A DNA stretch of 64,000 bases from Mobula hypostoma (GCF_963921235.1 NC_086108.1:19096001-19160000); one strand, 5' to 3'; counted from the first letter of the stretch, positions 1 through 64,000 are shown. Notes: generated by a model not told the origin, from the letters alone. Numbers and translations are program-made.

Positions 1-1149
1 ATTTACATTTATGTTTTTCTTGTAAATGCTGCTTATTTGATGCTTTGATTCTGTTGCACCTGTACAATATTTATACTTGTGTACATGATAATAAACTCAA
101 CTTTGGTTTCTGAACCTTTGGTGTTTCCTCACAGGGCAGTCCTTTCATGAACGCAATATGTAGATTCTAACATTGGCAGCATCACAGAATACCCCTCCCA
201 GAGTACAGTGAAAATTTAGATAAACTGATTCATCACATCTGTGATGGTCCATCCTATCATGTGAAAATGCTCCATTTCCATTCTCTTTCATATCTTTCTC
301 AAACTGCCACATGTTTCTTACTGAATTTACTACAACCCCAGTTTGAGGGAGATCACTCACTCCACATACTAAATCCCCAATAAGACAATATTGCTATCTA
401 ATCATACCAAATCTGGGGCTGGTTTCACTCCTCTCAGCACAATCTACAGCATCAGCTGTAACTCAGTTGGTAGCAATCTCACTGTTATCAGTTGTTAGGG
501 GCTTCCATCCTATTCCAGAATCCGAGCAAACACATCTTGTCAAGGACTTGTGACTTCTTAGCAGCTCCAAGGAGGTTTTGATCTCTCAGTGCTTCTGTAT
601 CTTTTCCTGAGCTGTTAAATAAAGGTGCAACTATTCTGAGGAAGAGTAGTTGTCAATAGTGTTGTAGCTGAAATTAATCACATACTGTGCATATTTTCTA
701 GCTTCTACTGCTTCCTTGTTCCTGGCACTTCGGTTACATTAATTCCTACACTATAAGAGTGTTTACTTGACTGCAAACTCTATATCCTCCTAGTTAGCTC
801 TCCCTTCTCTTCCACTTCAAAGATAAGTCTGCAACTCCAGATAGCATATCTATGCTTAGAGTTCCACTTTAGGGTTGGAGCAGTAAATTGTGGGATGAAG
901 TTGTTGCACAGAGACTGTTCTGTATCTGCACTGATGACACATGGCAAGCAATGCCCTCTTGATGCTACCTGCTGATGAAGACAGGAGATAATTGGGACCC
1001 AATTTGCAATTACCGAATCAGCCTGTGATCTCCACCCATTTCTTTCAATGCCAGTTCTCTCCAAAACACTCACCCCCAAAAATATGCCCTTTGTACGCCA
1101 CCCACCCCAGGCTTGATCCTAGTGGGGGTGAGAAGAGCTACTGTTACAC

Positions 1150-1445
1150 AGATCCAGCATCCAGGGTCCAATCCTGACCTCAGGTGCTGCCTGCGTGGAG
1201 TTCGCACTTTCTTCCTATGACTGCTCAAGTTTCCTCCCACATCCAAAGATGTATGAGTTGGCAGATCAATTGGCTATAGTTAATTGTAGGTAGCTGGAAT
1301 AATCTGGGAGGGAGGGCTTGATGGAAATTAGGGAGGAATAAATGGGATTAGTATAGGATGGGGTAAATATAATGAGGTTAGTGTAAATGGGTGTTTGATA
1401 GTGCAGACTCAATTGACTGTTACCTTCATCTATATGTCTCTATGC
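1150..1445 (+). mobile_element. Degenerate tRNA-derived SINE (HE1/V-SINE-like)
   Basis: B-box-like GGGTCCAATCC followed by the gtggagtt...tttcctcccacatccaaagatgt core that recurs at 11925, 14600, 26832 and 47195. Confidence 0.6.
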
Positions 1446-2235
1446 AATCCTCTCATCCCTCTGTCCTGAGTCTTCACTCTTCCTCTGACCTGGCTCTTTG
1501 TGTAGGGTAGGAGCTAAATGCTGGACATTCCAGGTTCAAATTGTGCATCCTTCCCCTATCCACACTTTCAAAATACCTCAACGCTGTCCGGTACTCCTTC
1601 AAATTGTACCTACCTCCCATCAGCCCCGGCTATTGGTCTGCCCGTGAACTCATGCTGACTTTCACAATCCCACTTCCAATTTTCTGCACACCTTATAATT
1701 TGCTGTCATTAGCACTTTTCAGTACTAGTCCCTCAGCCCCTAAAACCACTCCATCCATGTGCATATTGAAAGCAAGAGAAATCCCATCCGATCTTTCCAC
1801 AGAACATCACTCACACATCACAGAACTGTGAGGAACAGCCTGATCCAGCACCTACCAGCAGGAAACAATTCCCCTTCAAGCAGGAGAATTTCTGTTTATT
1901 CTCTCTAATTTTGGACTCAATTAGCAAGTTATAGAAATGCTTCAGCTGTGAAACTCTGAGCAACTGAGTGTCAGAAGAGGAACACCAATCTCTCGACTTC
2001 TGTTAAACGATGGATTTCAACAAGGATTTGGAATCAGTCATATAGCACTGAAACAGTCCCATCAACCCATTGAACCTGTGCCAACCATCAACCATCTAAT
2101 CCTACACCAGTACCATTTTCTTTCATACTCCCCACAATACCCGTTAACTCCACTTAGATTCAACCATTCACACAATGGAGGCAATTTGCAGCTGCCAAAT
2201 AACCTACCAACCCACATGTCTTTGGGATGTGGCGG

Positions 2236-2508
2236 CATCCGACACTGAGGACCCTCACCATCTGGGCCTTCTTTAAATTACTACCAGCAGGGAGGTGGTA
2301 CAGGACCCTTAAGACCCACACTCAATAATTCAGATACAGCTTATTCCCCTCCGCCATCAGATTTCTGAACAGTCCGTGAATGCTATTCATCTTTTGCTCT
2401 ATTCAGTTATTTTGTAATTTATAGTAATTTTATGTCTTTGTATGGTAGTGCAGCCACAAACCAGTAGAATTGACAACATATAAACAGTGATAATAAACCT
2501 GATTCTGA
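2236..2508 (+). mobile_element. 3' end of Rex1/Babar-type LINE
   Basis: ttcccctccgccatcagatttctgaac C-terminal motif and gataataaacctgattctga tail; inverse copy at 9843-10080. Confidence 0.55.
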
Positions 2509-3290
2509 AATGCCAGATGGATTTAATCAGGACAAGTGTAAGGTGTTGCACTTAGGGAAATTAAAAATAAAGGGAAAGCACACAGATAATGGCAGATCCT
2601 TGAACAGCATTGATATACAAAGAGATCTTTGGGTTCAAATCCATAGTTCCCAGAAAGCGGCCTCACAAGTCAATAAGGCGGTAAAGAAGGCATATGGCAT
2701 GCTTGCCTTTATTTGTCCAATCACTAAATTTAAGAGCCAGGAAGTTATGTTGCTGCTTTATAAAACTCTGGTTAGGTTGCCCCATTATAGGAAGGATGTG
2801 AGAGCTAAGGAGAGGGTTTAGAAGAGGTTTAGCAAGATGTTGCCTGGATTAAAGTGCATGAGCTATAAGGAAAGATTAGACAACTTGGGCTGGAATAGTG
2901 GAGGTTGAGGGGAGACCTGACAGAAGTTTAGAAAATTACAAGAGGCATGGATAGAATAGGCAGCCAATATCTTTGTCCCAGGGTCTAAATATTTTATTCT
3001 GGAGGTCATGCATTTAAGGTGAGAGGGAGAAAGTTCAAAGGAGATGTACAGTGCAAAGTTTTTTTTAAACACAGAGTGGTGGGTGCCTTGAATGTGTTGC
3101 CAAGTGAGGTAGATATGATAGAGGCATTTACAAGGATCGGAGAATATCACATGTACATACAAAGAGTGGGGTGATATAGACCCAGTGCAGGCAGGAGGGA
3201 TTAGGTATAATTAGATTAATTAGTTTAACACAATATCATGGGCTGAAGGGCCTGATCCTGTGCTGTATTGTTCTTTGTTCTGTGTTCTTT
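2509..3290 (+). mobile_element. CR1 LINE 3' fragment, degraded
   Basis: ORF 2510-2821 FNQDKCKVLHLG...AYGMLAFI...LYKTLVR; CR1-type 3' UTR ending gggctgaagggcctg...tgttct. Confidence 0.85.
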
Positions 3291-4712
3291 AAGACTATTA
3301 TTATGATTATTGGTGACTGTACCAATTTCTTTCTATATCTGTCCCTTCTCTGCTCCTTCCCCAAGGAAATAGCTCTTTATGGAGATCAGCAGCGCTCTGA
3401 AACCTCAGCTTCATTGTCAACATGCATTGGCAGGTCTCTCTGACTGTGCATGCCGCCAGGTTGAGCACAGCTCATCTCTGTCAGAGAATAACACACACCC
3501 TCTTCATCAGCAGTGACTAGATGACTAGGATGGACAAACCTTTTCCCTCCTCTACCAAAGAAAGGGAGGGCAGCTGTAGAATTGGACCTGCTGTTTGGGG
3601 ATGGACTGAGTGATGAACAGGACTCAGTCTGAAACCAAACAGTTTCACTGTAGTCCCTCTGTTCTTTGCAACAATGCACAAACCACATAGACCTTGGGAT
3701 GATACATTACACATGTCAAGGATCCCATTAGACACAATATTTTAATGGTCTGTCACTGCCAGGATATATAATTATCTCCAGTCATTCAGCAATTATATCA
3801 TCACACCAGGTCTGACCTTGCAAATATCATCAACATTTCTGCTGTAAATTCAGGGCATTTCCGGTAATAACAAGCTCACTAACCTCACACTGTAACTCCT
3901 ACTAAAGGCGTACATTAAATGAGCATCATAATGTAAATTCCTGCAATAACAAGCTCTCAAGTAAACTCCTGGTACAGTCATGAAACATTGCAAAGTAATT
4001 ATTTTTAGCCCATAGATTCATAATACAGGTAGGGAGTGGTTTCACTTCCATACAAGAACTGTGTAAATTTGTGATAGTGTTCCATGCAATTATTCACTAA
4101 TTCCACAAATGCAACAGTCCTCTTTCCGTGACTGCTTGAATAAAATGCTCTTTTCTACCAATATTACCATTATGTTGTGTGGTAAAATAATTTTTACAAG
4201 ATCCTGATGGGACTGAAAAGACAGCTCTGTGAGCCAACATACAGTAGATGTGTGGGGAACACCAATAATAATATGCAAATTCACTAAAAATCTGAGTGTA
4301 AATTCTTGCTGCCATTCTTTCCAAAATACTCAGTGATTTCTGTCTTAGGTCTAGTATTCCACTGGAAAGGCTTTCCAGTATCACATCATTGCCCTGTATA
4401 TATTCATCCCTGATGTGAGTGTAAATTCATGGTCGATCTATGTAAAATTCTCACTCATGTTGCAGTGTAAATTAGTAGTGCACTTCAATGTACAAACCCC
4501 ATTTCCAGAAAAGTTGGGATATTTTCCAAAATACAATAAAAACAAAAATCTGTGATATGTTAATTCATGTGAACCTTTATTTAACTGACAAAAGTACAAA
4601 GAAAAGATTTTCAATAGTTTTACTGACCAACTTAATTGTATTTTGTAAACATACACAAATTTAGAATTTGATGGCTGCAACACACTCAACAAAAGTTGGG
4701 ACAGAGGCATGT

Positions 4713-6764
4713 TTACCATTGTGTTACATCACCTTTCCTTTTAGGGTACGTCCACACTAAGCTGGATAATTTTGAAAACAAAGCTGTTTTCTCTTCGTTT
4801 TGACCTTCTGTCCACACTGAAACGGCGTTTTCATCCCCCGAAAACGGAGATTTTCAGAAACGATCTCTGGAGTGAATAAATCTGAAAACGCCTAATATCC
4901 GTTGTAGTGTGTACGGGGTAACCGGAGAGATTTAAAAACGCTGTCATGACAACACCACAACAACAATGCTTTTTCTGCTTCTGCTTGGTACTGTGCAAGC
5001 TGTTATAACGCACAGTCAGTGCGAACGGCGAGAGTTAAACTGTAAAGTGAGCTTTCTCGACTATTTAAAAACGCTGTCATGACGTGCCGGAACAGATAGC
5101 CGCAGCGCGGCATTTCGTTGTCTTCTTGAACGCAACCACCTAACAATTTCAGAACAGACGGCAACGAGACTGAAGCCAGAAGGGTTGGAAATGTACTCAC
5201 CAAATACTTTGACCCATAGCTTACTGAATAAATAAGTATACTCACTTTGCCCTGTTTTCTGTCCTTGCTTGTATGAAGGTGGTTCACCTATTTATACAAG
5301 TACTTCTCTGACAATAGATGTGTAACAGCCTAATGTAACATTGTATGGAAATACAAGATAACACTGATGCAGACGTTTTATACATTTAACAAGGTGCTTT
5401 AATTAATGCAACAGAGTTAGTCAGTTTTTCAATGTTCATCGTCAGCTGGGTCATACTATCCGTGAACTCCCTGTCGGCTGCCTCCATACGCTCCAGTATT
5501 TGTTTTTTTTTAGTTTTAAGTACTCCTGCGCAAGAGCCAAGAGCAAGTCCTTTTAAGTTTTTCTACTCTGTAGCTGGACAAACACGCACCAAGTATACCG
5601 TTTCCTCTTCACTTGTTTTCTGTGTGTCCTGTGCATGTCCAGTAGAGGACATTCGCCCAAATATCCATCTAATGTGGACGGAGATATTTTGCAAAACACT
5701 TAGTGGGGATGCCTGTCGTTTTTACTCGAAACCGGCGTTTTCAAAATTATCCGGCGTAGTGTGGACATAGCCTGAATAACACTATTTAATCGTTTTGGAA
5801 CTGAGGATACTAATTGTAGTAGATTTGCAACTGGAAATTTTGTCCATTCCTGCTTGATATAAGACCTCAGCTGCTCAACAGTCCATGGTATCCGTTGTCT
5901 GATTCTCCTCTTCATGATGCACCATACATTTTCAATAGGAGATAGATCTGGACTGGCAGCAGGCCAGTCAAGCACACGCACTCTGTGTCTACAAAGCCAC
6001 GCTGTTGTAGCCCGGCAGAATGTGGTCTGGCATTGTCCAGCTGAAATAAGCATGGACGTCCCGGGAAGAGATGTCGCCTTGATGGCAACATATGTCTCTC
6101 TAAAATCCTAATATACGCCTCAGAGTCAATGGTACCTTCACATACATGCAACTCACCCATGCCATGGGCACTGATGCACCCCCATACCATCACAGATGCT
6201 AGCTTTTGCACCTTTCGCTGATAACAATCTGGATGGTCGTTTTCATCTTTGGCACGGAGAACTCAACGCCCGTTTATTCTGAAAACTAGCTGAAATGTGG
6301 ACTCATCTGACCACAGCACACGGTTCCATAGTCTTTCGGTCCATCTAAGATGAGCTCGGGTCCAGCGAACTCGTCGGCGTTTCTGCAGAGTTGATGTATG
6401 GCTTCCTCCGTGCATAATACAGTTTCAAGTTGCATTTCTGGATGCAGCGATGGACTGTGCTGAGTGACAATGGTTTTCCGAAGTACTCCCGAGCCCAGGC
6501 GGCTATAATTGTCACAGTAGCATGACGGCTTCTTAGGCAGTGCCGCCTGAGGGCTCGAAGATCACGCATATTCAACAGTGGTTTCCAACCTTCCCCTTTA
6601 CGCACTGAGATGTCTCTGAATACTCTGAATCTTTTCACAATATTATGTACTGTAGATGTTGAAAGACCTAAATTATCTGCAATCTTGCATTGAGAAATGT
6701 TCCTTTTGAACTGACTAACAATTCTCTCACGAATTTTGGCACAAGGGGGTGGGCCACAACCCAT
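4713..6764 (-). pseudogene. Tc1 transposase pseudogene (frameshifted, interrupted by a Harbinger MITE)
   Basis: HTH (IADNLGLSTSTVHNIVKRF), VLWSDE, VMVWGCIS, FQLDNARPH, WPAASPDLSPIENVW; C-terminus KRKGDVTQW* resumes at 4743-4713 beyond the MITE. Confidence 0.9.
4744..5772. mobile_element. Non-autonomous PIF/Harbinger-type element (MITE)
   Basis: 36 bp TIRs gggtacgtccacactaagctggataattttgaaaac / gttttcaaaattatccggcgtagtgtggacatagcc; 3 bp flanks TTA/TGA; removing it restores the Tc1 reading frame. Confidence 0.85.
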
Positions 6765-6942
6765 CCTTGCTTGCAAAGACTGAGCCTTTGATGGATGCTA
6801 CTTTTATACCCAGTCATGATTCCTCACCTGCTACCAATTAGCCTGCTTAATGTGGAGTCTTCCAAACCGGTGTTACTTGAATATTCTGTGCACTTTTCAA
6901 TCTTATTTTAACTCCGTCCCAACTTTTGTTGAGTGTGTTGCA

Positions 6943-9075
6943 TTAGGGTGGGCAACCTGTCAGTGTTGTGGCTCGATCTGGCAAATGCATATGGCTCCAT
7001 TCCGCACAAGCTGGTGCAGCTCACACTGACCAAATATCATGTCCCCAACAGAATCAGAGACCTTATCGCTGATTATTATAGCAATTTCAGGATGAGGGTC
7101 TCTTCAGGAGCAATTACATCAACCTGGCACAAGGTGGAGATCGGCATCATCACAGGGTGCACTATCTCAGTGACACTGTTCTCCCTAGCCATGAACATGC
7201 TCACTAAGTCTGCTGAACCAGAGTGCAGAGGGCCCAGAATGAATTCCGCTCAACGGAAACCACCTATCAGGGCATTCATGGATGACCTCACAGTACCAAC
7301 AGAATCAGTCCCAGGCTGCCGGAGGATTCTGCAAGGGCTCGAAAAGCTGGTGGCGTGGGCCCAGATGCGTTTCAAACCTGCCAAATCAAGCTCGATGGTG
7401 CTGAGGAAAGGGAAGGTGGAGAACAAGTTCCGGTTCAGCATCGCGGCACAGCCATCCCAACCATCACAGAAAAGCCAGTCAAGAGCTTAGGCAAAATTTT
7501 TGACAGCTCTTTAAGGGACACAACATCCATCCAGGCAACCTGCACCGAGTTGGATGGCTGGCTGAAATCTGTGGACAAGTCTGGCCTACCTGGGAAGTTT
7601 AAAGCCTGGGTATATCAGCATGGCATTCTTCCCAGAATCCTGTGGCCCCTCCTCGTCTATGCAGTTCCAATCTCGACAGTCGAAACCTTAGAGAGGAGGG
7701 TTAGCAACCACCTCAGGAGATGGCTGGGGCTGCCAAAGAGCCTGAGCAGCATCGCACTCTATGGACACCACAACAAACTGCAACTGCCCTTCAAATCCTT
7801 GGAGGAAGAATTCAAGGTAACAAGAGCCAGAGAAGTGCTACAGTATAGGGACTTAAGTGACCCAAAGGTGGCTAGAGCAGGGATCCAAGTAAGTACTGGC
7901 AGGAAGTGGAGGGCAGAGGAAGCTGTTCAGGAGGCAGAGGCGAGGCTACGTCACAGGAGGCTGGTGGGAGTGGTCACACGAGGCCGAGCTGGGCTAGGAT
8001 CCTTTCCAACTCCCCAAATGGACACCAGAGGGAAGGAAAGGCGTCGTCTAGTTCAGGAGGAGGTGAGAGCAGTAGTGGAGGAGATGAGAGCCTGCAAGGT
8101 GGTGGGAATGAAGCAACAGGGAGCTTGGACAAGATGGGAGAATGCGGTTGAGAAGAAAGAGACCTGGGCTGATCTTTGGAAAGCCGAACCACACCGCACC
8201 CAATTTCTCATCCAGGCAGTGTACAATGTGCTTCCAAGCCCATCAAACCTGCACACATGGGGCAAGGCAGAGTGCCCACTGTGCTCCAAGCGAGGAACTC
8301 TGGAGCACATCCTCAGTGGCTGTGCAAGGGCACTTGGTGAGGGACAGTACAGGTGGAGGCATGATCAGGTCCTGAAGACCATCGCTGAAGCTGTCAGTAT
8401 AGGCGTTGAGTGGGTGAAGCAGTCCCGACCCTCCAAGCAGACCATTGCCTTTGTCAGAGCTGGGGAGCAGCCAATACCTGCCAAAGGAACATCTGCAGGC
8501 ATTCTGATCTCTGCAAGGGACTGGCAGCTGTTGGTGGACCTCTCAGGGCAGCTGAAGTTCCCCAACCATATCGTAGCCACCACCCTGCGACCAGACATTG
8601 TCCTAGTGTCTGAGTCTACTAAGCAAGTGGTGCTGCTGGAGCTGACAGTCCCATGGGAAGATAGCTTGGAGGAGGCCTTTGAAAGGAAGCTCTCCAAATA
8701 CGCAGGACTGGTCAGCAACTGTCAGCAGGCTGGATGGAGAGTGAGGTGCCTCCCAGTGGAGGTTGGTTGTAGGGGATTCATAGCCCGTTCTTTAGTTAGA
8801 GCCTTCAGCATTTTGGGCATCGAGGGAGAGAGGAAGAAGAGAGCCATCCGCAGTACCACCAATAAGGCAGAGAGGGCCTCAAGATAGCTGTGGCTCAAAA
8901 GAGGGGAGCCATGGAGTCATAAGTAGCTAGCCATCTGGACACAAGCTGGGGTCTGATCAGCCCCGGCTGGGTCACCTGGAGGAGGGTGTATGATGTTGAA
9001 AGACCCGAAACACCCGATGATTCCAGGAACATCACTGAAGATGTGTCCAGAAGCATCAATAGATGTATGTACACA
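6943..9075 (+). mobile_element. 5'-truncated R2-group (Hero-like) non-LTR retrotransposon
   Basis: Inserted inside the right Tc1 TIR with GCA repeated at 6940-6942 and 9076-9078; RT plus restriction-like endonuclease ORF and structured 3' UTR. Confidence 0.88.
6950..8926 (+). pseudogene. RT-CCHC-RLE polyprotein remnant
   Basis: WLDLANAYGSIPH, GIITGCTIS, AFMDDL (RT); CPLCSKRGTLEHILSGC, RHDQVL, RPDIVL, ELTVPWE (RLE). One frameshift near 7440 and a premature TAG at 8885-8887; likely natural stop 8924-8926. Confidence 0.88.
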
Positions 9076-9842
9076 GCAGCCACCAAATTCTAAATTTGTG
9101 TATATTTACAAAATACAATTAAGTTGGTCAGTAAAACTATTGAAAATCTTTTCTTTGCACTTTGGTCAGTTAAATAAATGTTCACATGAATATCACAGAT
9201 ATTTGTTCTTATTGCATTTTGGAAAATATCCCAACTTTTCTGGAAATAGGGTTTGTAAATGCTGGAGGTTCTGTGCTACCTCTCCACTGTTATCCTATGA
9301 GAATCCTGTACCAATTATTCACTCACATCACAAGACAAATTCCAAATGGAATCCAGAGCAAGCTCTTTCTGCTATGACTCTTTGCAAGTTATTCACCAAT
9401 ATGTATACAAATTCCTAGTGATGGCTTAAGTCAAATGAGCATTGAAAGAAAATTCTATTGTACAGAGTGACTTTCTGATCCTTACCAGGATATCCCAAAG
9501 CACTTGCAGACCAGTGAAGTATTTTGGAAATGCAACGGTTATTGTAACGGTAACATATTTGCACATAGTAATTCCCAGATACACGGCGGAGGAGACAAAA
9601 TTTGTGCAATACTGATACATGTTGGCTGAAACAGCAAGGAACACTCCTGTACTTCAAGATAGTGCTTCAAGATCTTTTAACTCAAAAGGAAATATAGTAC
9701 AGAAGTAGACTTTTTGACCCACCATTTCTGCACCAACCATTTATAGCAATCCTACATTTACCTCATTTCACAGTTCACAGTTACAGTAATTCAGTTAACA
9801 AAATCACCGACCACAGCCATCCCAGATATTATCTCTTCTCAG

Positions 9843-11345
9843 AATCAGGTTCATTATCACGAATAGATTTTGGGAAACTTGTAAAAATTGTTGGTTTGCA
9901 GCAGAAGGGCAGAGCAAGGCTTACAAATTACTGTAAGTTACAAAATAAGTGAATAGTGCAAAAGACAAATACTGAGCTGGTGTTCATAGACCATTCAGAA
10001 ATCTGATGGCGGAGGGAGGGATGCTGCTCCTAAAACATTGAGCATGGGTTTTCAGAGTCCTGTACCTCCTCCCCAATGGTAATAACATAAAGAGGGCATT
10101 TACAAATGGATGCAGCCTTCTTGAAGCACTGCTCTTGAACATGTTCTTGATGGAAGGGAGGGCTGTTCCCATGATGGAGATGGCTGAGTTGTCAACCCTC
10201 CACAGCCTCTTGTGATCCTGTGTATTGGATGGTCCATAACAGGCTGTGATAGAAACAGTCAGAATGCACATCTGTAGAAATTTGCAAGAGTCTGTGTTGA
10301 TGTACCATAGCTCCTCAAACACCTAATGAAGTAGGTATGCCATTGCTGTGCCCTCTTCACGATCACATTTTTGTGTTGGGCCCAGGACAGATCATTGGAG
10401 ATGTTGGCACCCAGGAAATTAAATCTGCACACCCATTCCACCACTGGCCACTCAATGAGGACTAGTGAGTGTTCCCTCAGCTTCCCCTTCCTGACGTCCA
10501 CAATCAATTCCTCGGTCTTACTGACACAAGGTTATTGTTGCGACACCACTCAACCAGCCAATCTATCTCACTTCTGCACACCTCCTCATCACCAGCTGAG
10601 ATACTACCAATAAGATTGTTGTTAACAGCAAATTTATAGATGGTACTTAAACCGTGCCTAGCCAAACAGTCATGAGTGTAGAGACAGTAGAGCAGTGGGC
10701 TAAGTACGCATCCTTGAGGTATGCCTGTCTTCCTGATGGGGAAGGTGAGGATCCAGTTGCAGAGGGGGGTACAGAGGCTCAGGTTTTGAAGCTTGTTGAG
10801 CTTCAAAATGGACAGCCAGTGAAACTGCATCCGCTGTAGGCCTTTTGAGGTGATAAGCAAACTGCAGTGGGTCCAGGTGCTTGCTCAGTCAGGAGTTAAT
10901 TCTAGCCATGATCATACTCGCAAAGCATTTTATCAAAGTAGATGTTAGTGGTATCAGGCAATAGTTGTAGGCACAGCTCACCCTGCCCTTCCTGGGCACT
11001 GGTGTAATTGATGCCCTTTTGGGACAGATGGGAACCTCAGACTGCAGCAATGAGAGATTGAAGAGGTCCTTGAATGCTCCGGCCAGTTGTTTGGTACAGA
11101 TTTTCAGATAGTACCAGGTACACCATTGGAGCCTGACGCCTCTTGAAGGATGTTCTGAAAATGGCCGTTAAGATAGAGATCACAGGATCACTGGATGCTG
11201 TGCAGTGTCACAGAGGTGTAGTGTTATTCTCCCTTGCAAAGCATGCACGTAAGGCAACAGGCTCGTTGGAGAGTGAAGTGTCACTGCCATTTATGCTGCA
11301 AGGGTTTCACCTCATAGTAGATAATGGAACACAAACCCCAACAAC
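9843..11345 (-). mobile_element. Rex1/Babar-type LINE fragment, degraded
   Basis: GIPQGCVLSPLLYCLYTHDC...IYKFA, FNFLGANISNDLSW, PSAIRFLN; tail at 9843. Confidence 0.8.
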
Positions 11346-11399
11346 TTCTCTGTGAAGCAACAATGCCTGATGTCCCTCTGGTACTGTAGGTATTTAATT

Positions 11400-11710
11400 T
11401 TATTCCTTTTCCATCAGGCATGAAATACAAAAGCCAAAAGCATGTGCCCCAGGCTCAAGCACAGCTTCTATCCCACTTTATAAGACTACAGACTAGGCAC
11501 CTCATACAATAAGATGGATTCTTGACCAAACAATCTACCTCAATATGGCCTGACTTCACTGCATTGAACTGTAACGCTTCATTCTGCATTCTGCCATTGT
11601 TTTCCCTTGTTCTACTTCAATGCACCATTCTGATAAAATTATCTGTACAAATGGCATGCAGGTAAAGCTCTCACTGTACCTCAGTACAAGTGACAATAAT
11701 AAACTATTTT
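11400..11710 (+). mobile_element. Rex1-type 3' tail remnant
   Basis: aggctcaagcacagcttctatccc...tcactgtacctcagtacaagtgacaataataaac; inverse relative at 22430-22775. Confidence 0.5.
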
Positions 11711-11924
11711 TATCAGTTTTGTGGTAAATTGTCCTGTGATTAGGTTAGGGTTAATCAGGTTTGCTGGGGGTTGCTGGGGCAGCGTGGCTTGAAGGCCCGG
11801 AAGGACCTACTCCACACTGTATCACACACAAAAAAAAACATAAACCACAGGCAAAAGTGATAAAAGTGATACTGAGTGGGGTCCTGGAAGAGTGTCATAG
11901 AAGTTTCACCTTAATGTCTAACCT

Positions 11925-12235
11925 GGGTGCGTAGTTAGTGTTGCTACCTCTCAGCTCCAGTGACTCCAGTTCAATCCTGACCTCAGTTGCTGTGGCATGT
12001 GAATTTTGCATGTTCTCCCTGTGATCATGTGGGCTTCCCTTGGGAAGTCTGGTTGCCTCCCACATCACAAAGATATAATGCTAAGTTAACTGGTTATGCA
12101 AATTACCCCAGCGCAGGTGGATGGTAGGAGAATAGTGGAGAGTTGAGGGGTGGTGAAAGTAGAGGTAACAGAGCAATAAGTGGAAGAATAGGATTAATGT
12201 CATTGACTTGATGGGCTGAATACCTTTCTTCTGTA
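11925..12235 (+). mobile_element. HE1/V-SINE-like SINE
   Basis: gttcaatcctgacctc B-box region, ttgcatgttctccctgtg...cctcccacatc core, gatgggctgaa tail. Confidence 0.6.
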
Positions 12236-12399
12236 AGGAAATCTGAGAATATGACAATAATATTGAATTGTGTAAAGCACAAGATGAGATCTATGCAGAA
12301 TACTTACTTAAGTGCGAAATTCTGGAAATCGTTGCTCTTCTAGAAACATACAGGTCTAATTAAGCCATTTCCTTCTGGTCAAATACTGAGTCCTGCAGC

Positions 12400-12690
12400 A
12401 ATACAGCATGGATACAGACCCTGCAGCCCATCCAGTCCATGTCAACGTGGCTGGTCCCAATTTCCTGTGTCCAGCCCATATCTCTCTAAATGTTTCCCAT
12501 CCATGTACCCATCCAAGTGCTTCTTAAACAATGCACTTGTACCACTTCCTCTAGCAGTTTGTTCCATGCACTCACCATCTTCTGCACAAAAACATTGCCC
12601 CTCAGGTCCCTTTTAAATCTTTCTCCTATCATGCTAAACCTATGCCCCCTAGTTTTGGACTCCCCTATCTTGGGGAAAAGAATGTTGTAT
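12400..12690 (-). mobile_element. CR1 3' tail fragment
   Basis: accacttcctctagcagtttgttccatgcactcacc...ttttaaatctttctcct, inverse CR1 C-terminus and 3' UTR. Confidence 0.65.
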
Positions 12691-12751
12691 TACACACTCT
12701 CGTGCCATACCATTCATAGCATAGGTCCAATGCTGTTTTGAATTTTCTCAG

Positions 12752-12820
12752 TACATAGAGAGAGGAAGCATCAAGAAAGCCCTTGCCTACCAAAGAGTTG
12801 ATGGACCAGTATATACTATG
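12752..12820 (+). CDS. Candidate 69-nt internal coding exon (YIERGSIKKALAYQRVDGPVYTM), gene unidentified
   Basis: ttttctcAG acceptor, ATG|GTACGC donor, phase 0/0, only one open frame, unique sequence; no homology recognised. Confidence 0.3.
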
Positions 12821-14599
12821 GTACGCCAATGACCCTTTTCTATCTGAATGGCATCATCGATGAGTTCACACTCTCACTGTATCAGAACATCATCTACCCA
12901 GGACCAGGACGGTGTTACGAACTCTCAACAATCTCACCATATGCAATTCCACTAAAGTACGCGCAATACGCCTGCTGGCAGCTGAGTGATGGGGGTGGAG
13001 GAATGAATGCTCAGGTCAGGCACAAGACTGGAACAAGCATTGCTCATTTTCACCATTAACGCTATTTAAAAATGATGAGTCTCCATTTAAAACAGGTTCA
13101 TTTTTTTCTTCTCTCTCAGAGGGTCATGTCTTTTGAAATCTCCTTCTCAGAGGGTGGTGTAAACAGAGACTTTAAGTATTTTAAGGTAGAAATAGGTACA
13201 ATTCTTGGTGTGAAAGCTTACAGTGATTAGACAGGTACTACATAGTGAATTTATCAAATCAATTAAATGACAATTACGAACTACAAATACAATTAAAAAT
13301 ATTTGGGCAGGTACATAGATAGCAAAGATGGAAATGGATATGGGTCAATTCACAAGCAAATGGGACTAGTGTAGATGGGTATCTTTGTCAACATCGATGT
13401 GTTGCTGAAGGGCCTGATTACTGCATAACTCTATGTCTTAAACTCTTTCAACAATAGAATCCCTTTTCATGGCTACTGTCTCACCTCAGTCCAGTTCAGC
13501 ATTTCATTTAAAATCCTTGCTGTGTTTTCCTTCAAACCATTTTATAAATGGGCCGCAGATTTTCTTGACCTGTACATTACTAAAGCAACTGGTCGCCAGA
13601 CTGATTCCTGGTGCAGGGTAACTGACAGCTTCTTGACAACAATGCTACTAGCCTGGGTTGATGAGGAGAAGTATTCTTCAGGGATGCCACTCATTATTTC
13701 CCATTTAGCATGTCCTAAACACAATAGCTTGCATTTATATAGCAGTTTTCAAGAGAGAAGAACACCTCCTCAGAGTGGGAGTTGGCAAGTCACGTGAGAG
13801 AATAAGTTATAGGGAATAAATGGGATTGAAAACATTATTCCATGAGCTGGCAGACACAGCTGACCAAATGGTTTCCAGCTATTTAATATGAGGACACAGG
13901 AAGTAATTGGGGAAAAGTGGTTCCACGCGAAAGGAGAGAGGAGGACAGGTCACCACCATGTTGTTCTTGTGGCTGCCGGATTGATGAAGTATCTTAAAGA
14001 AAGAAAGAGTGGTAGAGTTGGTGAGTATCAGAGAATTTCAGAGCTTGGGACCAATGATGACTAATAAAAGCTGGAATTTACAGGAAGGTAGAACTGAAGG
14101 AACAGAGCTCTTGGAGAGTAATGTATGGAAGCAGTAGGACTTGAGCACAGGGAGAATTGAAGGCACTATTGGACAAAGAGTCAATGTAAGTCAGTAAGCT
14201 CAAGAGCCACGGGTGAAAGAGATTTCCCATAAATTAAAGGGCTTTGAGCAATTGATTTTATGGGAGCCCAGGGACAGCACTGTAACAAACAACTCCAGTG
14301 GTAATTAAGGAACACAGCAAGGATTCAGGAGTTACCTTTAGTCTGCACATCTTAAACTTACATTTCTCCACCACAGATGGTTGCTTGTAACTGTACTTTG
14401 CTTTCTTAACACGGGACAAGTAAAACAGTTAAGATCCTGAGATATGGGAGCAGAATTAGGCTATTTGACCCGTCAAGTCTGCTCTGCCATTCAATCATTG
14501 CTCATTTTCCTGCCTTCTCCCTGACACCCTTAAACCTATAACCGATCAATGTCAAAGGATGGGACAATTTAATGAACACCCTGTGCAATACATTAGATA

Positions 14600-14905
14600 G
14601 CACTAGTGGAGTTGCTGCTTCATAGTTCCCACATCCCATTCGCTGACCTCAGCTGCTGTCTGTGTGGAGTTTGCATGAGTGAGCATGTGGTTTCCCTCAC
14701 GGGTGCTTCTGTTTCTTCCCCCGCCACAAAGCCGTGTGGGTTGGTAACTTAATTGGCCATGAAAATAGCCCCAAGTACATTGGTGAGTGGTAGAATGGGG
14801 GAGTTGATGAGGGTGTGGGAAGAAGAGGTTTCAGAGAATACTGGTGGATAATGGAATTGCCCTATGAGTCAGTATGGGCTTGATGGGCTGAAATGCCTCC
14901 TGCTA
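14600..14905 (+). mobile_element. HE1/V-SINE-like SINE, degraded
   Basis: ctgtctgtgtggagtttgcatg core and gatgggctgaa tail. Confidence 0.55.
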
Positions 14906-16504
14906 TTTTATATACAATTGTGGTATTATAATGTTGTGCAGCTCCCATCAATTGTATGTACCTTTTTGCTGGCTGCCAACAAAAAGGTTAATGATGCAAT
15001 ATTACCATGTACCAACTGAAGGCTGAGAGCATTGACAGCTATTGCTGTCATCTTCATTATCTGTTCAGTTACATCATTCAGCCTGTATCATATACAGCAC
15101 TGCCTCCCCCAAATAATGGCCATTGTTTTTAAATTATAGATGATATTTTATAACCAATACCAAATGTTCTGCAGTGGTTTGAGGGAGTAATTCAGTCTCA
15201 GAGGCATTCTGCTGGCATCTGCAATCCCCAGAACAACTTCTTAACAATGTTGTTGAAGCTGCCTGGCTGAACCTTTGCCTTTGGAATCAGTCTCTGAGCC
15301 AGGAAATACTTTTCTAATTTTTCAAGCACACAGTCCAAGTGTTAGTGAGAGGGACTTCTGTTACGTGGAGAGACTGGAAATGGGATTGTTCACTGCAGAC
15401 CTGATTACAAGGGGCATTTAAGTTAAAAGAGTTCAAAAGTGTAAAGTGTATTGAAACGAGAAGAAGCTGCTTCACCTGACAGCAAGGTCAGACATCAGAG
15501 ATCAGGAACTAAGAACTTTTGGAGAAACCTTTTGATCGAGGAAGTTGGTATAATGCAAGGGATGCTGCACCTTTGAAGGAACTGACCACATAATTGAAAA
15601 GGGAAATACTTTTGGGTTATGACAAAAAGATCAAAGGGATAGGACTAATTGGTAGGCCTACCAAAGAGCTAGAAAGAAGCATAGTATGGCCTCCTGTACT
15701 GCTTGGCTCCAGGAAGTGCAATCCCAGACAAACAAGTTGAAATTGCATAACGGGAGGGGACCTCATCCATTGCAGTAGGTAAAGGAAGAAAGTAGACTTT
15801 TTGTTAAAATACAAATGAAGTGGAGAATTAACAGAGGGTAGGTTGTGTTATCAGGGTAGAAAGGTTCAGGAAGCATGGTTACGTCTAAACTGGTTCCCCT
15901 TGATTGGCTGCCTGTTCAAGTCTTTGGGCTAAGTATTCCTTTCTTCTCAGCCAAAGGGGGAAAGGGAATAAAATGCATTTTTTTTAAACAAGGGTCTTCA
16001 CCAAACAACACAAATAAAAATTCATTTGTAAAAAGTGCACATGAAAGTGATCAATTCTGTCTTTTTGAAAGGACCTACTGTTAAGACATGTCCTCTAAGG
16101 ATGACTGCATCCCTAAAGAGTACTGTTCTTCTGCTGAGGCACTGCCCACTCCAGTGGTTCCACTCCAGTTCGAATAGTTTTTCGGTGACTGACAAGGCCT
16201 GGGTAAGAACAGCACACTTTTCCATGGATTACGCAGGAGCTGGCTGATAGGTGGTCAGTGTGTGAGGTGGTGCACAACACATACCACTTCTGCAGTACTT
16301 GCGTGTGCTTCTACTGACTTGAGTTTCTCAACACCATCCTGTAAATAGTGTTGAGGGATCCACCAACTCCATTTTGATTTTGAACATTGCATTCATCAAG
16401 GAAGACTTGGGCACATTTTGAAATCTTTTCTCTGCCCATCTGATTAATCCTTCCCATGATGAAAATGATAGGGAAGACTCTACTTTTAAATTACTTGATT
16501 TTTT

Positions 16505-17258
16505 TTATTATTATTTACTTAAGGGACGTGGACTTCATAGGCCAAGCCAGCATTTAATTGCCCATCTTTAATTCTCCTAGAAGAGATGATGGTGACCTGC
16601 TTTCACCACCATTGCTGGGCGGCATGTTCTACATCCAGAGCAATTCACCATGGCGGAGCCAGGGTCCTAATGCAAGGTACGATCTGCTGTTCGGACAATT
16701 GAAACACTGGCCCTAATAGTCTGAGGGTTCCTCCCTCTATGACACTGAGGCTGCAAGACTGCCTCAGCTGCTATGGTTTGTGTCTGTGAACTTTGCGGTG
16801 ATTTGCCCCACTAATATGATAAACTGATACTGAAGCTTTGGACCTTCTCCAGGGATTCAGATCTAAAGGCTCAATTTGATTTGAAATGCTGTGCTCGCTT
16901 CTGGTGTTTACATGATTTGTGTTTTTACTCTCTTTCTCTGTGCATTGGGTGTGGGTGTTTATTTTTTCTAATTGGGTTCTTTTGGGTTTCTTGCTTTGTG
17001 GCTGCTAGTAAGCAGACAAATCTCAAGGTTGCATAATTTATACATTAAGTGTGCTTTGAATCTTTCCTGAGCTGCCGTAGTCCTTGAGGTGTGGGTACAC
17101 CCACAACGTCCTTAGGGAGAGAGTTCCAGGATTTTGACCCAGCCATGGTTAAGGAATCATGATCTAATTTTAAGCTAAGATGATGTGTGGCTTGGAGGGC
17201 AACTTCCAAGTGGTGGTATCCCATTTATTTGCTGTGCTTGTCCTTCCAGCTGGGTTTA
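16505..17258 (-). mobile_element. Old LINE (CR1-like) 3' end, interrupted by a ~460 bp element at about 16604-17065
   Basis: ccagcatttaattgcccatc...[insert]...gagttccaggattttgacccagc; the insert ends in a Rex1-like tail. Confidence 0.5.
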
Positions 17259-17265
17259 GAAGGAG

Positions 17266-19231
17266 TGGGTGGAGATACATCTCTACCAAAGGAGGTGTAA
17301 GGCACTCCTCCCCTTCACTAGCCTGCAGGTTACTCTTGGGCGAGGTGTAGCACCTGCTTAGCTCCCCAATCAAGATCATGTGAAGCCAGGGGAGCTGGTG
17401 GTGGATGCCATATGAGCAGCTGGTGCATATCACAAGTCCTGGTTATGCAACCACTGATGCTAGGCAGACAATCACACAATCACTGAAAATAATGTCTGAG
17501 ATCACCCATCTTGTAAAGACTCTGCCCAGAAGAATGCAACGACAAACCACTTTTGTAAAAAAAATTGTCAAGAACAATCACTAGCAGTATGCCAGAAGTT
17601 CGAGAGTGCCAGGGGGCAGAAGTGTGTGAAGTTGTCGTTACTAGGGAAACTGAAGGGTCTGAAGGTAGATAAGTCACCTGGACCAGATAGATGACACCCC
17701 GTTAGTGCTGATCTTTCAAGAATTATTTGATTCTGGCATGGTTCTGGAGGAATGCAAATGTCACTTCAAGAAGGGAGTGAGGCAGAAGAAAGGAAATTCT
17801 AGGCCAGTTAGTCTGACCTCAGTGCCTGAAAAATGTTGGAATGGTTTCAGGGTACTTGGAGGCTCATGATAAAATAGGCCGTAGTCAGCATGGTTTCCTT
17901 AAGGGAAAATCTTGCCTGTCAAATCTGTTGGAAATCTTTGAAATAGTAACAGGCAGGACAGACAATGGAGAACTGGTGGATGTTGTATACTTGGATTTTC
18001 AGAAGGCCTTTGACAAGGTGTCACACATGAGGTTGCTTAACAAGCAAAGAGCCCATGCTATTACAGGAAAGATATTAGCATGGATAAAACTGACTGGCAG
18101 GAGACAAAGACTGGGAATAAAGGAAGCCTTTTCAAGTTGGCTGTCCAGTGATGAGTGGTGCTCCATAGGGGTCTATTTTGGGACCGCTTCCTTTTACGTT
18201 ATATGTCAATGATTTGGATGATGGAATTGATGGCAACATGAACAACACAAAGATCATTAGAGGGGCAGGTAGTTTTGAGGAGGTAGAGACGCTACAGAAG
18301 GACTTAGACAAATTGGGAGAATGGGAAGTGGCAGACTGAATACAGTGTCGGGAAATGTTCGGTCATGCACTTTGATAGAAGAAATAAAAGGATAGACTAT
18401 TTTCTAAACAAAGAGAAAATACAAACATCTGAGGTGCAAAGGGTCTTGGGAGCCCTCGAGAAGGATTCCCTAAAGGTTAAGTCGGTGGTGAGGAAGTCAA
18501 GTGCAATGTTAGCTTTCATTTGAAGAGGACTAGAATATAAAAGCAAGGATGTAATGTTGAGACTTTATAAAACACTGGTGAGGCCTCACTTGAAGTACTG
18601 CGAGTAGTTTTGAGCACGTTATCTAAGAAAGGATGTGATAAGGAGGTTCAAAGGAAGTTCACAAAAATGATTCCAGTGTTGAAAGGCTTGTCATATGAGG
18701 AGTGTTTGATGGCTCCAGGCCTCTACTCACTGGAATTCAGAAGAATGAGGGGGTGACCTCCCTGAAACCTAGCAAATGTTGAAAGGCTTTGATAGAGTGG
18801 ATGTGGAGAGGATCTTTCCTAAGGTGGGGGAGTCTAAGACCAGGGGACACAGATTCAGAATGGATGGGGCATCCAATTAGAATGGAGATGAGGAGGAAGT
18901 TCATTTGATATCCGATTAGAATGGAATTGAGGAGGAAATTCATTAGCCAGAGAGTGGTGAATCTGTGGTATTCATTGCCACAGGCAGCTGTAGAGTCCAA
19001 GTCATTGGGTATATTTAAGGCAGAGTTTGATAGATTCTTAATTAGACAGGGCATGAAGGGATATAGGGAGAAGACCAGAGATTTGGAATGAGAGGGAAAA
19101 TTGATCAGCCATGATGAAATGGAAGAGCAGACTCAATGGGCCAAATGGCCTAATTCTGCTCCTATGTCTTATGGTGACCATAACACCATAATCGCCAATG
19201 CCATACGGCATGGTACATAATGATGATGATG
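17266..19231 (+). mobile_element. RTE-related short element split by a CR1 insertion (17266-17580 plus 19176-19231)
   Basis: agaagaatgcaacgacaaaccact resembles the RTE/BovB motif; ends in a (TGA)n tail at 19219-19231. Confidence 0.5.
17581..19175 (+). mobile_element. CR1 LINE, 5'-truncated, degraded
   Basis: SQHGFLKGKSCLSNL...VDVVYLDFQKAFDKV RT motifs; tail ctcctatgtcttatgg. Confidence 0.9.
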
Positions 19232-20094
19232 TTTAAGGAGTCATGGTGAGTTGGTGCAGTGAATCCTGTAGATAGCTGAGAGATTCTCTGCAAATGGGCA
19301 GAGGTTTCTTAATTCTTCTCAGACTATACATTTCACCATCCTAACGTCAAAAAACCAGCTCTTATAGGGTTAATCTGTGAGCCACATCAGAACAGATTGA
19401 TAAAGAGAAAACACAACTCAGACAGCAAGATAATAACACAACAGAATATCTCCCAGACTGACTGTAGAATCACGGTTTAAATTGGCTGACATATGGAAAC
19501 AAGGCACCACACAGCCATTCTCTTTACAGCATGAATGCACTTGAGGGCGATTTCCCTTTCATTTATTTGTGGAATATGCTGCCCTTCCAAAGTTGCTGCT
19601 TTGATGACAAAGGCTATTATCTTTATTTATCAATCAAATTACAGGATAATGCTGATTATCTTGGTATGAAGCAGTAAGTCCAGGCTGCAAGCTTGATTTA
19701 TTTCCTGTTAAGCCAGAGGTAACCACTGGAACAATTCTCACAAACAGAGAGGCTCATCACCCAGATGGTTCAGTTGCTAAGCACAAGTGCTGCCTAGAGA
19801 TTATATTGTGCATACCTGTAGAACCCCAGATAAAAATCCCCGGCCAGTTATAAGCTTACAGATCTCAATTTTCTCCCTCAACTTCCGTCTGGGCAGATTG
19901 CAGCCTTCCAGAGTCAATAGTGAACTCTCCAATTTCTGCATAACGCACATTCTTTGAATGCATAAGAATTAGTCATTTTGCTGTAATTCATCATTCTGAG
20001 ATATTGGCTGTTTCTTCCCCCCACCCCTCCCCTCCACTCCATTAGCACTGCCTAATCCCCAATCTGAAACATATCACACTTTATTTATTTATTT

Positions 20095-20320
20095 TTTGCA
20101 CAAAGAGTTGTGGGCACCTAGACTGGCTGCCGGTGAGTTGTGATGGAAGCAGATACAATAGTGACATTTAAGAGGCTATTAGATAGACACATGAACATTC
20201 AGAAAATGGAAGGATGTGGATCCTGTGGAGACAGAAGAGAATTAGTTTAATTCAGCATCATATTTGGTGCTGTTGTTGTGGGCCAAAGGGCTTGTGCCTG
20301 TGCTGTTATGTTCTGTGCTT
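20095..20320 (+). mobile_element. CR1 3' tail
   Basis: gcagatacaatagtgacatttaagagg...gggccaaagggc...tgttct. Confidence 0.6.
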
Positions 20321-20473
20321 TTTGTCACCCTCTAACTGCCCCAACTCCACAATCACTCTAGCCTCACCCTATCACAAATATTTCCCTTGTCCTATCATCT
20401 ACACATCCACCTTCTCAGCAACTTCAATCTAGATTTTTCTCTCTGATTTCTCCCAGTTCTGATGGAGTGTCTT

Positions 20474-20766
20474 AGAAACATAGAAACATAGAAAATAGGT
20501 GCAGGAGTAGGCCATTCGGCCCTTCGAGCCTGCACCGCCATTTATTATGATCATGGCTGATCATCCAACTCAGAACCCCGCCCCAGCCTTCCCTCCATAC
20601 CCCCTGACCCCTGTAGCCACAAGGGCCATATCTAACTCCCTCTTAAACATAGCCAATGAACTGGCCTCAACAGTTTCCTGTGGCAGAGAATTCCACAGAT
20701 TCACCAATCTCTGTGTGAAGAAGTTTTTCCTAATCTCGGTCCTAAAAGGCTTCCCCTCTATCCTCA
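20474..20766 (-). mobile_element. Young CR1 3' tail (293 bp) with GTCTT target duplication
   Basis: (AGAAACAT)n tail; near-identical to the 3' end of the copy at 43569; gtctt at 20469-20473 and 20767-20771. Confidence 0.88.
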
Positions 20767-21584
20767 GTCTTCTACCTGAAACGATAACTGTTTCTCTCAC
20801 CACAGATGCAGCCCAACCTGAGCTTCTCCAGTTTTCTGTTTTTCTATTTTTCTATATCTTTAGCTACAGGGATGGAAAACAAATCCTTGGGCAGGACTGC
20901 AACAATGGTTCACTGACTAGTAAGTGTGCATCAAAAGAGAAGCCATAGTGAGAACGACATCCCATTATGCCTTGAAAGAGATGTCTAATTAGTTGCACAT
21001 TCCTCCTCTTGCAATTTTCGTTTTGCCTGTTTCAAGTGAATATCCAATTCACATTTGAAAGTGATTATTGATTCCCTTTCAGTCCATGTGTTCTATAGAA
21101 AAACAATGAGCTGCACTACCAACGTTTCAGCAGAAGGGAACACAATTGGACACCAGAGATACTGGAGGGTTGCAGACCTGGAGAAGTGAACAAAGAGGGT
21201 TTAGACCAGAAGATGAGAGATTTAAAATGTTGATGTTACTGGGGTCACAGTCAGTGTGGGTCAGCAGGCATAGGTCTGAACAGGACAAGGATTAATTAAT
21301 ATTAGAAAAAATTGTAAGTCACCCTCAAACTCTTACCTGTGACAGCAGAGCAGGGTGCTGGATACAATTCTCTTGCTCTTGGGATAAAGGGTCAGCAAGG
21401 TTCCACTGAGGCATGCAAAAACTAAAGCAGGTTCAGCCCCAAGGCAATGACGAGAAAGTGACTGGGGTCCTCAAGTATTAGATAAGTTGTAGAGAGGATG
21501 TAGAAGATAGTTAATAGGACCCAGGACCCAGATAGTAAATTGTAAGCTTTGCTCTGATATGAATCAATGAATACCTAAGGAGAA

Positions 21585-22260
21585 AATGTACAGTTAATAG
21601 CTGAACCCTTAACAGTATTGGTGTACAGAGGGATTTTTCTGTTCAAGGTCATAGCTCCAATGCAGGTAGATAGGGTGGCAAAGAAGGCATAAGGCATGCT
21701 TAACTTCATTGGTTATGGCATTAGGCTGCACATGGAGCATTGTCTGTGGTTCTGGTTGCCCCATTACAAGGATGTGGAAGTTTTGGAAAGTGTGCAGAAG
21801 CAGTTTACCAGTATACTACCTGGATTAGAAGGTATGACCGATAAAAAGAGGTTAGAGAAACTTGGATTATTTTCTCAGCAACATCAGAGGATGAGGGGAC
21901 ACTCAAACCATATTTATAAATTTATTAGACAGATTAAGCAATCAGATTCTTTTCCCCAGAGTCGAGATGTCAAGTTCTAGAGAACTTATATTTAAGCCAA
22001 GGGAGAAAGTTTAAAGGAAATGTGTAGAACAATTTGTTGTTTTTTTTTACAGAGAGTGGTAGGTGCATGGAATGGTTGCCAGGGGTCATGATGGAAGATA
22101 CGATGGTGGCTTTTAGGAGGCTTTCAGACAGACAGAAGAAGATGCAGGAAATGGAGGGATAGAGATTCTATGCAGGCAGGAGACATGCAGTTTGATTTGG
22201 CCTCATATTCAGCACAGATATGGTGGGCTGAAGGGCTTGTCCTGTGCTGCACTATGTCCT
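21585..22260 (+). mobile_element. CR1 3' fragment, degraded
   Basis: HMEHCLWFWLPHYKDVEVLESVQKQFT...LEKLGLFS. Confidence 0.8.
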
Positions 22261-22429
22261 ACGTAAGCTGCTGGAGTACAAATCTCAAAGCAGCACGGGA
22301 AGGAGAGCATGGTGTTCACTGAAGTCCTGGTCAGTACTTACCCAGTAACCAACACAATTAAAATAAATGATCACAGGAGCTCGCTTTGTACAAATGGGTT
22401 TAAATTTGGGGTTTAAATTAAATGGGTTT

Positions 22430-22775
22430 AAATTAGTTTATTTTTGTCACCTATACCAAAGTACAGTTCAAAACATTGTTTTGCATGCTACGCACACAGA
22501 TCATTTCATTACAACAGTTCTTTGAGATAGCGCAAGAGAAAACAATAACAGAATGCAGAATATAGTGTTATAGTTACAGAGAAAGTGCAGTAATGGCAGA
22601 CAGAAAGGTGCAAGACCATGATCATGTAGACTGTGAGTTCAAGGGTCCATCTTATCATACTCGGGGATTGTTTAATAGCTTTATAACAGTGGGGTAGAAG
22701 CCGTCTTTGAGCCTGGTGGAACATGCTTTCAGGCGTTTGTACCTTCTGCCCGATTAGAGGAGGGAGAAGAGAGGA
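22430..22775 (-). mobile_element. Rex1-type 3' tail remnant
   Basis: Inverse of the 11400-11710 family. Confidence 0.5.
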
Positions 22776-23399
22776 TAGCATTCTGCTAACATTGCAACAG
22801 TAATTCCACTGCAAATAGATTTCCTCATCTGCAGAAGCACTGGTGATCCTGATGCAGTGAGTATCAATGTCTATATTTTAACATTCCTTCACTCTGGATT
22901 CCTTGTTCCCTCTCTGCTTGTCGTAACTTCTCGACTGTTTAAGTGCAGCAAATTTCTCTTATTCCATTCCTTTCTCCTCCCAGCAGAGCACACAGACAGT
23001 GGTAAAGCAGCGTTATTGCTTGTGCTGCATGTGCTGGAATAGCTCCACCTTCATAGCATGTTGCACTTGCTCAACTCATTCAACAAATCCTGGAGCACCA
23101 GCTAAATAATCCTGTCACCTATCACCTATGATTCAGAGGAACAGAGCAAGGGCAGCTGGCAGATGCGGGAGAATCTTGCTCCAACAGTAAGGGCCACATC
23201 TGAAGGCTTATCCTGGGGTTACAGGATAAATTTCTACAGCACACAGTCCTGCTGTTGTTGAAGATCCAGCAAAAGGACCAAGTCCATGATTGAAATGAGA
23301 ATTGAGAGAGGGTAGACAATGTGATTCAAGAGGCCGGGTGGTACTGGAGATATGAATCAAAGTCTTGGCAATTATACATGGGGGGAGTGTTAAACTACT

Positions 23400-23660
23400 A
23401 TGGGAAAAAGAAAAGCTACAAGAGAGAAAAAAGGACATGAAAGATTGAGAAAGGGGAAAAGAATGAAAGAGAAGCAAAGGGAGAAAATTAGTTAAAGGAT
23501 GCGAGAAAAGGGGAATGAGAGAGAGGAAAGAGAGAGAATGATAGAAAGAAACAGGTATTGAGGGAAAAAGGGAGGAGGAGATTCCATTGTGACCCTCATG
23601 AGAAAATAGGATTAACATCAGGTCAGGAAAATTTGTAAGGCTGCAGAGAGGGGGCCGGTG
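23400..23660. repeat. Purine-rich (GA/GAA) low-complexity tract
   Basis: Strong A/G bias on the + strand. Confidence 0.7.
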
Positions 23661-26600
23661 GGTGGAACAAATAAGATATTCTGGAAGAGATCCACAGGAA
23701 TACAATGGGCTGAAAGGACTCCTTCCGACTGTAACCATTCAATGATTCCATGACTTTAGACTGAAGAGTGGAAAATGAGAACTTCTGGCTCAATTTCAGG
23801 GCAAGCTCACAAAGAAAACACAGGTTTCAAGTAAGGAAAATTGGTCCTTCCACCTCCCACTGAAAATATTAGAACACCACTGCTCTCCCTGAAAACAGTC
23901 AAAATAGACAGAAATTTTCCATCCTTATTAGAAACTATTAAATGGATAGATAGTTCAAGGATAAGGCAAGGTATTTATACTATGGCAGTTCATTAAATAA
24001 AGAAATACATACAAATACAAAGACCTGTGATGATAAATGGATGAGTAGAAGGCAGATAATAGTAAAGATATATTGGCAGTTTGTTAAGCAGCAAAATGTA
24101 TATAAAAGCAACAACCTGTGATGATAAACGGATGGTATCTGAGACTAAAATCTGGAGGTGGATTGTTGGATAAACGTGAAACATCTGTAAATTGTCACAT
24201 ACAATGTACACATATGTGCTTTACATGTTAATGTGCTTGCAGCATTGTATACACATCATATGTATTTAAGCACTTTTAAAACATATCAGACTTAGTCCGC
24301 AAGAACTGTACCTTTAAGTCAGGGTACAGCTTTGATAAAAAAAACTAAAATATATTGCACTTCCACCTGATTAACAATTCAGAGCAGCTCATTTTGAATT
24401 CAGCGTCTTTAATAATATCCCTAATTGCTTGAAATCACAACACTTTTATTTATCAAAGTGGAGGGCCAGGGAGTTTGCTCAGACAAACCAAATGCCCCAA
24501 GGCATCAAGGAGATGAACAAAGACTCGCTTAACTTAATAAAAGCAGGAAAATGGTATTATTGCAGCCTGCATGTGGATAGGCTGCAGCAGTTCCACCCCC
24601 TCCAAATCACCGCAATATTCCTTCTCCAGCTCCCTGTGGAGGTACCCAGTGCTGCCCTGAAGAACAAAGCAATAAAGACTGTGCCCTATGGCCGCCCCAG
24701 CTCCAGGCCGCTCACTGCCCTGTTTTTTCATTACTTGGAGCCGAGGCAGTGAGAGGGAGAGCTCCCTCCCGGGACCCTCGGCAGAAGAAAATCAATGATT
24801 AAGAAATGAGAGGACACAGCAATTACTGTCAAGAGTAAGCTGTCAGCATCAGCTCAATGGCCAGGCTTCTGAGAGCAACAGTCAGCCTCCACGCCACCCT
24901 ACGGCCCAAACCCCATGGTCCACCGATGCATTTCCTTGGAGACACCAGCCAGCAGTCACAATTCAGATATTAGCCCACACGGGAGGGTAGTCAGATTCGT
25001 ACAGCACAGAAACAGGCCATTCAGTTCATCAAATCCACACCCACCATCAACAATCTGCTCCTTTCTTTTTATTCTTCCCATATCTCCATCGACTCACCTT
25101 CCCCACACTCCGCCCCCCCCCCCCAGATTCTGCCACTCATCTACATAGTGGGATAACTTACAGCAGACAATTAATCTACCAGACCTGCACATTGTTTGGG
25201 ACGTGGGAGGAAACTGGAGAGCTTAGGGGAAATGCATAGGATCACAGGGAAAATGTGCAAACTCCACACTGACAGCACCAGGTTTCATCACAGACTGCAG
25301 TGGAATGCAGCCTAGACTTGGTCCTTGAGTAACGGTGGAAGCACTTCTCCTTCTGACACTGGCAAGGGATGCTGCCCACAGTCCTTCACTGCACCACCTT
25401 TAGCTAGTCAAAGATCTGTGGTTCCATACTGAGGCAGAGTGCTGAAAGCAGCAGGATGAAGCATGGATTTCCAGTTGGCAGACTCCTGCTAGAATTTACA
25501 GAATTGGTGCCAGAACTATGTAGAATACCTGATCTATGAGTCTGGCTACCTTAGCTATCCCTTATATGTGACACAACCTCATTAAAACCCAGGGGTCCTG
25601 GGACACTGACTATTGCAGCCTAATGCAAACTCCTCAAGAATACAGGCACCTTTTTGTGACAAGGACAACCACTGTCCATTGACAGGAGTTTAAAGTTATT
25701 TCAGGCAAGGGAGTTAATTCCAGTGTGGGTTCCGCTGCCACAAGCAAATAACCACTTGTCAGCAAGCCTGCACCTGCCAAACTGTTTGATAGTTTGAAAA
25801 CTGCAGTTTTCATTTCTGCTACTGGAAACATTGCCAGTAGCTGAGGGAAGTCCAAAACCAAAAACTCTGTTTGCAAGTGACAAGGTCTCCTTCAGAAATA
25901 CAGAAAACATAGGGTTGCAGCACAGAGGCCATTTGTCCCATTGCATCCATGCCAGCTCCTGGTAGAGCAAACCCATCATCACCCACAGCCCTGAAAATTA
26001 TTCCTCCTCTTTTCTCTTTGAAAGCCTCACTTGATTCTGCTTCCACCATCCTTGTTCCAGATCATCAAAGTCAAAGTCAAGTTGATTGACCTGACAGCTG
26101 CAATGAAAAAATTCTCATAGCTGCATCACAGGTACATACCACCACATATACAATATTCATAAGAAAAACATGATGTAAACATATGAAACATTAAGTGCCT
26201 AACAGAGAGGCTTCCACCAATCAAGACATCCTTGATTGTGTCCATCTCTATCAACCTGCTTTGTTCCAACCCCAGCTTCTCTGGTCTTACATTTATTGCA
26301 CATCCAGAGTTGTCCTGAGGGCTGTCAGGATTAGGCTGTCGACCAGATTGGGTCCCTTTGCTGGAAAAGCTTGGAATTTTACAATAAACTTCTCAGACAG
26401 GTCGGTCCACAATTTACCCAGTTGATCAGTTTCAACTTCCTAATCTGCCATGATGGGATTCGAATTTATTTGGCATAGACTATCAGGACCAAGCCCACTG
26501 GGCCACTATGCATTCCCTCAAAATAAACTGAACAGTATAACTGTAACAGTAAATGCAATTAAAACCTGTTGTTTTCTCCATTCACTGTACAAACCATTCC

Positions 26601-26719
26601 ATACAGACACTTGCAATAAATCAATGTCATTAATGCTTCATACATAAAGACTGCACTAGTGAAAACATGTGAGATCATGCTACAATATCTACAGGTGGCT
26701 GGACATGACACTATGCTTC

Positions 26720-29700
26720 TGTTGTGTATTTAACATATAAGTAATATTTGAGTAATATTGTAAATATGCACTTTGATTAAATATCCATTGTTGTTTACAT
26801 TAAGTATTGTTGGTTACATGTAAAATATATTGGGCAGCATAGTAGCATAGTGGTTGGTACAACACCTTGCAGTACCAGCAACCTGGGTTCAAATCCCGCC
26901 ACTGCCTGTAAGGAGTTTGTATGTTATCTCTGTGACCACGTGAGTTTCCTCTGTGGACTCCAGTTCCCTCCTACAGTCCAAAGACACACCAGTTTGTGGA
27001 TTATTTAGTCATTGTAAGTTGTCCCATGATTAGACTAGGATTAATTCAGGGGATTGCTGGGCAGCATGGCTCGAAGGGCTGGAAGAGCCTGTTCTGCACT
27101 GTATCTCAATAAAAATTAAATGACATATGTCATCACACACCATAAATGTGCTTTACACTAAAAGTAAAAATGAAGTTTACACACATCTCTCAGGCTTGTA
27201 GTTCTTTTGATTAATTTTACGTTTCAGACTCACCAAACATGACAGTGGTAATGAGTTTAAAATGAACCCAAGACAACAAACTTGCCTGGGTGAACAAATT
27301 GTGTTACCATTGTGGCATGGGCTCACATACACCAGACCAATGCAGGTTTAAAGACAAAACTTGCAGAAAATGTAATAAAGTAGGACACATTCAAGAGCAT
27401 GTCAGGCAGACAAAAGTAAATGGACAGCACTGGGAAGAAAAGAAGCTAAAAAGACAAGTTGCAGTTTCAAATACAGCGATATGCTGTTGAAGAAAAATCT
27501 GACAATGATGAGAGTGGCACAGGACTGAGTAGCCTTAACGTTTACCATGTGAAAACTAACAATAGATAAGGAATATGGCTTATACCAGAAATGAATGGCA
27601 AATTAATTAAAATAGAATTCGACACTGGCTTGGCTGTTTCACTCATTCCACAAAATGAGTTTGAATGGTATTTGAAAGATATTAAACTAAAGCTTGAAAT
27701 TATCCAACTAAGAACTTATACAGCAGTGTTCAAGGATGGTATTGGAAAACTCAAATATATCAAGGATAAAATAGTGTTAAATGAAATGCCACAACCAAGT
27801 TTTGCAATGCCTATCTGGTTCCTTATATCATCTGTTATAAAGTAGCCAGAGAGCTTGATCACATGGAGGCCTGTGGTCCCATAGCTAAGAAGAATGGGTC
27901 TGTCAGGATCTGTGGTGATTCTAAGGTCACCATCAACCCAGAACTGAAAGTAGATCAATACCCTCTGCCCAGGATAGAGGATATCTTTGCAAACCTTTCC
28001 AGAGAAAGACACTTCAGCAAAGTTGGCTTAGCTGAAGCCTACCTACAGATGGAGATGGAAGAAGAGTCCAAGGTGTTTCTCACCATAAACACTCACAAAG
28101 AGCTTTATCATTATTATAGGCTTATTTTTGGAGAAGCATTTGCACCTACACTCTGGCAGAAATCTGTGGACCAGGTTCTACAAGGTCACCCAGGCACTCA
28201 GTGTCACCTGGATGGCATTATTGTTACCAATAAGAATGACAAGGAGCACCTCCAAAATCTCAAGTCAGTGTTAAAAAGATAAAAAGATTATGGGCTCAGA
28301 GCACAATGCAACAAGTGTGAATTCTTTAAACCAAGCAACAGTTACTGTGGTCACACCATTGATACACAAGAATTACACAAGTGTGCTGAGAAAATTCAAG
28401 CAATGGTTAATGTCCCAAGTCCAAAGGACATGTCACAGTTACAGTCCTTTTTAGGATTTGTCAATTACTATAATAGGTTCCTGCACGCCTGGCTACTATG
28501 TTCCACCCCTTAAACTTATTTCTACAAATCAGGAAGAAATGGTGATGGACAAAGCTGTGTGAGGTAGCTTTCAGGAAGGTAAAGGAAATGATGACATCAG
28601 ACACTGTACTCATACATTATGATCCGCACCATCCAGTGAAGCTTACCTTATGGTGTAAGTGCAGTCGTATCACAAGTTAGGAGTGATGGAAGTGAACACC
28701 CCATAACCTTTGCATTATGTTCCCTTACTGCTGCAAAGCAAAGCTGCGCACAGACTGACAGAGGGGCCTTGAGTCCGGTTTGGGGTGTAAAACATTTCAA
28801 CTGGTACTTGTATTATAGAGAGTTTACCTTCATTACTGACTATCAACCACTAGAGTCCATTTTAATCCACAGGAGAGTGGTCCACTAACAGCAGCAGCAC
28901 AAATGCAGAGATGGGCTCTGATTCTGGGAGGCCACAATTACAAGATCGAATTCAAGAGGATGAATAATCCTGGAAATGCTGATGGATTTTCCTGTTTACC
29001 CTTGAAAAAGGAGATACCTGAAAAATTTTTAACTGAGGACACTTCTCTGGAAGTATTCTCCCTAATACAAATTGAAAGTCTCCCGATTACGGCAGAGATG
29101 ATCCAAAGGGAAACCACAAAATACCCCACACTGTCTCAGGTTAATATTGTCACCCAAAATGCCTGGAATGTGCAGCAGAAATCAGAGTTCCCCCACTTTT
29201 ACCAGAACTGGGAAGAACTTGCTCTTGACGGAGGTTGCCTTATGAAGGGATTGAGAGTTTACCATCCAAGCTGAGAGCTAAAGTGTTGGAGGAGCTACAT
29301 GCCAGTCATCTAGGTGTGGTCAAAATGAAAACACGGGCTTGAAGCTTTGTTTGGTGGCCTGGGATAGATCAGCAGATCAGGCAGTTTTCCTTGCACTGTA
29401 CATGATGCCAAAACATCCAAAAGAAAGATGTTCAGCGCTGTCAGAACCACTTCCTGCAGTCCCAGAATCAACTCCTACAACCACCATGGAGGAGGCCGAG
29501 GAAACTAAGATGGCTTCACAGCCACAAGTGTCACCTGCCAGGCAGAGTGACCCCCTCCCCCTGCATAAGGAAAGAGGTTAACCCACAAGAGTAAGAAATC
29601 CTCCACAGCGATTAAATCTTTAGGCCTGAATGTGACAATTTAAAACTTACTATGCTATGGATGTCTATATAGTAGTTGTTTTGTATAGTATATAGTGTGT

Positions 29701-29900
29701 GTGTAATATTGTAACTATATTGTTTGATTAAACAGACTGTTGTTTACATAATGCATTGGTGATTATATGTAAAAATACATGAATAGCATACATCATAAGG
29801 GCATGTCTTACTAAAAGTAAAAGCGAAGTTTACGCACATCCCTTGGGTTCCCTTGTTTTTCTTTTGATCAGTTTTATGTTTTGAAGTTACAAAGCAAACA
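26720..29900 (+). mobile_element. Internally deleted, degenerate Gypsy LTR retrotransposon
   Basis: Related LTRs (26720-27244, split by a SINE; about 29690-29900); gag CCHC (CRKCNKVGHIQEH), protease EFDTG, RT (VRICGD, YPLPRIEDIF, HLDGI), RNase H (QRWALIL, NADGFS); flanks gcttc/gctcc. Confidence 0.88.
26832..27115 (+). mobile_element. tRNA-derived V-type SINE inserted in the Gypsy 5' LTR
   Basis: A box tagcatagtgg, B box gggttcaaatcc, tail ctgtatctcaataaa; sister copy at 47195. Confidence 0.8.
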
Positions 29901-30957
29901 GCTCCTTCCCCACTCAGCCTTTGGGGTGGCTACACTGAGCGTGTGCATCCTTCAACATATACTGTATTTCTGCACCCTGGAATGTGCCAGTCATCAGGAT
30001 TCACTCGCAGAGATCTAAAAAAAACCCACTAGGCTACCAAAGTAAGTTAACACTCTGAATGTTTTTTATGTAAGAGAGGCCTCATTTATGCTGTTCAAGT
30101 CAGGGCTACCATCTGCAACAAAACTGTCACGTAAATGAGCCATGGATCAGATTAGATCAGAATGTAGCAAATTCAGAAACACTTGAACGCCTTTGAATTC
30201 CCATGTCTGAATCTACATCGGAATCCTGTTACATGTCAACGCTTGGTCTATGAAACCAACTTCGTGCCTTTCCCAAGGGGCAGAGCAACAATGGGATGAG
30301 TCAACATAATCCCATGCCTCACAATGGGCTTTAATTTTGCATGCAATAAGATTGCTTTAAATGTATCAATGACATGATGCAGTGCTCTTGATCGAACTCC
30401 CAGAGATCTATGTCTCAAAACAAAGCAATAGTATAAAAATTCTACAGTTATTAAAGATTGCCAATGTTTCTCCAATCTAATCTTTTGTATGTGTACAGCA
30501 TTTAAAACAGGCAAAAACACTTCAGCACACACTTAGCCAGAGTTGCCTCAAAGTTATACTCCTGAGTTGGCTTTCAAATCAAGAGACTCAAATCTAGTTA
30601 TCTTTTGAACTTGTATAAGAAGCTTACAGGAAGATGAATGAGAATGAGAGTGGAGAAAAGGATGCAGAATCAGGACAAACGAGCGGCATAAACTCACTGA
30701 GAAGGGACACAAGGAACCACAGATGCAGGAGGTACTCAGTTTCCTCAAATTTCGATGATCCGTTTCCTCCCACAGATGCTGCTCGACCCAATTAGTTCAC
30801 CCTGCAGACTATAAATTTTACTGAGAGCTCTCTGTGAGAGGTGTTGGGCCATATTCTCCTTTCAGCAGCAAATATCTCCACCGGCAAGCGACAAAGCCTC
30901 TCTTCAACACATTTTCAGGAGCTTTATAAAGAGTTAGTCACTATGTTAAGGTAATAT

Positions 30958-32003
30958 AGAGGTTGTAGACGGGTCATATTCTGCATGGAGGTTGGTGACC
31001 AGTGGTATGCCTCAGGGATCTGTTCTGGGACCCCTTCTCTTCGTGATTTTTATAAATGACCTAGATGAGGAAGTGGAGGGATGGGTTAGTAAATTTGCTG
31101 ATGACACAAGGGTTGGGGGTGTTGTGGATAGTGTGGAGGACTGTCAGAAGTTACAGCGGGACATCGATAGGATGCCAAACTGGGCTGAGAAGTGGCAGAT
31201 GGAGCTCAACCCAGATAAGTGTGAGGTGGTTCATTTTGGTAGGTCAGGATATGATGGCAGAATATAGTATTAATGGTAAGACTCTTGGCAGTGTGGACGA
31301 TCAAAAGGATTTTGGGCTCTGAGTCCATAGGACACTCAAAGCTGCTGCACAGGTTGACTCTGTGGTTAAGAAGGCACACAGAGCATTGGCCTTTGTCAAC
31401 CGTGGGATTGAGCTCAAGAGCCGAGAGGTAATGTTACAGCTATATAGGACCCTGGTCAGACCCCACTTGGAGTACTGTGCTCAGTTCTGATCACCTCACT
31501 ACAGGAAGGATATGGAAACTTTCGAAAGGGTGCAGAGGTGATTTACAAGGATGTTGCCTGGATTGGAGAGCATGTCTTATGAAAACAAGTTTAGTGAACT
31601 TGGCCTTTTCTCCTTGGAGCGTTGGAGGATAAGAGGTGACCTGATAAGAGATGTATAAGATGATGAGAGATATTGAATGTGAGGATAGTCAGAGGATTTT
31701 TTCCCAGAGCTGAAATGGCTAACATGAGAGGACACAGTTTTAAGGTGCTTGGAGGTAGCTACAGAGATGTCAGGGGTAGGTTTTTTTTACATAGAGAGTG
31801 GGAAGTGCGTGGAACGGGCTTTCGGCGACAATGATGCAGGTGGATATGATAGGGTCTTTTAAGAGACTCCTGGACAGGTACATGGAGCTCAGAAAAATAG
31901 AGGGCTATGGGCAACCCTAGGTAATTTCTAAGGTAAGGACATGTTCAGCACAGCATTGTGGGCCGAAGGGCCTGTATTGTGCTGTAGGTTTTCTATGTTT
32001 CTA
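30958..32003 (+). mobile_element. CR1 3' fragment
   Basis: GMPQGSVLGPLLF...KFADDT; tail tgtaggttttctatgtttct. Confidence 0.92.
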
Positions 32004-33565
32004 TATAATGCTACTTTCTTTCCACCACTGACATGTGAATTATCACGAACTTTTCTCTTACATGATGAGACAAAGATATATTTGGCCAATTTAGACTATC
32101 CCTGTGGAGCCCAGTTGCCCTACAATATATTGCAGGAAGGCCTGTGAATATCCCAATTGACAACAGCTTGACATAGGGAACTGGTAGGAATACAATCTCT
32201 TTATCAAATACAAAATGGGATTCCCAGCCACAAAACCTGTGCATTAGTGGAGGTCGTTCAGCGCAATGTGTTCCTACGGGCCAACAGAGAACTTATTTAG
32301 ATTATTCTTCCTTCTCAGCACTCATCCATCAGGCTGTAGCATCCAATTCTGTCAGCGGTCAACTTGGTATTTTCGAAATGTTGGTGGGGTGGGGGGGGGG
32401 GTTCTGCTTGCACCACCCTAGATCCCACCACTCCTCGGGTGATGTCTTTCTCCTTGTATTCCATTCTAACCTTCAAGAAAATAGGCATTATTTTACTTTT
32501 TTCATTGGAAACATAGAAAACCTACAGCACAATACAGGCCCCTCGGCCCACAGAGTTGTGCCGAACATGTCCCTACCTTAGAAACTACTAAGCTTACCTA
32601 CAGCCCTCTATTTTTCTAAGCTCCATGTACCTATCCAAAAGTATCTTAAAAGACCCTATCGTATCCGCCTCCACCACCGTTGCCAACAGTCCATTCCACG
32701 CACTCACCACTCTCTGCGTAAAAAAACTTACCCCTGACATCTCCTCTGTACCTACTCCCAAGCATCTTAAACCTGTGTCCTCTTGTGGCAACCATTTCAG
32801 CCCTGGGAAAAAGCCTCTGACTATCCACACGATCAATGCCTCTCATCATCTTATACACCTCTATCAGGTCACCTCATCCTCCATCGCTCCAAGGAGAAAA
32901 GGCTGAGTTCACTCAACCTGTTTTCATAAGGCATGCTCCCCAATCCAGGCAACATCCTTGTAAATCTCCTCTGCACCCTTTCTATGGCTTCCACATCCTT
33001 CCTGTAGTGGGGCAACCAGAACTGAGCACAGTACTCCAAGTGGGGTCTGACTAGGGTCCTATATAGCTGCAACATTACCTCTCGGCTCCTAAATTCAATT
33101 CCACAATTGATGAAGGCCAATACACCATATGCCTTCTTAACCACAGAGTCAACCTGTGCAGCTGCTTTGAGCATCCTATGGACTCGGACCCCAAGATCCC
33201 TCTGATCTTCCACACTGCCAGGAGTCTTACCATTAATACAATATTCTGCCATTGTATTTGACCTACCAAAATGAACCACTTCACACTTATCTGGGTTGAA
33301 CTCCATCTGCCACTTCTAAACCCAGTTTTGCATCCTATCAATGTCTTGCTGTAACCTCTGACAGCTGTCTACACTATCCACAACACCTCCAACCTTTGTG
33401 TCATCAGCAAACTTACTAACCCATCCCTCCACTTCCTCATCCAGGTCATTTATAAAAATCACGAAAAGTAAGGGTCCCAGAACAGATCCCTGAGGCACAC
33501 CACTGGTCATCGACTTCCATGCAGAAAATGACCCATCTACAACCACTCTTTGCCTTCTGTGGGAA

Positions 33566-34221
33566 AGCACATTTATTTTCCCTACGTTTACACACTTAGT
33601 CCAGCGGCCATGGAGCATATGGATCCCTTCTTTATAGAAGTCGGCATCTTGGACCTCCAGAAGTGGTCCACAGCAGGGGTGATTGATACTTTCATGGCCT
33701 AAGGTAGAAGGAGATGAGTTATTAACTTCAAACTTTCTGCATTTTCACTCAAAGAGTTGAATTGCACGTGCGCATAACAAGAGCAGTATCAAGGGTCTCG
33801 GCCTGAAACGTCGACTGCGCCTCTTCCTATAGATGCTGCTTGGCCTGCTGCGTTCACCAGCAACTTTGATGTGTGTTGCATAACTCATCTCCTTCTATCT
33901 TAGGCCATGAACTTATCAATCACCCCTGCTGTGGACCATCTGGAGGTCCAAGACGCTCTAGTTACATGCACGTGCAGTTCAACTCTTTGAGTGATAATGC
34001 AGAAAGTTTGAAGTTAATAACTCATCTCCTTCTACCTTAGGCCATGAACTTATCAATCACCCCTGCTGTGGACCACTTCTAAGAAGAAGGGATCCGTATG
34101 CTCCATGACCGCTGGACTAAGTGTGTACATGTAGGAGGGGACTATGTTGAAAAATAAATGTGCTAGGTTTTCTAAAATTGACTCCTTCCACCTTACGCCA
34201 CGAACTTATCAATCACCCCTC
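33566..34221. mobile_element. Mariner-derived fold-back MITE (left end lost)
   Basis: Transposase C-terminus WTKCVHVGGDYVEK* near 34113-34157; four TIR-like copies of ggggtgattgata...aggtagaaggag; nested inverted arms. Confidence 0.8.
33790..33879 (+). mobile_element. Penelope-like terminal fragment inside the mariner MITE
   Basis: Near-identical to 40305-40393; starts just after the hammerhead CUGACG core. Confidence 0.85.
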
Positions 34222-34870
34222 ACAGATCTCTAACATTACCTAGCTCTCTGAACCTTTTGTAAGCTTTCTTTTCTTCTTGACTAGATTTATTACAGACTTT
34301 GTACACCACGGTTCCTGTACCCTACCATAACTTCCCTGTTTCATTGCAATATACATATGCAGAACTCCACAGAAATATCCCCTGAACATTTGCCACATTT
34401 CTTCTGTACCTTTCCCTGAGAACATCTGTTCCCAATTTCAGCTTCCAAGTTCCTGCTTGATAGCCTCATAATTCCCCTTACTCCAAATAAACGCTTTTCT
34501 AACTTATCTGTTCCTATCTCTCTCCAATGCTATTGTAAAGGAGATAGAATTATGATCACTATCTCCAAAATGCTCTCCCACTGAGAGATCTGACACTTGA
34601 CCAGGTTCATTTCCTAAATATCAATTCAAGTACAGCCTCTCAGGCTTATCTACATATTGTGTCAAGAAACCTTCCTGAACACACCTAACAAACTCCACCC
34701 CATCTAAACCCCTTGCTCTAGGGAGATGCTAATCGATATTTGGGAAATTAAAATCTCCCATCATGACAACTCTGTTATTATTACACCTTTCCAGGATCTG
34801 TTTCCCTATCTGCTCCTCAATATCCCTATTACAATTGGGCGGCCTATAAAAACACCCAGTAAAGTTATTG

Positions 34871-35120
34871 GTCCCGGCTGGTGGCACAGTGACATCAGCA
34901 CCAGACTCCGGAGCGAAGGTTCCTGAGTTCGAGTTCAGTTGGGCCGTTCCCGGGCACACTTTCCAACCGTGCCGAGTTGAGTGTCGAGCTCGCAACTCGG
35001 CCTTGTTAAAAAAAAACTGCGCTGTGAGAAGGACGTGGGGGATCACTCACAGAATCTTTCCTCCAAGACAACCACTTGAAAAAGTGGTCACCGAGGCTCT
35101 GGCAGAGTATCGCACACAAA
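34871..35120 (+). mobile_element. tRNA-headed SINE, 250 bp, with 10 bp TSD
   Basis: TSD aaagttattg at 34861-34870 and 35121-35130; A box tggcacagtg at 34882, B box gttcgag at 34927. Confidence 0.8.
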
Positions 35121-36767
35121 AAAGTTATTGACCCCTTCCAGTTCCTAATCTTCACCCACAGAGACTCCGTAGACAATCCCTCCATGGCGTCCACCTTTTC
35201 TGCAGCTGTGACCCTATCTCTGATCAACAGTGCCACGCCCCCACCTCTTTTGCCTCCCTCCCTGTCCTTTCTGAAACATCTAAAACCTGGCACTTGAAAT
35301 AACCATTCCTGTCCCTGAGCCATCCAAGTCTCTGCAATGGCCACCACATCATAGCTCCAAGTACTGAACCACGCTCTAAGCTCATCCACTTTGTTCACAA
35401 TACTCCTTGCGTTAAAATAAACAAATCTCAAACTGTCCCTTCTCTATCACCTGCCTATCCTCCCTCTTGCACTGTCTACAAGCTTTCTCTATTTGTGAGC
35501 CAACTGCCTCTTCCCCAGTCTCTTCAGTTCGGTTCCCACCCCCCAACAATTCTAGTTTAAACTCTCCCCAGTAGCCTTAGCAAACCTCCCCGCCAGGATA
35601 TTGGTCCTTCTGGGTTTCAAGTGCAACCAGTCTTTTTTGTACAGGTCCCACCTGCCCCAAAAGAGGTCCCAATGATCCAGAAATATGAATCCCTGCCCCC
35701 TGCTCCAATCCCTCAGCCACGCATTTATCCTCCACCTCATTCTATTCCTATTCTCACTGTCGCGTGGCACAGGAAATAATCCTGAGATTACTACTTTTGC
35801 GGTCCTGCTTCTCAACTTCCTTCCCAACTCCCTGTGGTCTTTTTTCACGACCTCTTCCCTTTTCATACCTATGTCATTGGTACCAATATGTACCACGACC
35901 TCTGGTGGTTCTTCCTCCCACTGCAGGATATCATGGAAACATCCCAGACCCTGGCACCTGGGAGGCAAACTACCATCCGAGTTTCTTTCCTGCGTCCACA
36001 GAATCGCCTGTCTGGCCCCCTAACTATAGAGCCCCCTGTCATTACTGCCTTCCTCTTCCTTTCCCTGCCCATCTGAGCCACAAGGCCGGACTCTATGCCA
36101 GAGGCACGACCACTGTTGCTTCCCCAGGTAGGCTGACCGCCCCCCCCCCCCGCCCCAACAGTACTTAAACAGGAGTACTTACTGTCAAGGGGTACAGCCA
36201 CAGGGGTACTCTCTAGTACCTGACTCTCCCCCTTCGCCCTCCTGATTGTGACTCACTTGTCTGTCTTCCGTGGCCCCGGTGTGACCACCTGCCTAAACCT
36301 CCTTTCTATCACCTCTTCGCACTTCCTGACCAGACGAAGGTCATCGAGCTGCAGCTCCAGTTCCCTAACACGGTCCCTTAGGAGCTGCAGCTCGACACAC
36401 CGGGTGCAGATATGGCCATCTGGGTGGCTGGGAATGGCTGGGAGACTCCAGGACCTCTCACATCTGACACCGAGCATAGAAAACCGGCCTCACACACATA
36501 CTACTTCCTTTCCGCAATTAACACAGGTAAACCTACCTCGCCTCATCCCGTTACCGTCTAACCCTGTTGAGCCAAAGCCCTATCACTCTGCCATCTCTCA
36601 CTCCACTGCCCGGTGGATATGGCAGTCTTCTTATTAAACTTTTCCCGCTCTACTGGCTGACGTCACACGCCTGCACGGTCTTGCCTCTCTTTTACCCTGA
36701 GCAGTAAAACTGTCTTCGCTCCAGAAATCCTCAGCCATTCAACCACAGCCTTCTTGATCCGAAGAGC

Positions 36768-37785
36768 ATTACCTAGCTCTCTGAACCTTTTGTAAGCTTT
36801 TCTTTTCTTCTTGACTAGATTTATTACAGCCTTTGTACACCATGGTTCCTGTACCCTACCATAACTTCCCTGTCTCATTGGAACGTACCAATGCAGAACT
36901 CCACACAAATATCCCCTGAACATTTGCCACATTTCTTCCATACTTTTCATTGAGAACATCTGCTCCCAATTTAAGCTTCCAACTTCCTGCCTAATAGCCT
37001 CATAATTCCCCTTACTCCTGTAGCCCCCTGGTAAACTGAGCTCGCTTTTGTCTAGGGGGAGCAGCCTTCAGCCCCGCCAAACTGGGTAATCAAGTTTGTG
37101 TAGATGCTGTGTGATGTACCCCACCACGCCAAATAACAGACAGTACACCATATGCAATTAAATGATTACACTTTAAAAGTATTTCCTGGTGACGGGTTAG
37201 TAGAAACAAATACAATAAAGGCGCCAAGTCAGTAACTCTATCAATTCTGCGCACAAATTATTCGTTGGAGCTCTTACAGAACCAGGTCTCCCTTTCCTCC
37301 AGTCGATGTCCTCCGAACTCCACCGAACCTCGAATGGGACCACCCTCAATGGTTGACCAAACGCTCCACACGAGTCTGTCCTCGTCTCCTCTCCTTGCTG
37401 AAGACCCTGGGCCTCGGACTCCCGATCGGGGTCCATTCCGTTGCCCAGATTACAGCATCTCTCGGGTCGCATCTCCTCTCTCTGTCCCCATCGCGCCTTC
37501 TCCCCAAAGCCCGCGAAAACAATAGCTTACAGACACACAATAAAGAATAACATCTATCCCAATTGGTTAGTAAATGAATACAATTATCAGTAATTATAAC
37601 CCAAACAATCTGCTACCATTAACTCAGCAGTTAACATTACAGAGAAGCCATTTTATTAGCCTTAGCAGTAACATAAAAGAAGAAACCCCTTACACTCCAA
37701 TTAAGCGCTTTTCTAACTTGTCTGTTCCTATCTCTCTCAAGGAGATAGAATTATGATCACTTGTAAAGGAGATAGAATTATGATT
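36768..37785 (-). mobile_element. Second CR1 ORF2 fragment, homologous to 34235-34560, split by a solo LTR
   Basis: Direct homology to 34235-34560; EPWCTKAVINLVKKKRKAYKRF. Confidence 0.85.
37019..37694. mobile_element. Solo LTR, 676 bp (4 bp TSD, Gypsy- or ERV-type)
   Basis: Starts TGTA, ends TACA; CTCC duplicated at 37015-37018 and 37695-37698; empty site visible in the paralogue near 34480. Confidence 0.88.
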
Positions 37786-37789
37786 ATTA

Positions 37790-38045
37790 TTATTTAGAGA
37801 TGCAGCCACACAGCCCAGCAATCCACCGACTTAGCCTAATTGTAGACAATTTACAAAGACCAATTAACCTACTAACCGATACGCCTTTGGACTGTGGGAG
37901 GAAAATGCAGCACCCGGAGAAAACGCATGTGGTCACGGAATGAAAGTACAAAATCCCTACAGACCACTCTGGAATTGAACTCTGAACTCCAGAACGCCCA
38001 AGCTGTAACAGTGCCGCGCTAATCCTTATGCTACTATGGCCACCT
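37790..38045 (-). mobile_element. V-type SINE, inverse orientation
   Basis: tttggactgtgggaggaaa...cacccggagaaaac is the inverse V-SINE core. Confidence 0.65.
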
Positions 38046-38336
38046 CAACCTAGGGAAATGAAACCAGTATCTTCTGTTCTTCACAAATATATTTCCATGA
38101 TTTTGAAGACATCAATTATCCTATGTTTCAAAAAAAACTACCCAGCCTAGCCAAACTCCTCTTGATAACAAACCTAAGAAATACTGATGTAAATTTCTGT
38201 ATCCCTTCTATGGAATCATGCAGTACATAGTTTTCCATGTCTTCCCTAATAAAGACAATTCCCTTCTTAACTAACAACATACATCAAAGTTGCTGGTGAA
38301 CGCAGCAGGCCAAGCAGCATCTATAGGAAGAGGCGC

Positions 38337-38372
38337 AGTCGACGTTTCAGGCCGAGACCCTTCGTCAGGACT
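38337..38372 (-). ncRNA. Minimal type I hammerhead ribozyme motif
   Basis: Reverse complement reads AGUC-CUGACGA-AGG(gucucgg)CCU-GAAA-CGUC-GACU. Confidence 0.85.
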
Positions 38373-38666
38373 AACTGAAGGAAGAGTGAGTAAGGGATTT
38401 GAAAGCTGGAGGGGGAGGGGGAGATGCAAAATGATAGGAGAAGACAGGAGCGGGAGGGATGGAGCCAAGAGCTGGACAGGTGATAGGCAAAAGGGGATAC
38501 GAGAGGATCATGGGACAGGAGGTCCGGGAAGAAAGACAAGGGGGGGGGTGACCCAGAGGATGGGCAAGAGGTATATTCAGAGGGACAGAGGGAGAAAAAG
38601 GAGAGTGAGAGAAAGAATGTGTGCATAAAAATGAGTAACAGATGAGGTACGACGGGGAGGTGGGGC

Positions 38667-39546
38667 CTAGCGGAAGTTAGAGAAGTCGATGTTCATGCCA
38701 TCAGGTTGGAGGCTACCCAGACGGAATATAAGGTGTTGTTCCTCCAACCTGAGTGTGGCTTCATCTTTACAGTAGAGGAGGCCGTGGATAGACATGTCAG
38801 AATGGGAATGGGATGTGGAATTAAAATGTGTGGCCACTGGGAGATCCTGCTTTCTCTGGCGGACAGAGCGTAGATGTTCAGCAAAGCGGTCTCCCAGTCT
38901 GCGTCGGGTCTCACCAATATATAAAAGGCCACATCGGGAGCACCGGACGCAGTACATCACCCCAGTCGACTCACAGGTGAAGTGATGCCTCACCTGGAAG
39001 GACTGTTTGGGGCCCTGAATGGTGGTAAGGGAGGAAGTGTAAGGGCATGTGTAGCACTTGTTCTGCTTACACGGATAAGTGCCAGGAGGGAGATCAGTGG
39101 GGAGGGATGGGGGGGTACGAATGGACAAGGGAGTTGTGTAGGGAGCGATCCCTGCGGAATGCAGAGAGAGGGGGGGAGGGAAAGATGTGCTTAGTGGTGG
39201 TATCCCGTTGGAGGTGGCGGAAGTTACGGAGAATAATATGTTGGACCCGGAGGCTGGTGGGGTGGTAGGTGAGGACCAGGGGAACCCTATTCCTAGTGGG
39301 GTGGTGGGAGGATGGAGTGAGAGCAGATGTACGTGAAATGGGGGAGATGCGTTTAAGAGCAGAGTTGATAGTGGAGGAAGGGAAGCCCCTTTCTTTAAAA
39401 AATGAAGACATCTCCCTCGTCCTAGAATGAAAAGCCTCATCCTGAGAGCAGATGCGGCGGAGACGGAGGAATTGCGAGAAGGGGATGGCGTTTTTGCAAG
39501 AGACAGGGTGAGAAGAGGAATAGTCCAGATAGCTGTGAGAGTCAGG
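38667..39546 (-). pseudogene. PLE RT-thumb, Cys linker and GIY-YIG endonuclease remnant (left arm)
   Basis: YLDYSSSHP...IPFSQFLRLRRICS; PCKQNKCYTC; GVMYCVRCSRCGLLYIGETRRRLGDRFAEH...RLEEQHLIF. Confidence 0.9.
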
Positions 39547-39557
39547 ATTCGTCCCCC

Positions 39558-40001
39558 CCATCCCTCCCCACTGATCTCCCTCCTGGCACTTATCTGTGTA
39601 AGCGGAACAAGTGCTACACATGCCCTTACACTTCCTCCCTTACCACCATTCAGGGCCCCAAACAGTCCTTCCAGGTGAGGCATCACTTCACCTGTGAGTC
39701 GACTGGGGTGATATACTGCGTCCGGTGCTCCCGATGTGGCCTTTTATATATTGGTGAGACCCGACGCAGACTGGGAGACCGCTTTGCTGAACATCTACGC
39801 TCTGTCCGCCAGAGAAAGCAAGATCTCCCAGTGGCCACACATTTTAATTCCACATCCCATTCCCATTCTGACATGTCTATCCACGGCCTCCTCTACTGTA
39901 AAGATGAAGCCACACTCAGGTTGGAGGAACAACACCTTATATTCCGTCTGGGTAGCCTCCAACCTGATGGCATGAACATTGACTTCTCTAACTTCCGCTA
40001 G
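39558..40001 (+). pseudogene. PLE GIY-YIG endonuclease remnant (right arm)
   Basis: CKRNKCYTC...GVIYCVRCSRCGLLYIGETRRRLGDRFAEH...GMNIDFSNFR*. Confidence 0.9.
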
Positions 40002-40294
40002 GCCCCACCTCCCCCTCGTACCCCATCTGTTACTCATTTTTATGCACACATTCTTTCTCTCACTCTCCTTTTTCTCCCTCTGTCCCTCTGAATATACCTC
40101 TTGCCCATCCTCTGGGTCACCCCCCCCTTGTCTTTCTTCCCGGACCTCCTGTCCCATGATCCTCTCGTATCCCCTTTTGCCTATCACCTGTCCAGCTCTT
40201 GGCTCCATTCCTCCCCCTCCTGTCTTCTCCTATCATTTTGCATCTCCCCCTCCCCCTCCAGCTTTCAAATCCCTTACTCACTCTTCCTTCAGTT

Positions 40295-40330
40295 AGTCCT
40301 GACGAAGGGTCTCGGCCTGAAACGTCGACT
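40295..40330 (+). ncRNA. Minimal type I hammerhead ribozyme motif
   Basis: Stem I agtc/gact, CUGACGA 40299-40305, stem II agg/cct, GAAA 40319-40322, palindromic ACGU stem III, predicted cleavage after C40326. Confidence 0.85.
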
Positions 40331-43300
40331 GCGCCTCTTCCTATAGATGCTGCTTGGCCTGCTGTGTTCACCAGCAACTTTGATGTATGTTGCTTGAATT
40401 TCCAGCATCTGCAGAATTCCTGTTGTTTCCCTTCTTAACTACCTCTTTCTTTAGGAATCACTGCACAAAACACCACCTCAAACTACATTTCCCTTTCACT
40501 CTTAATCTTATGCTTCTTTTGTTGTTTATTTTCACGCAACTTATGTTTAATTGATGCTAATTTAAGTTTATGTTAACTTATATTTGTCTTCTTCATGTGC
40601 TGTGCTGTTGCTGCACAAAGCTAATTTTCATGACATTTATATCCTGGGTATATATGTCCATGACAACAATAAATTTAAACTTAAACACACTCCAATCACT
40701 GCTTCACTACACTTCTTAGAATCTATTTATTGTGTAACTCTATTCCCTGGCCTCGTTCAATTTCTCCAAAGGAATCACCTCTCATGACTTCAAACTGAAT
40801 ACCATTTGCCTGTGTGGTGTCACTTGATACCATTTGCTTGTGTAATGTCACTTGAGTCCTCTTTTGATATTTTCCTATTGCCTTACACTTTCTTCTTTAC
40901 TATCAATTACACTGCCATTTTAGTCTTTACAGGAACTTTATCATGGGACCTAGCATTGAAGTCATGTCATTAGTAAATACTAGGCAAAGCAAAAGGCCTA
41001 TTACTGATACCCTATCACAAACAACCCCTTCCTCCATCTAGTACCCTCCTGTTGGCTGCTATCTGTCAGTAGTCGTCAAGCCTACTGAAATCTTCCAGTC
41101 AAACTTCAACTTCGGTGCAGAGAAGAATGGCACTGTGTCAGGTCAGTTGTAACTAACTCCTACTCATCAGTAAGCAAGAAAATGCAGATTCAGCAGCTCT
41201 GAAATAAAGAGGCAATGCTGGAAACACTCAGCAGGTCAGGCAGGAGGTGTGGAAAGAGAAACAGGCGTAAAATTTCAAGTCTTTATCTCACGTCGGCTGC
41301 CTGGCCTATGGAGTATCTCTACCATTTTCTATTTTTATTCTGGTGTTATATCCCGTCTTAGGTAGCCACCTCTGTTAGTGCAAGATGTACACTGAATCTG
41401 GAAGTCATGGCGCAAATCAGTTGAGGTGAGGTTTACTGCATGCATGGAAAGTCCTTGGATACCCAAAAAGACATTGCTGATAATATTTTTAAAAGCAAAC
41501 TAATAAAACTGCAGATACTAGAACTCAAAACAAATCAAAACTGCTGGAAGAAGTCAGCCCATCAAGCAGCATCTGTGTAAGGAGAAAGCAATGAATGTTT
41601 CTGGTCAGGGCACCTCCCAACATTTTCTGTTTTTGTTTCTTAATGGCAAAGGACAACTCCTCTTGATTTCTGGAATGTTCTGCCAGTATTGCCAAGCTTT
41701 CCGTAATTATTATAAATTCCGATTTTGTTTAACCCTGTTTTTGTCTTGGGCTTTCCTTATCTATTTGACCTTAAATCAGTCAGGGCCACGTCTAACACCA
41801 GTTGCCCAAGGGGCAGTAATTAGGCCTCAAATTGTCTGATATATCCTACGACAATCGATGTCTTATTTCAATGGTCTGAACCATCACACATCTGGTTAAC
41901 AGGTTTCAATGGTAAGAGAACTGAAATTTATAGCTGGCCCCCTGCAGCTGCCCTCGCAACCCATGGGATAATGTTAACTCAATACTCCCTTTGGTTCATA
42001 GGTTGTTAAGATACCAAGGGCCATTTGAAGCTGACAGAACCTCTCTGCTGATGTGCTAAACCATTTATTCAGAGGAGTGCACACTGTTCCTTCCACAAGT
42101 TTTCAGAACTAGTCTTTGCCAATAAACAGAGCACAACCTTCCTGCAGGCGGTGCAGAGAGAAACTCTGCCAAACATGCAATGCCCTCGACAACTGCAGAA
42201 GCCAAAAGGCGCCTTGCAGGAGGCAAAAAAGAATGTGCTGGCTGCACTGGCCGAGAGTCAGCAGATTGGGAATGACCAGCCTGGAGCCAGACTTCAGCCA
42301 AAGATTATACATATGTTTACTTGGAAAGGAATAACTCGTATTTATATTGCACCTTTCAAACCCCAACATATCCCAAACCACACCATAGTTCGCTAGGGAT
42401 TTATTTTGCAGTCACTGGAGCCAACTTGCACAAGTAACATCACACAAAGAGCATCAAACATCTGAAAAGATCCTCTATTTTACCAATGATAATCTCAAAG
42501 TCAATGTCAAGTTTATTGTCACCTGCACAAGTACATGTATGCACAGGTGCAGTGAAAATCTTACTTGCAACAGCATTATAAGCACATACCATCAGAAACA
42601 TAATATTCACAAGAAAAACATCAACTATCTGAAATTATGCAAGAAAGAACACAACTAAAGTATAAAAATCCCATTGCACTGCCAAGTGACCAAACAAGTC
42701 AGAGTGATTAGTTGGTTCAAGAACTGAATGGTTGAAGGGAAGTAGCTGTCCTTGAATTTGGTGGGGTGGGATCTACTAAATGTGTTTCTCTTCTGGTAGA
42801 TGCTGCCTGATCTGCTAATTATCTCCTACCTATTCTATTTTTATATTAAACTTCCTGTTTCTGTCAGTTTTGTTTCCCAACCTGCTTTACAGAGGGTGAC
42901 GGAGGAGTAAATTGTGAACTGGACTGCTTGCCCCTCTCCCAGTCATGCATGAATTACTTCATTCTGGCTGGAAGGATAAATGGGATTTCATTTAATATCT
43001 CAGCAAAGGGAGAGCACCTTGCACAGTCAGATATTCCAATACTTCACCAGGGTATTGTTTTAGACTAACATGAATTAGATCCTCAAATTTCTCAACCCTG
43101 AGTTGCACCTAGAAGCTCCTGGTTCGGAAGTGAGAGCACTACCACTCACCCATTGCTATCACATTTGGACGTGCACAGTGAAATAAACAGATGTTGGAAC
43201 TGCTATAGGGATTGCCACAGGCAGACATGCGGATGCCCACAAAGACAGTGACAGGACAACATATGGATAGTTGGAGGTATAATTCTAAATCTCTTCTCTG

Positions 43301-43568
43301 GCACAGCCTCAGTGAATTTATTCAGTGAACTGTTGAACCATATAGACAGGGTGCAAAGCAGATGATTATTGCCGAGGGGTGAGGCTTCATAGGCTTGAGA
43401 GAAGCAGACAGCATCCCTGCTGCTAACGGCTAGCCAAGGGGCTCCACTAGAACGATTTGTTGGGTCAATGGTTGATGAGAGCAAAGAGTTCCCATTCACC
43501 ACAGGGATTTATCACTCTGGGGAGAAACCAACAGAGGCTGGTGCCACTGGAATCTACACCAGTAATAT

Positions 43569-44615
43569 AGAAACATAGAAACATAGAAAATACGTGCAGG
43601 AGTAGGCCATTCGGCCCTTCGAGCCTGCACCGCCATTTATTATGATCAGGGCTGATCATCCAACTCAGAACCCTGCCCCAGCCTTCCCTCCATACCCCCT
43701 GATCCCCGTAGCCACAAGGGCCATATCTAACTCCCTCTTAAATATAGCCAATGAACTGGCCTCAACTGTTTCCTGTGGCAGAGAATTCCACACATTCACC
43801 ACTCTCTGTGTGAAGAAGTTTTTCCTAATCTCGGTCCTAAAAGGCTTCCCCTTTATCCCCAAACTGTGACCCCTCGTTCTGGACTTCCCCAACATCGGGA
43901 ACAATCTTCCTGCATCTAGCCTGTCCAATCCCTTTAGGATTTTATACATTTCAATCAGATCCCCCCTCAATCTTCTAAATTCCAACGAGTACAAGCCCAG
44001 TTCATCCAGTCTTTCTTCATATGAAAGTCCTGCCATCCCAGGAATCAATCTGGTGAACCTTCTTTGTACTCCCTCTATGGCAAGGATGTCTTTCCTCAGA
44101 TTAGGGGACCAAAACTGCACACAATACTCCAGGTGTGGTCTCACCAAGGCCTTGTACAACTGCAGTAGTACCTCCCTGCTCCTGTACTCGAATCCTCTCG
44201 CTATAAATGCCAGCATACCATTCACCTTTTTCACCGCCTGCTGTACCTGCATGCCCACTTTCAATGACTGGTGTATAATGACACCCAGGTCTCGTTGCAC
44301 CTCCCCTTTTCCTAATCGGCCACCATTCAGATAATAATCTGTTTTCCTATTTTTGCCACCAAAGTGGATAACTTCACATTTATCCACATTAAATTGCATC
44401 TGCCATGAATTTGCCCACTCACCCAACCTATCCAAGTCACTCTGCATCCTCTTAGCATCCTCCTCACAGCTAACACTGCCACCCAGCTTCGTGTCATCCG
44501 CAAACTTGGAGATGCTGCATTTAATTCCCTCATCCAAGTCATTAATATATATTGTAAACAACTGGGGTCCCAGCACTGAGCCTTGCGGTACCCCACTAGT
44601 CACCGCCTGCCATTC
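43569..44615 (-). mobile_element. Young 5'-truncated CR1 with uninterrupted RT C-terminal frame
   Basis: Open frame from GVPQGSVLGP and KFADDT to the stop at 43665; (AGAAACAT)n tail; taatat at 43563-43568 and 44616-44621. Confidence 0.93.
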
Positions 44616-44694
44616 TAATATGTTCAGAACAGAAAGGCATTGCAGTAAATCTTGTGAAAGGAGGGAACAATCTACAGGTGGGGAAACCTTTGCA

Positions 44695-44810
44695 CGTGTA
44701 CATGTCGACACACATGCACAGTTTCATGCACATTTATGCACACATCACACACACCTATACATACATGCACACACACACAGGCATACCACATATGTGCACA
44801 CACACATAAA
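44695..44810. repeat. Degenerate CA/CAT-rich microsatellite
   Basis: cacacatgcaca...gcacacacacat runs, followed by a pyrimidine-rich tract. Confidence 0.65.
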
Positions 44811-45800
44811 CTCTTGTCAACATTTTCATCGTCATCTCTGTTGTCTTCCACTCACCTAACATCCTCCCTCAGTTTCACTCCCCCCTCCACCTCATTTGGC
44901 TCTTTCCCAGTTGTTCAGCCGTCCTCATTACCATCTCCTTTACTCAGCCTCCCTGATCAACTCATCTTCCCTCAAGCCCTTGTACAGCTCCCGCTCCTTC
45001 GTATAACCTCTCACTCAACTCCTTCTCCCCTTATGCAAACCCCTCTCTCAGCTGCCTTTCAAATCAAGTGAAGTCGAAGTTATTGTCATATGCAAAAGCA
45101 CAGAGAGGTACAGGCGCAGTGAAAAACCTGCTTGCAGCCATGTCACAGGAACATAGGTGCAGACAACACACAGAATAAAAATTATGTTAGAGAGTAAAGA
45201 GAGAATAATCAGGACTGCACACAAGTCAATGGCTGTGTAAGAGATGGGCCTCAGCACTTCATTGTTGAGGTAGGATTCTCGTCGAAACTCATTTTATTCC
45301 ACCTTAACCTTCCATCTTCATACCCTCCCTGCCCTTTGACACCACCTCTCTGAGCACCCTGTTCCTTCACCCACCCCCGTTCTGCTCCCTGCCATTCACT
45401 CACCCATCTTACTCCATCATCTTCACCCATCCCTTCACTCTTAGCTCCTTCTACCTTTCTTCATTCCCTCCACCACAACACATACGGAGAATCATGCAAA
45501 CACAGTTTCATTTGCACATCTCAGCAAACACGAGTCAGAAGCCACGCACACAGATACATATATACATAGGCTTATACATGAGCAGACCCAAGCAAACACA
45601 TATAGATTCACGCATGGGCTTCCACAAACAGAGGATGTGTCCAGAAGGGCCAGCCCAATCAAGATAAGTAGAAACAGGTAGCTCAGCAGCAGAAAATGTC
45701 AAATGCAGACAGACAGGTAGACTAATAGATGAGAGGCCAATGAGCACAAACATAGGGAACAGCAGTGTACAGTCTGAGAGTAAACCCCCCCTCAGAAATC

Positions 45801-45820
45801 CACACACACACACACACACA
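45801..45820. repeat. (CA)10 microsatellite
   Basis: Perfect dinucleotide run. Confidence 0.95.
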
Positions 45821-47194
45821 CTGGGAAAGGAGGAGAGGGAGCAGGAGATCCAGAAAATAGAGGACAGATAAATGTCAAATAAGCCATCTTGAATTTCAAA
45901 ACTTCAAATTTCAATAAAAATACTCGTCTGTATTTGTAAAAAATGCTAAAGGCACAAAATCTCAAATTTTGCTGAACAATACTTGCATCTGCAAATGCAC
46001 AGAGAATTATGTTTTCTTTCTGAAGAATTATACTAGTAATCAGAAGTACAAACAACACAAAATTTACTTCTCCATACATAAAAATCTATCCAAACTGCAG
46101 AGTCTGTCCAGTCAGTTTCAGTGGAAATAGACTCCTGTGTCGGCAAAGGCTCCTCGACCAATTCTGCGCTGACAGCATAGACGAATTGCTGTCCAGAGGT
46201 TTGTCCTGGATTATTAACCCGCTGCTGGCTACAGAACTCCAGGGCAGGTGATTAAAGCCACTTTAGAAACACATCAGCTCATGTTACACACATTGGCAAA
46301 ATCCCAGCAGGCAAGAGATAAGCAGATAAATGACAGGCCGCCGTCATCAGGACACAAACCAGGGTAAGGCTCAGGGTTTTTTCACCAAAATGTTTCCATA
46401 TAGCTGTCCCCTGCTGGGCTACTAACATACCCTGCCGGAGGTGAACTCAATCTGACTGATGGATTCCCAAAGACTACCCAGCTCAATCACATACAAAAGC
46501 TGGGTCCCCACAACAAGAACCCCTGCCAGGGAGAATAGTCTTCCCTGTTCCTTTGACAATGCAGCCATTTGTTGTAAACCTTCCTGTTGACAAGATTGCA
46601 GCCTTGTAAAGGTCGGTGAGTGGATTGTTTCAGTCTATGCTCTGCACGAGGTGCTTTGAACCTGAGATTGCACCCCCCCCCCTTGCAGGAACAGGAAATT
46701 GACTAGTGGTGCAAGTCTCCTAGCCAAGCTTTATCTCCCATTCATCTGGATTGTCCATTTATAGCCTTGTCCAGAAATGCAGGTTTATAAAAATCCCTGT
46801 GAATTCCCAGAGCCACTATTTTCCCAAACAAAAAGTCAACAAGACGCAATAGGTTATCAATCAGCTCTGTAATGGTAAAAGGAGGAGGACAATGAAGTAC
46901 TATTAAAGCTGAGAACCTCTTGAAAAAGGGTTGGTAATTCCAATCAACCACGCATCCTACCTCGCCCATATATATATATACACTGACTCATCACCATCTG
47001 TTATACGTCCAAAAACAGTGGTATTGTTGGCAAATTTCTATATGGCACTGGAACTGTGCTTAGCCACAGTCACGTACGTATATCAACCAGAGCACAAGGC
47101 TCAGCACACAGCAGTAAGGTACACCTGTTTTGATGGTCAGCAGGGAGACGATGTTAGCAATCCTCACAGATTATGTTTGGGTGTAAAGATTAGC

Positions 47195-47510
47195 TCAATG
47201 ACTTACAGTACTAGTGACTCAGGTTCAATTCCCGCTGCTGCCTGTAAGGAGTTTGTACATTCTCCCATGACCACGTGGGTTTCTTCCAGCTGCTCCAGTT
47301 CCCTCCCACAGTTCAAGGACATACCGGTCGGTAAGTTAATTGGTCATTGTAAATTATCCCATCATTAGGCTAAGGCTAAATCGAGCGTTGCTGGGCAGCG
47401 GGCCTCGAAGGACCAGAAAGGCTTTATCTTGTATAATGCTGTATGTTGTATATCTTATATTGTATACCTTATCTTGTATAAATGCTGTATCTCAATAAAA
47501 TAAAATAAAA
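47195..47510 (+). mobile_element. V-type SINE
   Basis: ggttcaattccc B box; same body and tail as 26832-27115. Confidence 0.75.
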
Positions 47511-48969
47511 ATGATTTCCACTACAGGAGATGCAGAAGATGCCTGCAGCCCTGAGCAATTACATCCCCGTCCACCCCACTGGTCTCCCAGCTGCCCATTC
47601 ATATACACAGGCTGTATCTAAATCAGGCATTCTTAACCTGGGAGAACCTGTGCTCCATTCTAGGTTATGCACAACTAATTTGAGAACTAACCCATCAGAA
47701 GGCAGATCTGTTATTTAGGAATTTAACAGGGTGGATCACAATTATTTTTCAGAATGCTGTGTAGATTCAGATTTAGGCTACATTTTGCAACTTTTGTATG
47801 TGGGCACAGAATGTAGTTAAAGTTTACAGAGCCCTAACTGTAGCCCTTCACATTGAGACAGGAGTGCATCAGGAATGGCCCAACCAGGCAGCTGTATTCC
47901 ATCCACATAGACCATCCAGAAGGATTTATAGGATTGGAGGCAGACATGCTTCCAATGTTCACAGATCCTGAGGCTCTTTTCCACTGTGGTAATCCTAATT
48001 TGGAGAAATGATCTGATTGTCAGTAGCTCCCTCTGGGAATTGAAAGAGGACGCAAAGAAAAATGGCTTCACACATCAAGAAGCACATGGCAAAATCTAAG
48101 TATTCACACACAATATCATTCCTTTTTCAGAAGGAGCCAGGAAACTTCATTTTTGCTGAGATGAGATGGACTGCAAGAGATTTGAGAAAGGGCTGTTTCA
48201 CCCAGAGGGGGTGGTTGGAATCTGGAATGCACTGGCTGAAGGGGTGGAGAAAGAGACTTTCACAGCACTTGAATCCCCAACATATAGTGGGCTATGGACC
48301 AAGTGCTGGAAGATATGGGATTAGTACAAATGGTCAGCACAGATTTACCGCAGGTGGCCCAAACAGCCTATTTTTATGATGAACTACTCTATGAGTCTCT
48401 GCCCTTTGGAACTGCATCTAATGAACCATGTTACAGCACTGAAAGGCTTTGAATGCCACTTTAGATTTTCCCATAGTTCAGGTGAAGCATGGATTGAACA
48501 TGCAGAAAGGACGAAACACACACAAAATGCAGGAGAAACTCTGCAGGCTGGGAAGCATCAGGCTGTTTATATCAACTGTTTATTTCTCTCTCTAGATGCT
48601 GCCTGACCTGTTGAGTTCCTCCAGCACCTATTTGTGTGTGTTGCTCAAGATTTCCAATATCTGCAGAATCTCTTGTCTCTCAGATTATGATTTTCGCTAG
48701 AAAAGCCTGAAGGGAAGAAAATAATCCTTTTCTTTGTGTTTGCCTCAGGGCAATTTGGCAGACAATATGATAAAAGTTTTTCCAGGTAATCAGGGAGACC
48801 AGACATTGTAAGAGTTGGTTAAACTTGTTGAATAGCATAAAAGTCCCAACCATGATCCCATTGTTCAATTATACAAGTTTAACCAGTAGTGTCAGCATCC
48901 ACACAAAAGTGTCACAGGATCTTTGCCAAATTGGAGACAGATTGCTGATCGCTGTAAATGTACACAGAG

Positions 48970-50118
48970 CATAGAACCATAGAAACTACAGCACAGAAAC
49001 AGGCCTTTTGGCCCTTCTTGGCTGTGCCAAACCATTTTCTGCCTAGTCCTACTGACCTGCACACGGACCATATCCCTCCATACACCTCCCATCCATGTAT
49101 CTGTCCAATTTATTCTTAAATATTAAAAAAGAACCCACATTTACCACCTCGTCTGGCAGCTCATTCCATACTCCCACCACTCTCTGTGTGAAGAAGCCCC
49201 CCTAATGTTCCCTTTAAACTTTTCCCCTGTCACCCTAAACCCATGTCCTCCGGTTTTTTTCTCCCCTTGCCTTAGCGGAAAAAGCCTGCTTGCATTCACT
49301 CTATCTATACCCATCATAATTTTATATACCTCTATCAAATCTCCCCTCATTCTTCTACGCTCCAGGGATTAAAGTCCCAACCTATTCAACCTTTCTCTGT
49401 AACTGAGTTTCTCAAGTCCCGGCAACATCCTTGTAAACCTTCTCTGCACTCTTTCAACCTTATTTATATCCTTCCTGTAATTTGGTGACCAAAACTGAAC
49501 ACAATACTCCAGATTCGGCCTCACCAATGCCTTATACAACCTCATCATAACATTCCAGCTCTTATACTCAATAATTTGATTAATAAAGGCCAATGTACCA
49601 AAAGCTGTCTTTATGACCCTATCTACCTGTGACGCCACTTTCAGGGAATTTTGTATCTGTATTCCCAGATCCCTCTGTTCCACTGGACTCCTCAGTGCCT
49701 TACCATTAACCCTGTATGTTCTACCTTGGTTTGTCCTTCCAACGTGCAATACCTCACACTTGTCAGTATTAAACTCCATCTGCCATTTTTTAACCCATTT
49801 TTCCAGCTGGTCCAAGTCCCTCTGCAGGCTCTGAAAACCTTCCTCACTGTCTACTACACCTCCAATCTTTGTATCATCAGCAAACTTGCTGATCCAATTT
49901 ACCACATTATCATCCAGATCATTGATATAGATGACAAATAACAATGGACCCAGCACTGATCCCTGTGGCACACCACTAGTCACAGGCCTCCACTCAGAGA
50001 AGCAATTCTCTACCACCACTCTCTGGCTTCTTCCATCGAGCCAATGTCTAATCCAATTTACCACCTCTCCATGTATACCTAGCGACTGAATTTTCCTAAC
50101 TAACCTCCCATGTGGGAG
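48970..50118 (-). mobile_element. CR1 3' fragment
   Basis: 231 aa frame with GVPQGSVLGPLLF, KFADDT, LVRPNLEYCVQFWSP. Confidence 0.92.
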
Positions 50119-50934
50119 GGGTCATACAGCATGAAGAGCTTGCAAAATATGTTCTCAAAGAAAGCTACTCACTCTGAACTTTAAGATCAAGTGATATGAG
50201 AGTCATGGAGTCATACAGTACAGAAACAGGCCTTTTGACCCAGTATGCTGATCATCAGGCACCCACCTACACTAACCCTACACCAGTCCTACTTTCATCT
50301 CCCCACCTTCTCATCAACTCTCCCTACATTCCATCACTCATCCTCTCACTAGGGGCCAGTTGGGGATATGGGGGAAATCCCACCCAGTCACAAGAGAACA
50401 TGCAAACTCCACACAGACAGTACTAGAGGATGGTGTTGAAAAGATCTGAAATAAGATCAGAGGTAAAGTTTGAGGTCAGAGGTAAAGTCTGAGGTCAGGA
50501 ATAAACCAGAGTTGCTGGAGCTGAGAAACTGCACCTCTACCAACTGCGCCACTGTGCCTCCCTAATATCTCTGTGCAGTTGAGAAAGCAATTGAGCAAGT
50601 GAGAGAAATGCAGAAGCATTCTGCAGAGTCTAAGCTTTGCCACATCACTGGAAAGAGGGACACACATGAAGGACAAATGTTACGATTGCAGAATGCATAT
50701 CAACCAAATGAACACACAGACAAAAGTGCTGTTTGCCATAGCTTTGGCAGCAAGAGCCACTTGTTAACAGTTTGGTTGTAAGTAAAGGAAGACTGGGTGA
50801 AGTGAAAATAACCAAGCAGTAGGAAGCCTCTCGAGAAGTATCATAAAGAGCAAGGTGAAGACACCGGTGACCACACTGACCATATCAGCTGTTTACACTA
50901 AACGAGAATTCTACTTAACCTTTCTTTGCATCAC

Positions 50935-51284
50935 AGAGTCATAGAGTAACACAGCAAGGCAACAGATCTTTGTCCAACTCATCCATGCCCCTCATGGTGC
51001 CCGCCAAGCTAGTCCTATTTGCCTGCATTTGGCTCGTGTCCCGAGTCTTAACCCTTTCCATCCCTGAACTTATCCAAATGTCTTGTAAATGTTGCTATTG
51101 TACCTGCCTCAATCACTTCCTCTGGCAGCTCATTCCACATACACACCGCCCTCTTCATGAAGACGTTGCCCTTCATGTCCCTTTTAAACTTTCCACCTCT
51201 CACCTTAAACCTATACCATCTATCTTTACTTCCCTTCCCTAGGAAAAAGGCTATGTACATTCACCCTACCTATATCCCTCATGG
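50935..51284 (-). mobile_element. CR1 3' tail
   Basis: WNELPEEVIEAGTIATFTRHLD. Confidence 0.7.
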
Positions 51285-52492
51285 CAGAAGAAAGTAAATT
51301 AGAGGCCAGTTAGCCTGACTTCAGTGGTTGGGAAGACATTGGCATCAATTATTAAGGTTGAGGCTTCAGGGTACTTGGAGGTACATGATAAAATAGGCCA
51401 AAGTCAGCATGGTTTCCTTAAAGGGAAATCTTGCCTGACAAATCTGTTCAAATTCTTTGAGGAAATAACAGGCAAGATAGACAAAGGAGAGTCAGTGGAT
51501 GTTGTTTACTTGGATTTTCAGAAGGCCTTTGACAAGGTGGTTCATGTGTGGTTGCTTAACAACAGCCTATGGTATTACAGGAAAGACACTAGCATGGATA
51601 GAAGATTGGTTGACTGAGAAGTGGGAATAAAGGGAAACTTTACTAGTTGGCTGCCAGTGAGGAGTAGTGTTCCACAGAATATGGTATTGGGACCTCTCCT
51701 TTGCACATTATACATCAATGGCTTGGATGATGGCCCGGTTTGTGGACGATACAAAAATAGGTGGAGGGGCAGATAATGTTGCTGAAGCAGGGAATCGGCA
51801 GAAGGGCTTAGACAGATTAGGAGAGTGGACAAAGAAGTGGCAGATGGAATATAGTGCAGGGAAAAGCATAGCAATCTAAGTGGAGAGAAAATTCAAAAAT
51901 CAGAGGTGCAAAAGTACTTGGGAGTCCTTGTGCAGGATTTTCTAAAGGTTAACTTGCAGGTTTAGTTGGTGGTAAGGAAGGCAAATACAATGTCAGCATT
52001 CATTTCCAAAGGACTAGAATATAAGAGCAAGGCTGTAATGCAGAGGCTTTATAAGATATTAGTCAGACCACACTTGGGGTACTGAGAGTAGTTTTGGGGT
52101 CCTTAGCTAAGAAAAGATGTGCTGGCATTGGAGAGGGTCCAAACGAACTTCACAAGAATGATTCCAAGAACGAAAGGGTTAAGATACGAGATGTTTCCTA
52201 TAGTGGAGAGTCTAGGACCAGAGGGCACAAGCTCAGAATAGAGGGACATCCTTTCAGAACACAAATGAGGAGGAATTTCTTCAGCCACAAGGTTCATTGC
52301 CACAGTCAGCTGTGGAGTCCGCATTGGGGATATTTAAAGCAGAAGTCAATAGCATCTTGATTAGTCAGGGTATCAAAGGTTACAGAGAGAAGGCTAGAGT
52401 ATGGGGTTGAGAGGGCTAATAAATCAGCCATGATGGAGCAAGCTTAATAGGCTAAATGGCCTAAATCTGCTCCTATGTCTTATAGTTTTATA
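51285..52492 (+). mobile_element. CR1 fragment, degraded
   Basis: SQHGFLKGKSCLTNL, YLDFQKAFDKV; same family as 17581. Confidence 0.88.
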
Positions 52493-54189
52493 GCATCAAA
52501 GATGACACACAAGACAAAACTATCAAAGCAAGGCAAGTTTGAAGAAACTCTCAACTGTACATAGTCATGAAGCTATACACTTCGGCCTGCTGCATCCATG
52601 CTGACTATCAAACCAAATTCACTCCTCACACTCCCAACCTCATGCCACTCACCTACCCTAGAAGCAATAGGCAGCAGCCAGTTAACCCACCATCCAGCAC
52701 ATCCTGGACAATGTGGGAAGAAACCGAAGCACACCAGTTAAGGGAAGAATATGCAAGTGTACATAGTTTCCAAAAGTACAACCTGCTTAATTTGGTGCAG
52801 AGGCATTTAAGAGGAATTTAGACAGGCACAGAAACAGGCAGGGAATAGAGGGATATGCAACGGGCTGGCAGATGGCATTCATTTGAATGGCATCATGGTC
52901 TTCAAGTGAAGATGGTATGTCTTTACAATATCACAAGGGAAGGTACAAATTAAGCACCAAAATTATGTGCTCATTTCAGGATCTGGGCAGAACAGCAGTC
53001 ACTGGGAGGCTACTCGGTGATGGACATTTCATATCAAGTGACTTGTTAGGAGCTTTATCTCGGAGCAAGGAGTAGATACACAGCACAAGACAATGTTCCA
53101 GCTAGACAGATGTGATAACACAGATTTAGAGTGATAGAGCCGAAGTTGCTGTGTCCCAAAAATAAAAAACAGAAAGAGAAAAATAAATACAAGAGCTCAC
53201 TATGGCTGCTCTGTAATACTATGATATGAGATGTCATTTCAGAAAGCTAGGTATCATTGTTTGGTTTCATTCGTAGCTCTGCTAGATGATGTGCTTGTGA
53301 TGAGGTATCACGTGCCCACATAATCCATTGTTCCCCCCCCCACCCCCGTTTCCTCACCAGCAGGGCACAACACATATCTTTCTTTTCGATAATGAAGAAG
53401 CCGATTTGGCCCATCAGGCCTCTGCTGGCTCTCATTCCTCCACTAACTTCCCTGCAGTCTACTCTCTCAAACACATAGCCACTAGCAGTCATGCAGCAAG
53501 AAGCAATGTCACTGTCTACTGAACTATGCTATTCAAAATAGATAAGGAAGCCACCACATATTCTAAAGGGGGTGGGTGAGCAGCCAGTTGCCTTGGTACA
53601 TGTTGGTACCAATGACATAGATAGGACAAAGGAGGAGGTCCTGAAGACAGATTTCCAGGAGTTAGGAAGGAAGCTGAGAAGCAGGACCTCCAGGGTAGTA
53701 ATCTCGGGATTGCTACCTGTGCCACGTGCTAGCGAGGGCAAGAATAGGAGGATCAGGCAGATGAATGCGTGGCTGAGAGACTGGTGTAGGGGGCAGGGCT
53801 TCAGATTCTTGGATAATTGGGATATCTTCTGGGGGAAGTATGACCTGTTCAAAAAGGACAGGTTACACCTGAACCCAAAAGGGACCAATATCCTGGCGGG
53901 AAAGTTTAATAGAGCTGTTAGGGAGGGTTTAAACTAATTTGGCAGGGGGATGGGAACCGAAATGACAGCGGAGGAAGGGAAAAACAGAAATAAATCTAAG
54001 ATAGTGAGCAGTAAAGATGTCAGGATAGACAGGCAGGTGAAGGGGCAAATTTGTAGCCATTCGGATGAGTTGCAGTGCAATAAAGTTGTAGTGAAATCAA
54101 AGCGAAAAGTATCAAATACTGGTCTTACAACACACATCAAAGTTGCTGGTGAACGCAGCAGGCCAGGCAGCATCTGTAGGAAGAGGTGC

Positions 54190-54225
54190 AGTCGACGTTT
54201 CAGGCCGAGACCCTTCGTCAGGACG
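54190..54225 (-). ncRNA. Minimal hammerhead ribozyme motif
   Basis: Reverse complement GUC-CUGACGA-AGG...CCU-GAAA-CGUC-GAC. Confidence 0.8.
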
Positions 54226-54253
54226 AACTGAAGGAAGAGTGAGTAAGGGAAAA

Positions 54254-54289
54254 AGTCCTGACGAAGGGTCTCGGCCTGAAACGTCAACT
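54254..54289 (+). ncRNA. Minimal hammerhead ribozyme motif (stem I closing pair mutated)
   Basis: agtc-CTGACGA-agggtctcggcct-GAAA-cgtc-aact; A instead of G at 54286. Confidence 0.7.
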
Positions 54290-56593
54290 GCACCTCTTCC
54301 TACAGATGCTGCCTGGCCTGCTGCGTTCACCAGCAACTTTGATGTGTGTTGCTTGAATTTCCAGCATCTGCAGTATTCCTGTTGTTTGCGTTTAAATACT
54401 GGTCTTAAGGTGCTGTACTTAAATGCACGCAGCATAAGGAATAAGGTGGATGATCTTGTTGTACAGCTACAGATTGGCAGGTATGATATTGTGGCCATCA
54501 CTGAGACCTGGCTAAAGGATGCATGTCTCTGGGAGCTGAACGTCCAAGGATACACGGTGTATCGGAAGGATGGGAAGGTAGGCAGAGGGGGAGGCGTGGC
54601 TTTATTGGTAAGAAATGATATTAAATCATTAGAGAGGTGATATAGGATCAGAAGGTGCAGAATCTTTATGGGTTGAGCTAAGAAATAGCAGGGGTAAAAG
54701 GACCCTAATGGCAGTTATTTATAGGCCTCCAAACAGCTGCAGGGATGTGGACTACAAATTACAACAGGAAATAGAAAAGGCTTGTCAGAAGGGCAGTGTT
54801 ATGATAATTGTGGGGGATTTTAACATGCGAGTGGATTGGGAAAAGCAGGTCAGCACTGGATCTCAAGAGAGAGAATTTGTAGAATATCTGCGAGATGGCT
54901 TTTTAGATCAGCTTGTTGTTGAGCCCACTAGGGGATCGGCTGTACTGGATTGGGTATTGTGTAATGAACCGGAGGTGATTAGAGAGATTGAGGTGAAGGA
55001 ACCCTTAGGAGGCAGTGATCATAACATGATTGAATTCATTGTGAAATTTGAAAAAGAGAAGCCGAAATCTGAAGTGTCGGTATTTCAGTGGAGTAAAGGA
55101 AACTACAGTGGCATGAGAGAGGAACTGGCCAAAGTTGACTGGAAAGGGACGCTGGCGGGAAAGACAGCAGAGCAGCAGTGGCTGGAGTTTATGCGAGAAA
55201 TGAGGAAGGTGCAAGACAGGTATATTCCAAAAAAGAAGAAATTTTCGAGTGGAAGAAGGATGCAACTGTGGTTGACAAGAGAAGTCAAAGCCAAAGTTAG
55301 ATCAAAGGAGAGGGCATACAAGGAAGCAAAAATTACTGGGAAGACAGAGGATTGGGAAGTTTTTAAAACCTTACAAAAGGAAACCAAGAAGGTCATTAAG
55401 AGGGAAAAGATTAACTATGAAAGGAAGCTAGCAAATAATATCAAAGAGGATACTAAAAGCTTTTTCAAGTATATAAAGAGTAAAAGACAGGTGAGAGTAG
55501 ATATAAGACCCATAGAAAATGATGCTGGGGAAATTGTAATGGGAGATGAGGAGATGGCAGAGGAACTGAACGAGTATTTTGCATCAGTCTTCACTGAGGA
55601 AGACATCAGCAGTATACTGGACACTCAAGGGTGGCAGGGAAGAGAACTGTGCGCAGTCACAATTACGACAGAGAAAGTACTCAGGAAGCTGAATAGTCTA
55701 AGGTAGATAAATCTCCTGGACCAGATGGAATGCACCCTCGTGTTCTGAAGGAAGTAGCTGTGGAGATTGCGGAGGCATTAGCGATGATCTTTCAAAAGTC
55801 GATAGATTCTGGCATGGTTCCGTAGGACTGGAAGATTGCAAATGTCACTCCCTTATTTAAGAAGGGGGCAAGGAAGCAAAAAGGAAATTATAGACCTGTT
55901 AGCTTGACATCGGTGGTTGGGAAGTTGTTGGAGTCGATTGTCAAGGATGAGGTTACAGAGTACCTGGAGGCATATGACAAGATAGGCAGAACTCAGCATG
56001 GATTCCTTAAAGGAAAATCCTGCCTGACAAACCTATTACAATTTTTTGAGGAAATTACCAGTAGGCTAGACAAGGGAGATGCAGTGGATGTTGTATATTT
56101 GGATTTTCAGAAGGCCTTTGACAAGGTGCCACACGTGAGGCTACTTAACAAGATAAAAGCCCATGGAATTACGGTAAAGTTACATACGTGGATAGAGCCT
56201 AGGCTGATTAGCAGGAAACAGAGAGTGGGAATAAAGGGATCCTATTCTGGTTGGCTGCCGGTTACCAGTGGTGTTCCACAGGGATCCGTGTTGGGGCCGC
56301 TTCTTTTTACATTGTACATCAACGATTTGGATTATGGAATAGATGGCTTTGTGGCTAAGTTTGCTGACGATACGAAGATAGGTGGAGGGGCCGGTAGTGC
56401 TGAGGAAACAGAGAGTCTGCAGAGAGACTTGGATAGATTAGAAGAATGGGCAGAGAAGTGGCAAATGAAGTATAATGTTGGAAAGTGTATGGTTATGCAC
56501 TTTGGCAGAAAAAATAAACGGGCAGACTAATATTTAAATGGGGAAAGAATTCAAAGTTCTGAGATGCAACGGGACTTGGGAGTCCTCGTACAG

Positions 56594-57739
56594 CAGCGGT
56601 CTCCAACCACCGGGCCTCGAGGAAGCGCTATGATTTGGTCAGCTGCACCTTTCCTCATTCCCTGTCACGGCCACTGATCAGCCACTACGCATGCGAGGTC
56701 ATAACCCGCGCGTCATCCGTATCAGGGCGGAAAGGCGATCAACTCCTCGAGCTTGCAAATGACGACGGGCTGAAAAGTATGTTTTACATAACATCTCTGC
56801 CGGCATTCCGGATCAAAGTCAAGGCTAAATATCCTGAGATAGCCACGAAAGCACTGGACACGTTGCTTTCATTGCCAACATTTTTCTGCGAAGCGGAGTT
56901 TTCTGCAATGAATGCAACGAAAACTAAATTGCGGAATAGACTGGACATAAGGAACCCCCTTCGAGTATCGCTGTCTCCCATCACCTCTCGACAGGACGGT
57001 GTTGTTGCAGGGAAACAAGCCCAGGGCTCCCACTGATTCAGCGATATTGGTGTGTTGCAATAATTTTATATATTCATACGGGGAAAATATGTGCTGTGTG
57101 TTTAATATCGAAATATTACTTAAAATGTTATGATACTATTGACTTATAAGTGACTTATATAACAATTACAGCACGGAAACAGGCGACCTCGGCCCTTCTA
57201 GTCCGTGCCGAACGCTACTCTCACCCAGTCCCACCAACCTGCACTCAGCCCATAACCCTCCATTCCTTTCCTGTCCAGATACCTATCCAATTTTTCTTTA
57301 AATGATCATTTCGAACCTACTTCTGCCACTTTTACTGGAAGTGGCGTTCAACACTTCAAGCTCCCCCTGATAATTGACTTATCATTATATCCATGCGAGG
57401 AAAATATGCGCTGTGTGTTTAATATTAAATTCGTTAGATAAACCCTTTTAGAAACAAAATTGAGTGTATTACCCACTTATCACCTATATTCCGGTAGTGA
57501 TTAACACCCACCCCCACGAACAGAATCGCCAAAAAGGATTTGTTTGGGGGTGGGGGGGGCGGAGAGAGCGGCAGGTCACGACGCGCTTGCGCATTGGTGC
57601 CCGCGCAAGGCCTCATGGTCATTGTAGTCTTTTAGGTACACAACGCATTTCACTGCCACTCTTGTTCGTTGGCAACCCTACCGCTGCCCCCCCCCCCCGG
57701 TCGGCCGGTCCGCAGTGCATAAAAGGTTGGGGACCCCTG
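56594..57739 (+). mobile_element. Non-autonomous hAT (Charlie/Buster-type) transposon
   Basis: TIRs cagcggtctccaacc / ggttggggacccctg; 8 bp TSD tcgtacag/tcggacag; dimerisation-domain remnant YPEIATKAL...CEAEFSAM...KTKLRNRL...KQAQGSH*. Confidence 0.9.
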
Positions 57740-59299
57740 TCGGACAGGATACCCTTAAAGTTAACCTCCAGGTTGAGTCAGTAGTGAAGAAGGCGAATGC
57801 AATGTTGGCATTCATTTCTAGAGGAATAGCGTATAGGAGCAAGGATGTGATGTTGAGGCTCTATAAGGCGCTGGTGAGACCTCACTTGGAGTTCTGTGGG
57901 CAGTTTTGGCCGTCTTATTTAAGAAAGGATGTACTGACGTTGGAGAGGGTACAGAGAAGATTCACTAGAATGATTCTGGGAATGAGAGGGTTAATATATG
58001 AGGAACGTTTGTCCGCTCTTGGACTGTATTCCTTGGAGTTTAGAAGAATGAGGGGAGACCTCATAGAAACATTTTGAATGTTGAAAGGCATGGACAGAGT
58101 GGATGTGGCAAAGTTGTTTCCCATGATGGGGGAGTCTTGTACGAGAGGGCATGACTTCGGGATTGAAGGGCACTCATTCAGAACAGAAATACGAAGAAAT
58201 TTTTTTAGTCAGAGGGTGGTGAATCTATGGAATTTGTTGCCGGGGCAGCAGTGGAGGCCAAGTCATTGGGTGTATTTAAGGCAGAGATTGATAGGTATCT
58301 GAGTAGCCAGGGCATCAACGGTTATGGTGAGAAGGCAGGGGAGTGGGACTAAATGGGAGAATGGATCAGCTCATGATAAAATGGTGGAGCAGACTCGATG
58401 GGCTGAATGGCTGACTTCTGCTCCTTTGTCTTATGGTCTTATAGACTGAATTTGTAAACATGGAAATTTAGAAATAATGTACTTTTCTGACCATATGTCT
58501 TCAACTGCACTGGAGGGAGATGGTGCATGAGGAGATATGGCCATCCTCATTGGGACAGATAAGAGATACTGTGATCCATTCATTATCAACTCCCTCTAGT
58601 GGTTGTATGACAACACAACCTCAATCATTTCCCATTTGACAACTGAGAGGTTTGCCTACATTTATTTGTAGGATGCTGTTGTGTTATTTCCCATATCCTT
58701 TGTCAAGGTCATCTGGGAGGGATATCACTCATGGACTTCCTTCCAAGGAAGCTCAAGCCTTTTACTTGAGCCACCCACACAAAATGCTGGAGGAACTCAA
58801 CAAGTCAGGAGCCATCTATGGAGGGGAATAAACAGTCGATATTTCAGGCCGAGACCCTTGGAAAGCAGCAGAGGATCTCGATGAACTCCCCTTGAAGCAA
58901 AGAATTAAACTTCTTCGGGGTAAACTCCTGCTGAAGAGAAGATTTAACCAACTTCTGCAGAATCTCTTATGTTTATGATCACGCCTTTTACCTGCAGTAT
59001 GGCCCACTTTGTCCACTTGGGAGTCAACTTGGGCTACCAAGGAAGCCTGGGTTCCACATTGGCAAGAGTTGGAGGCAGACAGTCACTCCTCACTTGGGAT
59101 GCCAGGCAGGACCTCCCACAGCTCTCCCTTATAGGGCCTAGTTCTGGCATTAAAACACCTTGCCGCTGCAGTGCTGCTTGATCATTTTGGGTCATTATGA
59201 TGCAGAAGGTGCCTTTGTCCTTCTACTGAGGCAACATTTCTCCATTTGTAAACTGTTCAGCTTCTGGGATAGTGTTAACGTATAGATGATATCCCACAT

Positions 59300-60830
59300 T
59301 TTATAAATGACGAATGAGCAAGTGGAAGGGTGAGTTACTGAGTTTGCAGATGACATGAAGGTTGATGGAGTTGTTGATAGTCTGGAGGGTTGTTATAGGT
59401 TGCAGCAGGACACCAACCAGATGCAAAGCTGGGCTGAGAAGTGGCAGATGGAGTTCAACCTGGTAAAGAGTGAAGTGGTTCATTTTAGAAGGTCAAATTT
59501 GAAGGCAGAATACAGGGTTAATGGCAGAACTCCTGGCAGTGAGGAGGAACAGAAAGATCTTGGGGTCCATATCCATAAATGCCACAAACTTGCCATGCAA
59601 ATTGAAAGGGTGGTTAAGAAGGCAGATGGTTTGTTCACCTTCATTTGTTGGGTGATTGAGTTCAAGAGCCGCAATGTTGCAGCTCTATGAAACCCTGGTT
59701 AAACTGATGAGGTCCCCCAATGGTCGGGGTCAATCATAGATGTCAATGTGATATGCAATACTGAGAGCAAGCAGCTGCCCTTGCGGCAGGTTCTCTCTCT
59801 CCACACAGCTGATGAACCCACAGGGACAGCAAAGAACGATACAGTTTGGCACCAGTGGCACCACAGGAGTTGCCAGTCAGTGTGGAAATCAATGTTGGAT
59901 TACCATAAGGATTCCAGCTCCAGATTTTCCCCTCAGGGTTTACTCCCAAAGCCTTCCCCATGAGTGGATATAGCCACAAGGTAGAGGAGGTTTGAGATCA
60001 GAGTTTCTTACTCCTGCATGAGCTGCAACCATGGCTGACAAGCTGCATCTGACCAAAGTGACTGCTGTCAGTAGAAATGGTTTGGCTGAGCTTAGTAGGT
60101 AAGCCGAACTTCACAGGAGCTGGACTTAGTTGACAGAGACTATTTGATGCATGCCATTAAGAGCATTTAATAGGTAGTGGGAGCTTAGCCCCACTACCTC
60201 CCCAGCTAAGACAAACTTAAGGAATCGCTGGTTAAATAATACTTGGAACATTGTGTTCAGTTCCGGTCGCCTCATTTTAGGAAGGGTGTGTAAGCTTTTG
60301 AGAGGATGCAGAGGAAGCTTTTCCAGGTTGCCGTCAAGAGGGCTTATCTTATAAAGATAAACAGAGCGAGCTAAAGCTTTTCTCTTTAGAGTGGAGAATG
60401 AGAAGGGACTTGATAGAGGTGTACAAGATGATAAGAAGAGATAGAATACATAATACCAGAGACTTTTTCCAAGGGCTGAAATGGCTGATACAAGGGGGCA
60501 TAATTTTAAGGTGATTGGAGGAAAGTATAGGAGGCAGAGGTAGGTTCTTTACACAGTGAGTGATGGGTACATGGAATGCCTTGCCAGGGTTGGTGGTAGA
60601 GGCAGATATATTAGGGACATTTAAAAAACTCTTAGATAGGCACATGATGACAGAAAGGGCTAGGGTTATGTAGGAGAGAAGGGTTAGATTGATCTTAGTG
60701 TAGGTAATGGAATGGCACAGCAGACTCAATGGGCTGAATGGCCTAATTTTGCTCCTATGATTTATGGTCTTAAAGGTTCAGTACAACATCGTGGGCCGAC
60801 GTGTTCATACTGTGCTGTATGTTCATGTTT
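59300..60830 (+). mobile_element. CR1 fragment split by an insertion
   Basis: FADD...WAEKWQMEFN; continues after 60236. Confidence 0.85.
59704..60227 (-). mobile_element. RTE-related non-autonomous element with 9 bp TSD
   Basis: ctggttaaa at 59695-59703 and 60228-60236; minus strand has aggagtaagaaactctgatctcaaacctcc, similar to RTE 5' UTRs. Confidence 0.6.
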
Positions 60831-61854
60831 CATATTTCTGCACACAGAATGTTGGATTTCCCTAATGGACTCATTATCCCACTCACTTCCTTCTCCACTT
60901 GAGCAGACAGAAATATGATAGCAAAATTAGAAAATGTTGGGAAAACTCGGCTGATGAGACAGTACCAGTGAAGAGAGAAACAGTTAGCATTTCCGGGCAA
61001 AGACCTCCATCAGTTTCTATTTCTGCAGACGCTGCCTGATTGGGTGATTTTTTTTTCCAGCACCTTCTGTTTTTATTTAAGAATTCCAGCATCTTCAGAT
61101 TTTTCATTTAGAAATTTGGATCAACTTCTGCAACGGCCTCATCTGAACTTCCTCGCATCTGCAGAAATACGAAAGCAGCCCTTGCCCAAATGAAGTGTTT
61201 GAAGTGGCTAGTCCATTAGCTCAACCAGAGCTGAAATCCAATTTTCTGCCTGCCCATCTTGCCCTTTTACAGAGAGAGATCCTTTAGAGGGTGATTGCTT
61301 TTGTTAAGGGAAACTTAATCTCCAGTTTACAGCCAACATTAAAGTAATCCTCCCTTTGCCTTCGGAAGTGACATAGTTATAAAAGCCAGAAGAAAGTATT
61401 AGGAAAGATCTCCTTTTTCACCCCACTTTTCTAAGATGTGAACTTAATGCTAAATTTTCTTATCGGACCAGACCTGGGGGTGTAGTTTTTAAACCACCAT
61501 TCAAACTCTTCACTGCTTCCCCCAAACCATCCCTTTAACACCCCAACCCTGCCCCCATGTTCTAATTAACTTCTCTTATTTCCCCCAACAGGACAGACTA
61601 TCCCATTAATTCCCAGCCTGAGACATCATCACTCAGCATCCACATGCACTGAGAACTCTCAGGCAGGGCCTGGATTACCGCTATCAGCTCAAAATGTGGG
61701 AGACTGCTGGCCAGATGGCAAGCGCCAGTTAGTGGGTGAGGGACCAGCAAGTGTGAGGTCAGGAGATAAGTGGATCGGCAAGCTGTGGGTGGCTTGGCAA
61801 ATCCACTCGCCTTCCAACATGACAAAAGAAGAAAATGCCAGTAGTTCCTGCCAA

Positions 61855-63900
61855 GACTCCGTTGAATGTTAATGCTGACACTCCACTTTATATGTTAGTA
61901 TTAAATCTCCATACCTCTGATTATCAACACCATTGCTCTATGCAACCAGATATTGGCTCTAAATTCCTATGCAGAAGACCCTCCATGTAACGGGAGCTAC
62001 ATTCCCAGAAAATGTTGCATAGCATGTTTTTTCCACAAGGTAAAGTGGCTTCTCCTGTGTATATATCAAGAAGGTGAGTTGTGGGTTGTTATGATTTGTG
62101 AAGGTGTAAGGGTTCATTTACTTTTATCAGACAGCTGTAACATGGGGTCTCCTGCACCAGTAACTATCAATACTAACACTCTTACAGAGCTGAACATCAA
62201 TTCTAAATCTCTATGTCTCTGATTATTAATACAACCACCCTTATAAAGTTGGATATTGATCCTGAATCTAAATACCATGACTAGCACTCGATGCAGCTGG
62301 GTATTGATACGAGAGCTTTATACCACTCACTCATCAACATTTCACAACACTAAATTGTACTTCATGTTCCACATCACAAAAATAAATTGTCCTTAGAAAA
62401 AAATTCTAACTGTTCTACATACAACTAAATTGATAAGTGAACATTCTACCCCATCTATGCTGCTACTAACTTTCTACAGCAGAGAAAATTAGCCATCTAT
62501 ATCAATAAATAGTAACTGTTCATGTACAATGCTGATGGAAACATTGCTATAGCACCAATTGGAACTACGATCATTCAACAGCATTCAAAGTTAATATTAA
62601 TCCTCCACATCACTGAATGAAATTATTTATGGTTACATCACTGAAAGCTAATGTTAAACTCCACACTTCAAATGTTAATGCTAACGCTCCACTCCACTGG
62701 ATGTTAGCATTAGCAATTAAAACCATTGAATGTTAATTTATCGAAGGTAAATGTCAATGCTCTATATTAGTAAATGTGAATACTAAATAGAAAATCACAG
62801 AATTTTAATACATTATACATGTTAATTCTATCACTTCATAGAAATGAACATAAAAACACTCTACACCACTGAAGTCTAATGCAAATGTTCTACACCACTC
62901 ACTATTATAACAAACACCTAATACCATATGTGATAAAAATAATGTCCCATGTCATTGAATATTAGTTCAAATATTCTGTGCCACTCTAAGACAACAGTAA
63001 CTCTTCACACTACAGATTTTGAATGTGATCACTGATGCTGTGAATATTGCTCCCAGTTTTCCATGTCCTGAAACATTAAAGTACATATTATTAATTCTTC
63101 ATTCCACTACTATTAATATGAACATCATCACATTAATAATAACACAACAGTAATAAATTAAACTAATACTAGGGTGCTGCAACTCTCAGTACACAATTCT
63201 GATGCCACCCACATCCAACTGAACAATAATATTACTGCTACTACTAACATTCTGCATCACTGAACATTATTAATATTGATCAAAGAACATTAGTAGTATC
63301 AGCACCATACACCATTGCATCTTAAGCTGCAAAGGTTTAAACACAGTGTTACAGATTGCCAATACTATCATGGTAGTTCGTAGATCTGTCTGTGAAAAGG
63401 TACTATTGTCTTTGAATAGCATGAAGTATTTGAAATCATAATCTATAACACAGAATGCATGACTACACTACTGAATGTTAACATCAACTCTCTATACCAG
63501 TGAATGTTAATATCAGCCCTCCGTACTTCTGAAAATCAATACCAATGCTCACTACTATTGAATGTTGCGCACCAACTTCAAAACTGCTTCTTGATAACAC
63601 TACCTTACAGTACCACTGGCCATTAGTGCTGAAGCTCCTTACACTGAGTATTTACTCTTTATTCCACTGAAATGTTCATTCAAAGGTTCTCAATAACAGA
63701 ATATTAATACAAAAATTCCAACACTGTTGTGCATTATGAACACTGTACCACTGAATGCTAACTATAATACTTTCTGTTATTGCATGTGGTCTGTATCACA
63801 AAATATTAATGCTAACTCCCATGCTGCCTGAATATTGTTTCTAAGCCTTTACATCACTATGTTAGTTATAGCACTAAATGTTAATTTTCACACACTATAC
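61855..63900. repeat. Highly diverged ~29 bp minisatellite (approx. ccactgaatgttaatgctaacactctaca)
   Basis: Units start exactly 29 bp apart at 63468, 63497, 63526, 63555, 63584, 63613; related units from about 61860 onward. Confidence 0.75.
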
Positions 63901-63919
63901 CATGGTTGATATTGGGATA

Positions 63920-64000
63920 TAGACACTGGCCACTTTATTAAGTACACCAGTACACCTGCTCATTAATGCATCTATCTAATCAGCCAATCATATGGCAACA
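63920..64000 (+). mobile_element. Start of a Tc1-like element running out of the window
   Basis: cactggccactttattaagtacacc...ctaatcagccaatca resembles Tc1-type TIR starts. Confidence 0.55.

What the first reader, a model, noticed from the sequence alone, without database searches (positions are those of the whole stretch)
54128..54393. 266 bp protein-free twin-hammerhead palindrome, a candidate minimal ribozyme retroelement
Seen: a discrete insertion with a perfect 14 bp TSD made almost entirely of two opposing hammerheads (54190-54225 minus, 54254-54289 plus), ~97 bp inverted arms, a ~30 nt spacer and a ~40 nt tail. The plus arm starts exactly at hammerhead stem I. Established: retrozymes are non-autonomous elements with hammerheads in direct repeats; here they are inverted, placing a ribozyme on each strand. 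Inference: either an extreme truncation product of the PLE family at 38-40 kb, or a self-propagating mini-element mobilised in trans that could also act as a two-way transcript-cleavage cassette in introns.
Basis: partly seen in the sequence, partly recalled or inferred. Interest (0 to 1): 0.75.

Follow-up and report, generated by a model that had tools for sequence, protein, structure and literature searches.

The report
Back-to-back Penelope retroelement stub
The 266-base mirror-image insertion is real but ordinary: it is two cut-short ends of a very abundant Penelope-type jumping gene joined back to back, likely in a single insertion event, its central joint occurs nowhere else in the genome, and its two small ribozyme motifs are predicted to be locked shut by the hairpin.

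Summary
Observation confirmed; interpretation mostly not. The element is two 5'-truncated 3' ends of a ~3.5-kb Neptune-type Penelope-like element (PLE) joined head to head. It sits in a CR1-type LINE with a 14-bp TSD; 585 empty sites exist. Its junction is unique in 3.48 Gb (exact, and with 2 mismatches allowed), so it has not propagated. The shape is common: at least 1,049 twin-hammerhead stubs. Among the first 50 there are 47 different junctions, all 50 have one short end plus one tailed end, and the two arms share subfamily markers (263 of 278). Both motifs are minimal PLE hammerheads without helix III, which need a same-strand partner. Each has a helix I mismatch, and a 97-bp hairpin buries them (about 60 kcal/mol). 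Head-to-head PLE copies with a one-sided tail, and opposite-strand hammerhead pairs, are published. This scan found the same thing repeatedly on other DNA of this genome. The modest residue is family statistics: they fit priming from both strands at two fixed RNA start sites, and 5' breaks pile up just upstream of the ribozyme, not at its cut site.

The parts
54114..54127 (+). left copy of the 14-bp target-site duplication
   Evidence: empty site found 585 times
54128..54250 (-). left arm: PLE 3' end in reverse, from the 'short' end (+66 from the ribozyme cut site) to a 5' break at -57
   Evidence: 96% identity to the full-length tandem copy L115
54190..54225 (-). minimal type I hammerhead motif, no helix III; outer pair of helix I is a C-U mismatch; predicted cut between 54194 and 54193
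54251..54254 (.). 3-4 nt A filler at the head-to-head junction; junction unique in the genome
54254..54289 (+). minimal type I hammerhead motif, no helix III; helix I pair next to the cut site is a C-A mismatch (54286, the one difference between the arms); predicted cut after 54285
54255..54351 (+). right arm: PLE 3' end from a 5' break at -31/-32 (helix I) to +66
54352..54393 (+). one-sided 'tail' (to +108; +112 if the 4-nt overlap with the TSD is counted); in tandem parents this is the start of the ORF
54394..54407 (+). right copy of the 14-bp target-site duplication
53542..53937 (+). host LINE, ORF1 fragment with SGNH/GDSL esterase domain (context)
   Evidence: PF13472 E 1.4e-13
54398..56530 (+). 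host LINE, frameshifted ORF2 pieces with AP endonuclease and reverse transcriptase (context)
   Evidence: PF03372, PF14529, PF00078
38275..40428 (.). longer sister insertion of the same PLE family: head-to-head arms breaking at -1204 and -781, short end left, tail right, GIY-YIG coding
33791..33879 (+). single-arm stub of the same family (-22 to +67)

Best explanation
It is a non-coding, single-copy stub of a Penelope-like retroelement, two 5'-truncated 3' ends joined head to head, likely made in one insertion event in which both strands of a staggered cut primed reverse transcription, with ribozyme motifs that are predicted to be inactive passengers. Shown: identity of both arms with the PLE 3' end, the TSD, the unique junction, the short-plus-tail asymmetry, and the shared subfamily markers of the two arms. 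Inferred steps: (1) the PLE protein (RT plus GIY-YIG) nicks both strands about 14 nt apart; (2) one target 3' end primes cDNA at the tail start site (about +102 to +110) and the other at the short start site (about +66), on the same RNA or on RNAs of one source locus; (3) both cDNAs stop early, here at -57 and -31, inside a zone where breaks are 4-6 times more frequent; (4) host end-joining links the two cDNA ends with a few filler bases, and fill-in gives the TSD. Any transcript across it would fold into a 97-bp hairpin that hides the sense ribozyme.
For: Parent: tandem pLTR-ORF-pLTR copies with a 3516-nt period and a 1043-codon frame matching RVT_1 and GIY-YIG, both below Pfam's curated cut-off in that protein; the window's own GIY-YIG piece passes it. 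Abundance: 111,609 exact copies of a 3'-end 23-mer, 41,517 of the ribozyme 34-mer, 618 of an ORF-start 23-mer. Junction unique. At least 1,049 twin stubs with a 15-45 nt middle. In the first 50 of them: 47 distinct middles, 50 of 50 short+tail, a TSD called in 43 of 50 with median 14 nt. Arms differ 3.6% within an insertion against 8.4% between insertions, and agree at 263 of 278 diagnostic sites where 40-70% is expected (49 loci including the window copy; 2 dropped for short overlap). In a sample anchored only on the 3' end, 34 of 35 two-armed insertions are short+tail, arm lengths correlate (Spearman 0.69, p 4e-6), and either arm can reach further 5' (14 short, 12 tail, 9 equal), which a simple cDNA fold-back does not give. 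The ribozyme fold costs 59-63 kcal/mol in the whole element against 6-8 in an isolated arm. Literature: PAc cleaves and extends both strands and has two RT start sites that define the tail (PMC11167929); inverted 5'-truncated copy with a one-sided tail is typical of PLEs (PMC8557442, PMC3846280).
Against: The mechanism is inferred from DNA end products, not observed. Fold-back followed by later asymmetric deletion of the palindrome centre could also leave either arm longer. Two junctions were found twice with different flanks: L187/L188, 10 kb apart with separate TSDs, and a long-arm junction at C1:399820 and C1:1824722. So junctions can be copied, though each has only 2 copies, on one contig. 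One of 35 two-armed cases had two tails, without an evident TSD. Only 50 of 1,049 twin stubs were inspected, all from contig C1. Ribozyme inactivity is a folding prediction; PAc's ribozyme needed protein to cleave, and protein help was not modelled.
Confidence: 0.85

Rival explanations
1. Same identity (dead PLE stub), but the inverted arm was made by self-priming or fold-back of one cDNA, or from an antisense template as proposed for rotifer PLEs, with the centre trimmed afterwards.
For: Arms share subfamily markers and have correlated lengths; many middles are near-perfect palindromes or microhomology joins. Self-priming is proposed in PMC3846280.
Against: A fold-back copy cannot contain sequence absent from the first strand. 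The tail-less arm reaches further 5' than the tailed arm in 14 of 35 unbiased cases, sometimes by hundreds of bases, and in this element (-57 against -31). Two-strand extension with two start sites is seen in vitro.
Confidence: 0.09
2. A self-propagating, MITE- or retrozyme-like mini-element mobilised in trans by the PLE protein.
For: At least 1,049 elements of the same outline. It keeps both RT start regions. One filler-bearing junction occurs in two TSD-flanked copies (L187/L188). pLTR-bounded passenger DNA can be moved in trans (PMC3846280).
Against: This junction occurs once. 47 of 50 middles are distinct. Two of the three repeated middles are filler-free joins that differ in tail side or subfamily markers. 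In the third, L188 has discordant arms, which fits local gene conversion from its neighbour.
Confidence: 0.04
3. A functional two-way RNA cleavage cassette, or a co-opted double-stranded RNA hairpin, acting on host transcripts.
For: Both catalytic cores are intact in sequence. A transcript would form a 97-bp duplex, which could be a substrate for editing or small-RNA pathways (inference).
Against: No helix III and no same-strand partner; a single minimal hammerhead showed no cleavage and dimers only low cleavage (PMC4209133). Helix I is mismatched in both copies, and helix pairing probabilities in the whole element are below 1e-19. It lies inside a broken LINE copy. No sign of conservation was looked for or found.
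Confidence: 0.02

Closest known systems
Inverted (head-to-head) insertions of endonuclease-bearing Penelope-like elements with a one-sided 30-40 bp tail (Penelope of D. virilis, PMC2377424; Pen2a_Av, PMC3846280; Fig. 2 legend of PMC8557442; passages read)
   Same: [quoted passage not shown]
   Different: Both arms are cut down to 123 and 139 nt, so no coding sequence is left beyond the tail. TSDs here centre on 14 nt, against 8-10 in the rotifer examples.
Minimal type I hammerheads (min-HHR) of metazoan PLE pseudo-LTRs (Cervera and de la Pena 2014, PMC4209133; parts 1-2 of 4 read)
   Same: Core CUGAnGA...GAAAC-GUC with no helix III, palindromic 15.2-16.2, an extra base before helix II and a short helix I. 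That paper also reports pairs 100-700 bp apart on opposite strands, attributed to truncated PLEs.
   Different: The pair here is closer (28 nt between motifs). Position 11.1 is U (G-U wobble) in this subfamily, and each copy has a helix I mismatch.
PAc (Poseidon of Anolis carolinensis) in vitro mechanism (Frangieh et al. 2024, PMC11167929; parts 1-2 of 4 read)
   Same: Two RT start sites about a tail-length apart, downstream of the ribozyme and in the ORF start; no role seen for the ribozyme cut (2 of 100 breaks within 3 nt of it here).
   Different: This family has the Neptune-type CxxxxCxxC linker before GIY-YIG (clade trait from PMC8557442). A 4-nt target/tail overlap is present at this copy's right end.
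Non-LTR retrozymes (Cervera and de la Pena 2020, search listing and abstract start only; bioRxiv 10.64898/2026.07.22.740005, part 1 of 5 and passages read)
   Same: Protein-free, type I hammerhead, derived from PLE pLTR sequence.
   Different: Retrozymes are head-to-tail tandem units with same-strand ribozymes that release monomers or circles. This is an inverted single-copy pair that cannot do so.

Membership tests
EN+ Penelope-like element insertion (truncated) | Sequence derives from an element with RT followed by a C-terminal GIY-YIG in one ORF | tested here: met
   Arms 95-96% identical to L115 and the 38-40 kb copy. L104 1043-codon frame matches RVT_1 (E 3.9e-5) and GIY-YIG (E 1.1e-3), both below curated cut-offs; the window piece passes the GIY-YIG cut-off.
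EN+ Penelope-like element insertion (truncated) | Partial tandems forming pLTRs in full-length copies | tested here: met
   L104, L108, L115: ribozyme region repeated 3515-3516 nt apart.
EN+ Penelope-like element insertion (truncated) | Inverted 5'-truncated copy with a 30-40 bp tail on one side only | tested here: met
   This element; 50 of 50 twin stubs; 34 of 35 unbiased two-armed insertions.
EN+ Penelope-like element insertion (truncated) | Target-site duplication | tested here: met
   14 bp; 585 empty sites.
Neptune clade of PLEs | CX2-5CxxC linker between RT and endonuclease | tested here: met
   C-x4-C-x2-C motif read in the L104 translation; trait described in PMC8557442.
Neptune clade of PLEs | Phylogenetic placement of the RT with named Neptune elements | not tested
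   No named PLE reference proteins were fetched; no tree built.
Minimal PLE hammerhead (min-HHR) | Conserved core with helices I and II, no helix III, palindromic 15.2-16.2 | tested here: met
   Sequence and folds of isolated arms; no Rfam family reaches its threshold.
Minimal PLE hammerhead (min-HHR) | Self-cleavage as a same-strand dimer | not testable with these tools
   Needs an assay; anatomy and folding predict none in this context.
Non-LTR retrozyme | Two or more head-to-tail units, each with a same-strand hammerhead | tested here: not met
   Motifs are on opposite strands, in one inverted pair.
Non-LTR retrozyme | Expressed as monomeric or circular RNA | not testable with these tools
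   No run on record as RNA was listed; contigs only.
Propagating non-autonomous mini-element (MITE- or SINE-like) | Many dispersed copies sharing one internal junction with different TSDs | tested here: not met
   1 copy in 3.48 Gb; 47 distinct middles among 50 look-alikes.

The most novel reading that the evidence does not exclude
The thousands of mirror-image stubs in this genome are a direct footprint of how Penelope-like elements integrate: one enzyme dimer primes both strands of a ~14-nt staggered cut on one RNA, always using the short start site for one strand and the tail start site for the other, and copying preferentially ends in a 30-nt zone just behind the ribozyme, because of an RNA 5' end or a ribozyme-linked stop. 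That would explain the long-unexplained inverted repeats and one-sided tails of PLEs in one model.
Probability: 0.4. Interest if true: 0.5.

Novelty: new member of a known kind. Interest (0 to 1): 0.17.

Why it matters
As a locus it matters little: it is one of more than a thousand such stubs, inside a dead LINE. As a class, the stubs give large-sample constraints on the unresolved second-strand step of PLE retrotransposition (strict short+tail pairing, same-template arms, either arm longer, breaks clustered upstream of the ribozyme rather than at its cut). These can be tested in the existing PAc in vitro system. They also warn annotators that TSD-flanked palindromes of this kind are not MITEs or retrozymes.

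Tried and rejected
Rfam scan of the window: no match at gathering thresholds. Propagating family: rejected for this junction. Ribozyme cut as the source of the 5' ends: 2 of 100 breaks lie within 3 nt of the cut. Spliced template: the pyrimidine tract plus CAG just before helix I looks like a splice acceptor, as in D. virilis Penelope, but none of the 42 non-canonical upstream contexts among 288 matched an upstream exon and no GT(A/G)AG donor lies in the last 400 nt of the unit; not supported. Simple 'transcript starts at about -35' model: among 30 ORF-start loci, 17 run far into the ORF, 14 of those pass -19, and only 2 of the 14 stop in the hot zone, against 32 of about 83 for 3' stubs (Fisher p 0.13). 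A single start site for all templates is therefore unlikely; a mix of RNAs remains possible. Expression: no RNA holder listed; contigs of four runs laid on a full-length copy were uninformative. My first reference arm wrongly included part of the inverted arm and was replaced by L115. My first ribozyme fold constraint used a 3-bp helix II and was redone with the 4-bp helix. Whether the site lies in a host intron was not established. Literature searches for a described family of twin-hammerhead palindromes or a two-strand priming model found the papers cited but none on this family; supplements were not read, Repbase and Dfam were not available, and the paper on dimer cleavage of PLE hammerheads (Lunse et al., recalled) was not in the listings.

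Full report
Observation. It sits between the SGNH-esterase ORF1 and the endonuclease/RT ORF2 of a broken LINE ('CR1-type' is my label from that domain layout). The uninterrupted target occurs 585 times in the genome, so the TSD is real. Positions below are counted from the predicted ribozyme cut site.

What it is made of. Both arms are 95-96% identical to the 3' end of a Penelope-like element (PLE) that also lies at 38275-40428 and 33791-33879. [quoted passage not shown] The left arm runs from +66 to -57 on the minus strand, so most of the 'spacer' is parent sequence; 3-4 A residues follow; the right arm runs from -31 to +108 and includes the tail, which in tandem parents is the start of the ORF. 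The family is huge: 111,609 exact copies of a 3'-end probe, 41,517 of the ribozyme, but only 618 of an ORF-start probe.

Has it propagated? No. The junction is found once, exactly and with 2 mismatches over 32 nt. The outline is common: 1,049 places have two opposing ribozyme starts 15-45 nt apart, a lower bound since exact 15-mers were required. I examined the first 50 listed, all on contig C1. They have 47 distinct middles. Two repeated middles are filler-free joins whose copies differ in tail side or subfamily markers. The third, L187/L188, shares a 19-nt filler, has exactly two copies 10 kb apart with separate TSDs, and L188's arms disagree with each other, which fits gene conversion. A long-arm junction also occurs twice on C1. 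These exceptions show that junctions can be copied locally; they do not show a dispersed family.

How it was likely made. All 50 twin stubs have one short end and one tailed end; a TSD was called in 43 of 50, median 14 nt, by a caller that allowed small shifts and one mismatch. Arms of one insertion differ 3.6% against 8.4% between insertions and agree at 263 of 278 diagnostic sites (49 loci including the window copy, 2 dropped), so they come from one template or source. In a sample anchored only on the 3' end, 47 of 100 listed anchors belong to two-armed insertions. Among 35 such insertions (from 116 anchors in hand) 34 are short+tail, arm lengths correlate (rho 0.69), and the tail-less arm reaches further 5' in 14, the tailed arm in 12, with 9 equal. 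A plain fold-back of one cDNA cannot make the tail-less arm longer. Priming from both strands of a staggered cut can, and the anole element PAc cleaves and extends both strands in vitro and uses two start sites that define the tail (PMC11167929). This step is inference: fold-back with later central deletion, or the antisense self-priming proposed in PMC3846280, is not excluded.

Where copies break. 32 of 100 anchored arms break between -19 and -49, a rate of 1.56 per 100 nt against 0.34 before and 0.25 after (nominal p 3e-7 and 1e-8, overstated because paired arms are not independent). In single-arm copies of at least 90% identity (44) the excess is weaker: 0.92 against 0.40 (p 0.12) and 0.17 (p 0.003). 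Short inverted matches around helix I may attract two-arm joins (inference). Only 2 of 100 breaks lie at the cut site. Near-full-length copies mostly run through this zone (2 of 14 stop there), so one fixed transcript start does not explain everything; the cause remains open.

The ribozymes. Both are minimal type I hammerheads without helix III, the kind described in PLE pLTRs. A single one showed no cleavage and dimers only low cleavage, and opposite-strand pairs 100-700 bp apart were already noted in Schistosoma and attributed to truncated PLEs (PMC4209133). Here any transcript carries one sense motif and its complement. Forcing the ribozyme fold costs 59-63 kcal/mol, against 6-8 in an isolated arm, and each copy has a helix I mismatch. 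Cleavage was not assayed, and no usable RNA data were available.

Comparison and verdict. It works like, and belongs to, the known inverted, one-tailed insertions of endonuclease-bearing PLEs (PMC8557442, PMC3846280, PMC2377424). It fails the retrozyme test of head-to-tail same-strand units (bioRxiv 10.64898/2026.07.22.740005) and the shared-junction test of a propagating mini-element. Earlier notes of this scan report the same kind of stub many times elsewhere in this genome, which they call a ray genome, a label I did not check. My reading was set before that look-up and rests on my own calls. Interest is low for the locus; the family statistics are a modest, testable lead on PLE integration.

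Noticed in passing
L187 and L188 (G000:C1:111302596 and 111312809): Two twin stubs 10 kb apart share a 19-nt filler junction found nowhere else, yet have different flanks and TSDs; L188's arms carry different subfamily markers. Likely gene conversion between neighbours, possibly re-mobilisation.
   Followed up: partly
G000:C1:399820 and C1:1824722 (L318, L319): The same long head-to-head junction (-2650/-825) occurs in exactly two places 1.4 Mb apart; the first copy has two tails and no evident TSD, suggesting ectopic recombination.
   Followed up: partly
L216:475-1130 (G000:C1:2960764-2961419) and G000:C1:170438: A composite insertion: a twin stub, about 335 nt of non-PLE DNA and a further PLE stub, apparently inside one TSD. 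The non-PLE part next to the stub resembles the upstream flank of a stub at C1:170438, as if flanking DNA was carried along.
   Followed up: no
L320-L349: 13 of 30 ORF-start loci are copies whose 3' end lies at +238 to +320, suggesting a further reverse-transcription start region inside the ORF start; 3 of the 9 that pass -19 end at -38 to -48.
   Followed up: no
G000:C2:157816676-157817628 (listing): The ORF-start probe recurs four times at a 310-bp period: a head-to-tail PLE-derived minisatellite that could be a true retrozyme-like array if each unit holds the ribozyme.
   Followed up: no
window 30948-33556: Two about 1.05-kb LINE segments in inverted orientation, 87% identical (30948-32001 / 32508-33556).
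   Followed up: no
window 6933-8887 (+): Frameshifted ORFs of a non-LTR element with RT-like and C-terminal CCHC/restriction-like motifs (by eye, no family scan), next to Tc1-like transposase pieces at 5700-6797.
   Followed up: no
window 33581-34135: The single-arm PLE stub at 33791-33879 sits inside an inverted-repeat element about 550 bp long, probably a non-autonomous DNA transposon.
   Followed up: no
window 54268-54277 and relatives: Subfamilies differ at hammerhead position 11.1: C (canonical G-C) in 18 of 98 arms, U (G-U wobble) in 80 of 98, including this element.
   Followed up: no
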